Virus record (IMG/VR): IMGVR_UViG_3300029288_000071
Coordinates: 128,001-192,000 of that record
Length of the DNA: 64,000 nt
Reading direction: 5' to 3' (one strand)
Source: a virus
Lineage: Duplodnaviria; Caudoviricetes
Positions 1 through 64,000 of the stretch are shown piece after piece; within the stretch, counting starts at the first letter, position 1, and every line of letters begins with the position of its first letter. The position numbers and the translations under genes are program-made. The notes beneath the pieces are model-generated. The model saw only the letters and a program-made list of their open reading frames with translations. It was not told the origin of the DNA and did not search any database.

Positions 1-3000
1 ATACTTGTTATTATCAAGATTTGTCATGACTAATAAACTTCCCACATTAAAATCTAATGGTATTTGTTGAGCCCAGACTTTAACATCCATAGATTTTTCT
101 TCATCTGCAATAGTAATGACATAATAGTTTTTATTTGTTTTAGTTTTTCTCAATAATACATTTTGTAAAATACCTGCAACAGTTCTAGTCATTGTATCAG
201 CTTGTCCAACTTTAGTAACTTTATATTTTGTAAGAATTTCATTATATTTTGAAATGGGATGTTCTCTTAAATAAAATCCTAAATATTTTGTTTCAAAAGA
301 AGTTTTTTCAGAATCAAAATAATCATCTTCTATTTTAAAAGTTGGATTGTCTTTCTTTTTCTTTTCCCTCAGTTGATAGTAATAATTCAAAATTGATTTT
401 CTATTATTATTCCAAGAATCTAATACACCTAACTGGATAATTGGTTCTATTACTCTTTTTGAGATTTTTTGTTTAACTACTTTTTGCAAAAAATCTTCTA
501 AAGAATCAAAAGGTCTACAATTAATGAGTTTTTGAACTTCATCTTTACCACACCCTTTAATAATTTTAAATCCAGTTATTATATTATTTTTTTCATCAAG
601 AGTAAACTCATAACTAGACTTATTTATGTCAAAAGGAATAATATTAATTTGATTCTTTTTGGCTTCTTTTATCATTTCGGGAATATTTTCTTGAGAAATT
701 CTATTAAGTAAAGAAGTAAAATATTCAAAAGGATAATAGACTTTTAGCCACATTTGTTGATAAGCATTTAGAGCATATCCGGCTGCATGTGCTGCACAAA
801 AACTATACTCTGAATATTTTGCCATTTGATCTAACAATAAGTCAATTTGTTGTTCATCTAATCCGTTTTTTTCTGCACCAAGTTTAAATTTTTCTAATAC
901 TTTATCAAAATCATCTTTTCTTTCTGAATCTTGATTTGCTTTATGAAGTAACTTCATTACTTTTCTTGCTTTATCAGCTTCAGCTAAACTAAATCCACCA
1001 ATTTCTCTCAAAATACCCATTACTTGTTCTTGATAAGTAATAACTCCATAAGTTTTTGAAAGAATATTTTCCATTTTAGGATGAATATACTTTATTTTTG
1101 AAGGATTATTCTTATATTCAATATATTGAGCTACAAATCCAGCATCAATACTTGCAGGTCGGTATAAGCTATTAATAGTAGTGATGTCTTCAAAATTTGA
1201 GGGTTTTGATTGTTGAAGAATTGATCTCATACCTGGAGAACCAAATTGGAAGATATCAATTGTATCTGCTTGTTGAAATTTTTCATATACTTTTGGATCT
1301 TCTAATGGATCAGTTTCCATTTTTAATGTAACATTAATTCCTGTTTTTTGCTGAATCAATTTTAATGTGTCATTGATAATAGAACAAGTATTTAATCCCA
1401 ACAAATCAAGTTTAATGAGACCAATTTCAGAAACTTCTCTTTCATCTCCACCTTCTTGTAAAGCAGTCATGTATTGATCTTTTAATCTAATAATTGGAAT
1501 AAAATCATATAATTTTCCAGGAGAAATAACAGTTCCTGATGCATGAGAGCCAGCATTTCTTACTTGGTCTTCTAATTTTGTTCCCCATTTAAGAAAATAA
1601 TCTTCATGATTTTTAATAAATTGCTTAAGATTATCTGGAAGGTTTTTTACAGATAAAGCTTGTAGATTTTCTTTTAATGATTTTTGATCATCAAATATTT
1701 TTGATAATTCATTTGTTAAAGCAAAATCAAAATCATTTACTCTACTTAAATCTCGAACTATAGATTTTGCTCCAAATTTAATGTAATTTGCAATATGAGC
1801 TACTGATTGATAACCATACTCTTTTTTGAGTTCTTCTTCAATCATTTTTTGTTCATCAGAAGAAAAATCACAATCTATATCACAAGGATCTTTTCTTTCA
1901 GGGTTTAAAAATCTTTCAAAATATAGATTATTTTTAATTGGGTCTAGATTTGTAATTTTTAAACAAAAAGATACTAATGAACCCACTGCAGAACCTCTAC
2001 CTGCTCCAGTTCTTCCACCTAATTCTGCTATTTTTTCAATAACAGATTTTATCAATAAAAAATATCCAGCAAATCCTTTTTTCTTGATAATGTCCATTTC
2101 ATATTTGAGTTGTTCTAAATATCTTTTTTCTTTAGGGATTCTTTGTTCATCTATTCTATTTTTAAATCCTTCTACACATAGTTTTGTAAAATAACTTTCA
2201 TTTGTAAAGCCATCAGGAATTTTGCATTTAGGAAAGTTGAATTGATAGAATGGAATTTCAATATTTACTTTAGAATTTATTTCTAATGTATTTTCAAGCC
2301 ATTCTTCTACTTGAGAAGTAGAAACTCCATATTTTTTAGAAGTTTCAATGATTTGATCATATGTCTTTACATAAAATCCGTGTTGATTTATCAACCAAAC
2401 ATTAAAATCAGGTTTAGTCAAATCCTCAAAAGTAGCTCTTTGATTAATCATCATCTTTACTTTTTGAAGATACCAATCTTCTTCATCTACATAGTGGGCA
2501 TCTAATCCAACTATAACTTTAATATTTTCACTTTTACCAATTTCAATAAGTGCATCATTATAATCTTTTTGAAAATTGTCATCTTCCAAAAATTGAACTT
2601 CAAGATAAAAATCATCTTTGAATATCGATTTATATTTTTGAACAAGCTCTACAAAGCCTTTATAATCACTAAAACGAATTTTATTTGCCCATTGAGAGCC
2701 CTGACAAGCTGTAGTTACAATGATATTTCCAGCTTTTTCAAAAATTAACTCATTTTTTGTTCTAGGTTTGTAGTAAAAACCATTCATTACAGCTTCACCA
2801 GAAATGTGAACTATATCTTTATATCCCTGATAATTTTTTGCTAATAAAATGATATGACTATTAAATTTATCAAAATCTTTGAATTGAATTTCTTCTTCTG
2901 GATTTGGTTCTTTATCTTTTCCTTGATTATCTCTATTATCATTAAGATAAGCTTCAATTCCTATAATTGGATTAATGTTTTGTTTCTTACATTCTTTATA

Positions 3001-3153
3001 GAACTTTAAAGAGCTAGCCATATTGCCATGTTCGGTTAAAGATAAACCCGGCATTCCAAGCTCTTTAGCTTTTTTGATATAATTCTCAACAGTCATAGAG
3101 CCATCACCAAATGAATAGCAACTGTGAGCATGGATTGCTGAATAAGTTTTCAT
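1..3153 (-). CDS. dnaE: DNA polymerase III alpha subunit (C-family), 3' end beyond the left edge
   Basis: Not in the ORF track; read manually from ATG at 3153: MKTYSAIHAHSCYSFGDG...LTEHGNM (PHP domain), GAGRGSAVGS, YFERFLNPERKDPCDIDCDF, YSFCAAHAAGY. No intein seen. Confidence 0.95.
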   Translation of the reverse strand, partial: MKTYSAIHAHSCYSFGDGSMTVENYIKKAKELGMPGLSLTEHGNMASSLKFYKECKKQNINPIIGIEAYLNDNRDNQGKDKEPNPEEEIQFKDFDKFNSHIILLAKNYQGYKDIVHISGEAVMNGFYYKPRTKNELIFEKAGNIIVTTACQGSQWANKIRFSDYKGFVELVQKYKSIFKDDFYLEVQFLEDDNFQKDYNDALIEIGKSENIKVIVGLDAHYVDEEDWYLQKVKMMINQRATFEDLTKPDFNVWLINQHGFYVKTYDQIIETSKKYGVSTSQVEEWLENTLEINSKVNIEIPFYQFNFPKCKIPDGFTNESYFTKLCVEGFKNRIDEQRIPKEKRYLEQLKYEMDIIKKKGFAGYFLLIKSVIEKIAELGGRTGAGRGSAVGSLVSFCLKITNLDPIKNNLYFERFLNPERKDPCDIDCDFSSDEQKMIEEELKKEYGYQSVAHIANYIKFGAKSIVRDLSRVNDFDFALTNELSKIFDDQKSLKENLQALSVKNLPDNLKQFIKNHEDYFLKWGTKLEDQVRNAGSHASGTVISPGKLYDFIPIIRLKDQYMTALQEGGDEREVSEIGLIKLDLLGLNTCSIINDTLKLIQQKTGINVTLKMETDPLEDPKVYEKFQQADTIDIFQFGSPGMRSILQQSKPSNFEDITTINSLYRPASIDAGFVAQYIEYKNNPSKIKYIHPKMENILSKTYGVITYQEQVMGILREIGGFSLAEADKARKVMKLLHKANQDSERKDDFDKVLEKFKLGAEKNGLDEQQIDLLLDQMAKYSEYSFCAAHAAGYALNAYQQMWLKVYYPFEYFTSLLNRISQENIPEMIKEAKKNQINIIPFDINKSSYEFTLDEKNNIITGFKIIKGCGKDEVQKLINCRPFDSLEDFLQKVVKQKISKRVIEPIIQLGVLDSWNNNRKSILNYYYQLREKKKKDNPTFKIEDDYFDSEKTSFETKYLGFYLREHPISKYNEILTKYKVTKVGQADTMTRTVAGILQNVLLRKTKTNKNYYVITIADEEKSMDVKVWAQQIPLDFNVGSLLVMTNLDNNKY

Positions 3154-3165
3154 TTCTTTTTATTA

Positions 3166-3235
3166 AATGCTTCTTTTACTAGTTCTTTTTCTATTTCAAA
3201 AATGCTTCTTTTACTAGTTCTTTTTCTATTTCAAA
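3166..3235. repeat. Perfect 35-bp tandem duplication
   Basis: aatgcttcttttactagttctttttctatttcaaa occurs at 3166-3200 and 3201-3235. Confidence 0.97.
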
Positions 3236-3532
3236 TAATTTAGCAAGTATTCCTTGTTGTTTTTTAATATAAATTATAGTAAAGTCATCAAGTATTTTCT
3301 TTACAAATGCTTTTGTAGCTATTTTGTAAGTTTTATTTTTAATTGTGCTCCATCTATATTTTTCATTTAAATCTAATTTCCCCCATTCATCTCCCATTAA
3401 TACAATGTAGTGATTATCATCTATTTTTTCTTTAACTAAAAAAGTATCTTCATTATCGCTTAAATCACCATTATGAAGACTTTCAATTTCATAATAAATT
3501 GTTAGTTGGTAAAATTTCATTATATCATCCAA
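3191..3532 (-). CDS. Hypothetical protein; C-terminus altered by the 35-bp duplication
   Basis: ORF packed in operon, no recognisable motif. Confidence 0.75.
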   Translation of the reverse strand: MDDIMKFYQLTIYYEIESLHNGDLSDNEDTFLVKEKIDDNHYIVLMGDEWGKLDLNEKYRWSTIKNKTYKIATKAFVKKILDDFTIIYIKKQQGILAKLFEIEKELVKEAFLK

Positions 3533-4491
3533 TAAGGTTTTATATTTGAATTGTTAATTACTGATTTTATTGTACTTAAAATACCATCTTCTAATTTATA
3601 GTAAAAGTTAAAATCTGGAACCCATTTTAATAATTTACTATTATCAATATTGTGATAGTGTAAATAGTCTTGAGTTCCATCAAAATTAATTTTGCTAAAA
3701 TCTAATTTTTGCGGACAGGTTTTTTGAATAATTTCAAATAATTCATCCCAATTTTTTGCATCACTATAGTGTGTTCCTACATTAATTTCTCTATTCCATA
3801 CATCTGAAATCATTAAACTTAATGTAGCTAAAGCAATATTCTCTACTCTAGTATATGATTTACAAATTTTTTGATCCAATAGAACATTTAATTGATTAGA
3901 TTCGGGTTTTAAAACTGTATAAATAACTTTAGTTAATGCACTATGTAAATCTTCAGGATAATCGCCAAAACCAAAAACTGGGCGTAAAATGAGCTTTGGA
4001 GTTTTACATAATCTCTTAACAATCATCTCTCCAGCATATTTTGTTATTCCATAAAGAGTTTGGGGGTTAATTCTAGTATATTCAGTTATTGGATTATCAT
4101 ATCCATAATCATTTGGGTCAAAAATTGCAGTAGTAGAATAATAAACGAGCTTAATATTAAATTTGTTACAGATATCTACTATATTTTTTGTGCCTTCAAC
4201 ATTTGTCCTAATTGCTTCAGATGGATTAGCTTTGCAAAAATCAGTTCCAACATATGCACCTGAATGAATTATAATTTCTACATCTTCAAAAAGATGATTA
4301 AATCCTTCTAAATTTGTAAAATCAATTTCTGGTTGTCTAATGCTAAAGCTTTGATGACTTTTATATGCTACTAATTGTCTGTCTGGTATTTGTCTATTTA
4401 TAACTTCAAAGGGCCACTTATTTGTAGCTATAATTTTTTGAATTGCTAAAGGGATAGTTCCTGATTCACCTGTAATGAATATTTTTTTCAT
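3520..4491 (-). CDS. NAD-dependent epimerase/dehydratase (extended SDR)
   Basis: IFITGESGTI Rossmann start, TNVEGT, YSTTAIF, YGITK (YxxxK). Confidence 0.9.
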   Translation of the reverse strand: MKKIFITGESGTIPLAIQKIIATNKWPFEVINRQIPDRQLVAYKSHQSFSIRQPEIDFTNLEGFNHLFEDVEIIIHSGAYVGTDFCKANPSEAIRTNVEGTKNIVDICNKFNIKLVYYSTTAIFDPNDYGYDNPITEYTRINPQTLYGITKYAGEMIVKRLCKTPKLILRPVFGFGDYPEDLHSALTKVIYTVLKPESNQLNVLLDQKICKSYTRVENIALATLSLMISDVWNREINVGTHYSDAKNWDELFEIIQKTCPQKLDFSKINFDGTQDYLHYHNIDNSKLLKWVPDFNFYYKLEDGILSTIKSVINNSNIKPYWMI

Positions 4492-5054
4492 TTTTTCCTT
4501 TTTAAAGTTTTAATTACTCTATGAAGAGACATTGTATGAACATTTATAATAGTTTTTTCTAAATGAAAGTCATGCTGAATGATTTGTGACATCAAATGAC
4601 AAGCCCAGATAAAAGTTTGAGCATCATATAAAAAATTTGTATCATAATTTTGACTTCTGACATATACATTCAGATATAAACCACCATCTCGGATATAAAA
4701 ATGAAAATAAGATAAGCAGTGATTATCTTCTCCATCATAATTGTTAACAAATGCTGCTTGTCTTGACTCAGGATGTGCTAAAAGATACATTGCAACATCT
4801 CTTGTCCTATTTAAAATGAAATTTCTTTCATTTTTTTCTTCTTTATTTTTATTTTTGATGTCTACAATTACTAATTTTTCTGGAAGTTTATGAAAATCAA
4901 GAATATATCTATAATTTGTCAACTCAAGAGTTTTTTGAAACTTTTTATCCTTTGAATTATAAGTTTCTATCTTTTTAGCTGCTTTTGACTTAAAAGCTTT
5001 CTCAATTTTTTGCTCTATTGTTAATTTAGATACTTTCAAGTACAGTCCTATCAA
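4488..5054 (-). CDS. Short thymidylate-synthase-fold protein, dCMP-modifying type
   Basis: SRQA, HCLSYFHF, YVRSQNYDTNFLYD, SLH; Asp at the substrate-specificity position. Confidence 0.75.
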   Translation of the reverse strand: MIGLYLKVSKLTIEQKIEKAFKSKAAKKIETYNSKDKKFQKTLELTNYRYILDFHKLPEKLVIVDIKNKNKEEKNERNFILNRTRDVAMYLLAHPESRQAAFVNNYDGEDNHCLSYFHFYIRDGGLYLNVYVRSQNYDTNFLYDAQTFIWACHLMSQIIQHDFHLEKTIINVHTMSLHRVIKTLKRKK

Positions 5055-5634
5055 TAATGTTCATTTTGTCTCTATTTTGATCAAACCATTCATAAGTAAC
5101 TGGATCTGGAACTTCAATTGTTTGCTGAGTACCTCTTTTGATAATTCCAACACCATAATCAAAATTTAAAACTCCCATGTATAAATCTGGTCTTTTTTCT
5201 CTTAATCTTAACCAAGCAGCATAACAATTTCCATTCCAATCCCATTTTTTTGATTCAATCATTGCAATATGTCTATCAGGATTTGCTGCTTCTTTTGTTT
5301 TGGGTAACATATCATGGCAAATTATAATTCCATTTTCATTTAATACATCTAATGAATTGATAATGTCTTTCAAGACTTGTTCTTTAATATGTAAACCATC
5401 AATAAAGATAATATCAAATTTCTCTTTATTTTGAGCAAAAAATTCATCTGAAGTCATAGATAAGATACCTAATTCAGATGAACTCTTAAACTTTTTAGGT
5501 TCAATTCCAACTTTCTTTTGGCAATTTATTTTTTTATAATTTGAACCATGAGCAGTTCCTATTTCAAGATAAGATAAGTATTGTTTTTTGTCAATGAAAT
5601 ATTGAATAACAGATGTTCTTGTCTTTTTTATCAT
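5026..5634 (-). CDS. Class I SAM-dependent methyltransferase (Methyltransf_24-like)
   Basis: YLEIGTAHG, FDIIFIDGLH, GIIICHD. Confidence 0.88.
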   Translation of the reverse strand: MIKKTRTSVIQYFIDKKQYLSYLEIGTAHGSNYKKINCQKKVGIEPKKFKSSSELGILSMTSDEFFAQNKEKFDIIFIDGLHIKEQVLKDIINSLDVLNENGIIICHDMLPKTKEAANPDRHIAMIESKKWDWNGNCYAAWLRLREKRPDLYMGVLNFDYGVGIIKRGTQQTIEVPDPVTYEWFDQNRDKMNIIDRTVLESI

Positions 5635-6821
5635 TCGAAAAAATCCTTTAATTTTGCAAATTGTAATGTGTAATATAAATCTTTTTGTAGTTGTTTATAA
5701 TAATTTAAATTATGCAATTGGAATATTACTTTATCATAATCTATAGTATGTAATATTTTAGGAATATCTGTTAAGTTTTGAATTAGATCATTATTTTTGA
5801 AAAAACTGAGCAATTCGGGATTATCTTTAAATAGCCCACATTCAAAATTTGTATCTTTATCAATAAAAGGAATACAGTCTCTAACAAGCGAATAATATAA
5901 TCTAGTTATTGCAAACTCATTTGTTTTTGGTGAAGGGAAAATAAAAGAAAATTTACTTTGACCTATCAATTTATTGTAATCTACATCTTTTATTACTTTA
6001 TTTTCTATAGTTTTTGACTTCAAATTATAGAATAAATTAAACTTTAATTTTGATTCAGTAAACTGCTTTTCAATATCTTTTATTTGTAAAGCATATTGTA
6101 CTCTTTTTTCAACTACTTTATCTTTCTTAAGTCTATCTATATTTTCATAAGGAACCATAAATCCAGTTGTAAAGTCATATTTTTTGTCATTGAAGTTTGT
6201 TCGAGAATCATTGTAGAAAAATGTATAACCAATAAATGGAATAGTATAATCTACTTTCCTATCGCTTAGATTATATTCATAAATTGTTTTACATTCATTT
6301 GATACAATTTTTGAAAGATTAACTTCCCATGGGTCATCTAAATACTGTAATACTTTGATGTTTTTAAACTGATTAAGCATATCATAAATGAAAAACATTT
6401 TTCTAAAAAAAGTGAATAGAATCATCATTTTATTATGCTTTGAAGTATCTTTATAAAAACTATCAAGTTCATCTTTAAGAATTTGTTCATTTCCTAATCT
6501 GTAAGATTTTAAAATTGGTAAAGAAGAAACTAACATATATTTAAAGTTATATTGTCCTCCTAATGCAATAACTTCTTGTTGAGCATCATCCCAGTTTTTA
6601 ACATCTGAATTAAAAATATAGTAGTCTCGATAATTAAAAGTTTTTAAAATATCTTCACATTCTTTGTAAGCCTTCTCATTTACAAAAATGAACACTGGAT
6701 TCAGGTTGAACATAGAGCAAATCTTCTGAGCAGCAAAACAAGTTGCTCTAATTCGAGTATATGTTATATACTTTACTCTCCAACCGAAAAAAACAAGTAA
6801 ATTTTTAGTCAATGTGTTCAA
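5631..6821 (-). CDS. Putative GT-B glycosyltransferase, DNA beta-glucosyltransferase-like
   Basis: KKYDF..., YNKLIGQSKFSFIFPS...FAITRLYYSLVRDCIPFID resembles a GT-B C-terminal domain; genomic context. Confidence 0.55.
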   Translation of the reverse strand: MNTLTKNLLVFFGWRVKYITYTRIRATCFAAQKICSMFNLNPVFIFVNEKAYKECEDILKTFNYRDYYIFNSDVKNWDDAQQEVIALGGQYNFKYMLVSSLPILKSYRLGNEQILKDELDSFYKDTSKHNKMMILFTFFRKMFFIYDMLNQFKNIKVLQYLDDPWEVNLSKIVSNECKTIYEYNLSDRKVDYTIPFIGYTFFYNDSRTNFNDKKYDFTTGFMVPYENIDRLKKDKVVEKRVQYALQIKDIEKQFTESKLKFNLFYNLKSKTIENKVIKDVDYNKLIGQSKFSFIFPSPKTNEFAITRLYYSLVRDCIPFIDKDTNFECGLFKDNPELLSFFKNNDLIQNLTDIPKILHTIDYDKVIFQLHNLNYYKQLQKDLYYTLQFAKLKDFFE

Positions 6822-7104
6822 CTACTCCGTTCTTGTCAGGTTTTCCCCATTTACGCTTTTTATTTATTTCTAATTTTTTAGTAGCTTCTTTATAACAACT
6901 CTTTTTATATTTCCCAGCTATTCCAAACAGTAAAATTTGACAATCTGCAATTTCTGAACCTACATCTCTACCAGATGACATATCTTTTGACAGTTCATTA
7001 ATTTCTTTTTTTAAATGAATAAGTTTAGAAAATGCAGTTGATTCAGTAAAAGTTTTATTTTGCCATCTTACTATCTTATTTTGAAGCTTATCCATGTCAT
7101 TCAT
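6805..7104 (-). CDS. MazG-like dATP/dGTP pyrophosphohydrolase (DUF550-like)
   Basis: W..KTF, HLKKEINEL, EIADCQILL, KLEINKKRKW, GVVEH. Confidence 0.8.
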   Translation of the reverse strand: MNDMDKLQNKIVRWQNKTFTESTAFSKLIHLKKEINELSKDMSSGRDVGSEIADCQILLFGIAGKYKKSCYKEATKKLEINKKRKWGKPDKNGVVEHID

Positions 7105-7622
7105 TTCAAAAATCCTAATAAAGTTTTAATTTCTTTTTCATAAATTAATTCTGGCTCTTTTTTATAAGCATAGTAATAGCTCGGATGTTTAATTTTATAT
7201 ATTGGATCATGTTTGGTTTTCATATATTCAAATACTTGATTCCCTAAACAAATTATATACTGAGGTTTTATGATTTCTAGTTCTCTTTTTAAAAATTGCT
7301 CAAAGCAAATATCACAATGTTTAATATCTACTTTATTATCAAATGATGAACATTTTACTAAGTTTGTAAAATAACTTTGATCATAAATTCCAATTTTTTT
7401 AAGTAATTCAGTAAATGGGTTACCTTCATAAGTTATCATAGTACTACCTGGAAATCTTCTTAGAGATGGATTTAAACCAATGAAGAAATACTTTACAATT
7501 TCTGATTTTTGATTGGGTAATAATTTTCCAAAATGAGGATTTAATTCTGAATAAGTATTTTGAAGAATAGAACCATAATCACAAATTTTACAATTTACTA
7601 TCTCATTTTTTAAAGGTATCAT
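7101..7622 (-). CDS. Uracil-DNA glycosylase, family 4/5-like
   Basis: CKIC, FIGLNPS, YFTNLVKC, ELEIIKPQYIICLG, HPSY. Confidence 0.88.
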   Translation of the reverse strand: MIPLKNEIVNCKICDYGSILQNTYSELNPHFGKLLPNQKSEIVKYFFIGLNPSLRRFPGSTMITYEGNPFTELLKKIGIYDQSYFTNLVKCSSFDNKVDIKHCDICFEQFLKRELEIIKPQYIICLGNQVFEYMKTKHDPIYKIKHPSYYYAYKKEPELIYEKEIKTLLGFLK

Positions 7623-8022
7623 AAATTTTTTGAGCTACTTGTTTAACTGTTTTGTGAGTTGTATTAAATTTATAGAAATTTTTATTCTTGTATTTGTTAA
7701 AATATTTTTCATATAAATCTAATTGTTGTTTAGCATGTTTCAACTTTAAAATATGAAGTTCACCTTTTCCATCAGCTCTTCTTAATATTTCTTCTGGAGT
7801 AGCATATAGATAGATCCATTTTGTTTCAAAAACTCTATCAAAAAGATTTATAATTATCTTAAGCCAAGTTTCATTACTTTTTCTTTTATATAATTTATCA
7901 TAAACCATATTACAAATTGGACTTCTAACTATAATCCAAGGCTCATAATTCATTAACTTTGATAATTCATGTCTCACAGAATCTTTTCCTGAACAATCAG
8001 GTCCAAAAATTATTACAATCAT
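7603..8022 (-). CDS. Deoxynucleoside monophosphate kinase (thymidylate kinase-like)
   Basis: FGPDCSGKDS P-loop, VRSPICNMVY, IYLYATPEEILRR. Confidence 0.8.
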   Translation of the reverse strand: MIVIIFGPDCSGKDSVRHELSKLMNYEPWIIVRSPICNMVYDKLYKRKSNETWLKIIINLFDRVFETKWIYLYATPEEILRRADGKGELHILKLKHAKQQLDLYEKYFNKYKNKNFYKFNTTHKTVKQVAQKIYDTFKK

Positions 8023-8930
8023 ATATTCTCCAATATCTGTTTCAGGTTGCTAAACCAAATTGCATTACTATTTCTTGAATTTTCATTATATTGAGTCTTT
8101 TTTCCAAAAACTTGAAAATCATAATTTACTAATTTTTGAATATTATCAGGATCATCTTCTACAACAAATTCAACATTTGAAAGATTTTTTGCAAGATAAT
8201 CTTCTTTATGTTCTTCCCAAATAATAGCATCAAATTTGATATTATGTCTATTTAACCATTCAAGTGTATCAGCATAAATTCTTTGATATTTTTGATAAGG
8301 TCTTGAAGTTATAAGAACAATAGTGTAACCTTTTTCTTTCAATAGATTTGTAAATTCAGAAGCTCCATCAATAACTCCAGCTTTTGCTTTTATTCCACTA
8401 GTTCTATATTCGTCTTTAAGTCTGCTCTTAATGTTCAAATTTTCAATGTCTTCAAAAGTAGCAGTTTTTAATTTTTCATAATTTGCTTTACAAAATTCAA
8501 CAAATGTTTCAGGCCAAGGATATAATATTCCATCAATATCTAAAGCACATACTTTTGTATAATTTTTGAAATATAGAAGTTTTTCTTGTTCAAATTTTTG
8601 AGCTACAACAATAGATTTTCGTTCAAAAGCTTCAGAAAAAGCTTTTTCATCAACATCCCATAAAGTTACAATTGCTAAGTAAAACTTAAATACATCTATA
8701 AGTTCTTCTATTAAATTAGATCGATTAACTTCAAATTTTTGTAATTTATGATCTTTCCAATTGATACAATCTAAAACTTCTGTAGCTTCTTTAATTAAAC
8801 ACAATAACCATTCTTTTGTATATGCTTGTTTTTCTTCTTTTGTAATGCGTTCAAGATCTATTCTTTTAAATTCTAGAAATTTCTTTTCGTAGTTTCTTTG
8901 TAAGTCAAATATTCTTTTTAAGTCGCTCAT
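8019..8930 (-). CDS. All-alpha dUTPase/dCTPase fused to a HAD 5'-nucleotidase
   Basis: N-term EATEVLDCINWKDHK and EELIDVFKF; C-term ALDIDGIL, ITSRP, TLEWL, VEDD. Confidence 0.85.
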   Translation of the reverse strand: MSDLKRIFDLQRNYEKKFLEFKRIDLERITKEEKQAYTKEWLLCLIKEATEVLDCINWKDHKLQKFEVNRSNLIEELIDVFKFYLAIVTLWDVDEKAFSEAFERKSIVVAQKFEQEKLLYFKNYTKVCALDIDGILYPWPETFVEFCKANYEKLKTATFEDIENLNIKSRLKDEYRTSGIKAKAGVIDGASEFTNLLKEKGYTIVLITSRPYQKYQRIYADTLEWLNRHNIKFDAIIWEEHKEDYLAKNLSNVEFVVEDDPDNIQKLVNYDFQVFGKKTQYNENSRNSNAIWFSNLKQILENI

Positions 8931-9828
8931 AGTATTGTATTATTTGTTCCATCTTTATCGAGTGATTCCACTGTGCATATCTCCCAACATTAGTTACATT
9001 TGGAAATATATTTTGTAAATTTTTATAAGAGTATTTTATTTGTGCATAAGGTATTGTTATTTTATCTAAAATTTCAAAAATTTCAGAATCTCCATCATGC
9101 CAACAATCTAATTTTGTATCAACTGTTCCTTTTACTTCAAGTATTGTGTAATCTTTAAAAATACTCATTCTATGCCAAAAAGTATCTAAAGAGTAAATAT
9201 AATCATAAATCTTATAGAAAAATTTTGTATAATTAGTTGGTTTTATTTTTAAAAAAGTTGTATGAAATGCTGTAAAGTCTCTTTGTAAATCTTGATCTGC
9301 TAATTTACAAAACAAATTTAGTGGAAGTGTGTTAACTAGATGATCCCAGTTTCCATCAAAAAAGGGCTTATTAAAATTATTAACATAAAATGTATTTTCT
9401 TTTAAATCAATTTTTGTAATTTTTACTATAGTTGTTCTGTTCTGAACTTTTTCTTGAATTGTATTCAAAATTAAATCATAATCTATATCAAAAATTGTTA
9501 AAGTATCTCTATTCCCTGACATTACAGCATCTACATTTTCATGTTCTCTAGTTTTTAATGCATATTTTTTTGCAAAATCTGGAGTTTTATTAGAGCTACT
9601 TGTAAAGTCACCAACTCTATACCCTATATATACTTTCTTCTCATTAATCGGAAGATTTAATGATTTCATAAATACTGTTGTTTCAGGAGTAACTTCTAAA
9701 AGTCTTGGACCTAATTGAAAAGTATTTCGATTTTGCCATCCACCAATTTTATCAGTAATTAAATAATAATCAGGTAAATAATATGCACTTATTAGTCCAG
9801 CAACCCCGCCGCCGAGAATGAAGTTCAT
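8905..9828 (-). CDS. FAD-dependent oxidoreductase, UDP-galactopyranose-mutase-like
   Basis: ILGGGVAGL, GG, GPRLL, NTLPL, VGRYAQW...M. Confidence 0.7.
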   Translation of the reverse strand: MNFILGGGVAGLISAYYLPDYYLITDKIGGWQNRNTFQLGPRLLEVTPETTVFMKSLNLPINEKKVYIGYRVGDFTSSSNKTPDFAKKYALKTREHENVDAVMSGNRDTLTIFDIDYDLILNTIQEKVQNRTTIVKITKIDLKENTFYVNNFNKPFFDGNWDHLVNTLPLNLFCKLADQDLQRDFTAFHTTFLKIKPTNYTKFFYKIYDYIYSLDTFWHRMSIFKDYTILEVKGTVDTKLDCWHDGDSEIFEILDKITIPYAQIKYSYKNLQNIFPNVTNVGRYAQWNHSIKMEQIIQYYERLKKNI

Positions 9829-10457
9829 AAGTAATCTACTCTTTCTTTGGCTTTTATGTATTGGTTGCTTACTTTAAATGTATGGTTATTTATTTTTTTT
9901 CTTATTGTAGTTCTAACTTTCTGCTTTGTTTCTTCGGTATGATGTTTCCCATAAAAAGCATTATTTTCACCCAAATTTGATAATCTATTTTTTTCATTAG
10001 CTATTTTTTGTAGTTTATCAGCTTTAGATTTTCCATATTTATCAAGCCATACACTATAAACAGATCTACCATACATTGGATTATTTTCAGCTTTGTGGTC
10101 TAGTTTTCCTTCTAAAAATAATTTTTTATGTGATAGAGATATTTTCTTTTTAGATTCATCAGAGTGGATGAAGTTTTTACCACCCAAATTAAGATTATAC
10201 CCATATCTCTTATCATTAGAATTGAATTTTTTTATGTAAAATTGTTCTTTTTCATTTAAGTCTTTAATACTATTACAGTGCTCTAAAATTTCTTTTTTGA
10301 ATATTTTTATTCCATATTTTCTAATAGCTCTAGAAATGTATATTCCAGAACCATAATAATTATGAAAATACTTAATATTGATGGTTTGACCAATGTATAC
10401 TTTACCATTTTTTTTATTAGTAATTTTATACACTATGCCATGATATACTTTTTTCAT
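9825..10457 (-). CDS. GIY-YIG homing endonuclease with NUMOD3 motifs
   Basis: VYKITNKKNGKVYIGQT, YYGSG, GYNL, HSDESKKKIS, FYGKHHTEETK. Confidence 0.92.
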   Translation of the reverse strand: MKKVYHGIVYKITNKKNGKVYIGQTINIKYFHNYYGSGIYISRAIRKYGIKIFKKEILEHCNSIKDLNEKEQFYIKKFNSNDKRYGYNLNLGGKNFIHSDESKKKISLSHKKLFLEGKLDHKAENNPMYGRSVYSVWLDKYGKSKADKLQKIANEKNRLSNLGENNAFYGKHHTEETKQKVRTTIRKKINNHTFKVSNQYIKAKERVDYL

Positions 10458-10462
10458 TTACC

Positions 10463-10491
10463 AATTTATTAAATTTGTGATTAGTTGTAAA
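10463..10491 (-). promoter_or_regulatory. Sigma70-type promoter TTTACA-N17-TAAATT
   Basis: Motif recurs in several intergenic gaps; -10 is 5 nt from the ATG. Confidence 0.6.
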
Positions 10492-10495
10492 TAAT

Positions 10496-10711
10496 TTATC
10501 CTAAAATAAGTTTTTTACTTTGAGGGGGTATTTCACATGAAAATGTAGAATGACAAGCCATGCATTTGTAAATGTATTTACCAGCTTTAAAAGTTACTTT
10601 TCCTTCTTCATCTACTAAAGTTAAAGATTTTTCTTCTCCTAAGTATTGAAACTCTCCATTACCTTTGCAACCAGGTTTAATACAAGTTATTTTTCTTTTT
10701 GGTTCATTCAT
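10496..10711 (-). CDS. Small Cys-containing (zinc-ribbon-like) protein
   Basis: CIKPGC...YKCMACH. Confidence 0.7.
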   Translation of the reverse strand: MNEPKRKITCIKPGCKGNGEFQYLGEEKSLTLVDEEGKVTFKAGKYIYKCMACHSTFSCEIPPQSKKLILG

Positions 10712-11367
10712 TGTAGTAATTTTTTTATTTCTGCTGCATTTTCTTTTATTATTCTTTTAGCATCTGCAGCGGTATCTATTTTATATCTTATTAGTTTGAA
10801 TCCATTTTTCTCAGCAATTTCATTTTTAAGTTTGTCATTTTCTTTGCTTTCTGGTAAAGAATGCCAATAGTTACTGTCACATTCAATTAAAATCTTTTTA
10901 TTAGGAACTTTATAGTCAAAACATCTGCCATCAATCCAAATTTGTGATTCTAAAATTATCTTAAATTTTTGGTAAACTCCATCACCAAATGCTGCTTCAG
11001 ATTTTGAAATTGGATTTGTAAAATTTCCATTTTTCAGTCTTAATTTTGCTGCTTCACTCATCTTTTTCCGAGACTCAATTGAATGTTTTCTTCCCTTGAG
11101 TGCTAGGGATATTTTATTTCTTTTTTGATCTGATCTAGCTGATGTTTGCCATTTTTCAGAATTAGCTCTTCCTATTCTAGCTTTTTCAATAGTTTTAGAA
11201 TTAATTACCCACCCTGAATGATGATTAGGTATTTTTCTTCCCTTAAGAGCTATTTTATTTGCTTTGCCTATTTTACTTTTAGCTTCTTCAGTATGCCAAG
11301 GTTTTCCATTACATTTTCTTGTCAAAACAGCTTTTTGACTAGATTCTTTTGAGCGAATCATTTTCAT
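10708..11367 (-). CDS. NUMOD3 + DUF559/Vsr-like endonuclease
   Basis: HTEEAKSKIG, GRKHSIESRKKMS; SKSE, FDY, LIECDSNYWH, END..K. Confidence 0.85.
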   Translation of the reverse strand: MKMIRSKESSQKAVLTRKCNGKPWHTEEAKSKIGKANKIALKGRKIPNHHSGWVINSKTIEKARIGRANSEKWQTSARSDQKRNKISLALKGRKHSIESRKKMSEAAKLRLKNGNFTNPISKSEAAFGDGVYQKFKIILESQIWIDGRCFDYKVPNKKILIECDSNYWHSLPESKENDKLKNEIAEKNGFKLIRYKIDTAADAKRIIKENAAEIKKLLQ

Positions 11368-11626
11368 CCCAAAAAAGCTTATGTAATTTATTTACTAAAG
11401 GAGTACGATCCACTTGGAACTCTTCATCGTTTTGAGTGACTACAAAATCTTTCAAAACTGCATAAGAAGTCATATCAGTAAACTCAGACCTATATACTTC
11501 TTCTTTATATGGTATTTCATTTTTTTTGAATTCTTCATTAAATTTATCTGCCCATGACATATCAATTTCTTCAAATTTCTGAAGTTGATTGTCATCTGAT
11601 AATAATGCTAATACTAATTTACTCAT
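11339..11626 (-). CDS. Hypothetical acidic protein
   Basis: ORF in operon. Confidence 0.7.
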   Translation of the reverse strand: MSKLVLALLSDDNQLQKFEEIDMSWADKFNEEFKKNEIPYKEEVYRSEFTDMTSYAVLKDFVVTQNDEEFQVDRTPLVNKLHKLFWDENDSLKRI

Positions 11627-11651
11627 TTTTGTTGTCCGTAAGTGTAATTTT

Positions 11652-12050
11652 TCATATCTTTAAAATTATTTCTCGATCTACTTCTTTTCTGATTTCTTCA
11701 CTAAGAGCTTTAATAAATTCTGCTTCAGTATCAACTCCTGTAAATGTTTGTAATTCTCCAATTTCAACTGTCCACTTTGTTTTTAGTTTTCGTGGTTTAC
11801 TTGCTTTTTCTGTTTTCTTAGCTTCTTCATCTATTTCATATCCTATTTTCTTCATCAAAGCTTTTATTGGATCTTTAATACTTGATGAAATTGACCTTGT
11901 TTTTGCATTACAGTTATATTTGCCACACACATTACAATAACCATCTTTATCAAAATCATGTTTTCCATTAATTAATGTACCATCCCAATCAGGATAAAGA
12001 CAATCAAAAGCTTCTTTAGGATAAATACGCCCATTCTTATTCGGAGTCAT
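11652..12050 (-). CDS. Small chimeric protein: prohead-protease-like motif + IGY tag + gp23-like capsid fragment
   Basis: NKNGRIYPKE; DPIKALMKKIGY; KPRKLKTKWTVE...GVDTEAE...LSEEI..EVDREII. Confidence 0.8.
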   Translation of the reverse strand: MTPNKNGRIYPKEAFDCLYPDWDGTLINGKHDFDKDGYCNVCGKYNCNAKTRSISSSIKDPIKALMKKIGYEIDEEAKKTEKASKPRKLKTKWTVEIGELQTFTGVDTEAEFIKALSEEIRKEVDREIILKI

Positions 12051-12261
12051 AACCTATTTTTCTCATCAGTCTTTTTATTGGATCAATTATTATTTTTTGT
12101 TCTGCAATTAAAGTTGGAGATACATACAATGGAGCGTAAGGAGCCCAAACATATCCTTGTTCTAAAAATGATTTTCCTTTATGACCTACTAGAAAATAAT
12201 CTTTTTTAACTTTAACTGCAAAAAAATCTTTAGTTTCTATCACATCTTCTTTATTTATCAT
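12037..12261 (-). CDS. Small protein: gp23-like C-terminal capsid fragment + IGY tag
   Basis: DYFLVGHKGKSFLEQGYVWAPYAPL; DPIKRLMRKIGY. Confidence 0.8.
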   Translation of the reverse strand: MINKEDVIETKDFFAVKVKKDYFLVGHKGKSFLEQGYVWAPYAPLYVSPTLIAEQKIIIDPIKRLMRKIGYDSE

Positions 12262-12484
12262 AACCTATTTTCTGCATTAGTTTATCTACTTTAGTGGGTA
12301 CTTCATAGCCAATTTTTTTCATCAATTTTTCTATAGGACTTAAAAGAGAATTGTCAGAATAAATTTGAATATCTGTCCAAAATCCTGTTCCTATTTCAGA
12401 TGATACCCACTTTCCATCTGTTCCAGTTATTGAAATATTTAAAAAACCAGGAGCTTGTTTTATTGCTGTAGTGGAATTTCGCAT
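12251..12484 (-). CDS. Small protein with two IGY tags
   Basis: SPIEKLMKKIGY and VDKLMQKIGY. Confidence 0.75.
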   Translation of the reverse strand: MRNSTTAIKQAPGFLNISITGTDGKWVSSEIGTGFWTDIQIYSDNSLLSPIEKLMKKIGYEVPTKVDKLMQKIGYDK

Positions 12485-14463
12485 ACGTCGTTATTACAAT
12501 ATTTATCGGTTTCGGCTTCTTCACCTTTGATTTTTGCAAATTGAGGTTTCTTCAATCCTTTGGATAATTCTTTAAAAGTTTTTTCATCTATTTCTTCATA
12601 GGGCATTTGTGCATATGCACCTTTTGGAGTGTTTGGAAGAAAGCTGACACCTTTGAGTTGATATTGAAAGTAATTTAAAGCATATTCTATTTGATTGCCT
12701 TCTGTTTCAGGGTCAAATCTTATTGTAGCTGACACTTGATTATCTGTCCAATATTTTTGCAGAAATGCTGCTAAAGACAATTGTTCCCACATTGAAACTT
12801 GCTTTACAGAACGAATTTCTCCAATATCGATTGGAATTGATACAATTACTGTATTAACTTCTTTTGATGCTGGTTCAATATGATATCCTGCTTTTTCTAA
12901 TGGTTTAAGTAATTGACTATTTTGAGAAATTCTAATTCTACGAATATAAAAACGAGATTCAGGATAATGCATACCAGGAGTTGCACCAGCTAACAAACTA
13001 GTAGTTCCTGAAGGCTTAACAGAAGTACATTTTTTAGATTTTGGAATAGCTAACCAATCAGAATATACTTCATCCCATTTCTGAATTTCATCATAACCTT
13101 TTTGACACCATTCTTTAAATTCATTTATTCCTCTTTTTTCAATTATTTGAGCAATTCCTGACATAGAACATCCAATTCTTCTATTTCTAAGCATAACTCT
13201 ATTAGATTCTGCCCAATGTGTTTTACCCAAAGTAACAGTTTTAGCATAGAGATAAGCAAATTTGAGAGTTCTTAAAAAATCTTCTAAATTTTCATGATTG
13301 TTTGGAAATGTTTCAACTAATGTACAGAGTTCGTACGACTCCAATGATTGTTCTACACAAGGATTAGGTCCAGCCACTCTTTTATCTTTCCAATCAGGAC
13401 CATTATTTATTCTAGAATATGCTTTCATATTTTCTAACCAAACATATCCTGGTTCTCCATTTTTAGCAGTTTGAGTTGCTACTTTTTTGTAATTCATTCC
13501 TAAATCAGCAAATATAGAATTATTAGAAGTCCAACCATACCCTGCTCTATGTTTTGAACTACCAATATAATCTTTCTTTTCATCATCCCAATGATAATCT
13601 TTTAATTTAAGATATTCATCTGATTTATAATCACCTACAGATATTTGAGCACTTCTTCTAACATTACCTGAAACTACACAAACACCAATATGATTCATTA
13701 AATCTACTATAGCTGTTGTTGAAATTTGCTGGCCAATTTCTCTATTTAAAGTTAATCTAATATTTTTATGAAGATCAACTAAAGGATCAGCACCTGAAGA
13801 AATTCCCCCGAATGTTTTAATCGGCTCTCCTGCTTTTCGTATGTCTGAATAATCAAATTCTATATCCCCAGTTCCTAAAAAATATGCATCTAAAAGTAAT
13901 CTTAAAGATTCAACCCAGCCTTCTCTACTATCTGGAATTTTAAAAGTTTCTATTGATCTCTTTTTATTTGGTCCTTTTACTTCAATTAAACCAACCCCTT
14001 TTGTATCAAATCCTACACCAACACCTAACATTGACATATCCATCATAAATAAAAATGGTTTTGAGGGTTCTTCTTTTATATTTTCTGTTGAAATGAACGA
14101 GCAGTTATTGAGTGCTGCATAAAGATGTTTTTCTTCTGTAATTAAAGATCCCATCCCCCAAATACCTCTTCCAGGTGGAAGGAATTTCATATTAAACATT
14201 CGATCATACATTTCTTGAGCAGACTTTTGAGCTTGATATGCATTCCAACCCAAGCCATTTTCATCAATATGTCTTTTTTGCATATTATAAGTTCCATTTA
14301 CTACTCTTTGACAAGTTTCCCACCATTGCTCATTTGAACCATCTGATTTTATTCTTGAATATGTTCTTAAATAAGTAATTTCTCCTAAACCGTTAAATCC
14401 AAAGGGTGGTTTTTTATCTTCATACTGTTCTATAAACCTTTCTGATAATCTAAATTTATCCAA
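12460..14463 (-). CDS. nrdJ: Class II (adenosylcobalamin) ribonucleoside-triphosphate reductase
   Basis: RTYSR, PPGRG, LNNC, GNVRRSA, NPCVEQ, KPSGT, C-terminal YCNNDVC. Confidence 0.95.
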   Translation of the reverse strand: MDKFRLSERFIEQYEDKKPPFGFNGLGEITYLRTYSRIKSDGSNEQWWETCQRVVNGTYNMQKRHIDENGLGWNAYQAQKSAQEMYDRMFNMKFLPPGRGIWGMGSLITEEKHLYAALNNCSFISTENIKEEPSKPFLFMMDMSMLGVGVGFDTKGVGLIEVKGPNKKRSIETFKIPDSREGWVESLRLLLDAYFLGTGDIEFDYSDIRKAGEPIKTFGGISSGADPLVDLHKNIRLTLNREIGQQISTTAIVDLMNHIGVCVVSGNVRRSAQISVGDYKSDEYLKLKDYHWDDEKKDYIGSSKHRAGYGWTSNNSIFADLGMNYKKVATQTAKNGEPGYVWLENMKAYSRINNGPDWKDKRVAGPNPCVEQSLESYELCTLVETFPNNHENLEDFLRTLKFAYLYAKTVTLGKTHWAESNRVMLRNRRIGCSMSGIAQIIEKRGINEFKEWCQKGYDEIQKWDEVYSDWLAIPKSKKCTSVKPSGTTSLLAGATPGMHYPESRFYIRRIRISQNSQLLKPLEKAGYHIEPASKEVNTVIVSIPIDIGEIRSVKQVSMWEQLSLAAFLQKYWTDNQVSATIRFDPETEGNQIEYALNYFQYQLKGVSFLPNTPKGAYAQMPYEEIDEKTFKELSKGLKKPQFAKIKGEEAETDKYCNNDVCEIPLQQ

Positions 14464-14770
14464 TCTGTTTCTCCGGTTGATATATTCTTTTCATTAGTGT
14501 TTCAATTATTGCGTCAATATTCAAACTGTCTTTTATTTCTTTATTTAAGTTTTCTATTTTTTCTATTTCTTCTTTATCCATAACTACAAAGTGAGGATAG
14601 AGACACTCAACTCTGTTTATAAAATTTAAATCATTTATAATTGGCATATAAATTAATCTAATCCCATCTTTCTTTAATTGATCTGCCATTTCTTTAAGAT
14701 TATCAACAACTCTTTCAGCATTTTCTGGAGAAAATTTAGTCATGTTTATATACATTGCCAATATTATCAT
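14456..14770 (-). CDS. Small protein with a portal(gp20)-like motif and a degenerate IGY tag
   Basis: MYINMTKFSPENAERVV; IETLMKRIY. Confidence 0.6.
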   Translation of the reverse strand: MIILAMYINMTKFSPENAERVVDNLKEMADQLKKDGIRLIYMPIINDLNFINRVECLYPHFVVMDKEEIEKIENLNKEIKDSLNIDAIIETLMKRIYQPEKQIG

Positions 14771-14772
14771 TT

Positions 14773-15096
14773 TTAAACTCCATCTAAATCACCATATAAA
14801 TCTTTTGTTGTTAAGTTTTTTGCTTGTTCTTTTATTTCTTTAGCTCGCTCTCTTAAAGATTCAGTTGAATCTTTTTTCCCATTTCCTTCAGGAAGAATTG
14901 TATTATTAGTCCAACCTTCACCTTTCATTTGAACCATTTGATTACTCATGATTTTAGCTTTATTTTTTGACTTACAAGCTGGACATTCTGCTTCTGCTAA
15001 AAATTTAGCTTCATTTTCTTCTGCTTCTTTAGCACTCATCCAAAATTCATCAAAAATAGCTTTACAATCTTGACATTGGTATTCGTAAATTGGCAT
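14773..15096 (-). CDS. FmdB-family zinc-ribbon protein
   Basis: MPIYEYQCQDC...CPAC...MKGEGW. Confidence 0.9.
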   Translation of the reverse strand: MPIYEYQCQDCKAIFDEFWMSAKEAEENEAKFLAEAECPACKSKNKAKIMSNQMVQMKGEGWTNNTILPEGNGKKDSTESLRERAKEIKEQAKNLTTKDLYGDLDGV

Positions 15097-15105
15097 AATT
15101 TTCTC

Positions 15106-15771
15106 CTATAATTCGTCAAAAATAATTGGTACTTCTTTTCTCATAATTGATAGTGCTTGATTTGCTAAATCTCTCTTTTGTGGATGTGCTGCAGCAGACG
15201 TTCTTAATTTAAAGAAATGTCTCCATTCACGAAAATTAGCAGTCATTACTAATTCTGTTTTTAAAGAATTAGGAAGAAGATCTCTTGCTTCTTGTGGTTT
15301 TTCACCATACTCAATTGCTCTTAAATAATGTTCTTGACATCGTTCAATGCCTGTGAACCAGTTTCCAAACTTGAATCTGTCTTCTTCAGTTATTCCTATC
15401 CAATCATTTGTTTCAGTAGCTAAATAGATTTTATAAAATCTTACTGGAAGAATTACTGTAATTTCATTACCATACTTATCTTTACTATAGTTGCAATATC
15501 TAGTGCTTTCTTGACTATAAGCAGCAAGTCGATGTCTAACTATTTCATGTGTTACTCCTCTATCAGTAATAAATCGAAATGTAGCAACTGCATGTTCAAG
15601 AACTGATTCATGTTTTTTATCTGGATTTAATAACATTTTTATAAAGTCTTTTGATGACTCTGGTGTTATTAAATTCTCTGATTTGTAACAAACTCTTCCA
15701 CATTTTTCAATAAACTGAAGAGCATTAGGTGTTATGAATTCTAATGTAGCTGATTGTTTGATTATTCTCAT
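15106..15771 (-). CDS. thyX: FAD-dependent thymidylate synthase
   Basis: HESVLEH, EIVRHR...SQESTRY, ARDLLP, NFREWRHFFKLR, AHPQ. Confidence 0.95.
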   Translation of the reverse strand: MRIIKQSATLEFITPNALQFIEKCGRVCYKSENLITPESSKDFIKMLLNPDKKHESVLEHAVATFRFITDRGVTHEIVRHRLAAYSQESTRYCNYSKDKYGNEITVILPVRFYKIYLATETNDWIGITEEDRFKFGNWFTGIERCQEHYLRAIEYGEKPQEARDLLPNSLKTELVMTANFREWRHFFKLRTSAAAHPQKRDLANQALSIMRKEVPIIFDEL

Positions 15772-15998
15772 TTTCTTCTTTCGGGATTCAATACAATGTT
15801 ATTAATTCCAGCTATTGAACTACGTTTTTTATATTCTTCTTCAATATATTTTGTTGCTATGATTCTTACAGAATTTCTATATTGCTCATAGATTCGTCCA
15901 GCAATTTCATGTCTTTTTTGTTCATCTATATTATAGTCTCTGAGAACTACTTCTACAATTTGTTTTAAATCTATTACATCTGCTAAAGTTTTATTCAT
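15768..15998 (-). CDS. Hypothetical protein
   Basis: ATGA overlaps on both sides. Confidence 0.7.
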   Translation of the reverse strand: MNKTLADVIDLKQIVEVVLRDYNIDEQKRHEIAGRIYEQYRNSVRIIATKYIEEEYKKRSSIAGINNIVLNPERRK

Positions 15999-17401
15999 TT
16001 TTGTTCTTCTTTACTTCCATTTTCTTTGGATTTTTTAAATTCTTCATACTTTTTCTTATTATGATTGTTAGTATCAATGCTTACACTATTCAGACTAGAT
16101 ATTGCTGCATTTAATTCATCCATATTCTCAAAAGGTTTTTGAGTTTCAATTTTATAGTTTTTAAGATTCATTATAATAGGAATAACTATACCATCTTTTC
16201 CTGCTCTATTTTTTGCAATAAATAATCTACCTGTATTTTTCATTCTATCTTCCATTTTTCTTGAAAGAGTAATGATTACATCTGATACTGCAGCTTTTGC
16301 AAATGATTCAGAAATAGATTCAAGACTAATAATATCATTATTTGCTCCAGAACGATTTACTTGACTTGCAGTCCAAATAGGTATTTTTAATTCTCCTGCT
16401 AAACCTCTTAAATCTTCATAAATTCCTTCAAGTTCAAATCTTTTTTGATCATACTTCTGTGCGGGTTTTAACAAATCAGCATAGTCAATAATTAATTCAT
16501 CAGGGACAAAACCAATTTGATGCATTTTGTTTATGTGTAGTTTAAGATGATTAATTGTAGCTTTTTTTGTTGGATAAAATTTTATCATCAAATTATCTTT
16601 AATATTCAATTTTTTCAATTTCATTTTTACAACATCACTCATATTTGGAATATCTTCTTGAGCTATGCCTGTGAACATTGTATCATATCTTAATCCAACT
16701 TGATGTTCATAAAGTTCTAAAGTATAATGAATTACTTTAAGTTTTTGTTGAACAGCATTTTTTGCTATAGTGCAGAGAATCCAAGACTTACCAAAACCAG
16801 GGCCTGAAATAACTACTCCTAATTCTCCTTTTGATAACCCTCCATTCAAAAGCTCATCTAAATGAACTAATCCTGTTGGTATTGGCATTCTTTTCATTAA
16901 ATTTATCCTATTTTCTAAAGCAAAATCTTCCCAATAATTATGACCGATGTTTGATTCTTCACCAGCCTTTAAAGCTTCACCAACTATTTTGTAGATGTCA
17001 TCATATTTACCTTTTTCCCAACAGTCAATAGAAGTATAAAGAGCAGTTTTCATTTTTTGATTTCTGCAAAATTTGATAGCTTCATCTTTTATAAACTTTG
17101 TATCATTTACTGCAGATTTTTTTATAGTTTTAATGATTTCATGAATTTGCATTTTCATGATTTCATCGCACTCAAACTGAGACAAAGATACTTCTAAGTT
17201 ATCTAATGTTGGAGGTGTCTTGTATTTTTCAAAATATTCTTGAATCTTCTTATAAATTGTCTCATGTGGTTTTGAATCAAAAAAGCTTAACTCAAGAATA
17301 TCAAAAATACGTTCAAAAAATTTTGTATCAATAAGTAATGATTGAATTACTTTAGTTTGAAAGTGGCTACCAAAGAGAGAAAAATCTTGTTTTTGACTCA
17401 T
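15995..17401 (-). CDS. dnaB: DnaB/gp41-like replicative helicase
   Basis: GPGFGKS, IIDYADLL, WTASQVNR, AKNRAG; start moved to MSQKQ at 17401 (TAATG overlap). Confidence 0.92.
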   Translation of the reverse strand: MSQKQDFSLFGSHFQTKVIQSLLIDTKFFERIFDILELSFFDSKPHETIYKKIQEYFEKYKTPPTLDNLEVSLSQFECDEIMKMQIHEIIKTIKKSAVNDTKFIKDEAIKFCRNQKMKTALYTSIDCWEKGKYDDIYKIVGEALKAGEESNIGHNYWEDFALENRINLMKRMPIPTGLVHLDELLNGGLSKGELGVVISGPGFGKSWILCTIAKNAVQQKLKVIHYTLELYEHQVGLRYDTMFTGIAQEDIPNMSDVVKMKLKKLNIKDNLMIKFYPTKKATINHLKLHINKMHQIGFVPDELIIDYADLLKPAQKYDQKRFELEGIYEDLRGLAGELKIPIWTASQVNRSGANNDIISLESISESFAKAAVSDVIITLSRKMEDRMKNTGRLFIAKNRAGKDGIVIPIIMNLKNYKIETQKPFENMDELNAAISSLNSVSIDTNNHNKKKYEEFKKSKENGSKEEQK

Positions 17402-18090
17402 TATCTTTTCTCCCATAAAATAATAAAATCGCATGATAAATGATTACAGATTTCTGTTTCTCTATCTAAATCTTTAAAAACCTGCTTGTCATGTCTTTTT
17501 TCATACACTTCATAAACAGTATTTGTTTCTAGACAGTAACCATCAACAACATAACCTAATTTTTTTATGTGATATTGTCTCTGAATTTTACAATTATCTC
17601 TATGCTCTTGTAAATCTAATAGTTGTTTTTCAATTTTTCCTATATTAAAATATGGTTTTGAATTACCATTTATGATTCTATTTAGCATTGAAACTCTCAT
17701 TTTTCTTTTAGTTTCAGAAGAATGATGCTTCCCAAGCATAGCTTTATTGATACACTTATCTCTATTTTCTTTGATTTTAAACCTTTCTTTAATTTTTAAT
17801 CGAGTTTCTTGTGTTACTGGAAATTCCTTATATCGCTTCTTTTGAGCCAAACTACCAATCTCTCTTTGATTTTGTGTCCAAATGCTTCCTAAGTTTCTTG
17901 GTTTTAATTTATTGCTTTCAGCAATTCTTTTTCTGCCTTCTATGGTTTTTGATTTACCTCCTATACTTCCTGAACATTTTTTACATTTTGTATTCAAGTC
18001 TATTGCTCTTTGTAATAAATGCTTAGTTTTGTATGTCTGTAAATTGCCACATTGAGAACAGTTTTTACTAAAATTTTCAGGTAAAATCAT
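17401..18090 (-). CDS. Putative homing endonuclease (Zn ribbon, NUMOD3, PD-(D/E)xK-like)
   Basis: CSQC..CKKC, GKHHSSETKRKM, GYVVDGYC..TNTVYEVYE..H. Confidence 0.75.
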   Translation of the reverse strand: MILPENFSKNCSQCGNLQTYKTKHLLQRAIDLNTKCKKCSGSIGGKSKTIEGRKRIAESNKLKPRNLGSIWTQNQREIGSLAQKKRYKEFPVTQETRLKIKERFKIKENRDKCINKAMLGKHHSSETKRKMRVSMLNRIINGNSKPYFNIGKIEKQLLDLQEHRDNCKIQRQYHIKKLGYVVDGYCLETNTVYEVYEKRHDKQVFKDLDRETEICNHLSCDFIILWEKR

Positions 18091-18370
18091 TGATTTGTTT
18101 TCTAGCTCTGTGTTTTGTAATTAATGCTCGGATAAAAAGAATAATAGGAAATGATATTAAACAAGTCAAAAATAAAAATATAATTATAAGTCCATGAAAA
18201 AAATCTTTAATAGACTTTTTAAATTCTTCTAAAAATTGTTTCAAAAAACTATTACAATCAAATATCATGTTTTCCCAAATAGACATTTCATTTTCATTTT
18301 TTGTGCAATTTCTAATCTTGTCATTATCAATAATAAGATTAGTTCTATCTATTCTAAATGGATTTTTCAT
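18077..18370 (-). CDS. Hypothetical membrane protein
   Basis: C-terminal hydrophobic stretch. Confidence 0.65.
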   Translation of the reverse strand: MKNPFRIDRTNLIIDNDKIRNCTKNENEMSIWENMIFDCNSFLKQFLEEFKKSIKDFFHGLIIIFLFLTCLISFPIILFIRALITKHRARKQINDFT

Positions 18371-19397
18371 ATGAATTTAATGGAGCAAAAATTTGATTCC
18401 AACTATCAAAATTTTGTATTTGTTTAAAAGCTGAATCTTGCATAAATAACAATCTCAACTGAAAAGGTTTAAAAACAGGATTTTGATTTAGTGCACTTTT
18501 AACTTTTTCTAATCCCTCTACACTAAAAGTATGTTCAAGTAATTGCATCACCTGCCAATTCTTTTTCAACTTTTCTTGTTCATCTAAAATTACTTTGTAA
18601 AATTTACTACCCTTAATATTTGCTTGACAATGCTCAAATACTCTATCAAGATTTGTAGGAGTTGAATCTATTAAAAATGGGAATAGTTTATTTATAGTTT
18701 TTAAACCAATTCCTTTAATTCCTGGAACATTATCAGAAGAATCTCCTTGAAGAGTTTTAATCATTATCCAATTTTTTGGATAACACTTATATTCTTTAAT
18801 CATGTGTTCAACGTCGATTATTTCTTTTTTAATAGGGCGATAAACTGATACTTTATCTGTAACTAATTGGAAGTAATCTTTATCAGAACTAACTATAATT
18901 TTGTGTTGATCAAGCCATAAATACTGACTTATATAACCTATCACATCATCTGCTTCCATTAATTCTACTTCAATTTGATAAACAGGTAAAGTTTCAAGAT
19001 ATTCTTTTACTCGATAAAGCTGTTTTTTAAAACTTTCCCATTCTGCTTCAGGAGTTTCCCATTGAAAAGTTCTATTCAAAGATCTTTTTATATCTCTTCC
19101 TTGTTTATATTCAGCAAGTATTTCTTTTCTTTTTCTTGATGAGTGTTTTCCTTCCCAACAAAAAACAACTTTAGTAGGATGAAATAGTTCTACAATAGAC
19201 TTTACAGATTGCATCATACCCCACATCCCACCAACATGGTTTCCTGATCCATTTGCTAAATTAAGTACTGCAAACGAACGAATAAACATGTTCATTGAGT
19301 CAATTAAAAGAATTCTTTGAGAACCTTTTTCTTCAATTTCAACTTCTAAAAGTTTATCTTTTTGAATTGCAGCTATTTGGTTTTCTACAGTTTCCAT
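18354..19397 (-). CDS. 5'-3' exonuclease / flap endonuclease (T4 RNase H-like)
   Basis: LLIDSMN, YKQGR, EADDVI, SSDKDYFQL, GDSSDNVPGIKGIGLKT. Confidence 0.93.
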   Translation of the reverse strand: METVENQIAAIQKDKLLEVEIEEKGSQRILLIDSMNMFIRSFAVLNLANGSGNHVGGMWGMMQSVKSIVELFHPTKVVFCWEGKHSSRKRKEILAEYKQGRDIKRSLNRTFQWETPEAEWESFKKQLYRVKEYLETLPVYQIEVELMEADDVIGYISQYLWLDQHKIIVSSDKDYFQLVTDKVSVYRPIKKEIIDVEHMIKEYKCYPKNWIMIKTLQGDSSDNVPGIKGIGLKTINKLFPFLIDSTPTNLDRVFEHCQANIKGSKFYKVILDEQEKLKKNWQVMQLLEHTFSVEGLEKVKSALNQNPVFKPFQLRLLFMQDSAFKQIQNFDSWNQIFAPLNSYEKSI

Positions 19398-19630
19398 TAA
19401 GTTGTGCTTTCAGTAATAATTTTCTTAATTATACGGCCTTGTTTGTCATATTCATACTCTTCAACAACTTTTTTAGGAGTTATTAGAGGCTGAATTGGTT
19501 GAATTGGATTGATTGGAGGCCATGTTATAGTTATATTGTTAGGTTTTTGATTTCCAAAATATTTGATATATTCTGAACAGCTTTTACAAGCTTCAGTTCC
19601 TGCTAATGAACAACAACATACTAAAGGCAT
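19397..19630 (-). CDS. Small Cys-rich hypothetical protein
   Basis: CCCSLAGTEACKSC. Confidence 0.7.
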   Translation of the reverse strand: MPLVCCCSLAGTEACKSCSEYIKYFGNQKPNNITITWPPINPIQPIQPLITPKKVVEEYEYDKQGRIIKKIITESTT

Positions 19631-19631
19631 T

Positions 19632-20306
19632 TTATTTTTCCTCTTTAAAATAATCTACTATTCCTTTCACAAAAGTTAAAGAGATCACTGGGAGTATTCC
19701 GCTAACCATAAACATTACAAATCGTAATGACCAAGGTGAAGTACTTAATGCTAGTAAATCTAAAATTGACTTAAGTGATTCTGGTGTTGTATTTACATAT
19801 GCATGATACATATTTCCAATAACTTGTAAGGCACTCAATACAAAGAATATAGACCATATTGTAAATTTGTTTAATTTATTAAGTGTAACTAAAGCAACAA
19901 GTGAAGACATAGAAGCTAATTCAATAGATACTGAAATAGCTATCGCCATTGCATAACTATTAGAAGTAGCAAATAAAGTAATTAAATGCATCATAGAAAT
20001 TAATGAAATAGCTAGAGGGGGTATTATAAATGCAAAGAAAATAATTTTTTCTCGTTTTGTTTTGAAAAATGAACTATTTTCTTCTTTTTTTATTTCATTT
20101 TTTTGTTCATATTGTAGTTTTTCATCAGGATATGCTAAAGTTGCTGATTGATTTTTATCTTCTGGAACATTTAAAACTCCTAATACGTCACTTTCTTTTG
20201 CTTTTATTGATTCTGGTTGTGTTGGCATAATATTTTTAATGTTTTCTTCTAAGAATTCAACGTTGTTGCTTCCTCTTTCTTGGTTTAATCCTATTTTGCT
20301 TATCAT
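19632..20306 (-). CDS. Multi-pass membrane protein
   Basis: About four hydrophobic segments in the C-terminal two thirds. Confidence 0.8.
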   Translation of the reverse strand: MISKIGLNQERGSNNVEFLEENIKNIMPTQPESIKAKESDVLGVLNVPEDKNQSATLAYPDEKLQYEQKNEIKKEENSSFFKTKREKIIFFAFIIPPLAISLISMMHLITLFATSNSYAMAIAISVSIELASMSSLVALVTLNKLNKFTIWSIFFVLSALQVIGNMYHAYVNTTPESLKSILDLLALSTSPWSLRFVMFMVSGILPVISLTFVKGIVDYFKEEK

Positions 20307-20661
20307 TTGTTTTTCTTAGATAGTGGGGTAAATCATCGTCTTCTAATTTGTTAATTTCTTGAAAATGCATCAATGCCATAATGTTAAACATTACTCCTGC
20401 AAGATGATCTTCATCTTCATAACCTGCTAAAAACTTATTTAAATGTCTACTAGCAGAATCAACAAATCTATGAAATGGGATCCCGCCTTTTTCCCAATTC
20501 CTATCATAATATTTTATAGCTCCTTTTTCCATCCACTTTGCTATTCGGTCAATAGCAAATGGAGAAACTAAATCATATCTACCTTTTCCAATAGCGGGTT
20601 CTCTAAGAGCTTTACCTTTTCCGAAAACAATTCTTTTTCCTGTATCTGTCATTCCATCCAT
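20257..20661 (-). CDS. dATP/dGTP diphosphohydrolase domain protein (DUF5664-like)
   Basis: GKGRYDL, GAIKY..RNWEKG, SASRHL, EDHLA...FN. Confidence 0.88.
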   Translation of the reverse strand: MDGMTDTGKRIVFGKGKALREPAIGKGRYDLVSPFAIDRIAKWMEKGAIKYYDRNWEKGGIPFHRFVDSASRHLNKFLAGYEDEDHLAGVMFNIMALMHFQEINKLEDDDLPHYLRKTNDKQNRIKPRKRKQQR

Positions 20662-21869
20662 TAAGAAACATCTCCTTCTACTACTTCTTCAGGTATTTCT
20701 AATTCATCAAAAGAAGGTGTACAATTACTATAGTCAATTGAATTTGCATCAATAATCATTTTTCTTACATATTCACGAATTTCAGGAGGAGTAATAATCT
20801 TTCTCCATTCATCTTTTTTGAATTCAACTTGAATGATATTTGGTTCATCTCCTTCTTTTGTATTTACATAATCTGGAAGATTTATAAGATATTTTTGTTT
20901 TGTCGGTCTTTCAATTTTTCCTTTAAGAACTAAATTGTCTAACCAACTAGATTCATCATCAATTCCTTTGTCAAAATAAATATCAAAAGTACACTTTCTT
21001 TGTGGTGGAGCAATTTTATTTTTCTTTGTTTGAGCTTGAACCGTTACTCCAATAACTATGTCATCTTTTTTAATATCTGTTATTTTTGTTAGACGAACTC
21101 TAACTGAAGAATGAAAAGGAACTGCATTACCACCAGGAGCAGTCCATTTATCACCAAAACTAACACCAATATTTGATCTTAACTGATTTGTAAAAAGTAA
21201 TAAAACATCTTCTCTTCCAATAAATTGCGTAACTTTTCTCATAGCTTTAGAAATAGCTAGAGCTTTTGCTGTACCATAACCTTCTTTATCAAAAGAGCCT
21301 TCTAATTCTTCAGTTGAAGGTGTTGCAGCTATTGAATCCCAAACAATAGTAATAAAATCTTTACTTCCTAGTTCTCTAATCTTTTTAATTGTAGATTCAA
21401 TAGTGTCAAATACTTTTTCAACTGTTCCTGCAGATACATAAACTAATTTATGAACTCCTGCTTTTTCTGCTTCTTTTCCAACTTTTAATCCCATTTTAAC
21501 AAGTAAACTAATATCAGTTGAATTTTCTTCATCAAAAAGAATAGGAATTCCTCCCATTTTTTGTGTATTAATTAAAACTTGATTTGCAACTAATGATTTT
21601 CCAGCAGAAGTATTACCAGTTAATTCAACTAATCTACGAACTGGCATTCCTCCACCTTGTTGCCATTTACCATTTGTAATTATTGTATCAAGAATTGTAC
21701 TACCTGTAGAGATGAGAGTTGTTATATCAGTTGGTGTTCCTTGTTCACCTAATAGATAAGCTCTATCACCAATACTTTTTGACATATTTTTTATTAATGC
21801 ATCAGATAAAGAAGATTTGTCACCCAAATTACTCAACGCATCTTCTGCTGAAGTTACTCGTTTTGCCAT
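20661..21869 (-). CDS. recA: RecA/UvsX recombinase
   Basis: ISTGSTILD, GNTSAGKS, IVWDSIAA, NQLR, PGGNAVPFHSSVRV, KNKIAPP. Confidence 0.95.
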   Translation of the reverse strand: MAKRVTSAEDALSNLGDKSSLSDALIKNMSKSIGDRAYLLGEQGTPTDITTLISTGSTILDTIITNGKWQQGGGMPVRRLVELTGNTSAGKSLVANQVLINTQKMGGIPILFDEENSTDISLLVKMGLKVGKEAEKAGVHKLVYVSAGTVEKVFDTIESTIKKIRELGSKDFITIVWDSIAATPSTEELEGSFDKEGYGTAKALAISKAMRKVTQFIGREDVLLLFTNQLRSNIGVSFGDKWTAPGGNAVPFHSSVRVRLTKITDIKKDDIVIGVTVQAQTKKNKIAPPQRKCTFDIYFDKGIDDESSWLDNLVLKGKIERPTKQKYLINLPDYVNTKEGDEPNIIQVEFKKDEWRKIITPPEIREYVRKMIIDANSIDYSNCTPSFDELEIPEEVVEGDVS

Positions 21870-21889
21870 ATTATTTTCCTGAAAAAATT

Positions 21890-21954
21890 AAGCTAGGAAG
21901 AAACAAAATATGAATTATTGTCAAATTAATTCACTTTTGAATCTTCACTAGCTT
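21890..21954 (-). promoter_or_regulatory. Long imperfect stem-loop between ssb and recA (processing site/attenuator)
   Basis: Nested arms AAGCTAG/CTAGCTT, GAAGA/TCTTC, CAAAA/TTTTG, TGAATTA/TAATTCA; T-tract follows on the minus strand. Confidence 0.7.
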
Positions 21955-21960
21955 CTAGAA

Positions 21961-22749
21961 TTATTTATTTATGTTTTGGTTTTTTATTGCATCAAACATT
22001 TCACTGAGCTCACTTAAATCTTCTGAAGTTCCTTCATCTTCTGAAGCTTCAGGATTTGTTATAGGAGCTTGAACTTGATCTCCTTCAGCAACAAATGCAT
22101 CTAATGCATTCTTTATTTCTTCAGGTGTCAGTTTGTTAAATGCATCAAAAACATTAGGACAGTTTTTAATTAGATCAGTTGCAACTTTAGCATCAGAACT
22201 TAATGCTGAAGGATTTGCTGCAGGTCTAACTTGAACTTGTCCATAAATAAATTGAGGTGTTGGGGCTGTTGCCATAACCTTTATATCTCTTCCTTTTATA
22301 GGATCACTTAAATCACCATATTCTGGATCAATAAATAATTGAGCAATTGAAGTATAAGTATTTTTACCTATTCCCCAAAATTTCACACCTTCTGTTTCTT
22401 GACCTCTAACTAAAACAGGAATGTAAACTCTCAAGCGAGATTTGAGTCTTTTCCAAAGAGCAAAATTTTTGTCATTTTTCTCTTGGACTAAATATGCACC
22501 ATATTCACATATAGCACATTTTTCAGCAGGATTTATAGAACGAGGACAAATAATTGATTTCACAGGTCCTACATCATAGTGAAAATATAATTCATTAAAA
22601 GGATCAGGACCATGTTTATATGGAACAATTCTTAATTGAACTTCCTGACCTCGAGGTGGTCTAAAAATTAATGTTTGTTTTTTTGTTTGATTAGTCATTG
22701 CGTCAAGTTTTGCTTTGACTGAACTCATTACCTTGTTGTCGATTGGCAT
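21961..22749 (-). CDS. gp32-like single-stranded DNA-binding protein
   Basis: LRIVP, FHY, CP..CAICE, GVKFWG, YGDLSDPIKGRDI, acidic tail. Confidence 0.88.
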   Translation of the reverse strand: MPIDNKVMSSVKAKLDAMTNQTKKQTLIFRPPRGQEVQLRIVPYKHGPDPFNELYFHYDVGPVKSIICPRSINPAEKCAICEYGAYLVQEKNDKNFALWKRLKSRLRVYIPVLVRGQETEGVKFWGIGKNTYTSIAQLFIDPEYGDLSDPIKGRDIKVMATAPTPQFIYGQVQVRPAANPSALSSDAKVATDLIKNCPNVFDAFNKLTPEEIKNALDAFVAEGDQVQAPITNPEASEDEGTSEDLSELSEMFDAIKNQNINK

Positions 22750-22864
22750 TGAGATTTTCTCCGTAGAATGTAACGTATTTTTACTAAGGATATTGAGGTA
22801 CTACGCTACTAGGGTTGATTTCTATTTAATTACTAATTTGATGTAGAACCGATTGGTAGGTATA

Positions 22865-22892
22865 AATATAATTCAAATATTTTCTAAGTAAA
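22865..22892 (-). promoter_or_regulatory. Promoter-like TTTACT-N16-TATATT upstream of ssb
   Basis: Variant of the recurring motif. Confidence 0.45.
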
Positions 22893-23735
22893 CAATTGTT
22901 TGTAAAATGCGTAATTATTTTTAAAAAAATTATTTTCTTTTACTTTAGAAAACTTATCAAGCGCTCGTTTATTAAAAATAATTCCATGAATATCTAAACC
23001 ACTTTTTGAAGTTCTTAAGTAAGTAATTAAGTTGTATTTTTGACTTAACTTTTTAAAAATTTCTATTTGCATTAAAATATAATGATACTTAGAAGTATCA
23101 ATTAGTTCTTGATTAGGCGTTGCAAAAATAAAAACATCTGCTTTTGAAAGTTTTAAAATCATTTCTTCAGGATTGCTAACGTGCTCTAATGTATGAAAAC
23201 AAGTGCATATTGATTTTTCTGGAAATTTCGTAAATTCATCAGGATGTTTATAAGTAATCCCAACTCCTGCCATTAAGTCTCTAAAATCTTTAACTTCAAC
23301 TAAAATTTTTTCTTTACAGTCAGGTAAAAGTGCTAAAAATGGAGAAGATCCTCCACCAAAATCAATTACTGTATCATCTTTTTCTATTATTGAATTTATA
23401 AAATTAGCATATTCAACATCAAATCCGGGATTTTCATAAGGAGGATTCAATCTAACAGCCCCATAACCTGGAGCATCTGTGATAATTGTTTTGTTGTCTT
23501 CTCTATCACACTTAAGTTTTATTCTTTCTTCATAATTTTCTTTTAGAAACTTAACTTTAGCTTTAAATGATTCAGGAGTATTAAATCCATCATAACCTGC
23601 TAAGTCAGTATATGATTCATAATTAGTATTTTCCCAATTGCATCTTTTTCTTAAGATTCGATAAAACTCATCATCTGAATTTCTTGCAAGTTTGATTTCA
23701 TCTGAAAATATTTTTACTTCTTTAAATTCTTCCAT
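22884..23735 (-). CDS. Class I SAM-dependent methyltransferase
   Basis: VIDFGGG, FHTLEHVSNP, ATPN. Confidence 0.75.
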   Translation of the reverse strand: MEEFKEVKIFSDEIKLARNSDDEFYRILRKRCNWENTNYESYTDLAGYDGFNTPESFKAKVKFLKENYEERIKLKCDREDNKTIITDAPGYGAVRLNPPYENPGFDVEYANFINSIIEKDDTVIDFGGGSSPFLALLPDCKEKILVEVKDFRDLMAGVGITYKHPDEFTKFPEKSICTCFHTLEHVSNPEEMILKLSKADVFIFATPNQELIDTSKYHYILMQIEIFKKLSQKYNLITYLRTSKSGLDIHGIIFNKRALDKFSKVKENNFFKNNYAFYKQLFT

Positions 23736-24259
23736 TAATATCCGATTCTTTTCATTAAAACTTCGATAGGATCTATAATTTTTGGGATAAAGTTTGGTGG
23801 AGATACTTTTAAATTATTACTACCCATATTAAGTGGCATTATTCCTTCAGAAAATTCTGTTTCAGCATATCTAGCTATAATTCCCCTTCTAGGAATAAAA
23901 CTAGGATCAATAATCGGTACAGTTGGCATTAATGTCAGAAAATAAAATATTTTATTTGTTGCTATTTTATTTAATTCATCAGTAACTACATCAAATAATT
24001 GATCAAGTATTTCTCTTTTAGAATAATCAAGTGAATCAACAAATGAACATCTTAATTTTCTACTTGCACAAATTAAAGGTTTTTGTATTAGTTCTAAATC
24101 TTCTAAAATAGTTATTACAAAAGTAGGACTAGGTGCTCGATCATATTTAAACCTAACTTTATCAGGATTATTGTGAAAATAAATAAAAAGATTGTCAGTA
24201 AATTCAATGTTATTTATTCCTGAAAAATTAACTATTTTATTTGGTTGATAATCTATCAT
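23735..24259 (-). CDS. Protein with gp23-like capsid fragments + C-terminal IGY tag
   Basis: ASRKLRCSF; DPSFIPRRGIIARYA; DPIEVLMKRIGY. Confidence 0.72.
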   Translation of the reverse strand: MIDYQPNKIVNFSGINNIEFTDNLFIYFHNNPDKVRFKYDRAPSPTFVITILEDLELIQKPLICASRKLRCSFVDSLDYSKREILDQLFDVVTDELNKIATNKIFYFLTLMPTVPIIDPSFIPRRGIIARYAETEFSEGIMPLNMGSNNLKVSPPNFIPKIIDPIEVLMKRIGY

Positions 24260-24498
24260 TGAATATTTTGAGTATTAGCAGTTGAAGTACTAACAATGAT
24301 TCCACTATTTAGATTTATCATATCCCTTGTTTCAACTATTTTATTACATTCTTCACATACTTTAACTTGTCTAAAAGTAGAATGTCCAGGTGCCCACCAT
24401 TCATCCATCCAGTCAGAAATCTTTTCATGTTTACATTCTTCTTGTAAGTCTTCAATTTCTTTTTTATGCTTTGCTAATAGATCTTCAATCTTTGACAT
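24256..24498 (-). CDS. Small Cys/His protein
   Basis: CKHE...VCEEC. Confidence 0.7.
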   Translation of the reverse strand: MSKIEDLLAKHKKEIEDLQEECKHEKISDWMDEWWAPGHSTFRQVKVCEECNKIVETRDMINLNSGIIVSTSTANTQNIQ

Positions 24499-24799
24499 TT
24501 GGTTCTCCTCTCATGATTGCTAAAACTTCTATTTCTCTCATGATTAAATGTTTCTTTTCATCAAGCATTATTTCTGTTCCCGTATACTTATTGAAAAGAA
24601 CTTTATCACCAACTTTTACACTCAATGGAAGAATTACTTGAGGATTCCCAAGTAATTGACCTGGTCCTACAGCAACTACAGTTCCAGTATTTTTTGATTC
24701 TCTAGCACTAAGAGGAATAACTAATCCTGATGGAGTTGTCTCATTTTCAGCATCAGGTAATACAATTATTTTATCATAGAGTGGTTCTAATGTTATCAT
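24485..24799 (-). CDS. groES: Co-chaperonin GroES
   Basis: PLYDKI, TPSGLVIP, GTVVAVGPG, VKVGDKVLFNKYTGTE; start reset to ATG 24799 with AAGGA upstream. Confidence 0.95.
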   Translation of the reverse strand: MITLEPLYDKIIVLPDAENETTPSGLVIPLSARESKNTGTVVAVGPGQLLGNPQVILPLSVKVGDKVLFNKYTGTEIMLDEKKHLIMREIEVLAIMRGEPNVKD

Positions 24800-24807
24800 A
24801 CTTTTCC

Positions 24808-25263
24808 TTATATTTGAAAAATATCTGGTGGAATTAATACTAATTCTATGCGTGGTTTTGCTTCTGAAAACATCTGCTTCGATATTTTGAAATCTTCTTG
24901 CCAACGAGGATTATCATTAAAAGGTGCAACACACCTAGCTATTCCTGCTTGAATAACTAAACCAGCACAAGGAGAACAAGACATGAATGGATAAGTATAT
25001 AGCGTACATCCTGTTAAATCTCTTTTAGCTGCTATAATTGCATTTCGTTCACAATGAACAATCATTTTATACTTTAAATCTCTGTTATTCAATCTTTCTT
25101 CAGTATCTAAAACATTTCTTGGAAGTCCATTAAATCCTAAACTTATCACGTAATTATTTTGATCTACAATTACTGCTCCTGTTTTTGTGCTGGGATCTTT
25201 AGACCAATTAGACGCAAATCTAGCTAATTCAAGATAACGAATATCCCATTTTAATTGATTCAT
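24808..25263 (-). CDS. dCMP deaminase
   Basis: WSKDPSTKTGAVI, GFNG.P, HCERNAI, SCSPC. Confidence 0.93.
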   Translation of the reverse strand: MNQLKWDIRYLELARFASNWSKDPSTKTGAVIVDQNNYVISLGFNGLPRNVLDTEERLNNRDLKYKMIVHCERNAIIAAKRDLTGCTLYTYPFMSCSPCAGLVIQAGIARCVAPFNDNPRWQEDFKISKQMFSEAKPRIELVLIPPDIFQI

Positions 25264-25931
25264 ACTATTTCCTTGATTAATTTTAAACCCATTAATTGTT
25301 CTTTTAATTCAAATGAAAGCCGATCTGCAAAAATAAATACAGAATACTGTCCATGAAAATTATGTTTTGATGTAATATAAGTTGCATCAGTTCTATCTTT
25401 AATTAAATCTCTAATCATATCAAGATTGTATTGATCAGGATGAAATGGAGTTTGCCAATCATCAATACAGATTATAGGTTTATTTAACCTTAAAACTTGA
25501 ATTAGTTCATCTCTTAAAGGCTTAGGATTAGGAGTTTCATGATCATGTGCATCAAGATAAAATAAACAATTATCTTCATTTGTAAACTCATTTGAATCAA
25601 TTTTTTCTTTAAGCCACTTAACAGAATCAGAACAAGCTATTTCAACATTTGTATGATTTTGAATTCTAATTGGTAGAAACTGATCAATATATTTTTGATG
25701 ATATTCTACTCCATAAAGTCGATATTTTCCTCGAGTTCCTTTTCCTTGAACACCTACATTAAATTCATCTCCATATAGTTTACAGAAAACATGTTGCATA
25801 ATCATGAGTGAATCACCTTGATAAACACCCGTTTCAATAAATTTGTTGATTTGAAAACGTTTAATTATTTCTTCTGTGGCTATATTAATCATTTTTGCAC
25901 CTTGCTTCCCACATTTTTCTGGCTTCTTCAA
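25260..25931 (-). CDS. Methyltransferase-like protein (true start probably MINIATEE)
   Basis: FIETGVYQGDS, DS, FYLDAH, IDD. Confidence 0.75.
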   Translation of the reverse strand: MKKPEKCGKQGAKMINIATEEIIKRFQINKFIETGVYQGDSLMIMQHVFCKLYGDEFNVGVQGKGTRGKYRLYGVEYHQKYIDQFLPIRIQNHTNVEIACSDSVKWLKEKIDSNEFTNEDNCLFYLDAHDHETPNPKPLRDELIQVLRLNKPIICIDDWQTPFHPDQYNLDMIRDLIKDRTDATYITSKHNFHGQYSVFIFADRLSFELKEQLMGLKLIKEIV

Positions 25932-26181
25932 TTTTATTTTGTAGAATTTCTAGTTCAGTTCTATACGGTTTTCCAATCTCCCAACATTTTTTACACCAAA
26001 CTATTCTATAATCACCACCTGTTTCTTCTTCATAGCCAATACAATCATTACATAAATCTTTTTTACAAATTTCACATTGAGCTACACAACACTGTAATCC
26101 CCAATGAAGTTCTTTGCCGCAATCATCACAAAATCTTTTGTTTACTACGACTTCTTTAGTTTCTGTAGTTTTCTTTATCAT
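25885..26181 (-). CDS. Cys-rich zinc-finger protein
   Basis: CDDC, CEIC, C..C, CKKC. Confidence 0.75.
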   Translation of the reverse strand: MIKKTTETKEVVVNKRFCDDCGKELHWGLQCCVAQCEICKKDLCNDCIGYEEETGGDYRIVWCKKCWEIGKPYRTELEILQNKIEEARKMWEARCKND

Positions 26182-27697
26182 AATATTTTCTCTTAAGTTT
26201 AAGACTTGTCATTTTCACAACATTATCTACAGCAATTTTACCGTACAATCTATAAATTTTATCTATAAATTTTGGATTTGTATGATATTTTAGAAATGCT
26301 TCATCTCTAAATTTCAGAATTTCTGCTTTGCTCAAAGTTCCTGTTGCAATTGGATTTGTATCATAAGATAAATAAGCATATTCTGAATAATTTCTTTTTT
26401 CATCATTTGGATCATATAAATCTGAACCTGGAAATGCCATTGTTGCATAAGCATTCCATCCTACAGTATTCAATTGTATAGATAAATCTAAAGTTTTCTG
26501 CATAGTTTCTAAAGTATCACCTGGGAGACCGAACATATAATTTCCCATAACTTCTATATCAGCATTAGAAAGTCTTTTTATCACTTCAAAAATATTTACA
26601 TCTTCAAATTTTCCTTTTGCAGCTTCTAATCTAATTTTCTTATCTCCGCTTTCAATACCTAAACAAAGCCATTTTATTCCAGCAGCTCTTATTTTGGTTA
26701 AAATTTCTGGATTTGAAACTGTATCAATTCTTGAATATGCCCACATTCTTAAATTTTTTGCATAATCTCTTTTGGCTAACTCTTCAACTAGAGGAAGATA
26801 ATATTTTTTATTTAATAAAAACATTTCATCAACAATTCTAATTGTTTCTACTCCCATTGCAGCTAATTTGTCAAATTCTTTTATTATAAATTTAGGAGAC
26901 CAAAATCTCATTCCAGCATAATTAGATGCTCTTCCTACTCTTTCATTTCCTTTTCTGTTAATAAGATTAATCATACAAAAATTACACTTAAACATACAAC
27001 CTAAAGAAGTTTGAATAGCAGCATAAGGACTTCTTTTTGCTTCATCATATTCTCCATGCCATAAAGGAGAACGGTACAAATCAAAAGGTTTTTCTTTATA
27101 AGGAAGTAAATCCCAAGCATATCCTGGTAAATCAATATCCATTCTTTCTTGAGAAATTATATCTTCAGGTTCTGTTAAATATGGAGTTTCATCATGTAAT
27201 CTAAATCCAATTCCTTTTATTTGTTTTAAATCATCATATTTCACTAAACCATCAGTTAAAATTAATTTTACAAGATTTCTTAGAGCATAAACTCCTTCAT
27301 TAGGAAAAATAAAATCAAAACATTTTTCTTTTTCTAAAACTTCATAAGGTAAAGCTTGAACATAAGATCCAACAAGTAATATGGGCCATATTTTCTTTTC
27401 ATATTTAAGAAAATTAGCTAAATCAACTGCTCCTTCCATATTAGCAATTCCTGAACTTACATTTTGCCCATATACAACAAAACATATTACTGCTGGATCC
27501 AATCTGTCTATTTTTTCTGAAACTTGTTCATAAGATAAGTTTTCAGCAGTTACGTCTAAAATTCCACATTCAAATCCAGCTGATCGCATAGACTGAGCCA
27601 ATAAAAGAGACCAAGTTGGTGGTTCTATTGCAGAATATTTTGTAGCTAAAGATTGATAGTTTTTAGTATTATTCGGTGTTATAAATAAAATATCCAT
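26156..27697 (-). CDS. B12-binding radical SAM protein
   Basis: TSLGCMFKCNFC (CxxxCxxC), N-terminal B12-binding-like region, LGIESG, FGLPGDT. Confidence 0.93.
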   Translation of the reverse strand: MDILFITPNNTKNYQSLATKYSAIEPPTWSLLLAQSMRSAGFECGILDVTAENLSYEQVSEKIDRLDPAVICFVVYGQNVSSGIANMEGAVDLANFLKYEKKIWPILLVGSYVQALPYEVLEKEKCFDFIFPNEGVYALRNLVKLILTDGLVKYDDLKQIKGIGFRLHDETPYLTEPEDIISQERMDIDLPGYAWDLLPYKEKPFDLYRSPLWHGEYDEAKRSPYAAIQTSLGCMFKCNFCMINLINRKGNERVGRASNYAGMRFWSPKFIIKEFDKLAAMGVETIRIVDEMFLLNKKYYLPLVEELAKRDYAKNLRMWAYSRIDTVSNPEILTKIRAAGIKWLCLGIESGDKKIRLEAAKGKFEDVNIFEVIKRLSNADIEVMGNYMFGLPGDTLETMQKTLDLSIQLNTVGWNAYATMAFPGSDLYDPNDEKRNYSEYAYLSYDTNPIATGTLSKAEILKFRDEAFLKYHTNPKFIDKIYRLYGKIAVDNVVKMTSLKLKRKYYDKENYRN

Positions 27698-27698
27698 T

Positions 27699-28181
27699 TT
27701 ATTTTAACTCTTCTCTGACTCTCATTAATACTTTTCCGAGTAAATTTAATCCTTTCCAATTTTTTTCATCTAAAATTTTATCATCTTCCCAATGAACTCC
27801 AACACCCCAAATTATATCTTTAGGAGTCCCTTCAACTAAAATTTTACTATCTGTATCAAGAAGCAATTTTCTCAATTCTTGACTATAAAAAAACTTTAAA
27901 TAAACTGCTTCATACATAAATTTTTCTCTAACTTGAGACCATTTTTCATCATCGTAATTCTTAACTTCTCTACCTAGTTTTTTTGCAATTCTAGGTTCTG
28001 AACCATTCTGAACAATTTCTTTTGCTTTTTCACTATCGTTAAAAAATTTTGCTTTCATGTACATAAACAATTGTTCAGAATTAGAGAAAATATTGTTGTC
28101 ATAGTTTATCTTTAAGTCATTTGGAATCCAATTTGAAAGAAACGAACCCCAGAAGTAAATATGTGTATCAGTTATTCTCAT
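27699..28181 (-). CDS. NADAR family protein
   Basis: FLSNW, SEQ.FM..KA..F.D, AKKLGR.V, LVE..P.D.IWGVG, G.NLLGKVLM.VR. Confidence 0.93.
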   Translation of the reverse strand: MRITDTHIYFWGSFLSNWIPNDLKINYDNNIFSNSEQLFMYMKAKFFNDSEKAKEIVQNGSEPRIAKKLGREVKNYDDEKWSQVREKFMYEAVYLKFFYSQELRKLLLDTDSKILVEGTPKDIIWGVGVHWEDDKILDEKNWKGLNLLGKVLMRVREELK

Positions 28182-29030
28182 TTAGTCTTCATCCCAATCA
28201 TCATTAAATTGAACTGTATGTGATAAATCTACAATTCTTGAAAAATCTAATGGATTTCTTTTATAAAGTGCATTACTTTGGCTACCTGTTGATTTTATAA
28301 GAGGAGTTAAATCTGCTAAAATAAATCCATTTTTATTCATTAATTCATTAAATTCTCTAAATAAAATAGTTCCATCATAAAGAGGAATATGATTAACTTC
28401 AGTATAGATATAGTCAAACTGATTTAAAACTTTATCTGCACCTTTAATTACAAAATATTCATATCCTTGAACATCCATATAAAGCAAATTACAGTGCTTT
28501 ACATGATCTTGAACAATTGAGCTGCAAGAATTTATAAAATTATTCAATGACCAAACAGGTACATCATATTCATGAGCAGTGATTAATTTTGGATTATATT
28601 TTGTTGCTATTTTTGAAAAGGGCAACAATGAACTTGAATTCGAATTATTTGGACCACATTCGAAGAACTTCATAAGTCCATCATTTTCTCCAATAGCAAC
28701 ATTATAGATTAAAGTATTTGCTTTAGGGTAATTTTTTATTAATTTTTCTTTAATTGTATTATAAGCTCTAGTTACAGGTTCAAAATAAATCTGATATTTG
28801 AAATTTAATTTATTAAATAAATCAACTTGCTCTCCATAAGCAGCACCAATTTGAATAACTCCTTTTATGTTTTTCAATACTTCAAGATTATCAAACACGC
28901 AATGCTTTAAAGTGCTCTCTTGTGCATCCAATCTTTTTTCTTCAAAATCGCGCAAATCAACTAAATTTTTATTAGGTTCCATGTGATAATATCCTGTAAA
29001 TTGTGAATTGTGAGCAGGTATTGTTTTCAT
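28182..29030 (-). CDS. FkbM-family methyltransferase
   Basis: IQIGAAYGE, FEP, SSSLL, MDVQGYEYFVIKG, YTEV. Confidence 0.9.
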   Translation of the reverse strand: MKTIPAHNSQFTGYYHMEPNKNLVDLRDFEEKRLDAQESTLKHCVFDNLEVLKNIKGVIQIGAAYGEQVDLFNKLNFKYQIYFEPVTRAYNTIKEKLIKNYPKANTLIYNVAIGENDGLMKFFECGPNNSNSSSLLPFSKIATKYNPKLITAHEYDVPVWSLNNFINSCSSIVQDHVKHCNLLYMDVQGYEYFVIKGADKVLNQFDYIYTEVNHIPLYDGTILFREFNELMNKNGFILADLTPLIKSTGSQSNALYKRNPLDFSRIVDLSHTVQFNDDWDED

Positions 29031-30061
29031 TAATCAGCATCTTCAAATTCATTTGTGATTGGTTCTTCAAGTTCTGGAATAGCTAAAAATGCATCAATTC
29101 TTTTTATTATTTCTTCAACTGATAATCCATTAGCATCTAACAATTGATTTCTATTTCCATTTTCAAAAATATATCTTTCTGGAAGAGCTATTCTTAAAAT
29201 TTTCTTTTTAATTCCTAAATCTGCTAATGTTTCACAAATAATTGATCCTAAACCACCATCAAGTTGATGTTCTTCAAGAGTAATTATATAATCATAATGA
29301 TCAATTGCTCTTTGTAATAATTCTTTATTAATTGGTTTTAATTTCCAAATATCAAATACAGAAATTTGATAGGTTAATTCTATTAATTGTTGCCAAACTT
29401 TCAATGCTCTGCCTAACATGAATCCTGTTGTTAAAATACAAATTTTATCTGTAGAGTTTTGAGAAGTTTTAGAATTTCTTAAACCACCTCTGACACATAT
29501 CATTCCTGCATCAATGATAGGAGGAACAGGTTGCGTAATTTTATTTTCAATTGGTTCTTTTTCAATAATTGGATCTAAATTTCTTTCTAATCTAACATAT
29601 CTTAATTTTGGTATTTCTAAAGTTAAATTAACTAATTGCTCTATTTGTCTTGTATTAGATAGATTATAAATTTCAATATTATTAATTGATCTCATGTAAG
29701 CAATATCTTCAGTAGGTTCATGAGCGGGTCCAGCTGGAGCATAAGCTAAACCAACACCATTTGCTAAAATAGTAATTGGATTATTTGCTAAAGCACAAGA
29801 ATATCTAATTTGCTCAAAACATCTAGCTGCCCATATAGCCATAAAATATACATAGATTTTTTTACCTGAATGAGATAATCCTGCAGCTACATTTATTGCA
29901 TTTTGTTCACAAATTCCAGCAGAAATAAATTGATCAGGAAGTTCTGATCTCCATTTATCTAGAGATTCTGCTCCCATATCAACAGTAATAAGCATAATAT
30001 CTTTGTCTAATTTTGCTTTTTCAAATAATATGTCTAAAAATTCATTTCGTTGGGTTTTCAT
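29030..30061 (-). CDS. Transketolase-like C-terminal (pyrimidine-binding) subunit
   Basis: GICEQNAINVAAGL, RCFEQIR, GPAHE..ED, YVRL, LEEH...GGLGS. Confidence 0.92.
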   Translation of the reverse strand: MKTQRNEFLDILFEKAKLDKDIMLITVDMGAESLDKWRSELPDQFISAGICEQNAINVAAGLSHSGKKIYVYFMAIWAARCFEQIRYSCALANNPITILANGVGLAYAPAGPAHEPTEDIAYMRSINNIEIYNLSNTRQIEQLVNLTLEIPKLRYVRLERNLDPIIEKEPIENKITQPVPPIIDAGMICVRGGLRNSKTSQNSTDKICILTTGFMLGRALKVWQQLIELTYQISVFDIWKLKPINKELLQRAIDHYDYIITLEEHQLDGGLGSIICETLADLGIKKKILRIALPERYIFENGNRNQLLDANGLSVEEIIKRIDAFLAIPELEEPITNEFEDAD

Positions 30062-30300
30062 TTTTGACTTCTCTCTATATACTGTTGTTTAAATTCAGTA
30101 AGATTGAAATTGCCTATTCTTTGAGGAAGTTGTTCTAACTCTTCTGATGTTAATTGTTTAGCATATTCTTCAATGATATGTCGAATAACAAAGGGCCATA
30201 AATCTATAAAAGCTTCCCAAGTATTTTTAGTTCTATCTATACAATCAAGTAGATTTGCTATATCTTCTTCATCAATAGTAATTTGTTTTTTAATTTTCAT
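30058..30300 (-). CDS. Hypothetical protein
   Basis: ATGA overlaps. Confidence 0.7.
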   Translation of the reverse strand: MKIKKQITIDEEDIANLLDCIDRTKNTWEAFIDLWPFVIRHIIEEYAKQLTSEELEQLPQRIGNFNLTEFKQQYIERSQK

Positions 30301-30491
30301 AATTTAGCAAACTCAACATTTATTTTGAAATCTTCTGTAATTATTTTTTGTAAACCTTCAAGTTTACTTTTGTAGAATTCTAATCTCAATTTTTTTATAG
30401 TTTCTTCTTCTCTATTTCTTTTTATAGATTTGTATTCATCAAAAACACAATTATAAGCAAATAGAATATCTAATTTTTTTCGTTTTGTCAT
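30297..30491 (-). CDS. Hypothetical protein
   Basis: ATGA overlaps. Confidence 0.65.
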   Translation of the reverse strand: MTKRKKLDILFAYNCVFDEYKSIKRNREEETIKKLRLEFYKSKLEGLQKIITEDFKINVEFAKL

Positions 30492-31285
30492 GATAACTCC
30501 TGCAATGCTTGTTCAATTAACTTAGGATCTTTTGGAATAGTATTATGATATTCAAATCGACCTTCCATATAACTGACACCTTTTCCCTTAATGGTATCTG
30601 CAATAATTACAAAAGGTTTTACAACGCATGGTTCTTCTAATCTATCTTTAATTATAGAGAATGAAGCTCTTAATTGATCAAAATCATGACCATTAATTCT
30701 ATTTGCTGCAAAACCAAACGCATGAAATTTATCTTGAATAGATTCTAATTTAAGTAGTTTTTCAGTTTCACCAATTGTGCTCATTTTATTTCTATCTACG
30801 ATTATTATGATATTTTTCAATTTATAATGAGCAATAAACATTAAACTTTCCCAATTTGAACCTTCATACAGTTCACCATCTCCAAGAATAATATAATGAT
30901 TTATTTTTCTATTAGCAAGTGCTAAACCAGCTACATAACCGATAGCATTACCTAATGAACCTCCAATAAAATTACATCCAGGAATTGTTTGATCTGAATG
31001 TAATCGTAAAATTCCTTCTGGAGTACAATACCTATCAAGCTCTGCATGTGGAAAATATCCTAAATCTGCTAAAATAGGATAAACAGAAGGAGATCCATGC
31101 GCTTTTCCAAAATATAATTTGTCTTTAGTATGATCAAAATCAGTTACAGGATCTTTGTATAAAGAAACTAGAATATCAACTGGAGATAGACTTGTTGATA
31201 AATGTCCATATCCACTTTTTGTTTTGAATTCAACTATTCTTTTTCTAACTGATTTTGCATATTGTTTTAACTGTTGATTTGTCAT
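30488..31285 (-). CDS. Transketolase-like N-terminal (ThDP-binding) subunit
   Basis: GHLSTSLS, GSLG, GDGELYEGSNWE...DRN, TIKGKGVSYME. Confidence 0.92.
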   Translation of the reverse strand: MTNQQLKQYAKSVRKRIVEFKTKSGYGHLSTSLSPVDILVSLYKDPVTDFDHTKDKLYFGKAHGSPSVYPILADLGYFPHAELDRYCTPEGILRLHSDQTIPGCNFIGGSLGNAIGYVAGLALANRKINHYIILGDGELYEGSNWESLMFIAHYKLKNIIIIVDRNKMSTIGETEKLLKLESIQDKFHAFGFAANRINGHDFDQLRASFSIIKDRLEEPCVVKPFVIIADTIKGKGVSYMEGRFEYHNTIPKDPKLIEQALQELS

Positions 31286-31293
31286 AATATTCT

Positions 31294-32229
31294 CTATAGA
31301 TTTGTGTAAATACTTGGATTCAATATTTCAAATGACTTTAACAATTCTTGAATCCCATGGTCAACTGAAATAAAAGCTTTAAATCCTCTTTTTTCTATTT
31401 TTGAATTTTGAACTATATAATTTCTTTGATCTGGATCTTTTGCATCTTCAAATTGAACTATTTTAAAGTTAGGAACAAAAGATTTTATTTTCTGACATAA
31501 TTCTAATTTTGATAAGTTAGCATCTGATAGTCCAAAATTGTAAACTTCATTTTTCATTTTGTCCCAATTTAGGATTGTCCAATCAAAAACTGCAGCAACA
31601 TCTCTTACATGAACATAATTTCTTTTAAAGTGTCCCTCAAATAAAGAGATAAAACCATCATTCCAAGCTCGATAAGTAAAATCATTGACTAAAAGATCTA
31701 ATCTCATTTTAGGACTACAACCAAAAACTGTAGCTAATCTAAATACTACTGAATTATCAACATTTCTAACCATTTTTTCTGCTTCACATTTTGTTTGACC
31801 ATAAACAGAAATAGGATTTAAAGCATCTTCTTCAGTGAATACTACACCTTCTCCTTGGCCATATCCTGAATTTGTGTTAGGATAAAGAAGTAATTGATTT
31901 TTTGATTTCACTTTACAGATGTTTTCAATTTGATCTTGATTTATTTGTTTAGCAACTAAAGGATTCTTTTTACAAGCAGGCATACCTACAATAGCAGCTA
32001 AAGGAATTATAACATCATTATTTCTTACTTCTTTTGCAAGTGAAGCTTCATCTCTGACATCTGCTCTTACAAATTTAATGTTTGGATGAAAACATAAATT
32101 CAGTAAAGTATTTTGACGATACATAAAATTGTCATATACTGTTACTTTATAATCTTGGGTTACAAATCTTTCAGTTAAAATACTACCAATATATCCTGCA
32201 CCACCTGTGATTAGTACGCTTACTGCCAT
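31294..32229 (-). CDS. NAD-dependent epimerase/dehydratase
   Basis: TGGAGYIGS, LAAIVG, YGQTK, RLATVFG.S..MRLDLLVN. Confidence 0.93.
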   Translation of the reverse strand: MAVSVLITGGAGYIGSILTERFVTQDYKVTVYDNFMYRQNTLLNLCFHPNIKFVRADVRDEASLAKEVRNNDVIIPLAAIVGMPACKKNPLVAKQINQDQIENICKVKSKNQLLLYPNTNSGYGQGEGVVFTEEDALNPISVYGQTKCEAEKMVRNVDNSVVFRLATVFGCSPKMRLDLLVNDFTYRAWNDGFISLFEGHFKRNYVHVRDVAAVFDWTILNWDKMKNEVYNFGLSDANLSKLELCQKIKSFVPNFKIVQFEDAKDPDQRNYIVQNSKIEKRGFKAFISVDHGIQELLKSFEILNPSIYTNL

Positions 32230-32585
32230 TATGTTCCCTTTTTCTTTTTACGTTGTTCTTCAATTTTTCTTTTTCTTTCAGCTTCTTCTTTTTGCAAATC
32301 AAAAGGATCATTGTTTGGTATTTCAATTTTATCAATTCCAGCTAATCTGCTATATTTAGTGATTGTTGAATAAACAATCCCTTTGATATTATAATCTTTT
32401 TTCAACCAAGTCATCCAAGCATACCGACCATCATCTATTCTAACTGGTCGCCATGCAAACCACAATGATGACTTGAAACTCTTTAATTTCTCTATTTTTT
32501 CTCTTTCTTTTTCTTCATTTGTTCGACCGAAAAATATACCTTTTACAGTATGTAAGTTTTCTATAATTTCTCGTTCTTTATTCAT
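32229..32585 (-). CDS. Hypothetical phage protein (WFAWRPV motif)
   Basis: WFAWRPVR...W. Confidence 0.7.
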   Translation of the reverse strand: MNKEREIIENLHTVKGIFFGRTNEEKEREKIEKLKSFKSSLWFAWRPVRIDDGRYAWMTWLKKDYNIKGIVYSTITKYSRLAGIDKIEIPNNDPFDLQKEEAERKRKIEEQRKKKKGT

Positions 32586-33473
32586 TTAAAACTCCAAAAT
32601 TTTATGTTGAATTGGTTTTCTATCTTTATTTCTATTTATTACTCCCCACATTTTTAGATAATGTTGAATCCCAATTTCATATCCTTTTTGTCTTAATGGA
32701 TCTTCTTTACTGATATGCCCTTTGTATGTATTACAAAGCAAAGAGAAGAAAGTAGATTCAAAAGGTTGATGAAAATTTAATCCTAAATTTTGAAATTTTC
32801 CTTTATAGGGATAGAGCATTTCTGATGGAGCACCATTATCTAATTTTCCAGTAAGTCTTGAACCCATATCCATATCTTCAGGAGCAATTGTAATATACTC
32901 TTCATCAAAACCACCAACTTCAACAATATATTTTCTTCTTACTGACATATCAAGCCAACCACCAGAATGCTGCATATTTCCTTTGATAATTTCATCCCAA
33001 GGTTTTTGATAATCTGTTTCATGATATGTATCAGAAATTAAATCATATCTTTTTGGTAAAACTACAGCTTTTTCATCTTTTAAATGTTGGTATATGTGAC
33101 CTTTAAAATAATCAGGTGTAAAAATGTGTCCTACATTACTTGTCATGAATACATCTGCTAATGAAAGATCTAAAGCAATAACATTTTTAGCATGACAACC
33201 AGGTCTTGCTGAAATTCCTTCAGGTACTTTCTTTCTAATTTCTTCTGTTTCACACCGAACATAAGTAAGTATTTCTTTGATCCAATCAGGTTGTTGAGCA
33301 CAAACATCTAATGAATCTTGAATTTTTTCCCAAGGAGTTCCTGAATCACTAATAAAAATTTGACATCTATTTTTGAATTCATGAAAATCAGAATGATTGA
33401 TCAATCGATAAAACCAATTCTTAAGAATTGAAGCATTATCATAATAGAGAAGCATCATATCTAATGTTTTCAT
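32586..33473 (-). CDS. GT-A glycosyltransferase (GT2/GT7-C-like)
   Basis: ISDSGT, VGGFDEEY, EDMDMGSRL. Confidence 0.8.
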   Translation of the reverse strand: MKTLDMMLLYYDNASILKNWFYRLINHSDFHEFKNRCQIFISDSGTPWEKIQDSLDVCAQQPDWIKEILTYVRCETEEIRKKVPEGISARPGCHAKNVIALDLSLADVFMTSNVGHIFTPDYFKGHIYQHLKDEKAVVLPKRYDLISDTYHETDYQKPWDEIIKGNMQHSGGWLDMSVRRKYIVEVGGFDEEYITIAPEDMDMGSRLTGKLDNGAPSEMLYPYKGKFQNLGLNFHQPFESTFFSLLCNTYKGHISKEDPLRQKGYEIGIQHYLKMWGVINRNKDRKPIQHKILEF

Positions 33474-33880
33474 TTATCCTCTTTAGGAATAAATCCTGTT
33501 TTTGCAATGTATTTTTCTTTAATGAGTGTTAACAATTCAGGTTCTCTGAAACTAAAATAATCAGGTAAATCTAGTACTACAATAGGTTTGTTTGTTAACT
33601 TTTTTATTGTATTTAATTGACTACTTTCCATAATTACAATTTCATCAGCCCATTCAATTAAGATTTCATCAAGAAGAACAAGAGCATATATTGGATTCAT
33701 TCCACAAGCTCTTGTATTGAAGTTAAATGGGGGATTAGAAAGAACAAATGCAGTTGATGGTGATCTTAATAGTCCTGCTGAACAAACACAAAGTACTTTT
33801 TTAAAATTTCCTTGATTAGGATTTTTTGTATTTGATAATCTTGTTGCAGTATATTTTACTAATTCTCGTTCTTGTATCAT
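33470..33880 (-). CDS. Low-molecular-weight protein-tyrosine-phosphatase-like protein
   Basis: VLCVCSAGLLRSP (CX5R), WADEI, LDLPD. Confidence 0.85.
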   Translation of the reverse strand: MIQERELVKYTATRLSNTKNPNQGNFKKVLCVCSAGLLRSPSTAFVLSNPPFNFNTRACGMNPIYALVLLDEILIEWADEIVIMESSQLNTIKKLTNKPIVVLDLPDYFSFREPELLTLIKEKYIAKTGFIPKEDK

Positions 33881-34899
33881 ACAAAATCTTTCATTTTTAA
33901 AAGTGATAGTTTAATTCCTTGATCTAAAGTTAAATAAGTATAATTCCAAGTAGGATCAGAATTTACAGCTTTTACTGTTTTATTAATTTTATTATTATTT
34001 CCTACTCTTCTATAAACTCCTACAGGTTTATCAATTAGTCTATTAATTGAAGGATTGTAATTTTCATCCACTAATTTCAATTCTTTAGCAATAGAAATAG
34101 TTTTTCTAATTAATTCTTCGAAAGGAGTTTCAATTCCAGTTGATAAGTTAAAAGTTCCAGTAATGTGATTATTACAAAGAATCATAGAGATGTCAACACA
34201 ATCATCTATATGAATGAAATCTCTTGATTGTTTACCATCACCCCATACTTCAATAGGATCTTCCATTTTTAAGACTCGTTTCATAATACTTGGAAATGGA
34301 TATGTTAGATCTTGATCTTCACCATAACCTGAAAATGGGCGATAAATCACTATTTTATGATCTTGAATAAATGTATTAAGGTACTCTCCAGTTAACTTAC
34401 TCCATCCATAAGTAAAATCAGGATTTGCAATATTTTTTAAATCAATATCAGATTCATCTAATATCTTAAATCCATCTTTAGTTTGTAACTTAGTGGGATA
34501 TGCTGCACTAGATGAATAATACATTGAATATTTATTATAAGATTTTTTTGTATAATTGAAAAAATCTGAATCAATAGCTAAGTCAGTAGCAACTGCTATA
34601 GGATTTGTTTCTAAATTTAATCTACCACCAACAACTGCAGCAAGATGAACTACAAGGTCAAAATTGTTAAATTTGTTAGTTCTATATGCTGTTTTAAAAA
34701 ATTCTCTAACATCTTCATAAAAGAAAGTAGTGTTTTTAAAATTTGTCCTAGTTTGTATAAAATCAGGCCAATCTGCTGAATGTAAACCAGTTGATAAATC
34801 ATCAACATAAGTAACATCATATCCTAAAGAAGATAAATGAGAAACATATCGTCTTCCTACAAATCCGCAACCACCTGTAACTAATGCTGTTTTAATCAT
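33877..34899 (-). CDS. NAD-dependent epimerase/dehydratase
   Basis: TGGCGFVG, HLAAVVGG, SSSAAY, YGWSK, WGDGKQSRDFIHIDD. Confidence 0.93.
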   Translation of the reverse strand: MIKTALVTGGCGFVGRRYVSHLSSLGYDVTYVDDLSTGLHSADWPDFIQTRTNFKNTTFFYEDVREFFKTAYRTNKFNNFDLVVHLAAVVGGRLNLETNPIAVATDLAIDSDFFNYTKKSYNKYSMYYSSSAAYPTKLQTKDGFKILDESDIDLKNIANPDFTYGWSKLTGEYLNTFIQDHKIVIYRPFSGYGEDQDLTYPFPSIMKRVLKMEDPIEVWGDGKQSRDFIHIDDCVDISMILCNNHITGTFNLSTGIETPFEELIRKTISIAKELKLVDENYNPSINRLIDKPVGVYRRVGNNNKINKTVKAVNSDPTWNYTYLTLDQGIKLSLLKMKDFV

Positions 34900-34901
34900 A
34901 T

Positions 34902-35090
34902 CTAGTATCTTCTATCTGGCAATTCTACTTTACCATGAAAATCTACTACTTTAGATAAATTCATGTTATGCTTTTTTGAAAATTCTTTTCTAGCTTCAAG
35001 TGAACTTGATGCTTGAATCAATTCAGATTCAACTTCTGTATTATTACTTTTTAAATATCCTACTACATAAAAATTCATAAAATTCTCCAA
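34902..35090 (-). CDS. Hypothetical protein
   Basis: Short ORF filling an operon gap. Confidence 0.6.
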   Translation of the reverse strand: MENFMNFYVVGYLKSNNTEVESELIQASSSLEARKEFSKKHNMNLSKVVDFHGKVELPDRRY

Positions 35091-35094
35091 ATTA

Positions 35095-35571
35095 CTAAAT
35101 TACTAGTACAATAAATAGTGTTAAAGCCATTGCTTTTAACATTCCAGAAATTGAAACTCTTGGACCACCTAAAAAAGTTAAAAGATTATATTTCAGGAAC
35201 TTCCAAAATCCACCATAATTACCTAACCAGGGCCATTCATAAGGAAATATCCAGGGCCCAATTTCAAAACCAGGTTCCCATTTCCAAGCTTCTTTAGCTT
35301 TAGCAAATAAAGGTACCCATATAGCATATATAAAATCTTCCCAACCACCAACATGTAAAATTAATTGAAGCCAAAATATTTCTGGAAACCAGATTGCTGC
35401 TGTTCCATACCATAGAACAAACATAATAACTGTTCGTATTCGATACCAGTTATCCCAAAATTTAGCATCTGCTCCAGGAGCTCTCCATTTTGGTTTAAAA
35501 TATAATTCTGTAGTAATACAGTCTACTAAACTGATTACTAACATTGATATTAAAAGTTTTAAAAATATCAT
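35095..35571 (-). CDS. Trp-rich membrane protein
   Basis: Several hydrophobic segments. Confidence 0.75.
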   Translation of the reverse strand: MIFLKLLISMLVISLVDCITTELYFKPKWRAPGADAKFWDNWYRIRTVIMFVLWYGTAAIWFPEIFWLQLILHVGGWEDFIYAIWVPLFAKAKEAWKWEPGFEIGPWIFPYEWPWLGNYGGFWKFLKYNLLTFLGGPRVSISGMLKAMALTLFIVLVI

Positions 35572-36311
35572 TTAAAATATTCCTTTGCTTTTTCGTTATA
35601 GTAATCTATAACTTCTTTATTTATTTGATAATATCTATCATACCATTGTTTATGAGCATGTCTACCGCCTTCATTTACAATTCGGTAAACTAATGATTCA
35701 TACAAAAGATTTCTTTTTTCTGAATCAGAACCTATTTCTGCTTTTTCTAAAATAGGAAAACCATCTGGAGATTTTTTAATATCTTGACTAGTTTTATCTA
35801 AAGCATTTTTATGTATAATTTTAATTGCTGTAGTTGGTATAATTTTAGGCTGTCTATTAAAATTCATGATTTCATGAACTAAACCATACCATTGGAATAA
35901 ATTATTTGCTTTATAGAATAAGTTCTTAGTTTCCCAAACATCTCCTCGTTGCATATACATTTGAATACTCATCATATCAGGATCAGTAGCCATATCCTTT
36001 TCTAACTGTTCTTTATTTATTTCTATTTGATCTACATCAACCGCAATAAATATCCAATTTTCTGGTGGAACTTTAGTATGTAAGAAATTATAAACAGTAT
36101 CAAATCCACTCTTGTAAATAAAGTTTTCTTTTCCATAGAATATTTTAACTTTACTGTTTTCAGCTTCAATAGCTTTATATTGTTCTTGAGTTTGGAGGTT
36201 ATTAGTAAAAGCAAGATATCTGTCGACGAGTCCGCCGATTTGCTTTTCTATTGATTCTACCATATTTTTATAACCTTCAGGTCGTCTTGTAACAGTTATA
36301 ATACTAATCAT
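35568..36311 (-). CDS. Degenerate GT2-like glycosyltransferase
   Basis: ISIITVTR, WIFIAVDVDQ (DxD), WYGLVHE, IIH; start reset to ATG 36311 with AAGGA upstream. Confidence 0.7.
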   Translation of the reverse strand: MISIITVTRRPEGYKNMVESIEKQIGGLVDRYLAFTNNLQTQEQYKAIEAENSKVKIFYGKENFIYKSGFDTVYNFLHTKVPPENWIFIAVDVDQIEINKEQLEKDMATDPDMMSIQMYMQRGDVWETKNLFYKANNLFQWYGLVHEIMNFNRQPKIIPTTAIKIIHKNALDKTSQDIKKSPDGFPILEKAEIGSDSEKRNLLYESLVYRIVNEGGRHAHKQWYDRYYQINKEVIDYYNEKAKEYFK

Positions 36312-36329
36312 GATTGAGTGTTCCTTTTC

Positions 36330-36556
36330 GACAGCATGACAGAGAAGCATGCTTTCTGTAAACTGTATTACTATTTAAATTTAAAAAGTTATCTGAAAAC
36401 AGACACGTCCACTAGACAAACAAAAGCTACGCGAGACAGGAGATGATGGTTCACGACGCCACCAACGGAGACATTCATAATCTCCACTTTACAGTGTGAG
36501 CGGATCTCGTTTTACTTTCCATTCAAGAAACAACAAATAGTCTGCATTTATGTTGA
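36330..36556 (-). ncRNA. Candidate structured RNA / cis-regulatory leader
   Basis: Core 36431-36510 has 41 G+C in 80 nt; closing stem CGAGAT/GTCTCG, CACT-GTAA-AGTG, GGAGA/TCTCC, TGGTGG/CCATCA. Confidence 0.5.
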
Positions 36557-36901
36557 CTATTCAACTTCTGAAACTATAATTTTTAAATTATCTTCTAACC
36601 ATTTTGCTACAATTATTCTATGACAAAAATCTCCAGATTTTTCATAGCATAATAAAACTTTATTATCTAAATCTTCAGCAACTTTTTTAGGATCTAACTT
36701 TGATAGAATAGAATTTTTATATTCACATATATAACAAATCTGATCAAGTCTTGTTTTATTACTAGCTTTGTAAGTAAAAAGAATTTCTGGAGTTGGAACT
36801 AAATTTTTATATACTTCACCTTTGAACCATTTGGGAGTATATAAAGCAATTGAGATACCATTATCTCCTTTATATTTTGCAAAGTAACTAGTTTGTATCA
36901 T
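36557..36901 (-). CDS. DUF488-like protein
   Basis: TSYFA, ISIA..P.W, LLCYEK..DFCHR. Confidence 0.85.
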   Translation of the reverse strand: MIQTSYFAKYKGDNGISIALYTPKWFKGEVYKNLVPTPEILFTYKASNKTRLDQICYICEYKNSILSKLDPKKVAEDLDNKVLLCYEKSGDFCHRIIVAKWLEDNLKIIVSEVE

Positions 36902-37107
36902 TTCTTCTTCTTAAAGATTTCAAGACGTACATCAAAATCTTTTAATGTAGCTTCTTTTAATAAATTTCTTTCTTCAAGAGTTAAACTTTCAATTAACTTA
37001 CCAGGCTTATTATTCTTATTCCCAGGATAAGGAATCCAGCGACCATAAAATCCAGAAGCAGCCATCATTATTATTTTATCGATTAATATATCTAATTTAT
37101 AACTCAT
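36898..37107 (-). CDS. Hypothetical protein
   Basis: ORF in operon. Confidence 0.65.
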   Translation of the reverse strand: MSYKLDILIDKIIMMAASGFYGRWIPYPGNKNNKPGKLIESLTLEERNLLKEATLKDFDVRLEIFKKKK

Positions 37108-37870
37108 CTCTAAATTTTTTATAGCTTAATCTATGTGATTCTTCTTGTGTGATGAATTCAATTCTGCACCAAGGATAGATAAAGACATAATGGCCAGCAT
37201 CTGTTTTATTAATAAAATTATCAAGATAATTGTTATTGTAAACATTATCATAAACAATTGTTTTGATACCACACATAGCAGACCAAGTTTTAGCAAATGA
37301 ATCACATCCAATTACTAAATCTGAACCTTTAATAAATTCTAAAGTTTCTTTAATTGAACTAAATTCTTTACTATCTAAAATTAACCAATCATGATACTTA
37401 TCGTAGATAAGTTCTAATTCTTTATCAGATATTTTTCTAATTTTACTTGAACCTTCTACTTTAGAACCTTCAGCTTGAATAAACAATTGCTTATGAGACT
37501 TATCAGCAATTTTTTCAGCTTTAATTAATTTAGTAAATTCTGGGAATTCTTTTACTTTATAGTCTTTAAAGATATTAACTTTACTCCATTGAGGATAATG
37601 TAAATTTTGTGGCAGTATTCCCGTGCCTACACAACTCTTATTTGTAAAAAGTTCATGAAGTAACTGCCAGTCGTTCTGAACGATAAGTACTTTTCCAAGT
37701 TTAGGGAAAAGCTTGTAAAGTTCTTTAATCTTATCAAGATCATTAGCTAGGAAAATGACATTTGCTTTTTGATCTTCTGGAATATCATCATAGAAAGTGC
37801 TAAGCAGTAATAGAAAATCTCCTATTCCACCATTTCCTAAATAAAATTTTCCTATAATGTCTACATTCAT
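37097..37870 (-). CDS. GT9 (heptosyltransferase)-like glycosyltransferase
   Basis: GGIGDFL, SDLVIGCDS...SAMCGIKTIV. Confidence 0.75.
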   Translation of the reverse strand: MNVDIIGKFYLGNGGIGDFLLLLSTFYDDIPEDQKANVIFLANDLDKIKELYKLFPKLGKVLIVQNDWQLLHELFTNKSCVGTGILPQNLHYPQWSKVNIFKDYKVKEFPEFTKLIKAEKIADKSHKQLFIQAEGSKVEGSSKIRKISDKELELIYDKYHDWLILDSKEFSSIKETLEFIKGSDLVIGCDSFAKTWSAMCGIKTIVYDNVYNNNYLDNFINKTDAGHYVFIYPWCRIEFITQEESHRLSYKKFRDEL

Positions 37871-37919
37871 AGTGGTTCATCCAATGGATGTACAAAACCT
37901 GGTATTTATTAAATCGTTG

Positions 37920-37988
37920 TTATTCATCTTGAACTTTTCTTTTAAATAAGTCCCAATTACCGAATTCTTTAGTTAGTTCTGCTGCTAA
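37920..37988 (-). pseudogene. Orphan 3' end of a homolog of the upstream gene
   Basis: Reads LAAELTKEFGNWDLFKRKVQDE* in frame right after the stop of ...LAAELPKEFGNWDIFKKLLE*. Confidence 0.85.
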
Positions 37989-38921
37989 TTATTCTAATAA
38001 TTTTTTGAAAATATCCCAATTTCCAAATTCTTTTGGCAATTCAGCAGCAAGACAATCTATTTTTAAATCAACTCTTTCACCTAATTCTTGAGAAATTATA
38101 TTTTTTGCTGTATTTCTAATTCCATTAATTGAGTGCGTAAATTTTAGCAGTTTGTCTTGATCCATATCTCCAGCTCTAGCTTTTGATTCGTTTTCCCAAA
38201 TAACTCTGTTAGCGAGTTGAATAACAAGAATAGCCCAAGTAATTTTAGCATTAAGTTTTATATTTTTTTCTTTAATCAAAATATCAATATCATTTGATAT
38301 ATCTAAAGCTTCTTTTCTATATTCTTCTGCGTGTTCAGGTATAAAAATTTCTTTCATTTGAGATATGCAGAGTCTATCAATAAGATCTGAAAAGCTTGGA
38401 AGATATTTTCTTTTTTCACTGAAATAAAGAATCCATCTATTTCTATTGACATTTGTTTTTGAATGACATGTTTTACATAAACAAACAAGATTATTTGTGT
38501 TGCTATTTTTTTTATTATAATCAATATGATGAACTACTAATTTTTCTCGTAAATAAGGTATATTACAAATCTGACAAGTATTTACATCTCTTTTTATAAT
38601 AAAATCTTTTAATTTTTTGGTAAATTCAGGACTATAATCTCCAACAAATCCTATGCGATAATTCCAAGGATGTTTTCCTTTATTTGCTTTAGAAATTTTT
38701 AATTTTTGTTCAGTTGATAATTTTTTTCCTGTATTAGCTATACTGATTTTTAAATTTCTAGCTTTAACCATAATAGGATCATGTTTTTTACCTTTATTTG
38801 CTAAACTGATCTTTTCTTTAGTTTTATCTGATACAGAATGTCCCATTAAAGTTTGTTTAATTTTTTCTTTTTGTTCTGATGTTTTAAGATATTTTCCCGA
38901 TCTTCCTTTAACTCCAGACAT
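37989..38921 (-). CDS. NUMOD3-HNH endonuclease fused to a helical domain (DUF6165-like)
   Basis: GHSVSDKTKEKIS; RD..CQIC, VHHIDYNKKN..NLVCLCKTCH; then YLPSFSDLIDRL...KE...IWENE...R. Confidence 0.82.
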   Translation of the reverse strand: MSGVKGRSGKYLKTSEQKEKIKQTLMGHSVSDKTKEKISLANKGKKHDPIMVKARNLKISIANTGKKLSTEQKLKISKANKGKHPWNYRIGFVGDYSPEFTKKLKDFIIKRDVNTCQICNIPYLREKLVVHHIDYNKKNSNTNNLVCLCKTCHSKTNVNRNRWILYFSEKRKYLPSFSDLIDRLCISQMKEIFIPEHAEEYRKEALDISNDIDILIKEKNIKLNAKITWAILVIQLANRVIWENESKARAGDMDQDKLLKFTHSINGIRNTAKNIISQELGERVDLKIDCLAAELPKEFGNWDIFKKLLE

Positions 38922-38923
38922 TT

Positions 38924-39271
38924 TTACTTGTCCTCTTCATATTCTATATATTCGATAGGAATTCCTAATTTGTTTGCTATTTTTATCTCACCAGTTACAC
39001 CAATAGAAGTTTCCCAGCCTTCAAGTTTATAAACTAATAATTTATTAGAACATGATAAGTAAGCTTCATCAAAATGCTTCCAAAATTCCCAATCAGTTGG
39101 TAATTCATTATGTTTATTAATAGAATGACAATGAGATATTGGAGAAAATACTATAATTCCTTGTTTCATTAATTTTGCAGTCATTTTATTAACTTCAGCA
39201 AAACGCCATTCTTTAATTTCAGGATCAGGATGTGAATAAGGTACTGCTAAATAGACTAACGGTTTATTCAT
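38924..39271 (-). CDS. DUF1937 / nucleoside 2-deoxyribosyltransferase-like protein
   Basis: VYLAVPYSHPD, FSPISHCH, GWETSIGVTGEI. Confidence 0.88.
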   Translation of the reverse strand: MNKPLVYLAVPYSHPDPEIKEWRFAEVNKMTAKLMKQGIIVFSPISHCHSINKHNELPTDWEFWKHFDEAYLSCSNKLLVYKLEGWETSIGVTGEIKIANKLGIPIEYIEYEEDK

Positions 39272-39274
39272 ATA

Positions 39275-41005
39275 TTATATTGATTTTAAAAATTTTTCGA
39301 GTTCTTTAGATACTATTTCAACTTTTAATCCTGACATACATTCATATTGTTTTGGATTTTCACATTTAGATACAAATGTGAATCCTTGATCAGTTTGATT
39401 TACGTATTGTCTACCTTTACAATGCAGACAATCTATTTGATTAGTTACTTGGTAGACTTTAGGATTTTTAGTAGTAAATTTAGGTAAAGCAGCTCCTGCT
39501 ATTACAAAACATCTTTTATTAAAAGCTGCAGCAATATGCATTGGGCCGCAGTCACTGCCCACAAAAAATTCACAATATCTCAAATAGTTAAGCATTACTT
39601 TAAAATCATTATTAGGATTTGTAAAAATTAGTGGGTCACCCTCAACTTGAGCTACTCTAAGATTACTAACGAAAGCAATTTTATAACCTTTTAATTGAAT
39701 TTCATTTAAAATCTGTTTCCATGCACCCATATCCCATTCTTTTCCGCCCCAACCACTACCACCAAGTTCTACAGCTACATAATGTTCAGTAATTAATCTA
39801 GGTTCTTCATATTTTAATCTGGGTACTTTTTCATGCTCAGGAACATCTGGAACAATAGTTAATTCTCCATCAACTTCTTTTACTTGTTCTTTGAATCCTG
39901 CTGTAGTGAAATATCCATCGATATAATTGATATTTTTTCTTGATTCATATGCTAAATCAAAATCAAATCTTAAATCATAACCTTTCTTATCATAAAGAAT
40001 ATCTTGAATAAGAGCTTGTTCATTTTCTAGACCAATAATTTCATCTGGTTTTGATTCAAAATATGGAACAATTTCTTTAGCATTTCTGCTATTGGATGCA
40101 AAAAATGTTATTGCTGCATTTGGATATTTTCTTCTTAATGCTCTTACAACTGGTTCAGCTAATAAAACATCTCCCATACCAATTGTTCTTTTAACAGCAA
40201 TCTTTTTAATTGATAGAGGATCTAAATTACTAATTCTATTAAGAATATTATTGTTATAATCTTGCCATTGCAAAGATCCAACTACAGTTGGATATTCTGT
40301 TTTTATATCTAATTCTCCATCTTTTTCAATAACAACTTCAATATTTTTATCAGATACAGGTTTGCCTAAAGCTACTTCTTTGGGTCTTGGATCCACCCAT
40401 TGCATCACAGTAATTTCTTCAGGAATTGCAACTCTATATGATTCTAATTGTTTAATTATCAATCCTGGATAAAACACTGCATTTGCTCCATTTGTAGTAA
40501 CAATACATTTACTCCAATCAACAATAATTTTTTTCAAATGACAAAACTCATCAACTGAAAAACTTTCTGCTATAGGAGTTTTATCTATTTTATAATTGAT
40601 TGTATTTGCTGGAGCACTTTTTTCAACTATATTCTTAAGTTCTGTAAAAGAAAAACTCCAAGAAGATTTGTCATCCCATTCAAATAAATCTAGATGATGT
40701 TCTATATGACGAGGGTACCAATCAACTGGATTAACAGATTTATAAAATATAAAATCACCTAAAGCTTCTCTTTGGGGTTTAAGTAAAAGCTCTAGAGAAC
40801 CCATATCACACTCAAAATACCTGATATTGGTTTTTTCTTTCCAATTATCTTTTAGAGTTTGTAAATCATTTCTTTTGAAGCATGAAACAATTATGTCTAA
40901 TTGTTTAAATGTTTGGCTGAATACTGATTTGAGAGCTTCATTTACTGCAGGGAGTGGAGCAACTTCAGCTAAAACAATTACTGTAACTAATTTATTTTTT
41001 TGCAT
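39275..41005 (-). CDS. GT2-like + GT9 glycosyltransferase fusion
   Basis: SVFSQTF..LDIIV; RTIGMGDVLL..P..RALRRKYP, KEW, FVGSDCGPMHIAAA, CLHC. Confidence 0.88.
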   Translation of the reverse strand: MQKNKLVTVIVLAEVAPLPAVNEALKSVFSQTFKQLDIIVSCFKRNDLQTLKDNWKEKTNIRYFECDMGSLELLLKPQREALGDFIFYKSVNPVDWYPRHIEHHLDLFEWDDKSSWSFSFTELKNIVEKSAPANTINYKIDKTPIAESFSVDEFCHLKKIIVDWSKCIVTTNGANAVFYPGLIIKQLESYRVAIPEEITVMQWVDPRPKEVALGKPVSDKNIEVVIEKDGELDIKTEYPTVVGSLQWQDYNNNILNRISNLDPLSIKKIAVKRTIGMGDVLLAEPVVRALRRKYPNAAITFFASNSRNAKEIVPYFESKPDEIIGLENEQALIQDILYDKKGYDLRFDFDLAYESRKNINYIDGYFTTAGFKEQVKEVDGELTIVPDVPEHEKVPRLKYEEPRLITEHYVAVELGGSGWGGKEWDMGAWKQILNEIQLKGYKIAFVSNLRVAQVEGDPLIFTNPNNDFKVMLNYLRYCEFFVGSDCGPMHIAAAFNKRCFVIAGAALPKFTTKNPKVYQVTNQIDCLHCKGRQYVNQTDQGFTFVSKCENPKQYECMSGLKVEIVSKELEKFLKSI

Positions 41006-41016
41006 TAAGTAAACCT

Positions 41017-41469
41017 TTATTTAATGTTTTCAAAATTTATAATTGCTTCTAATTCTGTTTCTATTTTAACCAATCCTTTAGTTTTATGTGTAATCAAAAT
41101 ACAATTCAAATAATTTGTCCAATTAATTTTATGAGTTTTGTCAACAACATTTTTTTGAGTTTCTTCCATTATAATTGAATTTAATGAATTCAATGTATAT
41201 AAAGTATTGGTTTCTTTTTTTCGATGTAATGCTATAGTCCCAGGAATACAACAATCAAATTTAATTTTTTCATCATTTAATAAAATATTATAAGTTAAAA
41301 TTAACTTATCATTATCTTCTTTATTTTTTAACACAAAAATTTTGTACCCAATAATAACAAAATTTTCTTTAATTTGTTTAATCGAGTTGTCTAATTCAGG
41401 TCTATCTATAAAAGAAGCTAATAGAACAGTTTTTTGATTGGAACCTGGAGTAATTATCTGTGTCTGCAA
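41017..41469 (-). CDS. Conserved hypothetical large-phage protein
   Basis: LTYNI, HRKKETNTLYTLNSLN; TTG start with AAGGA. Confidence 0.75.
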   Translation of the reverse strand: MQTQIITPGSNQKTVLLASFIDRPELDNSIKQIKENFVIIGYKIFVLKNKEDNDKLILTYNILLNDEKIKFDCCIPGTIALHRKKETNTLYTLNSLNSIIMEETQKNVVDKTHKINWTNYLNCILITHKTKGLVKIETELEAIINFENIK

Positions 41470-41490
41470 GTGTATTCCTTTGTTAAAATA

Positions 41491-41519
41491 AATATATTCA
41501 AAATTTATAGAGTTGTAAA
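41491..41519 (-). promoter_or_regulatory. Sigma70-type promoter TTTACA-N17-TATATT
   Basis: Sits at the head of the long glycosylation operon. Confidence 0.65.
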
Positions 41520-41524
41520 TAAAA

Positions 41525-42781
41525 CTATTTTAAAATTTCAAAACTTTTTGACTTATCATCAACTTCAGGAGTTAAATCAATTTTATCTTCCTCTCTAAGT
41601 CCAATATTTCCAGTACCAACTCCCGCAGTAGATTTTTTAAGTTCAGAAGGTGCTTTAGAATTAATTGCTGCAGGTTTTAAGTCTTGAGGACCTTCTTCAG
41701 TTAAGTCAGGCTCGATAAGTTTCATAACATCACTCCAATTATCAAATTTAACACCACGATCATCAATATAAAATTTACAAACAGGTTTTATTATAGAAAC
41801 TTTATTAAAAGGAACTTGTAATCTATTAAGTAATCCCTCTATATTTGCTTGTAAAGATTGCCATTGTTCTTTAGGAGTAAAGGCAAATCGAGCAGTATAA
41901 ATCACTATTTCATAGCCTTTTTCTTTAAGTTTTTCTAATGCTTCTTTTGCTCCATCAATTAAGTTCTGTTCTTTATCAATTAAAGTATTGTCTAAATCTA
42001 CAGCAATAGTTTCAGGTTTCTTAGGAGGTTGGACAGTAGTCATTGGGCCTTCAATAAGTGACTTATCTTCTTCTTCTAATTGCTTGCCATAAATTCTATT
42101 TCTTAATTCTCGTACTACTTCTTTAACAAATTCTCTAAATTTCAACTTACCAGATTGGAAATACTCTTCATAAATTTCAGGAGATCCATCAAACTTAATT
42201 TTGCCATTAATATTAATATATTTTGAGCCTTCTGGAGTTACTCTTAATTTATTATCAAGATGAGATTCTAATTGCTGAATATGATTATTTAGTACTTCAA
42301 CTTCTGAAATATATTGAGGTTTAAGATCTTCAATAATTTTTTTAGATATTTCATAGTAAAGTTTTAAAACTCTATTAAGTCGTTCTTGTTTATTTGCTTT
42401 AGAAGCTATTTGACCTTTTTCTTGTAAACCAGAATGTGTAACATACCATGAATAATATGCATCAGGACTTAATAAATTAGGCTTTCCTGATTGTACAGGT
42501 GGAATTTTTTGTCCTTCAAAAAGATCTTTACCCACTACATAAATGCCATCATCATCTTCTGATGTTACTCGATCAACCCATTTTTGACTGAAATGCATTT
42601 TTGTTTCATTTTGCTTTTTAAAATATACTTTACCAAAATACCCTAGCCAATGTTCAAATGTAATTTTAGTGTTAGGATATTTTTGTTTAAAAGCATTCCA
42701 ATGCTGAATAAGTTCATCTGGAGTCCAAGGACCTCTAATCTTGTATTTTTTTATTATGTCAAGATATTCTTTTCTTTCCAT
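41525..42781 (-). CDS. Multidomain protein with a C-terminal HAD phosphatase
   Basis: IAVDLDNTL, GAKEAL..L...GYEIVIYTAR, KP...YIDDR. Confidence 0.8.
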   Translation of the reverse strand: MERKEYLDIIKKYKIRGPWTPDELIQHWNAFKQKYPNTKITFEHWLGYFGKVYFKKQNETKMHFSQKWVDRVTSEDDDGIYVVGKDLFEGQKIPPVQSGKPNLLSPDAYYSWYVTHSGLQEKGQIASKANKQERLNRVLKLYYEISKKIIEDLKPQYISEVEVLNNHIQQLESHLDNKLRVTPEGSKYININGKIKFDGSPEIYEEYFQSGKLKFREFVKEVVRELRNRIYGKQLEEEDKSLIEGPMTTVQPPKKPETIAVDLDNTLIDKEQNLIDGAKEALEKLKEKGYEIVIYTARFAFTPKEQWQSLQANIEGLLNRLQVPFNKVSIIKPVCKFYIDDRGVKFDNWSDVMKLIEPDLTEEGPQDLKPAAINSKAPSELKKSTAGVGTGNIGLREEDKIDLTPEVDDKSKSFEILK

Positions 42782-42785
42782 TATT

Positions 42786-44081
42786 TTATTTTAACTCTTC
42801 TATAGAAACTTCAAAATCAACATATTGTCTAAATGAATAAGGAATTGTTCTATTAATTAATCCAGTCTGTATTGCTTGTTTAGCTTGTTCTAATTCTGGT
42901 TTATAAATATCAAAGAGAAAGTTATCATAGACAACATAAGGTAACATTACACTTCTTAAGTTCTTTTCTTTAAATTCTTTTTGAGTTTCTATAATTGCAA
43001 TTTTGCATAAATCTGCAACAGTCATTTGATTAATTGCATTAAAAGCTTTAGTTTCAAATTTTTCATTTGTTTCAAAAAACCTTGTTTTACCAAATTTAGT
43101 GGTTAACTTTAGATTTTTTCTAGCTTCTTTAATAATTTCTTTTTTATATGCAGCTATATTCGGATAAGTAGAAAAGAATTCATTACTGAATTGATAAGAA
43201 TCTCCATACATAGTTGCTAAAACTGTTTCTTTATTCTCTTCTCTTTCTTCTTTAGTAATTTCCTGTCTTCCTAAGATAGCTCTTCCCAATAAAGTATAAG
43301 GATCTTTCTTTTCACCTTCAATTTTTTCTTTACTTATTGCTGCTGCAACTCTAAATTCTGCATTTTTCCAGTCAGCATTTAGAAGTATTCCATCTTTACC
43401 AAATCTAGATGAACAAGTTTCAATAAATTTTTGTTTTGATACTACTTGATAACAATATGGAGTAGTATTTACTAATCTTCCTGTTATAACTCTATCATAT
43501 TCATATCGTGGAATTGTAATTTCATTTTTAAAATGAATTCCTGTTTCTTCTAATAGAGTTAAGTAAATTAAAAATTCTCTAAATAAATCATAATAAGCTG
43601 AAACATCTAAAGATAACTTTATTTTCTTAAGTTGAGATCCAATTTTGAAAGCTGTAGTAGCATCTTTCTCTAAAAATACTTCAATTAAAGAAAGCGGAAT
43701 TAATTCCCAATTTTCTTCATTTTGAATTCTCCAAATTTTTTGAATCCTACTTTGTTCATCAGCTAAAGTAATGTTCAAATTTTTTTGAGCTAAATTTGAG
43801 ATATCAATGTTTAAAGCATTTTTATAAATATTAAAAAAAGCTCTGCAATCAAACAAATTCAAACTTAATAGATAATCAGCTCCTAAGAAAGATAAAGATC
43901 TATACACTGTCCTAGAATCATTTACAATTAAAATATTGCCCCATTCTTTCTTAAGTTTCTCAATCCAAGATTTAATATTTGCTTCATTGTATACAAAATA
44001 AGAAAGATTCGGATGAAACTCTGAATATCTACAAATGATACCTGTATTTTTTGAAAATGGAACTATTGAAAAACCTATCAT
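42786..44081 (-). CDS. Short family-A DNA polymerase-like protein
   Basis: TGRL, ADWKNAEFR (motif A), R...K....MYG (motif B), N..NQ..AD, VYDN (motif C). Confidence 0.8.
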   Translation of the reverse strand: MIGFSIVPFSKNTGIICRYSEFHPNLSYFVYNEANIKSWIEKLKKEWGNILIVNDSRTVYRSLSFLGADYLLSLNLFDCRAFFNIYKNALNIDISNLAQKNLNITLADEQSRIQKIWRIQNEENWELIPLSLIEVFLEKDATTAFKIGSQLKKIKLSLDVSAYYDLFREFLIYLTLLEETGIHFKNEITIPRYEYDRVITGRLVNTTPYCYQVVSKQKFIETCSSRFGKDGILLNADWKNAEFRVAAAISKEKIEGEKKDPYTLLGRAILGRQEITKEEREENKETVLATMYGDSYQFSNEFFSTYPNIAAYKKEIIKEARKNLKLTTKFGKTRFFETNEKFETKAFNAINQMTVADLCKIAIIETQKEFKEKNLRSVMLPYVVYDNFLFDIYKPELEQAKQAIQTGLINRTIPYSFRQYVDFEVSIEELK

Positions 44082-44088
44082 AATGAAT

Positions 44089-44117
44089 AATATAAAAATC
44101 TTAAATACAATTGTAAA
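44089..44117 (-). promoter_or_regulatory. Sigma70-type promoter TTTACA-N17-TATATT
   Basis: -10 element is 7 nt from the ATG of the PolA-like gene. Confidence 0.65.
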
Positions 44118-44120
44118 CTT

Positions 44121-45089
44121 TTAGTCAAAATCAATTGCTACTCGTAAAGTAATTGGAATTGTTTTTGGCTTTTTAATTGGCTGTGCTACTTTAGCTACAG
44201 CTACTAGTTCATTATCATCATTAAATAATCCTACTGATGTAATGTAAATATTTCTTTGATAAATGTCTTGAAGATAAAATGTTCCTTTACTTGCAGTACT
44301 AGAAGTATTAGAACTTCCCCACTTATAAGCATAAGAAGATACTGAAGTATATAATGCAGGATCAGAAGTAACTGCTTTATTATAAAATGCATTATCATTA
44401 GAAGTATAATTTAATTCATTGGGCATAGCAGTACAGAAAGCATTTAATTGCCAAAGAGTATAAGTTGAAGAAAAAGCAATAGATGTAATTGAAGTGGTTG
44501 AATTTATATTAGCTAAAGTAGGACCATGTATTAAACAAATTCCTAATTCATAAAATATTATTCCTGCACTTAGTCCATCTGCTTGTCGTGAAAGAATTCC
44601 CCATTCTGAATTTGCACTTGCAGAATCAATAAAAGTAACTCCTGCACTTGTAGTAGCAGTAAAACTTAATGGTTGAATATTTTCTCCATATCTATTTTTC
44701 TTAAGAGCAATTACACCAACATTTCCTAAATTGCACAAATTATCTCGAATAATAACGCCGTCTATAGTTCTAAAATTACTCAAATATTGTGTGAATCCAG
44801 TTGTAGTACTGAGAGTTTTTCCATCATCAAAATCATAATTTTTAATCATCATATTAGCAAAATATGCATAAGCAGAGCTTGATCCAGTAGATACACCTAC
44901 AACACTTGTAACTGATGCGCTAGAAGCTGAAACAATAAAAGATTGTTTTGACGTTACATGAGATTCAGAAAAAAAGTAATCATCATTATGTAAAGTTATA
45001 AACCCAACTGAAGAAGCAGTAGGTGTAGCACCTGCACCTCTTGGTTGGTCTATTTCAATATATGTATTATCTAATTTTAAAATTTGCAT
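44121..45089 (-). CDS. Virion structural protein (ITSVGL...AK...P.K family)
   Basis: GIIFYELG; C-term YITSVGLFNDDNELVAVAKVAQPIKK. Confidence 0.75.
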   Translation of the reverse strand: MQILKLDNTYIEIDQPRGAGATPTASSVGFITLHNDDYFFSESHVTSKQSFIVSASSASVTSVVGVSTGSSSAYAYFANMMIKNYDFDDGKTLSTTTGFTQYLSNFRTIDGVIIRDNLCNLGNVGVIALKKNRYGENIQPLSFTATTSAGVTFIDSASANSEWGILSRQADGLSAGIIFYELGICLIHGPTLANINSTTSITSIAFSSTYTLWQLNAFCTAMPNELNYTSNDNAFYNKAVTSDPALYTSVSSYAYKWGSSNTSSTASKGTFYLQDIYQRNIYITSVGLFNDDNELVAVAKVAQPIKKPKTIPITLRVAIDFD

Positions 45090-45092
45090 AAA

Positions 45093-45722
45093 TTAAAAGT
45101 CAAATTTTACTTGAACTTGTGCATTATGTTCAGCATCTTTTCTTAAAGGTTTACTCAATTTAGCAATAGCAATTAAATCATTTAAATCATTATATAAACC
45201 TACAGAAGTAATATATCCAGCTGAAGGATTGTATCTTTGTAAATTTGTAGTACTATCAACTGCCGTTTTATTTTCAGAAATATTCATTTCATTACCAGTA
45301 GCAGTTACATTAACCATTAATCTTTCAACAAAATTAACTGAAACAAAATTAAGTCGTTTAATATAAAAATTAGTAGCCATTAAATTAGGATCAAGTGTCA
45401 TACCAGAAGTACCGATTGAACTTAATAAATCATATCCACCTGGTGCATATTCATCATCAAAAATAATCATTCCTAAATCATAATTTATAAATCCTACTCT
45501 TCTATCTGTTTTTGTTATTCCATTATCTTCAACAAACACTACATATCCTGTTTTCATGATACCATCTTGATTATAGTCTGGTAAATCTTTCAATGTATAA
45601 ATATTTTCTTCAGCAGTAAAAGCTGCATTAAAAGTAAACAGATGAATAGGGTTTCCTGAAGTAGGACTATCTTGATATCCGATTTGATCTAAACAAGCAT
45701 AATCTATTGAAGTATATGCCAT
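45093..45722 (-). CDS. Virion structural protein, paralog
   Basis: VGFINYDLG; YITSVGLYNDLNDLIAIAKLSKPLRK. Confidence 0.75.
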   Translation of the reverse strand: MAYTSIDYACLDQIGYQDSPTSGNPIHLFTFNAAFTAEENIYTLKDLPDYNQDGIMKTGYVVFVEDNGITKTDRRVGFINYDLGMIIFDDEYAPGGYDLLSSIGTSGMTLDPNLMATNFYIKRLNFVSVNFVERLMVNVTATGNEMNISENKTAVDSTTNLQRYNPSAGYITSVGLYNDLNDLIAIAKLSKPLRKDAEHNAQVQVKFDF

Positions 45723-47266
45723 TATAAAATCACCTTAATTGTATAAGTAATTTTTAACATTTCTCCATTAGCTATAACAACAGGAGTTGTTAAGAGATTT
45801 CTAGCAATTAAAAACAATCTTACAGGATATTCTTGATCTGAACCTTCACTATTACTATTGTGTGCTCCTACTGTTAATCCTATTTCATTAGCAGTTACAG
45901 CTGTTCCACAAGCATTTTCAACAACTCTAATAATATCAAAACTAACTGCTGTAGTAGTATCAGCTATTGCAGTGAAATTATGTATGAATTGTCCATAGTA
46001 ATATAGAGAACTAATTGAATCTGAGCCATGATGAAAAGCTTGTGAATCAGTTGCTGCAGTAGGACCTAACCAAATATCTGTTTCTGATACTGCAGAAGTT
46101 CCAAAACCTAAAACAATACCATGTTTCCAAGCAGGATCTGTACTAATAGTTGTAACATCTCCGTATGTAATTGCTTGAGTTTCACCTCCAGGAGCTAAAA
46201 CTTTGAATGTTCCTGTAGAATTTGCCCAGTTTGAATCAACATTAATAGTATTTATAGCAGATCTTGTTGTTTGCCCAAAATGTCTTCTCAATAACTTCAT
46301 TAAATTCTGGTTAAAACCACCAGGATTAGTTCCTGCTGATTGGATAGCTCTTATATAATAAATGATTATTAAGATTTTACCATTCTCAATTTCAAGACCT
46401 GGAGCAATAGCATCTCTTATGATTAATGTATAAGCATTTCCATCTTTAGTTCCATAAACACAATACATACCAATTTCATTAATTGTAATTGCTGAACCAC
46501 TTGAATTTGTAAAAGGTCTAACAAATGAAATTTCTGATTGATTAGAGATAGTTGTATCATCTTGACCAGTCATACCTCCATAAACTAATCTACCAGAAGT
46601 TGAACCAGTTTGTAATTCTTTTTCTAATAAACAATCAGATAAACTTACTGCTTTTGTTCCTGTTCCTACAACTATCATTGGCCATTTGAATGATTCAGTA
46701 GAAGGAGTAAGATCAACAGGATTGGCAGATAGAACTGCTTGTCTAATTGTTGCACTACTAGCAACATATCCTGCAGAAGTAGCAGCAGTTGTTCCTGTTA
46801 GAAAAATATCTACTTGAGAAGCAGATTTCCATGTATATTCATATATTCCTTCTTTCAAATCACAAGCAGGAACAACACTTGCGATGCTACAATATCCTGT
46901 TACAGGATTTGAATTTCTTAAATTACCTCCTGAAATATTCAATCTAACAACAGTTCCCGTAGTTCCTGAAGTTACAGAAGATACAGCACTAAAATATGTT
47001 ATATTGTTTGCTGCTGCACCTACATCATTTGCAAAATAAACATCAGGCATTCGTGTGAAGTTTAATCCATTCATTTGTAGATAAAGAATGTTTAAAAATC
47101 CTCTAAGCATACTATCAGATTTTTTTCGTAGAACTAGTTCTCCATCGATGTAAGCATCCATATAAACATCTAAATTACCACCACCAATTACTAATTCATG
47201 ATTAAGTTCTTTTACTTCTTTTTTATTCTCTGTTTTTATATTAATTTGGTTTAAATCATTTTTCAT
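45722..47266 (-). CDS. Tail-collar/fibre-attachment-like protein with a duplicated domain
   Basis: VGTGT..S.D..L / ITINEIG and GFGT..S.D..L / VTANEIG. Confidence 0.6.
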   Translation of the reverse strand: MKNDLNQINIKTENKKEVKELNHELVIGGGNLDVYMDAYIDGELVLRKKSDSMLRGFLNILYLQMNGLNFTRMPDVYFANDVGAAANNITYFSAVSSVTSGTTGTVVRLNISGGNLRNSNPVTGYCSIASVVPACDLKEGIYEYTWKSASQVDIFLTGTTAATSAGYVASSATIRQAVLSANPVDLTPSTESFKWPMIVVGTGTKAVSLSDCLLEKELQTGSTSGRLVYGGMTGQDDTTISNQSEISFVRPFTNSSGSAITINEIGMYCVYGTKDGNAYTLIIRDAIAPGLEIENGKILIIIYYIRAIQSAGTNPGGFNQNLMKLLRRHFGQTTRSAINTINVDSNWANSTGTFKVLAPGGETQAITYGDVTTISTDPAWKHGIVLGFGTSAVSETDIWLGPTAATDSQAFHHGSDSISSLYYYGQFIHNFTAIADTTTAVSFDIIRVVENACGTAVTANEIGLTVGAHNSNSEGSDQEYPVRLFLIARNLLTTPVVIANGEMLKITYTIKVIL

Positions 47267-47277
47267 TTTTTTTTACC

Positions 47278-49047
47278 TTAAGAGGTTATAGACGTTTGTG
47301 AAATACTTGTAATAGAATCTGGAATTAGTTCTAGTTCTGTATAATTATACGGACTAGTTGCAATAGATACATCTACTGTTCTATCTGTTGCTGAATCAGA
47401 CATCCTAATCCAATCCTCATATACTGCAACCCAGTTATGTTCTCCACTAACAGCATAAATAACATAGGCACTTGATAAAGTAGCATTTTCAACATTTAAT
47501 AAAGATTTTGAGAAAATTGTTGAAGAAATACTACTTGTAAGATTCAATGAAACGGCGCTTAATGCATCTCCACCATAAGTTCTAGTTGTAAATGTATTAA
47601 CTTGGCTAGTTGTAGAAAGTTTATAATTACTTGCAACAACATACCAATTATATTCTGTTATAATACTTAATGCAGTAACTGTTGCTGTTGATGTTGAAAT
47701 ACTTGATGCAATTAATACTGCTCCTGCTGAACCAGCTGATGCTAATCCAAAATATACATCATAATCAATATCTAGACCAAGTGGATCAGTGCATACCCAA
47801 GTTAAATCTGTAGTTAAAGCACAAGCAGATTCAGCACTTGCTGGTACACCAGTAGCACCACTAACTGGACTAAATGCTGAAAATACAGGTGCAGAAATAC
47901 TTACATCAAGAGTATCAAATTTGTGGTAAGCAACAACATTTCTATTCCAAGATAATAAATTACTATCTGTTAATGGATTGATTTCTGCTTGACTTATAAT
48001 TTGTTTTACAAAAGGATCATAATCACCTGTAATTTTAAGATAAGCAGGATTTGATAATACAGTATCCCATAAAACAAATTTATGGTATTTTCCTGTAAAA
48101 GTTTTATTATTTTTTGTAAATCCAGTTAATGCGGAAGAACCTTCTCCATAAAGATTTGCGCCTAATGCAAGAAAAGTTCCTAGAGCACTACTTGCTGAAG
48201 AATTATATGCATCAAATGTAAATGTACAAGGTGTTTGTTTACCAACTCTTATACTACTTAATGAAGAAGATTCAGGTATATAGTAATTTTTATCAACATG
48301 TAATATTCCATATCGAGACTCATTATTTGCTAGTGACCATTCAAATAAAATATTATGATAACCTCCATCATAAAAATTTATATTACGAGTATCAAATACA
48401 GCTATAGTACTATTATTTGCACACACTGAAGCTTGATAATTAAGTTGATCAGTATTTCCTGTATCTCTAGCATCTATTACATAACAATAAATTTTACCGT
48501 CATTTCTTAATTCCATTCCAATTCCTGGATAATCATCAGGAATATTATCAACTGTAATTAATTTAGTATCAAAATTTGCTTTTATAGTTGCATTTGCTGT
48601 AATAGTAACTGTTGTTATATAACTATATGGATCTGCTATAGAAGCATCACCTGATTGAACTGACCAATTTTTGAAAAAATAATTTGTTGCAGGTGTAGCA
48701 ACAATTGTATTAATTGTTCCACTTGATACAGGAATTGGGAAAGAAGGAATTGTCCTTCCATTCCCATCATCAATTATATTGAGTAATAAGAATTCAGGTT
48801 GAAAATGTGCAACGAATGATATATCATCACCTGGAGGGGGCACCCAAGATCTAAAAGAAAAATCAGGAAGATATATGTCACTACATTGAGGATTACCTAA
48901 TGAAATTTGCCAATACCAAAAAGTATACCCAGAAGCAGGTACTGCACTAATATTGTAAAAAGTTCCTTGAACTATAGTCCAGCCACCTTCTGTAAAATCA
49001 CCTGTTATACTTCCATGCCCATCAGTAGATAAACTTAAATCTGACAT
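47278..49047 (-). CDS. Virion adhesin-like protein (InlB-B-repeat-like, LamG-like, FN3-like)
   Basis: AVPASGYTFWYW, ATPATNYFFKNW; DGGYHNI, FTGK...LWDTVLS; LTW..D..YDVYFG. Confidence 0.65.
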   Translation of the reverse strand: MSDLSLSTDGHGSITGDFTEGGWTIVQGTFYNISAVPASGYTFWYWQISLGNPQCSDIYLPDFSFRSWVPPPGDDISFVAHFQPEFLLLNIIDDGNGRTIPSFPIPVSSGTINTIVATPATNYFFKNWSVQSGDASIADPYSYITTVTITANATIKANFDTKLITVDNIPDDYPGIGMELRNDGKIYCYVIDARDTGNTDQLNYQASVCANNSTIAVFDTRNINFYDGGYHNILFEWSLANNESRYGILHVDKNYYIPESSSLSSIRVGKQTPCTFTFDAYNSSASSALGTFLALGANLYGEGSSALTGFTKNNKTFTGKYHKFVLWDTVLSNPAYLKITGDYDPFVKQIISQAEINPLTDSNLLSWNRNVVAYHKFDTLDVSISAPVFSAFSPVSGATGVPASAESACALTTDLTWVCTDPLGLDIDYDVYFGLASAGSAGAVLIASSISTSTATVTALSIITEYNWYVVASNYKLSTTSQVNTFTTRTYGGDALSAVSLNLTSSISSTIFSKSLLNVENATLSSAYVIYAVSGEHNWVAVYEDWIRMSDSATDRTVDVSIATSPYNYTELELIPDSITSISQTSITS

Positions 49048-49057
49048 AATTTTCTAT

Positions 49058-51334
49058 TTATATAAATTGTTGTTTAAGCTTTAAATATATTTTTTTATTT
49101 GGAAAAATTTCTAAATTCTTTTTTCGTGCATAAAATGTTAAATAGTGTGTTGATAAATCAGAAGGAACTGCATCAAACCAAGCTGTTATTGATGCAGATT
49201 GTCCGTCATAAAGTGTTGAAGGAACTGCACTAACTTTTACATTTTGAATATGAAATTCTCTATCATATGCAGTAGCTGCACTAGAGTCAATTGAAAAACC
49301 TATCCAAACTGCAGTTGGTGTAAATTCATAAGCAGGAGCGTCATATAATAAATCTACATGCTTTTCAATAGTTGTTTTATATGGCCATCTTGAAAATCCA
49401 ATTAAATATGAATCAGTAAATGAACAAATACTTGATGTATGAGCAGATGGTCCAGCATCTTTTTGTATTAACGTTTTAAGTTTTTGACCAGTATACATAT
49501 TATCTCCAGTAGTTGTTAAATCAAATGATACAATTAAACCAGATAATCCAGAAGAAAGTACTAATTTCTGGAAAATATAATCTGAAGAAGCACCTGAAGT
49601 TATGCCTGATATAATTAATCTATTTCCAACTAAATCTTCTGCAATGGCAGTGCTACTATATGAAACAACTTGTGAAGTACTACCTACATAAGAAGAACTA
49701 TAAGCAGATCCAGCTGCAGTATACCATCCTGTTAGAGTTGCAAATCCACTATTTGTTATTGCTTGTGCTTGAGCTGTAGTAAATTTAAGTTTTCCAGCTG
49801 TACCAACTCCAGCTGGATAAATATCTTGCGCTGAAACTCCCCATCTCATAACTCCATGTTTTACATTATAAAAAGTAATAACTGCACTAGAAGCTCCAGT
49901 TGTTGATTGAGTAGAAATTGGTACTGCTTCTACTTTAGAAACAAAAACACTAATTGCAGCTCTTCCTGCTGGAGCAATAGTTGAATAAGCATAATTTTCA
50001 ATATATCCTGCAACACCCTTATTCCAAATTTCAAATTGAATAGTTTTCGGAAATGTATTTGTAACTTGAGTTATTCTTACTGATGCTGTTCCATCACCAC
50101 CATTTAACACATAAATATCTCCAACTTGAATAGTTCCTGTAATAAATAGATTTGTATTAATTACTTCTGCTATACGATAATTTACAGCAACATTCATAGT
50201 ACATTCATAAGTATTTGTGCTTGCATTAAAAATGTAAGGTGAAGAAACTAAAGCATTAGCTGATAATGGATCCAAACTCATATATTGTTTATCAACTATA
50301 GCATTTCCAAATGCTGATTGTGAATAATCACCTGATTTTCTAGAAAGTAAAGTTTGAATAGGGCAAGGAGTAAGTTCAGGTCTAACTCTCAAATAAATTG
50401 AAAATCCTGTTAAAACTGAACCACTAACACCGTTTTGTGTAGATCCAATCAATCCAGGATTAGATGTCATACCCATCCAAAAACCTGAGTCACTAGCAGT
50501 TTTATCTGTTAGCGAAGGATAGTTTTTTGAATTATCTAAATTTTCACCATATTTATATGCTGATACTGATGTGTTTACTGTTGCATTAAAACTTCCAGGT
50601 TTTATTCTATCTCCATAATCAGATCTGTTAAACATTATAACTCTAATTCCAGTTAAACCAGAACCATCAGTTTTTCTTCTAATAAGTCCTAATTGTCCAG
50701 CAGTTGACGACAAATAATTATTCCAACTTGCATCAGCATTATCACTAAAATCTCTACAAACATAACCTCTAACATGCTCATAGATAGAAGAAATAGCAAT
50801 AGTACTTAAATTACCCATTGATATTGCAGTAATATCAATTTTACAACCAATACCAGATCCAGTAATTTTATTAGTATCATTTTGTGTGCTAACACTATAA
50901 CCACTAGTACCACTACTTACTAATTCTACAGTTAAAACTTGTCCTCCCATACTAGGATTAACAGTTAAAACTCTAACAATAGCATCTCCTGCACCTGTAG
51001 TAATATACATTGTATCACCAGGACCATAAAACATACCACCAACACTAGGTACAGAATTAATACTGAGAATAGAACCAACACTACTAGCACTGATAAGATT
51101 TGAAAAATATCTAATCGTACCACTTGTCAATGTTCCTATTGCATATCCTGGAGGAATAGCTTCTGAAAAGAACATAGTCCCTGAACTAGAATTATCGAAA
51201 TGTTTTTCTACTTCATTTTCAGTAGATAGTTGAATAACATCAAGATTTTTACTAAGATGAACTTTTCCTTCTTCTGTAGAAATTTGTTCTGCAATTATAT
51301 TTGCGGGTAAAGTTGTATTTGCTGTTAATGCCAT
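49058..51334 (-). CDS. Large Ser/Thr/Gly-rich virion protein
   Basis: DRIKPGSF shared with neighbouring paralogs; two GD...GD..A.VR...G..GY repeats. Confidence 0.7.
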   Translation of the reverse strand: MALTANTTLPANIIAEQISTEEGKVHLSKNLDVIQLSTENEVEKHFDNSSSGTMFFSEAIPPGYAIGTLTSGTIRYFSNLISASSVGSILSINSVPSVGGMFYGPGDTMYITTGAGDAIVRVLTVNPSMGGQVLTVELVSSGTSGYSVSTQNDTNKITGSGIGCKIDITAISMGNLSTIAISSIYEHVRGYVCRDFSDNADASWNNYLSSTAGQLGLIRRKTDGSGLTGIRVIMFNRSDYGDRIKPGSFNATVNTSVSAYKYGENLDNSKNYPSLTDKTASDSGFWMGMTSNPGLIGSTQNGVSGSVLTGFSIYLRVRPELTPCPIQTLLSRKSGDYSQSAFGNAIVDKQYMSLDPLSANALVSSPYIFNASTNTYECTMNVAVNYRIAEVINTNLFITGTIQVGDIYVLNGGDGTASVRITQVTNTFPKTIQFEIWNKGVAGYIENYAYSTIAPAGRAAISVFVSKVEAVPISTQSTTGASSAVITFYNVKHGVMRWGVSAQDIYPAGVGTAGKLKFTTAQAQAITNSGFATLTGWYTAAGSAYSSSYVGSTSQVVSYSSTAIAEDLVGNRLIISGITSGASSDYIFQKLVLSSGLSGLIVSFDLTTTGDNMYTGQKLKTLIQKDAGPSAHTSSICSFTDSYLIGFSRWPYKTTIEKHVDLLYDAPAYEFTPTAVWIGFSIDSSAATAYDREFHIQNVKVSAVPSTLYDGQSASITAWFDAVPSDLSTHYLTFYARKKNLEIFPNKKIYLKLKQQFI

Positions 51335-51335
51335 T

Positions 51336-51384
51336 TATAACTCTTTATGGTTATATTTTGAAAATATAATCTTTTAAGGTTATA
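51336..51384. other. AT-rich inverted repeat filling the intergenic gap
   Basis: TTATATTTT-G-AAAATATAA core with TATAAC/GTTATA outer arms. Confidence 0.45.
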
Positions 51385-52254
51385 TTAGAAATCTAATCTA
51401 ACACTGAAAAGCCCTTCTGATTGAAAATCCTTCTTTTTAGCAGGATTCAATTTACCTATAGCTAATAAATTACCTGCATCATCATACAAACCTATAGTAG
51501 TGATAAATGTAGTAGGTTCAGCAGTTAAAGAATTTAATACATATCCATCAGAAGTTCTAGCTGTAGGATTTGTTGTAAAATTCATTTCTGTATTATAAGC
51601 TCTACAAAAATAAATTGTTCTTTTTAAAATATTTCTAGTTTTACAAGTAAATAATGTTAAATTAACATAATTTGCTGCATAACCAGCACTAATTCCAAAT
51701 CCAGAAGTTGAACTTATAAGTGCTGTTGAAGAAGGAGCTCCTCCATGAAGAACTATAACTCCATGATCATAAAATACAGTTCCTACAACATCTGCAGTAT
51801 TACTTTTATTTATGAAGCTTCCTGTTAATCCTAAAGGACTATTTGCAGAATTAATATTTTGCGAATCATAAGCTGTTATAGTAAATTGAGTAGCTGAAAT
51901 TGTTGCTGTTATAGAGTTTGGATAAAAACCTTCATCTAATAAGGGTCTTCCTAATTCAATTACTCTTATGCTTGTTTGTGGTGTAATTCCATCATATGAA
52001 TCGTAAATATAATCTGGAGTACCGAAAAAATAATTAGCTATATGTCTAAAAGCAGAAGATACAGAAATAGTTGTAGCTGAATTAGATGTAGAATCAGGTT
52101 TATTAAGAAATCCTGTAGCACTTGCTTGCGCAGAAAACACCCAAAGTGAAGAAGCAGCAGCTATTGCTGAACTAGAAATATTAATTTCAGTATTGGGAGT
52201 ATCGATTTTAGTAGAGACTATATCTTTTGATTCATCAAATTTTATAAATGACAT
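51385..52254 (-). CDS. Virion structural protein, paralog
   Basis: VGTVFYDHG, YFCRA...NFTTNPT, FITTIGLYD..NLLAIGKL. Confidence 0.78.
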   Translation of the reverse strand: MSFIKFDESKDIVSTKIDTPNTEINISSSAIAAASSLWVFSAQASATGFLNKPDSTSNSATTISVSSAFRHIANYFFGTPDYIYDSYDGITPQTSIRVIELGRPLLDEGFYPNSITATISATQFTITAYDSQNINSANSPLGLTGSFINKSNTADVVGTVFYDHGVIVLHGGAPSSTALISSTSGFGISAGYAANYVNLTLFTCKTRNILKRTIYFCRAYNTEMNFTTNPTARTSDGYVLNSLTAEPTTFITTIGLYDDAGNLLAIGKLNPAKKKDFQSEGLFSVRLDF

Positions 52255-52265
52255 TATTTTTCTCT

Positions 52266-53408
52266 TTATTTATTAAGTGGTACAAAAATATAACGATTTG
52301 TTGTTTTTAACATAGATTGATATATGAAAAGCATTGAATTACCAAATATCGCATTAAATCCAGTTTTTTGAGTTTGTATATCTTGAATTTTTTTGTTTAA
52401 ACTAATCCATTCAGGATTTTCAATCCAATTTCCTGCTACTCCATTAACATATGAAACAGTTGATACAGTTGTATTTTCTGTAATAGTTGGAGCAGTTGGA
52501 ATTGTTTCAACTGTTGGAATTGGCTGTTCTGTAGTAGTTATTACTGTAGAACTAGTTGCAGAAGCTGTTACAGGTTCTTGTACTACTACAGCTTCTCTTT
52601 GTGATAAAGTTAAACCATTATAAAATAAAAATTCTACATCACACCCTTTTTGAGTAGTTACTCCTGCTATATGAATCACACAACTAGCAGCACCTATAAG
52701 ATTCCAAGTAGCAGCATCACCATGTTTAATTAATTGACCAGTAGAAAGTCGCATTTCTTTTCGTTCAGTTTTACCTGTAATTACTTCAAGTATCTGAATT
52801 GTCTTAGGAGAAAGAGATTTTAATAAATCAGAATTTACTGTAACAAGAGTTTCTTTATTTAAGCTTAAAATTAATTGAACAATTACTTCAGTTTGATTTT
52901 GTCTAGTTTCAAATGAGTCTGAACAAGCTACTGAAGCATAATTAGAATTTACAGGTTGCAATATTTGAGGTTGTTGTGATTGAACTATATAATTTGAGTC
53001 AGCTCCATAAAAAGTTCTTACTTTTAGAGAATATGTAGTAGATGAAATAGAATTTGTATCAACAAGAACAGTTATTCTATCTCTTTTTGATCTATTGTTT
53101 TGTTGACCATCAACAAAAGGATAATTTATATCTGTATCAATATAAGCTACTTGATTTGTTTCTTTAGTAAAAGATTCAAGATAATATTTTTGACTTGCTA
53201 AGCCTCCCAAAGTACAAGCTTCTAAAATTGGTGTATTTAAAATATCATGTTGATCAGCATTTGCAGTTCCATCAAAAAGACTATAATCTATTTCATCATC
53301 AGAAAGTCTATATTGAGTAATTTTAAAATTTACTGAATTCTCAGCAGCAACCTGTCTACCAAGTCTAGTCAAAATTGCTACACAAGTCCCTGTTGTAGTT
53401 AAATACAT
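52266..53408 (-). CDS. Virion structural protein
   Basis: AILTRLGR...FKIT...DDEIDYSLF...PILE; paralog of 53418..53996. Confidence 0.75.
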   Translation of the reverse strand: MYLTTTGTCVAILTRLGRQVAAENSVNFKITQYRLSDDEIDYSLFDGTANADQHDILNTPILEACTLGGLASQKYYLESFTKETNQVAYIDTDINYPFVDGQQNNRSKRDRITVLVDTNSISSTTYSLKVRTFYGADSNYIVQSQQPQILQPVNSNYASVACSDSFETRQNQTEVIVQLILSLNKETLVTVNSDLLKSLSPKTIQILEVITGKTERKEMRLSTGQLIKHGDAATWNLIGAASCVIHIAGVTTQKGCDVEFLFYNGLTLSQREAVVVQEPVTASATSSTVITTTEQPIPTVETIPTAPTITENTTVSTVSYVNGVAGNWIENPEWISLNKKIQDIQTQKTGFNAIFGNSMLFIYQSMLKTTNRYIFVPLNK

Positions 53409-53417
53409 TTTGTTCTC

Positions 53418-53996
53418 TTATTGTTGTGTTGTTATAGTTATAGGTACAGAAATAATTGCTCCTGTATCTTTTCCAATTATATCAATATAAGTTGTTCCAT
53501 TTGTAAATCCAGAACTAATAGCAATTACAGCACTAGCTTGTCCATTAGAATCAACAGTTGCTTGTATTATTGAATTATCAACTTTAGCAATCTTTGTATC
53601 TCTACTATATGCATTATAAGAAGTATCTAATCCTGCTTTTGTAATTATTGAAAATGTTCCTTTATTTGCTAAAGTAGAATTTGAAATAGTAATATTTTGT
53701 AAAAGTAAAGAAGTAGGATTAGCTACAAGATAAGCTACTTGTTGAGTACCAACAGGAGCAGTAACTAATCTGTATCTTAACGCTGTTAATTCATTTGAAC
53801 TTGGCTCAAGAATAGGTAAATTTAATACATTTGTATCATCTTCAGTATCAGGATCATAAAGTTGATAGTTAATCTCATCATCACCAAATGCAAACTTAAC
53901 TATTTTAAAAGATCCATCATTTTTTGCAAGTAATTCTCTTCCCTTTCTTGTTAATATTGCAGCAACAATTGATTGACTTGAATCTAGGAATCCCAT
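53418..53996 (-). CDS. Virion structural protein
   Basis: MGFLD..AILTRKGRELLA..FKI.KFAFGDDEINY..PILE. Confidence 0.78.
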   Translation of the reverse strand: MGFLDSSQSIVAAILTRKGRELLAKNDGSFKIVKFAFGDDEINYQLYDPDTEDDTNVLNLPILEPSSNELTALRYRLVTAPVGTQQVAYLVANPTSLLLQNITISNSTLANKGTFSIITKAGLDTSYNAYSRDTKIAKVDNSIIQATVDSNGQASAVIAISSGFTNGTTYIDIIGKDTGAIISVPITITTQQ

Positions 53997-54044
53997 AAGT
54001 TGTATCTCCGTATTAATTTTGTATAGATTATAAATATCTAGAAA

Positions 54045-57029
54045 TTATACATTCAATTGAGTTACTAATTCTACAACACCACCAAAGCCACTTTCATTAA
54101 CTGCAATAACAATTGGAAGTTTATCTGAATTTCCACTTAATAAGTTGGTCATTCTTAATTCAACTAAACCTATTGATTTGTCTAAATATTTAGCTTTTCT
54201 AGTAATCTTAAAAGTTATACCTTTTGTTGTAGTTATTGGATAATCATGATATAATTCAGCATCACTAAATTGAACATTATTAACTATAGCATCAAACCAA
54301 TGCTCAAAATGATCTGTTGCACTTGAAGAAAATGGCACTTCTATTCTAACACAATTTTGTGTAGAAGTTATAGTTTTTCCTGTACTTTGTCTTATTAATT
54401 TAATAGTTCCTGTTATTGAAGTTGTCCATTCATTAAAATTACTATCAGTTTGTAAAAAATTTCTATTAAGAGTTGTAACTAACAAAGTATTAATAGGATC
54501 AGTTACTTCTTGATAAAATGGTTGTATTTCAGTATTATTATTCAATACTCTTTTAAAATTAGTAGAATGTTCTTGTACCCAATCAGTAATTGCAGGTGAA
54601 ACTTGTAGCTTATCATTTGTGTTTTGTTGTTCACTAACAACATCAACTGTTTTTTCTATGTTTGCTTCTAATTTAGGTTCAGCACAAATAAGAGGGTGAT
54701 CAGTATGAAATCTAGAAGAATCAAGCAAGTGCTTTTCAATTGTAACTCCTCTATTTAATAGATTAGTTCTTGCTGGAATTAATTGCTGAACTCCATGCAT
54801 AATTCCTTCAATAATAGGAGCTAAATTTTCAAGAACATCAATATATCCATTAAAATCAAATTTGCTTGTATATCTACAAAAAACTCTTGATGCACAGGCT
54901 GATTCTGCTATATATTGATAAGGATAACCACTAAAAGAACCATAAAAATTAGCAGGATCTCCAATCATATCAGAGACATTTAAATCTCCCAAAACATTGA
55001 TAATGTCATTATTTATTGCATTTACTGGTCTAAAGCCTACATGTAAAATATTTGCTTTATCAAATTTTGATACACTATTTACATAAGTTTCAATATTATC
55101 TTCAACAAATTCCCCAATATTGGAATATTCAATTTTTCTTCTCATATCTTCTACAAGAAGATAATTATTTGCAGCAGAAGTAGAACCACTAAATGATGCT
55201 GTTAAAGATGAACTTAATGTCCAAGAATTTACTATATAATTTGAACCTGTAAGAACTACATCTTCTTTTAGTTTATACTCAAATACAACTGATGAATTAG
55301 ATGCAGCTGATCCTGAATTCATCATACTAACTGATTCATAATTTTCTGTATGTTCTTGCATATCTAAACTATTCAATGCAATTTTAAACATTTTTACTTC
55401 ATGAATATTTCCAGTAAAACATGAAATGCTATTAGCAGAACAACCAATATATAAATTAGTAGCACCACTAATAGCTACTGCAGTTCCTGTACTTTTTCCA
55501 GTTAGTGATTTATATTGATCAGTAGTATCTGATCCAGAAACTGTAATAATATCAGTTGCTATATCATTAACCCAAGAAGCTTGAACATATGCTGTATTAC
55601 TTTGCCTACTTCCAAATATATTAACATATCCTGTACTTAATGCATAATTTAAACTTGCTGATACAGAAGCAGCAGTAGTTGCTGTAACAGATTTATTAAT
55701 AATAAATTGAATTCTACCTGGAAGAATATATGCTAAAGAAAAACCTGAAGTAGATCCACTTAAACATGACATAATAACAAAAGAATTTGACAAGCTTGAT
55801 GTAGATATTCTAGCTTCTATTGTAAAATCTTGTCCAGAATTTATATTAAAATTTGAAGAAAGAGAATCAGGAGTAATTATATAAGCACTATTTGAAAGAT
55901 TTAAAACTTTAACATCTTTATATTCAACTTTTTCTTGCCATTCAGGATCACTATGAAAACTATAATCATCAATTTGCATATAATTATCGGGTAATCCATA
56001 GATTCTAATTAAAGATTTAATGCTTTCTAATGTTCCTTTTTTCTTATAAAGGTACATTAAATTATTCAATACTCTATTCCATATTTTTGCAGAAACTATA
56101 TAAAGAGGCTCATTATCTCCTGTACGTCTTAAATATTGAGAAATATCTTGTCTTAACAATGTATCAATTAATTCAAAACCAAAATGCTTAGCTATTAAAT
56201 TTTGTATTACACCGTTAGGAACTCTATTAAAATCATCATATGAAATATGATTAATATTTGCAAATTGATCTATATAGAGTTTAATATCATCAAAAATTGC
56301 TCCAATTATAGAAATAAATTTTTCTAAATTTTCATCAGTATCGTTAAGATATAATGATTCCGGAAGCCAATCAGTCATATTTGATTGTCTATTAACATAA
56401 TCAATTCTTGTTTCAGGATTTATTCTTGAAGTCCTGTAATCACTATCATCAAAGTAAACTATTTCAAAATCTGTTGCAGTTCCTGAGATATTTCTTATTG
56501 TATTTAAACCAGCATCATAAGATTGAGCTAAAGAAATTAAATTATTTGCTAAAGTAGCTTGTTGTCCTGCAATAACATTACTTGAACTTCTTGCTAAGTC
56601 TATTAAATAAATTACAGTTCCATCTTGAGCTGAACTTGATGCAGTAATAGTTGGAGTGTTATCTAAATATGAATTTCCTGTAACACCTCCCAAATAAAAT
56701 AATACATATTTTTCGAATCCATTTAACCCAAAAAGATAACTATCATATGCTGCAGTGTTTTCTGCACTTAAAGCAGATGTAGATTGACCTGAAAGTCCAA
56801 TTGGATAAGTAGTTCTAATTTTATCAATTGCTGCATTTGTTTTACGTTCTGCAGAATTAAAATATACATGTTTTGAAAAATCACTAAAGTCAATTGTGGG
56901 CTCAATTACTCGAATTGAAGATAAGCTTTGTTGTACAAATGTAGAACTCAACGAATTAGAATCATAAAATTTTCTAAAAAGTTGATCTTGATTTGTAAAA
57001 TATGTTCCTGTAAAAGCACTAACTGACAT
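54045..57029 (-). CDS. Baseplate/tail protein with a LamG-like domain
   Basis: LNNLMYLYKKKGTLESIKSLIRIYG; DFTIEAR, FTGNIHEVKMF. Confidence 0.75.
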   Translation of the reverse strand: MSVSAFTGTYFTNQDQLFRKFYDSNSLSSTFVQQSLSSIRVIEPTIDFSDFSKHVYFNSAERKTNAAIDKIRTTYPIGLSGQSTSALSAENTAAYDSYLFGLNGFEKYVLFYLGGVTGNSYLDNTPTITASSSAQDGTVIYLIDLARSSSNVIAGQQATLANNLISLAQSYDAGLNTIRNISGTATDFEIVYFDDSDYRTSRINPETRIDYVNRQSNMTDWLPESLYLNDTDENLEKFISIIGAIFDDIKLYIDQFANINHISYDDFNRVPNGVIQNLIAKHFGFELIDTLLRQDISQYLRRTGDNEPLYIVSAKIWNRVLNNLMYLYKKKGTLESIKSLIRIYGLPDNYMQIDDYSFHSDPEWQEKVEYKDVKVLNLSNSAYIITPDSLSSNFNINSGQDFTIEARISTSSLSNSFVIMSCLSGSTSGFSLAYILPGRIQFIINKSVTATTAASVSASLNYALSTGYVNIFGSRQSNTAYVQASWVNDIATDIITVSGSDTTDQYKSLTGKSTGTAVAISGATNLYIGCSANSISCFTGNIHEVKMFKIALNSLDMQEHTENYESVSMMNSGSAASNSSVVFEYKLKEDVVLTGSNYIVNSWTLSSSLTASFSGSTSAANNYLLVEDMRRKIEYSNIGEFVEDNIETYVNSVSKFDKANILHVGFRPVNAINNDIINVLGDLNVSDMIGDPANFYGSFSGYPYQYIAESACASRVFCRYTSKFDFNGYIDVLENLAPIIEGIMHGVQQLIPARTNLLNRGVTIEKHLLDSSRFHTDHPLICAEPKLEANIEKTVDVVSEQQNTNDKLQVSPAITDWVQEHSTNFKRVLNNNTEIQPFYQEVTDPINTLLVTTLNRNFLQTDSNFNEWTTSITGTIKLIRQSTGKTITSTQNCVRIEVPFSSSATDHFEHWFDAIVNNVQFSDAELYHDYPITTTKGITFKITRKAKYLDKSIGLVELRMTNLLSGNSDKLPIVIAVNESGFGGVVELVTQLNV

Positions 57030-57033
57030 GTAG

Positions 57034-58425
57034 TTATACTATTTTAAATGTTTTATTAAATAATAAAGTTTGACCTTGAATATCTAATTTAAATTCAATT
57101 TTATATGATGAATTTTTAGCAAAATTATCAGAATTTATTGAAAAGAAATTACTCTCAGAATCATAAGATAAAGGTTGCCAATCCATATCTACAAAATCAG
57201 CATCATTTAAAATTCTCCAAAATCCATTTGTAGAAATATAACTAGAAATAGTTGAAGCTGCAATGGATGAAATAGAATTAAGTTCTGATTGTACTAATGG
57301 TTGAATATCAGCAGTTCTTTGCCAAATAAAAATCTTTTTAGTTACATTAGTATTTTTTTGTATAAGTCCATTTTCAAAATCAATAACTTTGAATACAACA
57401 TCATAAACAGAAAGATTATTTTGACTAGTAACACTTTGTAAAGGATAAAAATTTCTAGTTAAAGGAGAACCAGAAGAACTAGAAGTTACAGTCCAAGTAT
57501 CATAAAAAGCTGTTGCTGAATTTCCTGAAAGAGGATAAGTAAATGTAGCTTTATAAACTCCCTTTTTTACTCTTGCAGCACTTACAGATAAAGAACTTAC
57601 TGAAGATAAACTACTTGATATTGTAACAGTTCCTGGGAAACTAGATGTTACTGAATCGATGTCTGTATAAATTCCATTAGGAGTATTATAAAAATATAAG
57701 TTCATTGAATTTCCAAACACTCCAGTGTTTCTGTCATCTTTTATTGAATCATCCCAAGTAAATTCTAAATATGGTGCAAACATTGGCTCATTTGTACTTC
57801 TACTGTGAAATGATTTTCTATACCATTGTTCATTTGTTGAAGTTAAAGATTCTGCTGTAGAATCCATTTTTATTATAAATCCATAATTAGCAGATACTCC
57901 ACTTATCCAATTATTAATCATTGCACTTAAATTAGCAGTTAAATTTTCAAATCCAGTCTCAAAATATTGAGTTGCAGAACTACTATCAATTTTATAATCT
58001 CCGCCTGCTGTTGTCCAAACTGCTGAAGTAGATGCTGATAACCAGTTTGATACTCCTTGTTGTGTGAATGAATCTATTCTATTCATTCTACCTTCAGTCC
58101 ATTGAGTTGTTACTGGAAATATTTGTGCTGTAAAATCATATGCTTGAGGATTAGCATGATTGATATTAAAAAATTTCAAAGTACAAGTTACAGAAGAATT
58201 AAGTGGATTTGGAAGTGTTTCTTTTGCTATTTCAGAAATAATAGTATTTATATCTACTTGTCCTAAAATTCTAGCAAGATATTTTTTATTTGTATCATAT
58301 TTATACCATCCCCATAAATCTACAATTTGAGAATTACCTGCATTACCCAATCCTGTTAAGCTTAAGATACTGCTATAAGTACTAATCGTATTATCTTTTG
58401 AGAGTGGTGCTCTATAAAGTCCCAT
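57034..58425 (-). CDS. Virion protein, DNRLRE/TGF-beta-propeptide-like domain
   Basis: KDNTI, WTEG, W..AGGD, NYGFIIK, FHSR.T...P.LE..WDD. Confidence 0.7.
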   Translation of the reverse strand: MGLYRAPLSKDNTISTYSSILSLTGLGNAGNSQIVDLWGWYKYDTNKKYLARILGQVDINTIISEIAKETLPNPLNSSVTCTLKFFNINHANPQAYDFTAQIFPVTTQWTEGRMNRIDSFTQQGVSNWLSASTSAVWTTAGGDYKIDSSSATQYFETGFENLTANLSAMINNWISGVSANYGFIIKMDSTAESLTSTNEQWYRKSFHSRSTNEPMFAPYLEFTWDDSIKDDRNTGVFGNSMNLYFYNTPNGIYTDIDSVTSSFPGTVTISSSLSSVSSLSVSAARVKKGVYKATFTYPLSGNSATAFYDTWTVTSSSSGSPLTRNFYPLQSVTSQNNLSVYDVVFKVIDFENGLIQKNTNVTKKIFIWQRTADIQPLVQSELNSISSIAASTISSYISTNGFWRILNDADFVDMDWQPLSYDSESNFFSINSDNFAKNSSYKIEFKLDIQGQTLLFNKTFKIV

Positions 58426-59025
58426 TTATTCTCCTAATATTTTTGCTAATAAATTATGATTTTCTTGAATAAATTTTTCTGCTTCTTTTATAGAATTTAT
58501 TGAAAATCTGTATAATTTATAGCCATTTTGTTCTGCTATTTCATTTTTTAACTTATCGTTTTCTATAGCTATGGGTTTGCTATGCCACCATGATCCATCA
58601 ATTTCAATTAAAACATTTTTATTAGGAATTTTGTAATCAAAACACCTACCTTGAATCCAAATTGAAGGTTGAAGAATTATATTAAAATTTTTAAATACAC
58701 TATCTCCAAAATATATTTCAGATTTTGATTGATAATTCTTATGATAAGTTTCATTTCTATTTTTTAAAAAATTACTAACACCTTTGCTTATTTTTTCTTT
58801 TCTTTCTTTAGATGAATAAAAACAATTTAAGCTGCAATATTTTCTTTTAGTACTTGCAAGAGCTTCAAATTCTTTTTTGCAGTTTAAACATATTATTTTT
58901 TCTCGAGTTTTTGTTTTACTCAACGCAATTTTAGCTATAATTTCTGCAGAGTGATGAAATCCCATACGAGATTCACTTAATGTTTTTCTAGTTTTATCAG
59001 TTCTTATGTAAATTCCTGTAGGCAT
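58426..59025 (-). CDS. DUF559/Vsr-like endonuclease with NUMOD3 and Zn finger
   Basis: CLNCKKEF..KYCS..C; SKSE, GRCFDY, IEIDGSWWH. Confidence 0.85.
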   Translation of the reverse strand: MPTGIYIRTDKTRKTLSESRMGFHHSAEIIAKIALSKTKTREKIICLNCKKEFEALASTKRKYCSLNCFYSSKERKEKISKGVSNFLKNRNETYHKNYQSKSEIYFGDSVFKNFNIILQPSIWIQGRCFDYKIPNKNVLIEIDGSWWHSKPIAIENDKLKNEIAEQNGYKLYRFSINSIKEAEKFIQENHNLLAKILGE

Positions 59026-59034
59026 AATTTAGAT

Positions 59035-60846
59035 TTAACTTATGATTGAACCTTGAATATCAAATTTTGGATAACGTACTTCAAAAATACAATCTGGATC
59101 ACATTGAACTATGTTATTTTTTATTCTAGCATTTACATTGAAGTAACCCGAACTATCTATATAAGTTCTTCCAGAATAACTTGGAGGCATTTGAACAAAT
59201 TTTACTTCTGGAACTGCTAAAACTCCATTAACATTGACTAATTCTTTTTGAATTAAACTAATAGAAATACTTTGTCCAATATTCCATTTTCTAATATCAA
59301 AGAAATCTTGTAGTTCTAATAAGCAATTTGCTAATATTTCTTGTTGATTAGTAGTTTTATCAGAAATTAAAGAAAAATTAATTCCTAAATTTATTATTTT
59401 ACCATCAACAATATTTAAATTTTCTGAAATACTTTTGAATTCTTTTAGATAACTAGCTATATTAAGTTTTAATGCATTTGAAGGTAAAGCAAGAGTACCA
59501 TCTGAATTTCTAGTTATGATAGAAAGTTTTAATCCATTATTAACATTTGGATCTTTAGAAGCTGTGGCTCTAAATGCACTTCCAAAACTTGAAGGCATAG
59601 TATAAGTTCTAACAATATAATCTTGTAATGTAACACATCTTAATTGAGAAGCTAAATTTGCTGAAGCATTATACTTTATTTGATCTAATGTTTCACCTTC
59701 TTCTCCACCAGTACAAGGCTCGGGATTACTAATTTTCATAGAAGCTTCTAATTTACTCTTACCAAAATCATTTCCTGTAACTTTATATTCTAAATATTTT
59801 TGAGCTATTTCAGTTAATGTGTTAGCTGAAGCATTAGAAGCTAATCCCCCTCCTGATCTATATTTAATTGTTAAAGTACAATTTGCAGGAGCAAGCCCTA
59901 AAGTCCCAGTATTTATAAAATCTGATGGATCAACAGAAGCAGGACTAAATCCAGAAATTGCCCCTCTTATTCCTAAAGGTAAAACATAATCTTCTGGATT
60001 AGGTATAAATTCTGCATCACTTAAGTTCATAGTACCACTTCCGAATCTTAAGTATGATTGACCATTAGCTTCTTTTTCTAGTACAAATCTTCGTGGAACT
60101 CTTCTTAATGTTAAAATATAAGGTACTTCTGCACTAGAGCTTTGATCATTTATTATTCCTACAAATTGATTTTCTTGAGCTAGATAATCAACTTCATACC
60201 AAGTAAATCCATCTGAACTTGTTACACTCAAAATCTCTAACACATCTGCAGTAGGTAAGGGTAATTTTAAGAATTGTACAGCTTTACTTATATTAACTTG
60301 GTAAGTTTTAGAAATACCTCCAAGAGTTATTAAACCTGAAATAGAAGCAGAAGTTACACCATTTACTGCATCAACTGTTCTAGTTATAGCTGTAGTACTA
60401 CTTGTATCAATATCATAAAGTAATTCTTGTGTAACTTGCCCTGTTTTATCTGCAAATCTTGTACCTTTTCTTAAAACAAATTCATAATTAGTTGTTGCAA
60501 GATGCGTAGGATAATTGAAATTTAAAATTATATTATTATTTTGAGAAGCCGATTTTCCTCTAATTTTATAGCCTAAGTTTTTTGCTTCTGCAATAATATT
60601 ACTTTCTTCTTGAGCTGTAGATAAAAATAACTCATTAAATTGATGATCAAGATAAAAATTAAGAATATCACCCGCATAACAAACTGCTTCTAAAATAGCC
60701 ATTCCTGCAGATTGATCTGAAAAATCATTAAAAGAATCTGGGTATTGCTGTTTGATATAATCTGTTAAACTATTTCTAAGAGAATCAAAATCTCTAGAAA
60801 TATATGAAACAGTTGGTATTTTTTTAATTTGACTATATAATTCCAT
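59035..60846 (-). CDS. Baseplate wedge subunit (T4 gp6-like)
   Basis: Y.SRDFDS, YP..FNDFS..S.G, GDILNFYLD, FGSG, YRSGGG, GG...ET, R.VT..DY. Confidence 0.9.
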   Translation of the reverse strand: MELYSQIKKIPTVSYISRDFDSLRNSLTDYIKQQYPDSFNDFSDQSAGMAILEAVCYAGDILNFYLDHQFNELFLSTAQEESNIIAEAKNLGYKIRGKSASQNNNIILNFNYPTHLATTNYEFVLRKGTRFADKTGQVTQELLYDIDTSSTTAITRTVDAVNGVTSASISGLITLGGISKTYQVNISKAVQFLKLPLPTADVLEILSVTSSDGFTWYEVDYLAQENQFVGIINDQSSSAEVPYILTLRRVPRRFVLEKEANGQSYLRFGSGTMNLSDAEFIPNPEDYVLPLGIRGAISGFSPASVDPSDFINTGTLGLAPANCTLTIKYRSGGGLASNASANTLTEIAQKYLEYKVTGNDFGKSKLEASMKISNPEPCTGGEEGETLDQIKYNASANLASQLRCVTLQDYIVRTYTMPSSFGSAFRATASKDPNVNNGLKLSIITRNSDGTLALPSNALKLNIASYLKEFKSISENLNIVDGKIINLGINFSLISDKTTNQQEILANCLLELQDFFDIRKWNIGQSISISLIQKELVNVNGVLAVPEVKFVQMPPSYSGRTYIDSSGYFNVNARIKNNIVQCDPDCIFEVRYPKFDIQGSIIS

Positions 60847-60850
60847 TATT

Positions 60851-61240
60851 TTAACCTACAACAACTGTTAAAGAATCTTGTATTGTATCTAAATTTTTAA
60901 AAGCATAAGTAATTTTTATTTCTACAGCATTTTGTGTTTGAGTAGTATCATCTAAATAATTTATGTTTAAACTTAAAATCTGTAGTTGAGGAAAAAAACT
61001 AGAAAATATTCTATTTACTTCATTTGCACAAATAGATTGTAAATTTTGTTGACTATTTGGATCAAATAATATTTTTCTAAATTTAGAACCAATTTGATTA
61101 TTAACTACTCTCTCTCCTTGATCTGTTGCAAACAAAATAGCTATATTTTGTTTTAAGTTTTCAAGAGTAGTTTCTGTTAGAGCAAAATATCCTTGAGTAT
61201 CACTTAAAGTTAAAGGAAATTTAAAATTTTTATTTGACAT
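60851..61240 (-). CDS. Baseplate protein, gp25/GPW family
   Basis: FPL, T..GERV....GS....LFDP. Confidence 0.85.
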   Translation of the reverse strand: MSNKNFKFPLTLSDTQGYFALTETTLENLKQNIAILFATDQGERVVNNQIGSKFRKILFDPNSQQNLQSICANEVNRIFSSFFPQLQILSLNINYLDDTTQTQNAVEIKITYAFKNLDTIQDSLTVVVG

Positions 61241-61619
61241 TGTTAAATATTTCTTCTAATAGCAATTTATTTTTTTCTAAAGCTATTGGAATTTCTTTTT
61301 TATTATTAAGTTCTATTCTATATAATTTAAATCCATTTCTTATAGCAATCATTTCTTTCCATTTATCTCTTAAAACATCTTTTTTCTTACTATGCCATTT
61401 TCTACCATCAATTTCTAATAAACAATTATTATATCTACCATCAAAAAATCTATAATGTAAACAAAACTGTCTTTCAATTTTTATATTATAAATTATTTCA
61501 AGTTGATCTAAAAATAATTTTTCACTTTCTGAACTAAAGTCACATCCTAAAAATTTTTTACCTTTCCCCTTAAGTTTTGGAGCTATTGACAATTTTTTAA
61601 AACTTTTTATTCTTCTCAT
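61230..61619 (-). CDS. DUF559-like endonuclease
   Basis: S.SE, ERQF, FFDG, LEIDGRKWH, RD..K. Confidence 0.8.
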   Translation of the reverse strand: MRRIKSFKKLSIAPKLKGKGKKFLGCDFSSESEKLFLDQLEIIYNIKIERQFCLHYRFFDGRYNNCLLEIDGRKWHSKKKDVLRDKWKEMIAIRNGFKLYRIELNNKKEIPIALEKNKLLLEEIFNNVK

Positions 61620-62692
61620 TAATTAAGTGCAATAACTTTACTATGATGATTTTTTATTTTAGGATTTAAATCATTAACAGCAGTTTTTATAGAAGAAACA
61701 TCAACACCAGAACTAGTAGGAGATGCAGTTTTTGCAGAACAAGGCTTACCAGTAGAATCTAATAATGTTCCAGCTGAATGATCATGTGAATCATGAGCTG
61801 ATTTTAATTTATCTACTTGATCAGTTAAATTTATAATTTGTTCTGTTAATGCTTTAAGCCATATTTCTAAATTCTCTCCTAAAACAGCAGATTGAATATC
61901 TCCTCCATCTCTTGATATCAATCTTAATCTTAATGATTCTAATAATAAATAGGCTGAATTTGTGTTTTTAAATCCTTCAAATGTTGAAGAAAAAGTCTTG
62001 CCAATATTTTTAGCAATCATATCATCTAAACTACTTAATGTAGCTATTATAACTCTAGACCCTCTTGATTTAGTAAAGTCATCAGATAAGAAATTACTAT
62101 CATTTGCTTGAGCTTCAGTTAGTAATTCAATATATCCTTTTTTAGTAACTGAATCGAATGAATGATTAATTTTTGTATTAGATCTTCCCTGAACTAAAAC
62201 ATCTCCAGGTTTAAATCTTTGTTCAGGAATATTATAATTCTCATTAGGATTTACATCATCAGATTCAACAGATAATGAATTTTCAGTACCATATTTATTT
62301 TGAATACTGGTAAAATCTTGATCATCATTTCCTACAACAATTTTTGTTAATAAGTTATTATTACGTGCTGTAGAAATCCAAAATCCAGACTTTAAATTTC
62401 CAATTTCTTCACATATTATTAGCACTTCTTCATTAACTTCAGGAATTGCAATTAAGTGTGGCGGCAATAATGATGGATAAAAATTTTCATTTTCTGAAGA
62501 ATATGGATCATCTATTCCAAAAACTTTAATTCTTAAACTAAAAGCTGGTCTTGATTCATTTCCTATTCTATCAACAAAGGTCACAATTCCCCTATAAAGA
62601 ATTCTATTGAATTTTTTTTCATTTCTATATTGCTGTTTTGCTGTTTTATGAAATATAATTCCTGGATCATATATTTCACGAGTACTTCTCAT
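61619..62692 (-). CDS. Baseplate spike/hub (gp5 OB-fold-like)
   Basis: IPEVNEEVLI, GDVLVQGRSN, AVLGE.L, H.H near the C-terminus. Confidence 0.7.
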   Translation of the reverse strand: MRSTREIYDPGIIFHKTAKQQYRNEKKFNRILYRGIVTFVDRIGNESRPAFSLRIKVFGIDDPYSSENENFYPSLLPPHLIAIPEVNEEVLIICEEIGNLKSGFWISTARNNNLLTKIVVGNDDQDFTSIQNKYGTENSLSVESDDVNPNENYNIPEQRFKPGDVLVQGRSNTKINHSFDSVTKKGYIELLTEAQANDSNFLSDDFTKSRGSRVIIATLSSLDDMIAKNIGKTFSSTFEGFKNTNSAYLLLESLRLRLISRDGGDIQSAVLGENLEIWLKALTEQIINLTDQVDKLKSAHDSHDHSAGTLLDSTGKPCSAKTASPTSSGVDVSSIKTAVNDLNPKIKNHHSKVIALN

Positions 62693-63387
62693 TAAATTAC
62701 ACCATCATAATATTGAGTTTTTGTTCTAAGATAATCTTTTCTAAATTCTTTTAAATATTGAGTTATAACTTTAGAGTTTAAACCTGAATATTCTCTTAAA
62801 AGAAGATAAAGATGTTTTTTATTGAATATTGCTTCTTTCTGAACATTTTTCATGAAATAAATAATTGCATCTGCAACTTTCTTTTTATCTTCACAATAAC
62901 TATCTCTATTTTTTTCAAATCTATTTACTAATATTTTAAAAAATTCTTGCATTTCATTATTGTTTTCATCATTAACAGATAAATTTAAATTAGTATCTAA
63001 AGGAATTTCTAATCCTTCAATATTTTCATTTAAATAATCAGTTTTAGTATGTTTTATAGATTTTTGTACAAGATAATTTTTAGCAACTGTTCCAAAATAA
63101 GAAAAAGCTTTTACTCTCTTTTTGGATTTTTTTGAAAGTCTGCGAGGATTAAATTTTTCTATATTAGAATAAAGATGAGCCATTACTTCATCTTGTAAAG
63201 AATTGAAGTTTCCCATCTTTTTAAAATTAAAACGGGGCATATTCACAATATTTTCAGTAAGTTTTAAGAAAGCAGGCATTATTCTATGTAAATAGATTAA
63301 TTCTTTTTCTGCTTCATTACTGCATTTGATATAGTCGCGGATGGCTTGTTCTGTCTCTGACCCAAAATATATAGTGCTTTTCGCCAT
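62692..63387 (-). CDS. Phage sigma factor, gp55-like
   Basis: YF..E.E.AI..Y, KLTENI, KFNP, KAFSYFGTVAKNYL; start reset to MAKS. Confidence 0.7.
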   Translation of the reverse strand: MAKSTIYFGSETEQAIRDYIKCSNEAEKELIYLHRIMPAFLKLTENIVNMPRFNFKKMGNFNSLQDEVMAHLYSNIEKFNPRRLSKKSKKRVKAFSYFGTVAKNYLVQKSIKHTKTDYLNENIEGLEIPLDTNLNLSVNDENNNEMQEFFKILVNRFEKNRDSYCEDKKKVADAIIYFMKNVQKEAIFNKKHLYLLLREYSGLNSKVITQYLKEFRKDYLRTKTQYYDGVI

Positions 63388-63463
63388 AATTCTTTTTATT
63401 AGGAGTAAATTCAGCAAAAAGCATATTTCAAGTATTGAAAGAACAATTACATGCTAAGAATTA

Positions 63464-63492
63464 AATTTATAAAATTACTAGATAATTGTAAA
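63464..63492 (-). promoter_or_regulatory. Sigma70-type promoter TTTACA-N17-TAAATT
   Basis: Upstream of the sigma-like gene. Confidence 0.55.
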
Positions 63493-63498
63493 TAAAAA

Positions 63499-64000
63499 TT
63501 AAGTATAAGGTTCTTGTAAAGTACAAGTTAAAACTGTTTTAAATTCATTTGGTGAAAGAATGTCTTGAGAACCTAATACCCAATAAATCCCATCTGCTCC
63601 TTGTATAAAACCTCTAAAGTCTACATAAGTTGTAAAAGGGATCATAGCAGTTCCATGAATAGTTAAAGTTAAAGAAGTAAAGTAAGCTCTTAAAGCTAAT
63701 CCTATTGGAGTTGCTTGATTTTCAATAATTTCTCTAAATATTTGGTCTTTATAAACTCCTTCAGTAGCTTGTTGTAATTTCTGTCTCCAAGTTTCTTTTA
63801 ATTGAGTAGTATCTAAAGCTTTAGCATTTATATCAGAAATTCCTAATTTTTTAATTAGCTTTCCTATTGTAGTTGTTGGTTTATTTAATTTTGCATCTTC
63901 AAAGAATACACTATAAATAATTGCTGCTCCATTTTCTGTATTTACTATTCTTGGCAAAGCATATGCTGCATCTTTTGAAATTTGACTAGCAAAAGTTACT
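63499..64000 (-). CDS. C-terminus of a probable baseplate hub/tail protein (start beyond right edge)
   Basis: LTLTIHGT...GIYWV......F.T.L resembles hub C-termini; context. Confidence 0.55.
   Translation of the reverse strand, partial: VTFASQISKDAAYALPRIVNTENGAAIIYSVFFEDAKLNKPTTTIGKLIKKLGISDINAKALDTTQLKETWRQKLQQATEGVYKDQIFREIIENQATPIGLALRAYFTSLTLTIHGTAMIPFTTYVDFRGFIQGADGIYWVLGSQDILSPNEFKTVLTCTLQEPYT

Follow-up and report, generated by a model that had tools for sequence, protein, structure and literature searches.

An uncultured T4-like phage with a 207-kb genome, recovered from a landfill metagenome, encodes 27 small ORFs that have mutually unrelated cargoes and share one short peptide tag. 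In a subset of them the cargo holds fragments of head-morphogenesis proteins. The tag family, the head-protein fragments, the shuffling of modules among relatives and the selection acting on the ORFs are all supported by the data, and together they support a 'bait plus handle' design. We tentatively regard the tagged mini-proteins as a fast-evolving accessory family that combines a variable cargo with a shared handle, the head-motif cargoes of some members serving as mimics.

A short peptide tag is shared by 27 small ORFs

The window considered here is the whole 64,000-nucleotide stretch of this genome that was analyzed (IMGVR_UViG_3300029288_000071:128001-192000). The consensus of the tag is [D/E]-P-I-x-x-L-M-K-K-[I/M]-G-Y-[D/E], a 12-residue helix that is basic and amphipathic, with hydrophobic residues at positions i, i+3, i+4 and i+7 and a Gly-Tyr cap. 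Met, Gly and Tyr are invariant, a pattern that points to a single specific protein partner rather than general membrane binding. A tag-profile search of the genome recovered 27 small ORFs at E <= 0.004, followed by a gap in score to the next match (E 0.18), making the family considerably larger than the five ORFs listed in the first-pass annotation. These represent approximately 13% of the roughly 207 small genes in the genome, and all 27 lie on the coding (minus) strand. In 22 of them no more than 10 residues separate the tag from the C terminus, and the tag is rarely internal or doubled. Tagged genes form tandem clusters in places where genes turn over rapidly. Their neighbors are replication and nucleotide-metabolism genes, and they lie outside the structural modules.

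Codons for Gly, Leu, Ile and Lys differ freely between tag copies, as the first-pass annotation had claimed, and the conservation is therefore at the level of the peptide and not of the DNA. Structure and Rfam searches gave no DNA or RNA signal at the tag, and the tag profile matched neither gp23 nor any large ORF of the phage. Among 1.84 billion representative proteins, the tag is absent except from the phage's own ORFs and homologs of ORF3, and in a DNA pattern scan of IMG/VR two of six loci were real. The tag family is thus lineage-specific, occurring only in this phage and in a small number of close relatives. We found no earlier description of a design that joins such a tag to head-protein fragments.

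Rickettsia palindromic elements (RPEs) are peptide modules found in frame in unrelated proteins, and are DNA repeats with palindromic structure. Much like RPEs, one short peptide module is repeated here across many unrelated ORFs of one genome; unlike them, it is conserved at the amino-acid level only and is placed at protein ends. The freely varying synonymous positions and the negative structure and Rfam searches do not fit an RPE-like selfish DNA repeat.

Within the window, four intact minus-strand ORFs carry five clear tag copies, located where they had first been noticed (11652-12050, 12037-12261, two in 12251-12484, and 23735-24259); all features of ORF1 to ORF5 given below are on this strand. 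ORF3 (12251..12484, 77 aa), whose 5' end overlaps the 3' end of the RNR gene, consists of a hypervariable middle and two tandem tags found by the tag search, SPIEKLMKKIGY (12305..12340) and a second, shorter copy, VDKLMQKIGY (12260..12289). In the ORF3 homologs P0006, P0008 and P0010 and in the copy of relative L098, conservation is limited to the double tag and the initial ~8 residues. The fifth ORF of the original list, ORF4 (14456..14770, 104 aa), has a doubtful divergent tag, ETLMKRIY, without Gly. Its LMKRIY stretch falls below threshold in the tag profile (8.4 bits, E 0.22), while the counterpart in a relative reads VLMEKIY. Given this low score and a relative that keeps LMEKIY, the ORF4 copy is at best a divergent variant of the tag.

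Two untagged minus-strand ORFs lie nearby. The ORF at 11339..11626 (95 aa) is strongly conserved (dN/dS 0.09-0.18) and is always directly 3' of ORF1 in relatives. The homing-endonuclease-like ORF at 10708..11367, with NUMOD3 and a DUF559/MTES_1575 nuclease, is present in this phage and L094 and missing from L093 and L098.

Head-protein fragments occur in a subset of tagged ORFs

ORF1 (11652..12050, 132 aa) combines a gp21-like N-terminal motif, a Cys/His cluster, an internal tag and a gp23 segment. The segment (11664..11801, aa 84-129) comprises the second E-loop strand (RKLKTKWT) and the spine helix, and is 45% identical to residues 319-365 of the phage's own gp23 (E 1e-8); ORF1 also matches Pfam Gp23 (PF07068) at 3.3e-8 and 33.8 bits, above the curated cut-off of 24.4. 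The tag copy, DPIKALMKKIGY (11838..11873), is followed by 61 residues. The motif resembling the gp21 prohead protease, TPNKNGRIYPKEAFD (12003..12047), shares 9 of 15 residues with amino acids 43-57 of the phage's own gp21. It is weak by itself (E 0.39 against own gp21), and the same motif in L098 matches positions 55-77 of Pfam Peptidase_S77 (E 1.5e-3). The gp21-like stretch is only 15-23 residues long, the catalytic His and Ser segments of Peptidase_S77 are absent from ORF1, and a six-frame search with the gp21 family recovered the real gp21 alone.

ORF2 (12037..12261, 74 aa) has a degenerate gp21-like N terminus, gp23 C-terminal strands and a C-terminal tag, DPIKRLMRKIGY (12049..12084), that matches the tag profile. 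Its gp23-like fragment (GHKG...GYVWAPYAPLYVSPT, 12097..12201, aa 21-55) is 57% identical to own gp23 499-533 (E 6e-11), and its Pfam Gp23 match (E 2e-4, 21.2 bits) is slightly under the curated cut-off of 24.4. Of the approximately 376 positions of the Pfam profile, the ORF1 and ORF2 matches cover only 141-194 and 299-331.

ORF5 (23735..24259, 174 aa) has a gp23 C-terminal motif and perhaps also an E-loop strand and a spine-like helix. It ends in the tag copy DPIEVLMKRIGY (23738..23773), with the stop codon immediately after; in a relative the tag reads DPIEVIMRRMGYDI. Its C-terminal fragment (...PTVPIIDPSFIPRRGIIARYAE, 23861..23941, aa 107-133) aligns to approximately residues 520-548 of own gp23 by BLASTP (E 1e-3). 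The match to the gp23 profile is seen only by profile-profile comparison (hhalign, E 4.2e-5 over 27 columns) and not in the Pfam Gp23 search.

Head-protein matches had been proposed for four of the five ORFs, and hold for these three by Pfam, BLAST and hhalign. Pfam and head-family searches of ORF3 found no head-protein fragment, and ORF4 gave neither such a fragment nor a relevant match in Pfam and PHROGs. The proposed portal (gp20) fragment was not recovered, as Portal_T4 searches found none within the window and the ORF5 fragment is capsid. A 30-residue portal motif, with three weak concordant matches, occurs only in the genome ORF 67924-68190, outside the window. One genome ORF beyond ORF1, ORF2 and ORF5 has a head-protein cargo, and relatives hold others.

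All detectable head-protein fragments outside the genuine head genes are in tagged ORFs, and six-frame Gp23 and BLAST controls confined strong fragments of distant large genes to tagged ORFs. ORF1, ORF2 and the other head-fragment ORFs lie outside the structural modules. In approximately 22 of the 27 tagged ORFs, virion-related cargo was not detected, which makes the tag a general handle rather than a label for head fragments. This is largely the outcome that the first-pass annotation had itself named as refuting its reading, and the link between tag and head proteins is lost as a labeling rule; the architecture of cargo plus handle stands.

The retained motifs are the gp23 N-arm ('Gol-region'), E-loop strand, spine helix and C-terminal strands, the gp21 N-terminal strand and one portal motif. 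Judging from T4 and HK97, we take these motifs to be interface-forming, with the N-arm, E-loop, spine helix and P-domain strands as inter-subunit contacts, and the N-arm motif of relatives (V-R-R..L.A.D..S-V-Q-P-M) to correspond to the T4 Gol region. This 'conserved epitope' pattern could partly be a detection bias, since only the most conserved motifs are recognizable after long divergence. ORF1, ORF2 and ORF5 hold true homologs of segments of T4 gp23/gp24 (PF07068, HK97 fold), but here as non-collinear pieces of 25-50 residues fused to a foreign tag and a gp21 motif, so that neither an HK97 fold nor a capsid is possible.

Modules are shuffled among relatives under purifying selection

In relatives the locus is retained and the module order is changed. 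One arrangement reads gp21 motif, gp23 C terminus and tag, and another reads E-loop, tag and spine helix. In a third, gp21 motif, N-arm and E-loop are separated by a frame break from tag and spine helix; L094 has a frame break within its ORF1-like gene. A single syntenic slot holds a portal fragment plus tag in this genome versus a gp23 N-arm fragment plus tag in a relative. With the tag as a protein-level module on 27 ORFs and relatives recombining the head pieces, the modular design envisaged at the outset is supported.

In ORF1 and ORF2, conservation falls on the gp23-like pieces and on the tag, not on the linkers. Across relatives at dS 0.7-1.6, no part of either ORF is better conserved than its gp23-like segment; in ORF2, for example, conservation is 63-67% in the gp23-like fragment versus 11-22% in the linker. 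The ORF5 family is held at 70-92% identity across three samples. Its core (23780..24200) is 95-100% identical in DNA to that of relative L004, versus 65-90% for flanking genes, with dS 0.12 against 0.9-2.7 in neighboring genes, and was exchanged recently between lineages.

The ORFs have dN/dS of 0.33-0.44, with bootstrap upper bounds below 1, which is 3-8 times that of neighboring genes (0.05-0.18). Four independent assemblies show intact, tightly coupled frames. Selection on the ORFs is therefore purifying and they are not debris, in agreement with the original argument against pseudogenes.

Possible explanations for the tag and its cargoes

There are several possible explanations besides mimicry. 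One that we consider less probable, while still giving it weight, is that the tag serves as a generic signal for address or turnover (a C-terminal degron, an adaptor-binding peptide or a localization signal). The head pieces would then be incidental, left behind by illegitimate recombination in hyperplastic regions, and would play no role in mimicry. Most tagged ORFs indeed carry unrelated cargo without matches, they cluster in tandem where genes turn over rapidly, and homing-endonuclease-like genes that vary in presence among relatives adjoin the locus. An AAA+ protease that could pair with the tag is also present: one candidate reader is the phage's own soluble FtsH-like enzyme (646 aa; AAA, ClpB_D2-small and Peptidase_M41 domains), apparently intact in its Walker A and B and HELGH motifs. 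Neither a ClpP nor a ClpX-type ATPase was found in the phage. As in SspB-type adaptors and degrons, a variable binding part is joined to a short C-terminal peptide through which a protease could be engaged, but in sequence the tag does not resemble any known tethering peptide or degron, and the likeness is only an analogy. A generic signal also leaves unexplained why gp23-like segments are the best-conserved parts of ORF1 and ORF2, why the same motifs recur in other combinations at other loci, and why strong fragments of distant genes are found in tagged ORFs only. Moreover, across the 13 kb sampled, loci of 53%-identical proteases lack the tag.

It is improbable that the tag is a capsid-targeting label, by which small proteins would be loaded into the prohead and injected into the next host, with head-like cargo aiding association with core or shell. 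The T4 capsid-targeting sequence (CTS) of IPI, IPII, IPIII and Alt is N-terminal, spans about 10 residues, ends in the motif cleaved by gp21 and directs proteins into the prohead. T4-type phages provide the sole known case of unrelated, fast-evolving small proteins sharing a short terminal peptide; the CTS cargo genes likewise lie in hyperplastic regions, and every head-fragment ORF here is tagged. By contrast, the present tag is mostly C-terminal, the conserved L/I-x-E protease site is not found beside it, its 27 cargo types far exceed the known precedent, and its genes sit with replication and nucleotide metabolism.

We give similarly little credence to the idea that the head-fragment mini-proteins regulate or chaperone head assembly in the phage itself, capping gp23 interfaces until scaffold and portal are ready while the tag binds a chaperone. 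Judging from T4 and HK97, the retained motifs are inter-subunit contacts, and a GroES-like ORF (24485-24904) lies two genes upstream of ORF5 in an arrangement kept in a relative. An essential factor should however be stable, whereas module order, presence and cargo vary among close relatives, dN/dS is elevated over neighboring genes, and the genes are outside the structural modules. Finally, functionless decaying head-gene duplicates or annotation artefacts are very improbable despite the L094 frame break and the lack of a confident AlphaFold2 fold for ORF5, given the coupled intact frames, dN/dS significantly below 1, fragments that are non-collinear with gp23 and interleaved with a conserved tag, and the maintained identity of the ORF5 family.

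Among phage satellites, major capsid protein homologs (e.g. Ccm of cos-type PICIs) redirect helper capsid assembly, and P4 Sid is an external scaffold. These resemble the tagged ORFs as capsid-derived or capsid-binding proteins in mobile-element conflict, but they have complete folds and their part in assembly has been demonstrated, whereas the ORFs here contain only short motif patchworks. The gp23 Gol region activates Lit together with EF-Tu, and a Gol-like peptide should set off a Lit-type system rather than block it. Against mimicry, pieces of 30-50 residues cannot recreate the folds read by fold-recognizing sensors such as Avs.

In the mimic reading that we prefer, the cargo of a subset (ORF1, ORF2 and ORF5 in the window) is a shuffled patchwork of the most conserved head-morphogenesis motifs. 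What we infer is binding, a partner for the tag, and which way the effect runs (as a decoy or by interference). The head-motif cargoes may act as molecular mimics that bind whatever normally binds head proteins, either a host sensor of capsid proteins or the head proteins of this phage or of a relative infecting the same cell. Through the handle, the captured target would be brought to a shared partner or kept from its normal role.

A terminal peptide shared by small ORFs across the phage genome

The tagged ORFs belong to a 207,030-bp IMG/VR virus record (IMGVR_UViG_3300029288_000071; GC 29%, estimated completeness 91%), of which the window is bases 128001-192000. This is a distant T4-type phage, with a major capsid protein of 572 aa that shares 34-40% identity with its counterparts in Flavobacterium phage immuto, Microcystis phage Mel-JY01, Rhodothermus phage RM378 and an uncultured 484-kb phage. 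The genome carries approximately 311 genes, about 207 of which encode fewer than 200 aa, and nearly all lie on the minus strand. Public runs holding the genome are landfill metagenomes (DNA), with no RNA run among those listed. Scans for the T4 late-promoter motif, sigma-70 promoters and terminators gave no excess over chance, and hence no timing information.

The first-pass annotation had proposed five tagged mini-proteins in the window, built from capsid, prohead protease and portal fragments. Five copies of the tag, a short helix-like peptide, were found in four intact, tightly coupled minus-strand ORFs: ORF1 (11652-12050), ORF2 (12037-12261), ORF3 (12251-12484), which bears two tags in tandem, and ORF5 (23735-24259). 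The ‘degenerate’ copy in a further minus-strand ORF (14456-14770) falls below threshold (E 0.22), although a relative has LMEKIY at the same place. Neighbouring genes in the window encode RNR, ThyX, a DnaB-like helicase, RNase H, UvsX, gp32, a GroES-like protein and dCMP deaminase, while the phage's own head genes lie far from these ORFs: gp23 (capsid) at genome 11.2-12.9 kb on the plus strand, the portal gene at 97.3-99.2 kb and gp21 (prohead protease) at 102.8-103.4 kb. Two homing-endonuclease-like ORFs with NUMOD3 repeats and a DUF559/MTES_1575 nuclease are also present (window 10708-11367 and 17401-18090); the former is found in one relative (L094) and is missing at the same position in two others (L093 and L098).

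A genome-wide scan with a profile built from the tag copies picked out 27 ORFs (61-197 aa, E <= 0.004), the next match being at E 0.18. In 22 of the 27, no more than 10 residues separate the end of the tag from the stop codon; the tag is otherwise located near the N terminus (two ORFs) or internally (a few). A broader consensus reads [D/E]-x-[I/V]-x-x-[L/I]-M-x-[K/R]-[I/M]-G-Y-[D/E], in which Met and Gly never vary and Tyr hardly does. Because codon choice varies freely among copies (Gly as GGA 13 times and GGT 13 times, Leu by six codons, Ile by three), the conserved object is the peptide and not a DNA element. A DNA-level element, slippery site or RNA was accordingly rejected, Rfam giving no match and the ORF5 core a fold z-score of -0.33. 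The tag resembles an amphipathic helix of three turns, capped by Gly-Tyr. AlphaFold2 places a helix at the tag of ORF5 at very low confidence, in a model that is itself unusable (3-sequence alignment, mean pLDDT 31), and ESM Atlas look-alikes of ORF5 were limited to low-feature eukaryotic matches that carry no information. Complex prediction pairing the ORF1 family with the ORF2 family scored 0.00, which weighs on binding in neither direction. In ORF2 and ORF5 the tag lines up by eye with gp23 ‘TPRRAVMTRYAK’, and it also resembles the ‘EMGF’ motif that precedes the E-loop in cyanophage major capsid proteins. Derivation from gp23 was rejected, as neither gp23 nor any large ORF contains a match to the tag profile and hhalign returns a probability of 0.2%.

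Searching 1.84 billion representative proteins with the tag profile gave nine matches at E <= 1e-3, all of them the phage's own ORFs or ORF3 homologs in related phages. The exact back-translated pattern occurs at six loci in IMG/VR, only two of which are genuine; both come from one metagenome, and one holds six tagged ORFs within 13 kb. No Pfam family covers the tag. It is also absent from 80 IMG/VR loci sharing the RNR at ~65% identity, which were rejected as relatives since they are other phages having only RNR in common. As judged from these databases, only a narrow lineage carries the tag.

Head-protein fragments occur specifically in tagged ORFs

ORF1 matches Pfam Gp23 at 3.3e-8, better than the curated cut-off, and is 45% identical (E 1e-8) to residues 319-365 of the phage's own gp23, a segment that we take, from T4 and HK97 capsid structures, to be the second E-loop strand and spine helix. 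ORF2 is 57% identical to gp23 residues 499-533 (E 6e-11), and no full-length protein nearer to this fragment than own gp23 was found. ORF5 matches the C-terminal motif of gp23 (residues 520-548; pairwise E 1e-3, profile-profile E 4.2e-5 at 70% probability); its fragment comes from the capsid protein and not from portal. The N terminus of ORF1 resembles own gp21 at 9 of 15 residues, a weak match (E 0.39) that gains support because the ORF2-like gene of L098 starts with a clearer gp21 motif (Pfam Peptidase_S77 positions 55-77, E 1.5e-3); by alignment, the N terminus of ORF2 in the window is a degenerate copy of the same motif. Profile and family searches gave no head-protein similarity for ORF3 or ORF 14456-14770. 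Head-protein parts, proposed for four of the five ORFs, are therefore retained for three: ORF1, ORF2 and ORF5 (gp23, with the gp21 motif in ORF1).

Outside the window, a tagged ORF at genome 67924-68190 contains a 30-residue portal motif with three weak but concordant matches (BLAST against own portal, 0.018; Pfam Portal_T4, 0.004; PHROG 213, 0.013). Searches with the other ~22 tagged ORFs gave no match. A six-frame Gp23 search of the genome recovered only the real gp23, ORF1 and ORF2. As a control, 207 small ORFs were compared with 81 large ones: strong similarity to a distant large gene was seen solely in tagged ORFs, and the three untagged strong matches were all adjacent paralogs. Assuming random placement, the chance of four out of four fragments falling in tagged small genes is about (27/207)^4 = 3e-4. 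The fragments are specifically associated with the tag.

The gp23-like fragments are closest to own gp23 or the gp23 of its clade, and not to that of T4 or cyanophages; all known phage major capsid proteins are less similar to them. This proximity marks them as old derivatives within the lineage.

Modules are reshuffled among relatives under constraint

Three other assemblies keep the gene order RNR, ORF3, (ORF2), ORF1, a conserved 95-aa ORF and a zinc-ribbon ORF, while the arrangement of modules differs. In L093 the ORF1-like gene comprises E-loop strands, tag and spine helix. In L098 the ORF1-like gene comprises E-loop, tag and spine helix, and the ORF2-like gene combines the gp21 motif with gp23 C-terminal strands and the tag. 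L094 carries a gp21 motif, a gp23 N-arm motif and an E-loop strand (Pfam Gp23 1.9e-7), then a frame break, then tag and spine helix. This break (L094:345-793, on a 1.3-kb contig) splits the ORF1-like gene just before the tag, and reflects a genuine disruption or else an artefact of assembly. One syntenic slot, at genome 67352-68924 and at L099:7040-8472 in another relative, contains three tagged ORFs in either phage with unrelated cargoes, among them the portal fragment here and a gp23 N-arm fragment in L099. Tags are kept while cargo turns over. We take the N-arm motif of the relatives to correspond to the Gol region of T4 gp23, which together with EF-Tu activates the Lit protease.

Two further features of this locus were observed. 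In L098, the closest relative, a different RNR-like gene (L098:5491-7923, 810 aa) occupies the position of the window's 667-aa RNR (12460-14463), as if a non-orthologous enzyme had replaced it in situ. The ORF1-type gene is always followed immediately downstream by an untagged 95-aa ORF (window 11339-11626), far more conserved than its neighbour (dN/dS 0.09-0.18), which may be functionally linked to the tagged cluster.

Between relatives, dN/dS of ORF1, ORF2, ORF3 and ORF5 falls in the range 0.33-0.44, except in one ORF1 pair (0.74). Seven pairs, not including that one, were bootstrapped, and all had upper bounds below 1. Neighbouring genes range from 0.05 to 0.18, and the nearby zinc-ribbon ORF is at 0.26. 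Across relatives, ORF2 retains 63-67% identity in its gp23-like segment and 58-67% in the tag, with only 11-22% in the linker, and the alignable parts of ORF1 are the tag and spine helix. These ORFs are therefore real, fast-evolving genes in which cargo and handle are both constrained. The ORF5 core (window 23780-24200, 420 bp) is 95-100% identical at the DNA level to that of the relative L004, including ~270 bases without any difference, whereas flanking genes are 65-90% identical (dS 0.12 for ORF5 versus 0.9-2.7). The pattern points to a cassette exchanged very recently between lineages.

A phage FtsH-like protease is a candidate tag reader

The invariant residues of the tag argue for one specific reader. 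Neither ClpP nor a ClpX-type ATPase is encoded in the genome, and both were rejected for this role. A candidate is a soluble FtsH-like protease of 646 aa, encoded on the minus strand at genome 109448-111388 (L108:1-1941), ~17 kb before the window start. The protein combines an AAA domain (Walker A and B present), a lid of the ClpB_D2-small type and a Peptidase_M41 domain with HELGH, and has no apparent membrane segment. At least 1662 homologs were found at 43-53% identity, nearly all of 630-660 aa and many on 100-345 kb contigs, with no match in catalogued phage genomes and no close relatives in IMG/VR. The LMKKIGY tag is absent from the loci of the 49-53% homologs. On an unrelated 168-kb contig with a homolog of this protease family, two adjacent small ORFs (L111:15435-15889) end in KLKFKKK, which may be another shared tail tag.

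Possible functions of the tagged mini-proteins

The genome-wide tag, the fragments and the module shuffling uphold the proposed modular design: the evidence shows a family of ‘variable cargo plus common handle’, a subset of whose cargoes mimic conserved head-protein motifs. We rank first, tentatively, a bait function in conflict, because mimic segments are under selection and reshuffled, cargo turns over with tag retention, and one cassette appears recently swept. The bait segment would bind whatever binds head proteins, and the bait protein would either dock the bound target to a common partner or withhold it from that partner. A less probable second reading is that the tag is a generic address or degron and the fragments are incidental; ~22 of the 27 tagged ORFs have no virion-related match, so the tag is not simply a head-fragment label, although fragments occur only in tagged ORFs.

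A specific form of the bait function, and a doubtful one, is a kit for targeted capture or proteolysis, in which the capsid, protease or portal mimic would serve as bait and the helix would bring its binder to one reader, plausibly the phage's own FtsH-like protease; what is captured could be a head-protein-sensing immune receptor of the host, or a competitor's head proteins. Capsid targeting is slightly less likely still. Among established systems, the T4 capsid targeting sequence comes nearest as a terminal peptide common to unrelated phage proteins, but it is defined by an N-terminal position and a protease site, and the tag has neither. We give similarly low odds to regulation of the phage's own head assembly. 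Debris is improbable, as the first-pass annotation had argued, given intact frames and dN/dS of 0.33-0.44 with bootstrap upper bounds below 1 in the tested pairs.

Bacterial immune receptors sense capsid, portal and other core phage proteins, and to our knowledge it is not understood how a phage deals with sensors whose targets are proteins it is unable to alter. Our literature search for capsid-fragment decoys or mimics found capsid-sensing defence and no description of phage-encoded capsid-fragment proteins. Bacterial immune receptors of this kind include Avs families that bind the major capsid protein (PMC13581612). Small, selected and fast-reshuffled copies of invariant motifs, joined to one docking peptide, would be a candidate answer to head-protein sensors, and might just as well serve as a weapon against related phages. 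Both readings provide a defined 12-residue peptide for fishing out its reader, as well as a natural series of bait variants for phage-defence and assembly assays. If capture or proteolysis were indeed its function, the family would represent an undescribed strategy of counter-defence or competition.

Follow-up and report, generated by a model that had tools for sequence, protein, structure and literature searches.

What could a peptide of 132 residues be for when it joins pieces of two different phage head genes? The question is raised by one open reading frame (ORF132) of the window, the whole stretch of 64,000 nucleotides analyzed here, which represents bases 128001-192000 of a 207,030-bp IMG/VR virus record (29% G+C, completeness estimate 91%) and in which the minus strand carries almost all genes. 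A preliminary description, made without database searches, had placed at 11661-12044 an ORF with a prohead-protease motif and a major-capsid segment on either side of a tag. This interval falls within the ORF at 11652..12050 on the minus strand, and the matches to gp21 and gp23 presented below bear out the idea of two head genes in one peptide. Since the pieces come from two different head genes, truncation of one gene cannot yield ORF132. At this base composition, the odds of 132 codons staying open by chance are roughly 1e-5 (arithmetic, with stops at about 0.08 per codon at 29% G+C). The exact protein is on record from this genome alone. Judged from its sequence and that of its relatives, ORF132 encodes a genuine accessory mini-protein, which is built of modules and under selection. 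The features of its surroundings are as follows.

11652..12050, minus strand: ORF132, a 132-residue mini-protein of four modules, third gene of the cassette (from the ORF list)
12003..12047, minus strand: ORF132 residues 2-16, N-terminal motif of gp21 (prohead protease), matching the genome's own Peptidase_S77 protein
11916..12002, minus strand: ORF132 residues 17-45, C-H-C-C zinc-knuckle-like module, with small-protein homologues
11835..11876, minus strand: ORF132 residues 59-72, internal helical tag (regular expression and tag profile)
11664..11801, minus strand: ORF132 residues 84-129, fragment of the gp23 P domain (Pfam Gp23, own major capsid protein, T4 gp23)
12037..12261, minus strand: ORF74, second cassette gene, with a degenerate remnant of the gp21 motif, a C-terminal piece of gp23 and a tag (from the ORF list)
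12097..12210, minus strand: the gp23 C-terminal piece in ORF74 (BLASTP to the own major capsid protein, Pfam Gp23, T4 gp23)
12251..12484, minus strand: ORF77, first cassette gene, with an N-terminal part without assignment and two copies of the tag
11339..11626, minus strand: ORF95, an untagged conserved downstream gene, used as synteny anchor and outside the mimic
9825-10457: GIY-YIG/NUMOD3 homing endonuclease (Pfam)
10708-11367: HNH-type/NUMOD3 homing endonuclease (Pfam)

The genes follow each other in the order ORF77-ORF74-ORF132, behind a gene for a class II ribonucleotide reductase (RNR). The start codons of ORF132 and ORF74 sit within the Gly-Tyr-Asp codons of the tag of the preceding ORF (12037-12050 and 12251-12261, respectively). 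Hence, the DNA of the tag doubles as a translational-coupling junction, and the three genes are a translationally coupled cassette. ORF77 had no match to any head protein in searches with Pfam, PHROG, BLASTP, and the six-frame translation of the genome. A promoter scan revealed no T4-type late promoter near the cassette and only chance levels of sigma-70-like sites. These scans were uninformative, and the timing of expression is inferred from gene order alone. Two free-standing homing endonucleases lie downstream of the cassette, on either side of a conserved 71-residue ORF. The cassette region is an accessory region amid nucleotide-metabolism genes.

The C-terminal part of ORF132 is a fragment of a capsid protein. 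The Pfam Gp23 profile (PF07068) matched residues 80-132 at positions 141-194 of 376, with an E value of 3.3e-8 and 33.8 bits, the curated gathering cut-off being 24.4 bits. The PHROG 138 family (“major head protein”) also matched ORF132 (E value of 2.6e-8). The preliminary description would have been refuted on this point had the segment failed to hit gp23 profiles, and it did not fail. The T4 segment that had been named there is also the one recovered by phmmer against PDB, where the fragment aligns with T4 gp23 residues 250-307 and its residues 84-129 correspond to 262-307. The true major capsid protein (MCP) of the genome has 572 residues and is encoded 128 kb from ORF132; residues 84-129 of the latter share 21 of 47 positions (45%) with MCP residues 319-365 (BLASTP E value of 1e-10). 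A different piece of the same protein is found in ORF74, whose residues 21-55 are 57% identical to MCP residues 499-533 (BLASTP E value of 4e-13). ORF74 also matches Pfam Gp23 (E value of 2e-4, profile positions 299-331), and its residues 18-45 align with T4 gp23 residues 429-456. ORF132 and ORF74 are the only tagged ORFs with significant similarity to other genes of their own genome.

These are excerpts, not capsid proteins. T4 gp23 and gp24 (PF07068, HK97 fold; PDB 5VF3 and 7VS5) are homologous to ORF132 residues 84-129 and ORF74 residues 18-55, but the two pieces make up less than 20% of the gp23 fold and lack the A domain, the E loop, the N arm, and the insertion domain. Their order in the cassette is permuted, with the C-terminal piece first, and a capsid subunit cannot form. 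In ORF132 itself the homology spans 46 residues only and a complete HK97 fold is absent. Because it holds only fragments, ORF132 is a derivative that falls outside both the gp23 and the gp21 family. The excerpts come from conserved parts of the protein: in an alignment of four MCPs, the copied stretches rank second and third among the most conserved 35-residue windows. The first (residues 76-110 of the own MCP), which from its position we infer to correspond to the Gol region, is copied in no mini-protein of the genome. A tblastn search of 50,697 phage records found the gp23 fragment of ORF132 in 634 of them, in one place each and always in the MCP gene, which means that cultured phages lack a second copy at the sensitivity of that search. 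We also considered whether polar replacements at buried positions of the spine helix could be a signature of stand-alone fragments. They are suggestive, but some long MCP-like proteins are likewise polar at these positions. Separately, a tagged 174-residue ORF (window 23735-24259), which is 90% identical in the sister phage described below, has before its tag a stretch resembling the C-terminal P-domain strand of the MCP; its match to the own MCP is not significant (E value of 0.8).

The evidence for the protease piece is of a different kind. The genome encodes its own Peptidase_S77 protease (L004:340-948, Pfam E value of 1.4e-27), and residues 2-16 of ORF132 share 9 of 15 positions with residues 43-57 of this protein (pairwise E value of 1e-4). 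This is the best non-self match of the N terminus in a six-frame search of the 207-kb genome, with an E value of 0.09 only. The similarity stops after 15 residues and the S77 catalytic core is absent. The Pfam profile (PF03420) does not match residues 1-58 of ORF132 at E values up to 10. The preliminary description had warned that the short protease motif was weak on its own, and these values agree with the warning. Its proposal that the N terminus resembles gp21 is supported by the match to the own protease and by the sister phage, though not by any stand-alone Pfam match. In the sister phage, residues 3-25 of a 102-residue ORF, whose N terminus aligns with that of ORF132, match positions 55-77 of the S77 profile (E value of 1.5e-3); the score of 18.5 bits is below the cut-off of 27. 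On sequence grounds, therefore, the gp21 match of ORF132 is borderline alone and supported by the 23-residue version of the sister phage. T4 gp21 (PF03420; PDB 5JBL) and the gp21 of this genome share with ORF132 the motif N-x-N-x-R-x-Y-P-K, but what is shared amounts to 15 residues (23 in the sister phage) and includes no catalytic residues.

Between the two head-protein pieces lies a module that is unrelated to both gp21 and gp23. The preliminary description had noticed a small H..C..C knuckle here. The knuckle is real and larger than was said, being part of an independent and widespread C-H-C-C module. An exhaustive profile-free search revealed about 45 small proteins that share residues 14-55 of ORF132 at 50-67% identity. 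In an alignment of 43 sequences (ORF132 and 42 homologous small proteins), C17, Y19, P20, D21, W22, G24, H31, G37, C39, C42, and G43 are nearly invariant. No Pfam family matches the module. AlphaFold2 (AF2) models it with short strands and a pLDDT above 90, and it presumably binds zinc, metal binding being inferred. The module was also found within a protein of 2252 residues (P0044), which has a weak encapsulin-like (Linocin_M18) match near its C terminus.

The tag, with the core L-M-K-K-I-G-Y, occupies residues 59-72 of ORF132, between the pieces of head proteins (tag profile E value of 3e-7). Searches with a regular expression and a profile found it in about 26-30 ORFs genome-wide, nearly always within 10 residues of the C terminus. 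In ORF132 it is followed by 61 residues, and one other tagged ORF has a long extension after the tag. ORF77 carries two tags and ORF74 one. Synonymous codons vary among the copies, so it is the peptide that is conserved and not the DNA. The tag-coding repeats of ORF74 and ORF132 are roughly 80% identical over about 39 bases, as counted from the codons, and the ORF132 chimera probably arose by recombination between such repeats. In two MAFFT alignments, the tag of ORF74 (12046-12090) and that of its orthologue co-align with MCP residues at about 538-551, with matches at Pro, Leu/Val-Met, Lys/Arg, and Gly in the next conserved strand of the MCP. Still, a derivation of the tag from this C-terminal strand is unsupported, since the tag profile fails to retrieve the MCP. 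Among the other tagged ORFs, one of 138 residues (L005, genome 116436-116852) has a P-loop-like start and a weak match to Pfam AAA_14 (E value of 0.14). It may be another excerpt-type protein, which remains unproven.

The locus can be compared with that of a sister phage (G001, IMGVR_UViG_3300037067_023432), a 20.3-kb contig (loci L089 and L097) that is syntenic with the window along its whole length. The neighboring proteins are 72-90% identical, with dN/dS of 0.04-0.09, and dS is about 1-1.7 for most flanking genes. ORF95 is 78% identical to an 87-residue ORF (dN/dS of 0.09), an orthologue of the 71-residue ORF is also present, and both homing endonucleases are missing from the syntenic region. 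The cassette genes are 38-55% identical between the phages (BLASTP). A 62-residue ORF is the orthologue of ORF77. The 102-residue ORF is the orthologue of ORF74 and has the 23-residue protease motif, then the C-terminal capsid piece, then the tag; it matches Pfam Gp23 too (E value of 9e-4). In a 114-residue ORF, the counterpart of ORF132, the tag splits the capsid strand from the capsid spine helix. Each phage has a single excerpt of the protease and a single C-terminal excerpt of the capsid protein, together with one copy each of the capsid strand and the spine helix, and the carriers of these excerpts differ. The excerpts have been kept but rearranged, which argues that the excerpts themselves are selected. 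The dN/dS is about 0.3-0.45 for ORF77 and the 62-residue ORF, for ORF74 and the 102-residue ORF, and for the tag plus helix of ORF132 and the 114-residue ORF. A global alignment of the latter pair, which takes in rearranged stretches, gives 0.67. This is what one would expect if modules under constraint sat in carriers that evolve rapidly.

The surroundings of the cassette also vary between the two phages. The RNR gene upstream (12460-14463) encodes a class II enzyme of 667 residues here and a different RNR of 810 residues in the sister phage (L089:1894-4326). Since orthologous genes lie on both sides of the differing RNRs, one RNR gene has apparently replaced the other at a hot spot. A 104-residue ORF upstream of the RNR (14456-14770) is 30% identical to its counterpart, against 58-90% for its neighbors, and represents another small gene next to the RNR that evolves rapidly.

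Further relatives are few. The exact family is known from two genomes and two short contigs only. The metagenome protein P0004 shows the layout of ORF132 (tag, strand, helix) and P0002 shows that of the sister phage (strand, tag, helix). P0036 has a capsid excerpt with a tag-like N terminus, P0061 carries the C-terminal capsid piece, and P0040 has both capsid excerpts fused, in the order of ORF74 then ORF132. Each of the metagenome relatives is a singleton, and only one of them is not from a short contig. At 80 relative loci anchored on the RNR (up to 68% identity), there was no tag and no homologue of ORF132, ORF74, ORF77, or ORF95. Scans of viral contigs with ORF132, P0002, P0040, and ORF95 found nothing beyond the sister phage, a protein search with the ORF of the latter retrieved only itself, and a metagenome scan gave, among the matches listed, only an ordinary MCP and a false positive. 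Three other small metagenome proteins (P0043, P0056, and P0059) have the same capsid mid-fragment after a twin-arginine-like hydrophobic leader. They may be an exported or membrane-anchored family of capsid fragments, or N-terminal pieces of another MCP clade.

What could these excerpts do? We favor, with a probability of about 0.35, the hypothesis that they mimic the surfaces of unassembled head proteins and act most likely as decoys for host immune sensors. This is an inference, for which no binding partner is known. The excerpts would compete for a partner that normally recognizes the surfaces of unassembled head proteins, and this partner would be a host immune sensor of the capsid protein or of the prohead protease. 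Apparently transcribed together with genes of nucleotide metabolism, the mini-proteins would serve as decoys or shields, and the tag they share would connect them to whatever factor recognizes the roughly 30 tagged proteins. We prefer a host sensor as the partner because head proteins are sensed by defenses and because the evolutionary tempo of the cassette fits an arms race. Lit and CapRel sense the MCP through short motifs, Avs7/8/10 sense it as well, and prohead proteases activate CBASS. The hypothesis has weak points. The cited CBASS senses protease activity rather than an epitope, and the 15-residue excerpt of gp21 is therefore not an obvious decoy. The capsid fragments are 45-57% identical to the own MCP, so that a sensor tuned to the true MCP might not bind them. 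In the literature we found no experiment in which a phage used peptides of its own capsid or protease as a decoy.

The position of the excerpts in the T4 head bears both on the mimicry of head proteins and on an alternative, the regulation of head assembly. In T4 gp23, residues 292, 306, and 307 belong to the spine helix, residue 455 to the P-domain sheet, and residues 457-461 to the P loop (PMC9546572). Residues 268, 275, 285, and 287 flank a short acidic helix of the P domain; near the quasi-threefold axes, this helix pairs by charge with the positive P-domain strand of the next capsomer (PMC9546572). The residue letters given in that work match those of our alignment between ORF132 and T4 gp23. 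From the alignment at 262-307, the excerpt of ORF132 thus comprises the positive strand, the short acidic helix, the G loop, and the spine helix. The excerpt of ORF74 (T4 429-456) is the strand that enters the P-domain sheet, up to the P loop. As far as the T4 alignment and the published structure allow, both excerpts are from the periphery of the P domain and consist of elements making contacts between capsomers. The preliminary description had proposed that the two pieces be mapped onto head structures as possible interaction surfaces; this succeeded for gp23, and for gp21 the motif was merely seen in PDB 5JBL.

The predicted structures do not provide a partner. The AF2 model of ORF132 resembles beads on a string (pTM of 0.34) without a compact fold. 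The helix at residues 109-131 has a pLDDT above 90, the tag is part of a long helix, and the copied strand is disordered and unpaired. A complex prediction of ORF74 residues 1-56 with ORF132 residues 74-132 (tags removed, with alignments) gave no verdict, with a score of 0.00. In P0040, where both excerpts are fused, only the helices alone are confident (pTM of 0.31) and there is no compact mini P domain. Foldseek found no match of the ORF132 model to PDB at E values of 0.001 or below, and the clusters retrieved from the ESM Atlas, at scores up to 0.85, were all unnamed.

The cassette could regulate the assembly of the phage's own heads, which we regard as unlikely without setting it aside. 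Through complementation of strands or helices, the excerpts would bind to the edges of unassembled gp23 capsomers and to gp21, and would delay the growth of the lattice or keep free protease inactive until proheads form. Such a role would loosely resemble that of T4 Inh. It would account for the co-occurrence of protease and capsid excerpts in the same proteins, and for the copying of precisely those gp23 elements that make contacts between capsomers, including gp31-bypass positions. The copied strand, being unpaired in the model of the monomer, may need a partner. But the cassette is not a core component, since it is absent from the 80 RNR-anchored relatives and, at the sensitivity of the tblastn search, from cultured phages, and it evolves several times faster than one expects of assembly genes. 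Its setting among nucleotide-metabolism genes, without a T4-type late promoter nearby, and a tag common to about 30 unrelated proteins do not suit a dedicated role in assembly either.

The chimera could also be a neutral by-product of recombination through tag repeats and microhomology, the excerpts being passengers while the tag or the zinc module alone is selected. The region is plastic, with an RNR swapped, endonucleases gained or lost, and modules rearranged between the phages. The dN/dS values are relaxed relative to the neighbors and no fold or partner is predicted. Profile methods favor conserved segments, which biases the excerpts that are recognized. Yet, at 29% G+C a random stop is expected in roughly 1 codon in 12, and with a dS of about 1 unselected frames would fill with stops, whereas all six cassette ORFs of the two phages are intact. 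This rules out long-term neutrality. The conservation between the phages is concentrated in the excerpts and tags, not in the linkers; the same excerpts are found in four independent sequences with two layouts; and the capsid excerpt of ORF132 still scores above the curated Pfam threshold. Passenger status for the excerpts is, in our opinion, quite unlikely.

A bolder form of the decoy hypothesis gives the tag a function. The tagged mini-proteins would be a “bait library” that shows host sensors, early in infection, excerpts of those head proteins of the phage that are visible to immunity (the edge of the capsid P domain and the prohead protease). Sensors caught in this way would be passed by the tag to one reader encoded by the phage, and be sequestered or destroyed. 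The reader could be, e.g., a soluble AAA+/M41 protease noted at another place in the genome. If true, the library would amount to a programmable system against sensors, whose evolution proceeds by moving excerpts from tag to tag. We consider this improbable as it stands. Finally, there is little reason to see the cassette as a weapon against rivals, with dominant-negative caps acting on the lattice or protease of co-infecting T4-like phages and sparing the own diverged MCP: the fragments do differ markedly from the own MCP while keeping residues of the family consensus, the protease excerpt of the sister phage looks closer to T4 gp21 than to the gp21 of the present genome (from reading the alignments, without direct comparison), the cassette evolves rapidly, and the adjoining homing endonucleases are agents of competition between phages, but this is pure inference, fragments so short and without a fold may be unable to compete with entire capsomers, and the shared tag is left unexplained.

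To return to the favored hypothesis of decoys for host sensors, are there known systems of similar design? We found in the literature no published phage example of such a mini-protein made of head-protein excerpts. By analogy, the closest published design, a shared module plus an excerpt of an own gene, seems to be that of Bodo saltans virus, in which many ankyrin-repeat proteins bear fragments of essential viral genes and were proposed to be decoys, a proposal that is untested (Deeg et al. 2018, PMC5871332). Both cases have fast-evolving accessory proteins with a common module and a fragment of an essential gene of the same virus; the likeness is one of design and not of homology. Bodo saltans virus is a eukaryotic giant virus, its carrier is an array of ankyrin repeats rather than a 13-residue helix, and the genes excerpted there encode catalytic domains (DNA polymerase, MutS) instead of head proteins.

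The tag has a parallel in the capsid targeting sequence (CTS) of T4, an N-terminal peptide cleaved by gp21 that routes internal proteins into the prohead core (PMC9958956). Both are short peptides on otherwise unrelated small proteins, and the CTS acts as an address label. Unlike the CTS, the tag is C-terminal, or internal in ORF132, its reader is unknown, and there are no data on packaging. The capsid excerpt, in turn, resembles Gol, a short conserved segment from the first quarter of gp23. In the Gol/EF-Tu/Lit exclusion, this segment acts by itself as a peptide signal that is recognized inside the infected cell (PMC3014915). The piece in ORF132 is likewise a short and highly conserved gp23 segment. 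It is not Gol, since it maps to residues 262-307 of 521.

The capsid protein and the prohead protease are major triggers of bacterial abortive-infection immunity, and the means by which T4-like phages conceal such unavoidable signals have yet to be established. As a candidate counter-measure of this kind, the cassette is concrete and can be tested. It could instead represent a novel means of tuning or sabotaging the assembly of heads. It also suggests that a short shared tag can serve as a recombination joint, with which a phage can build small proteins from excerpts of its own genes.
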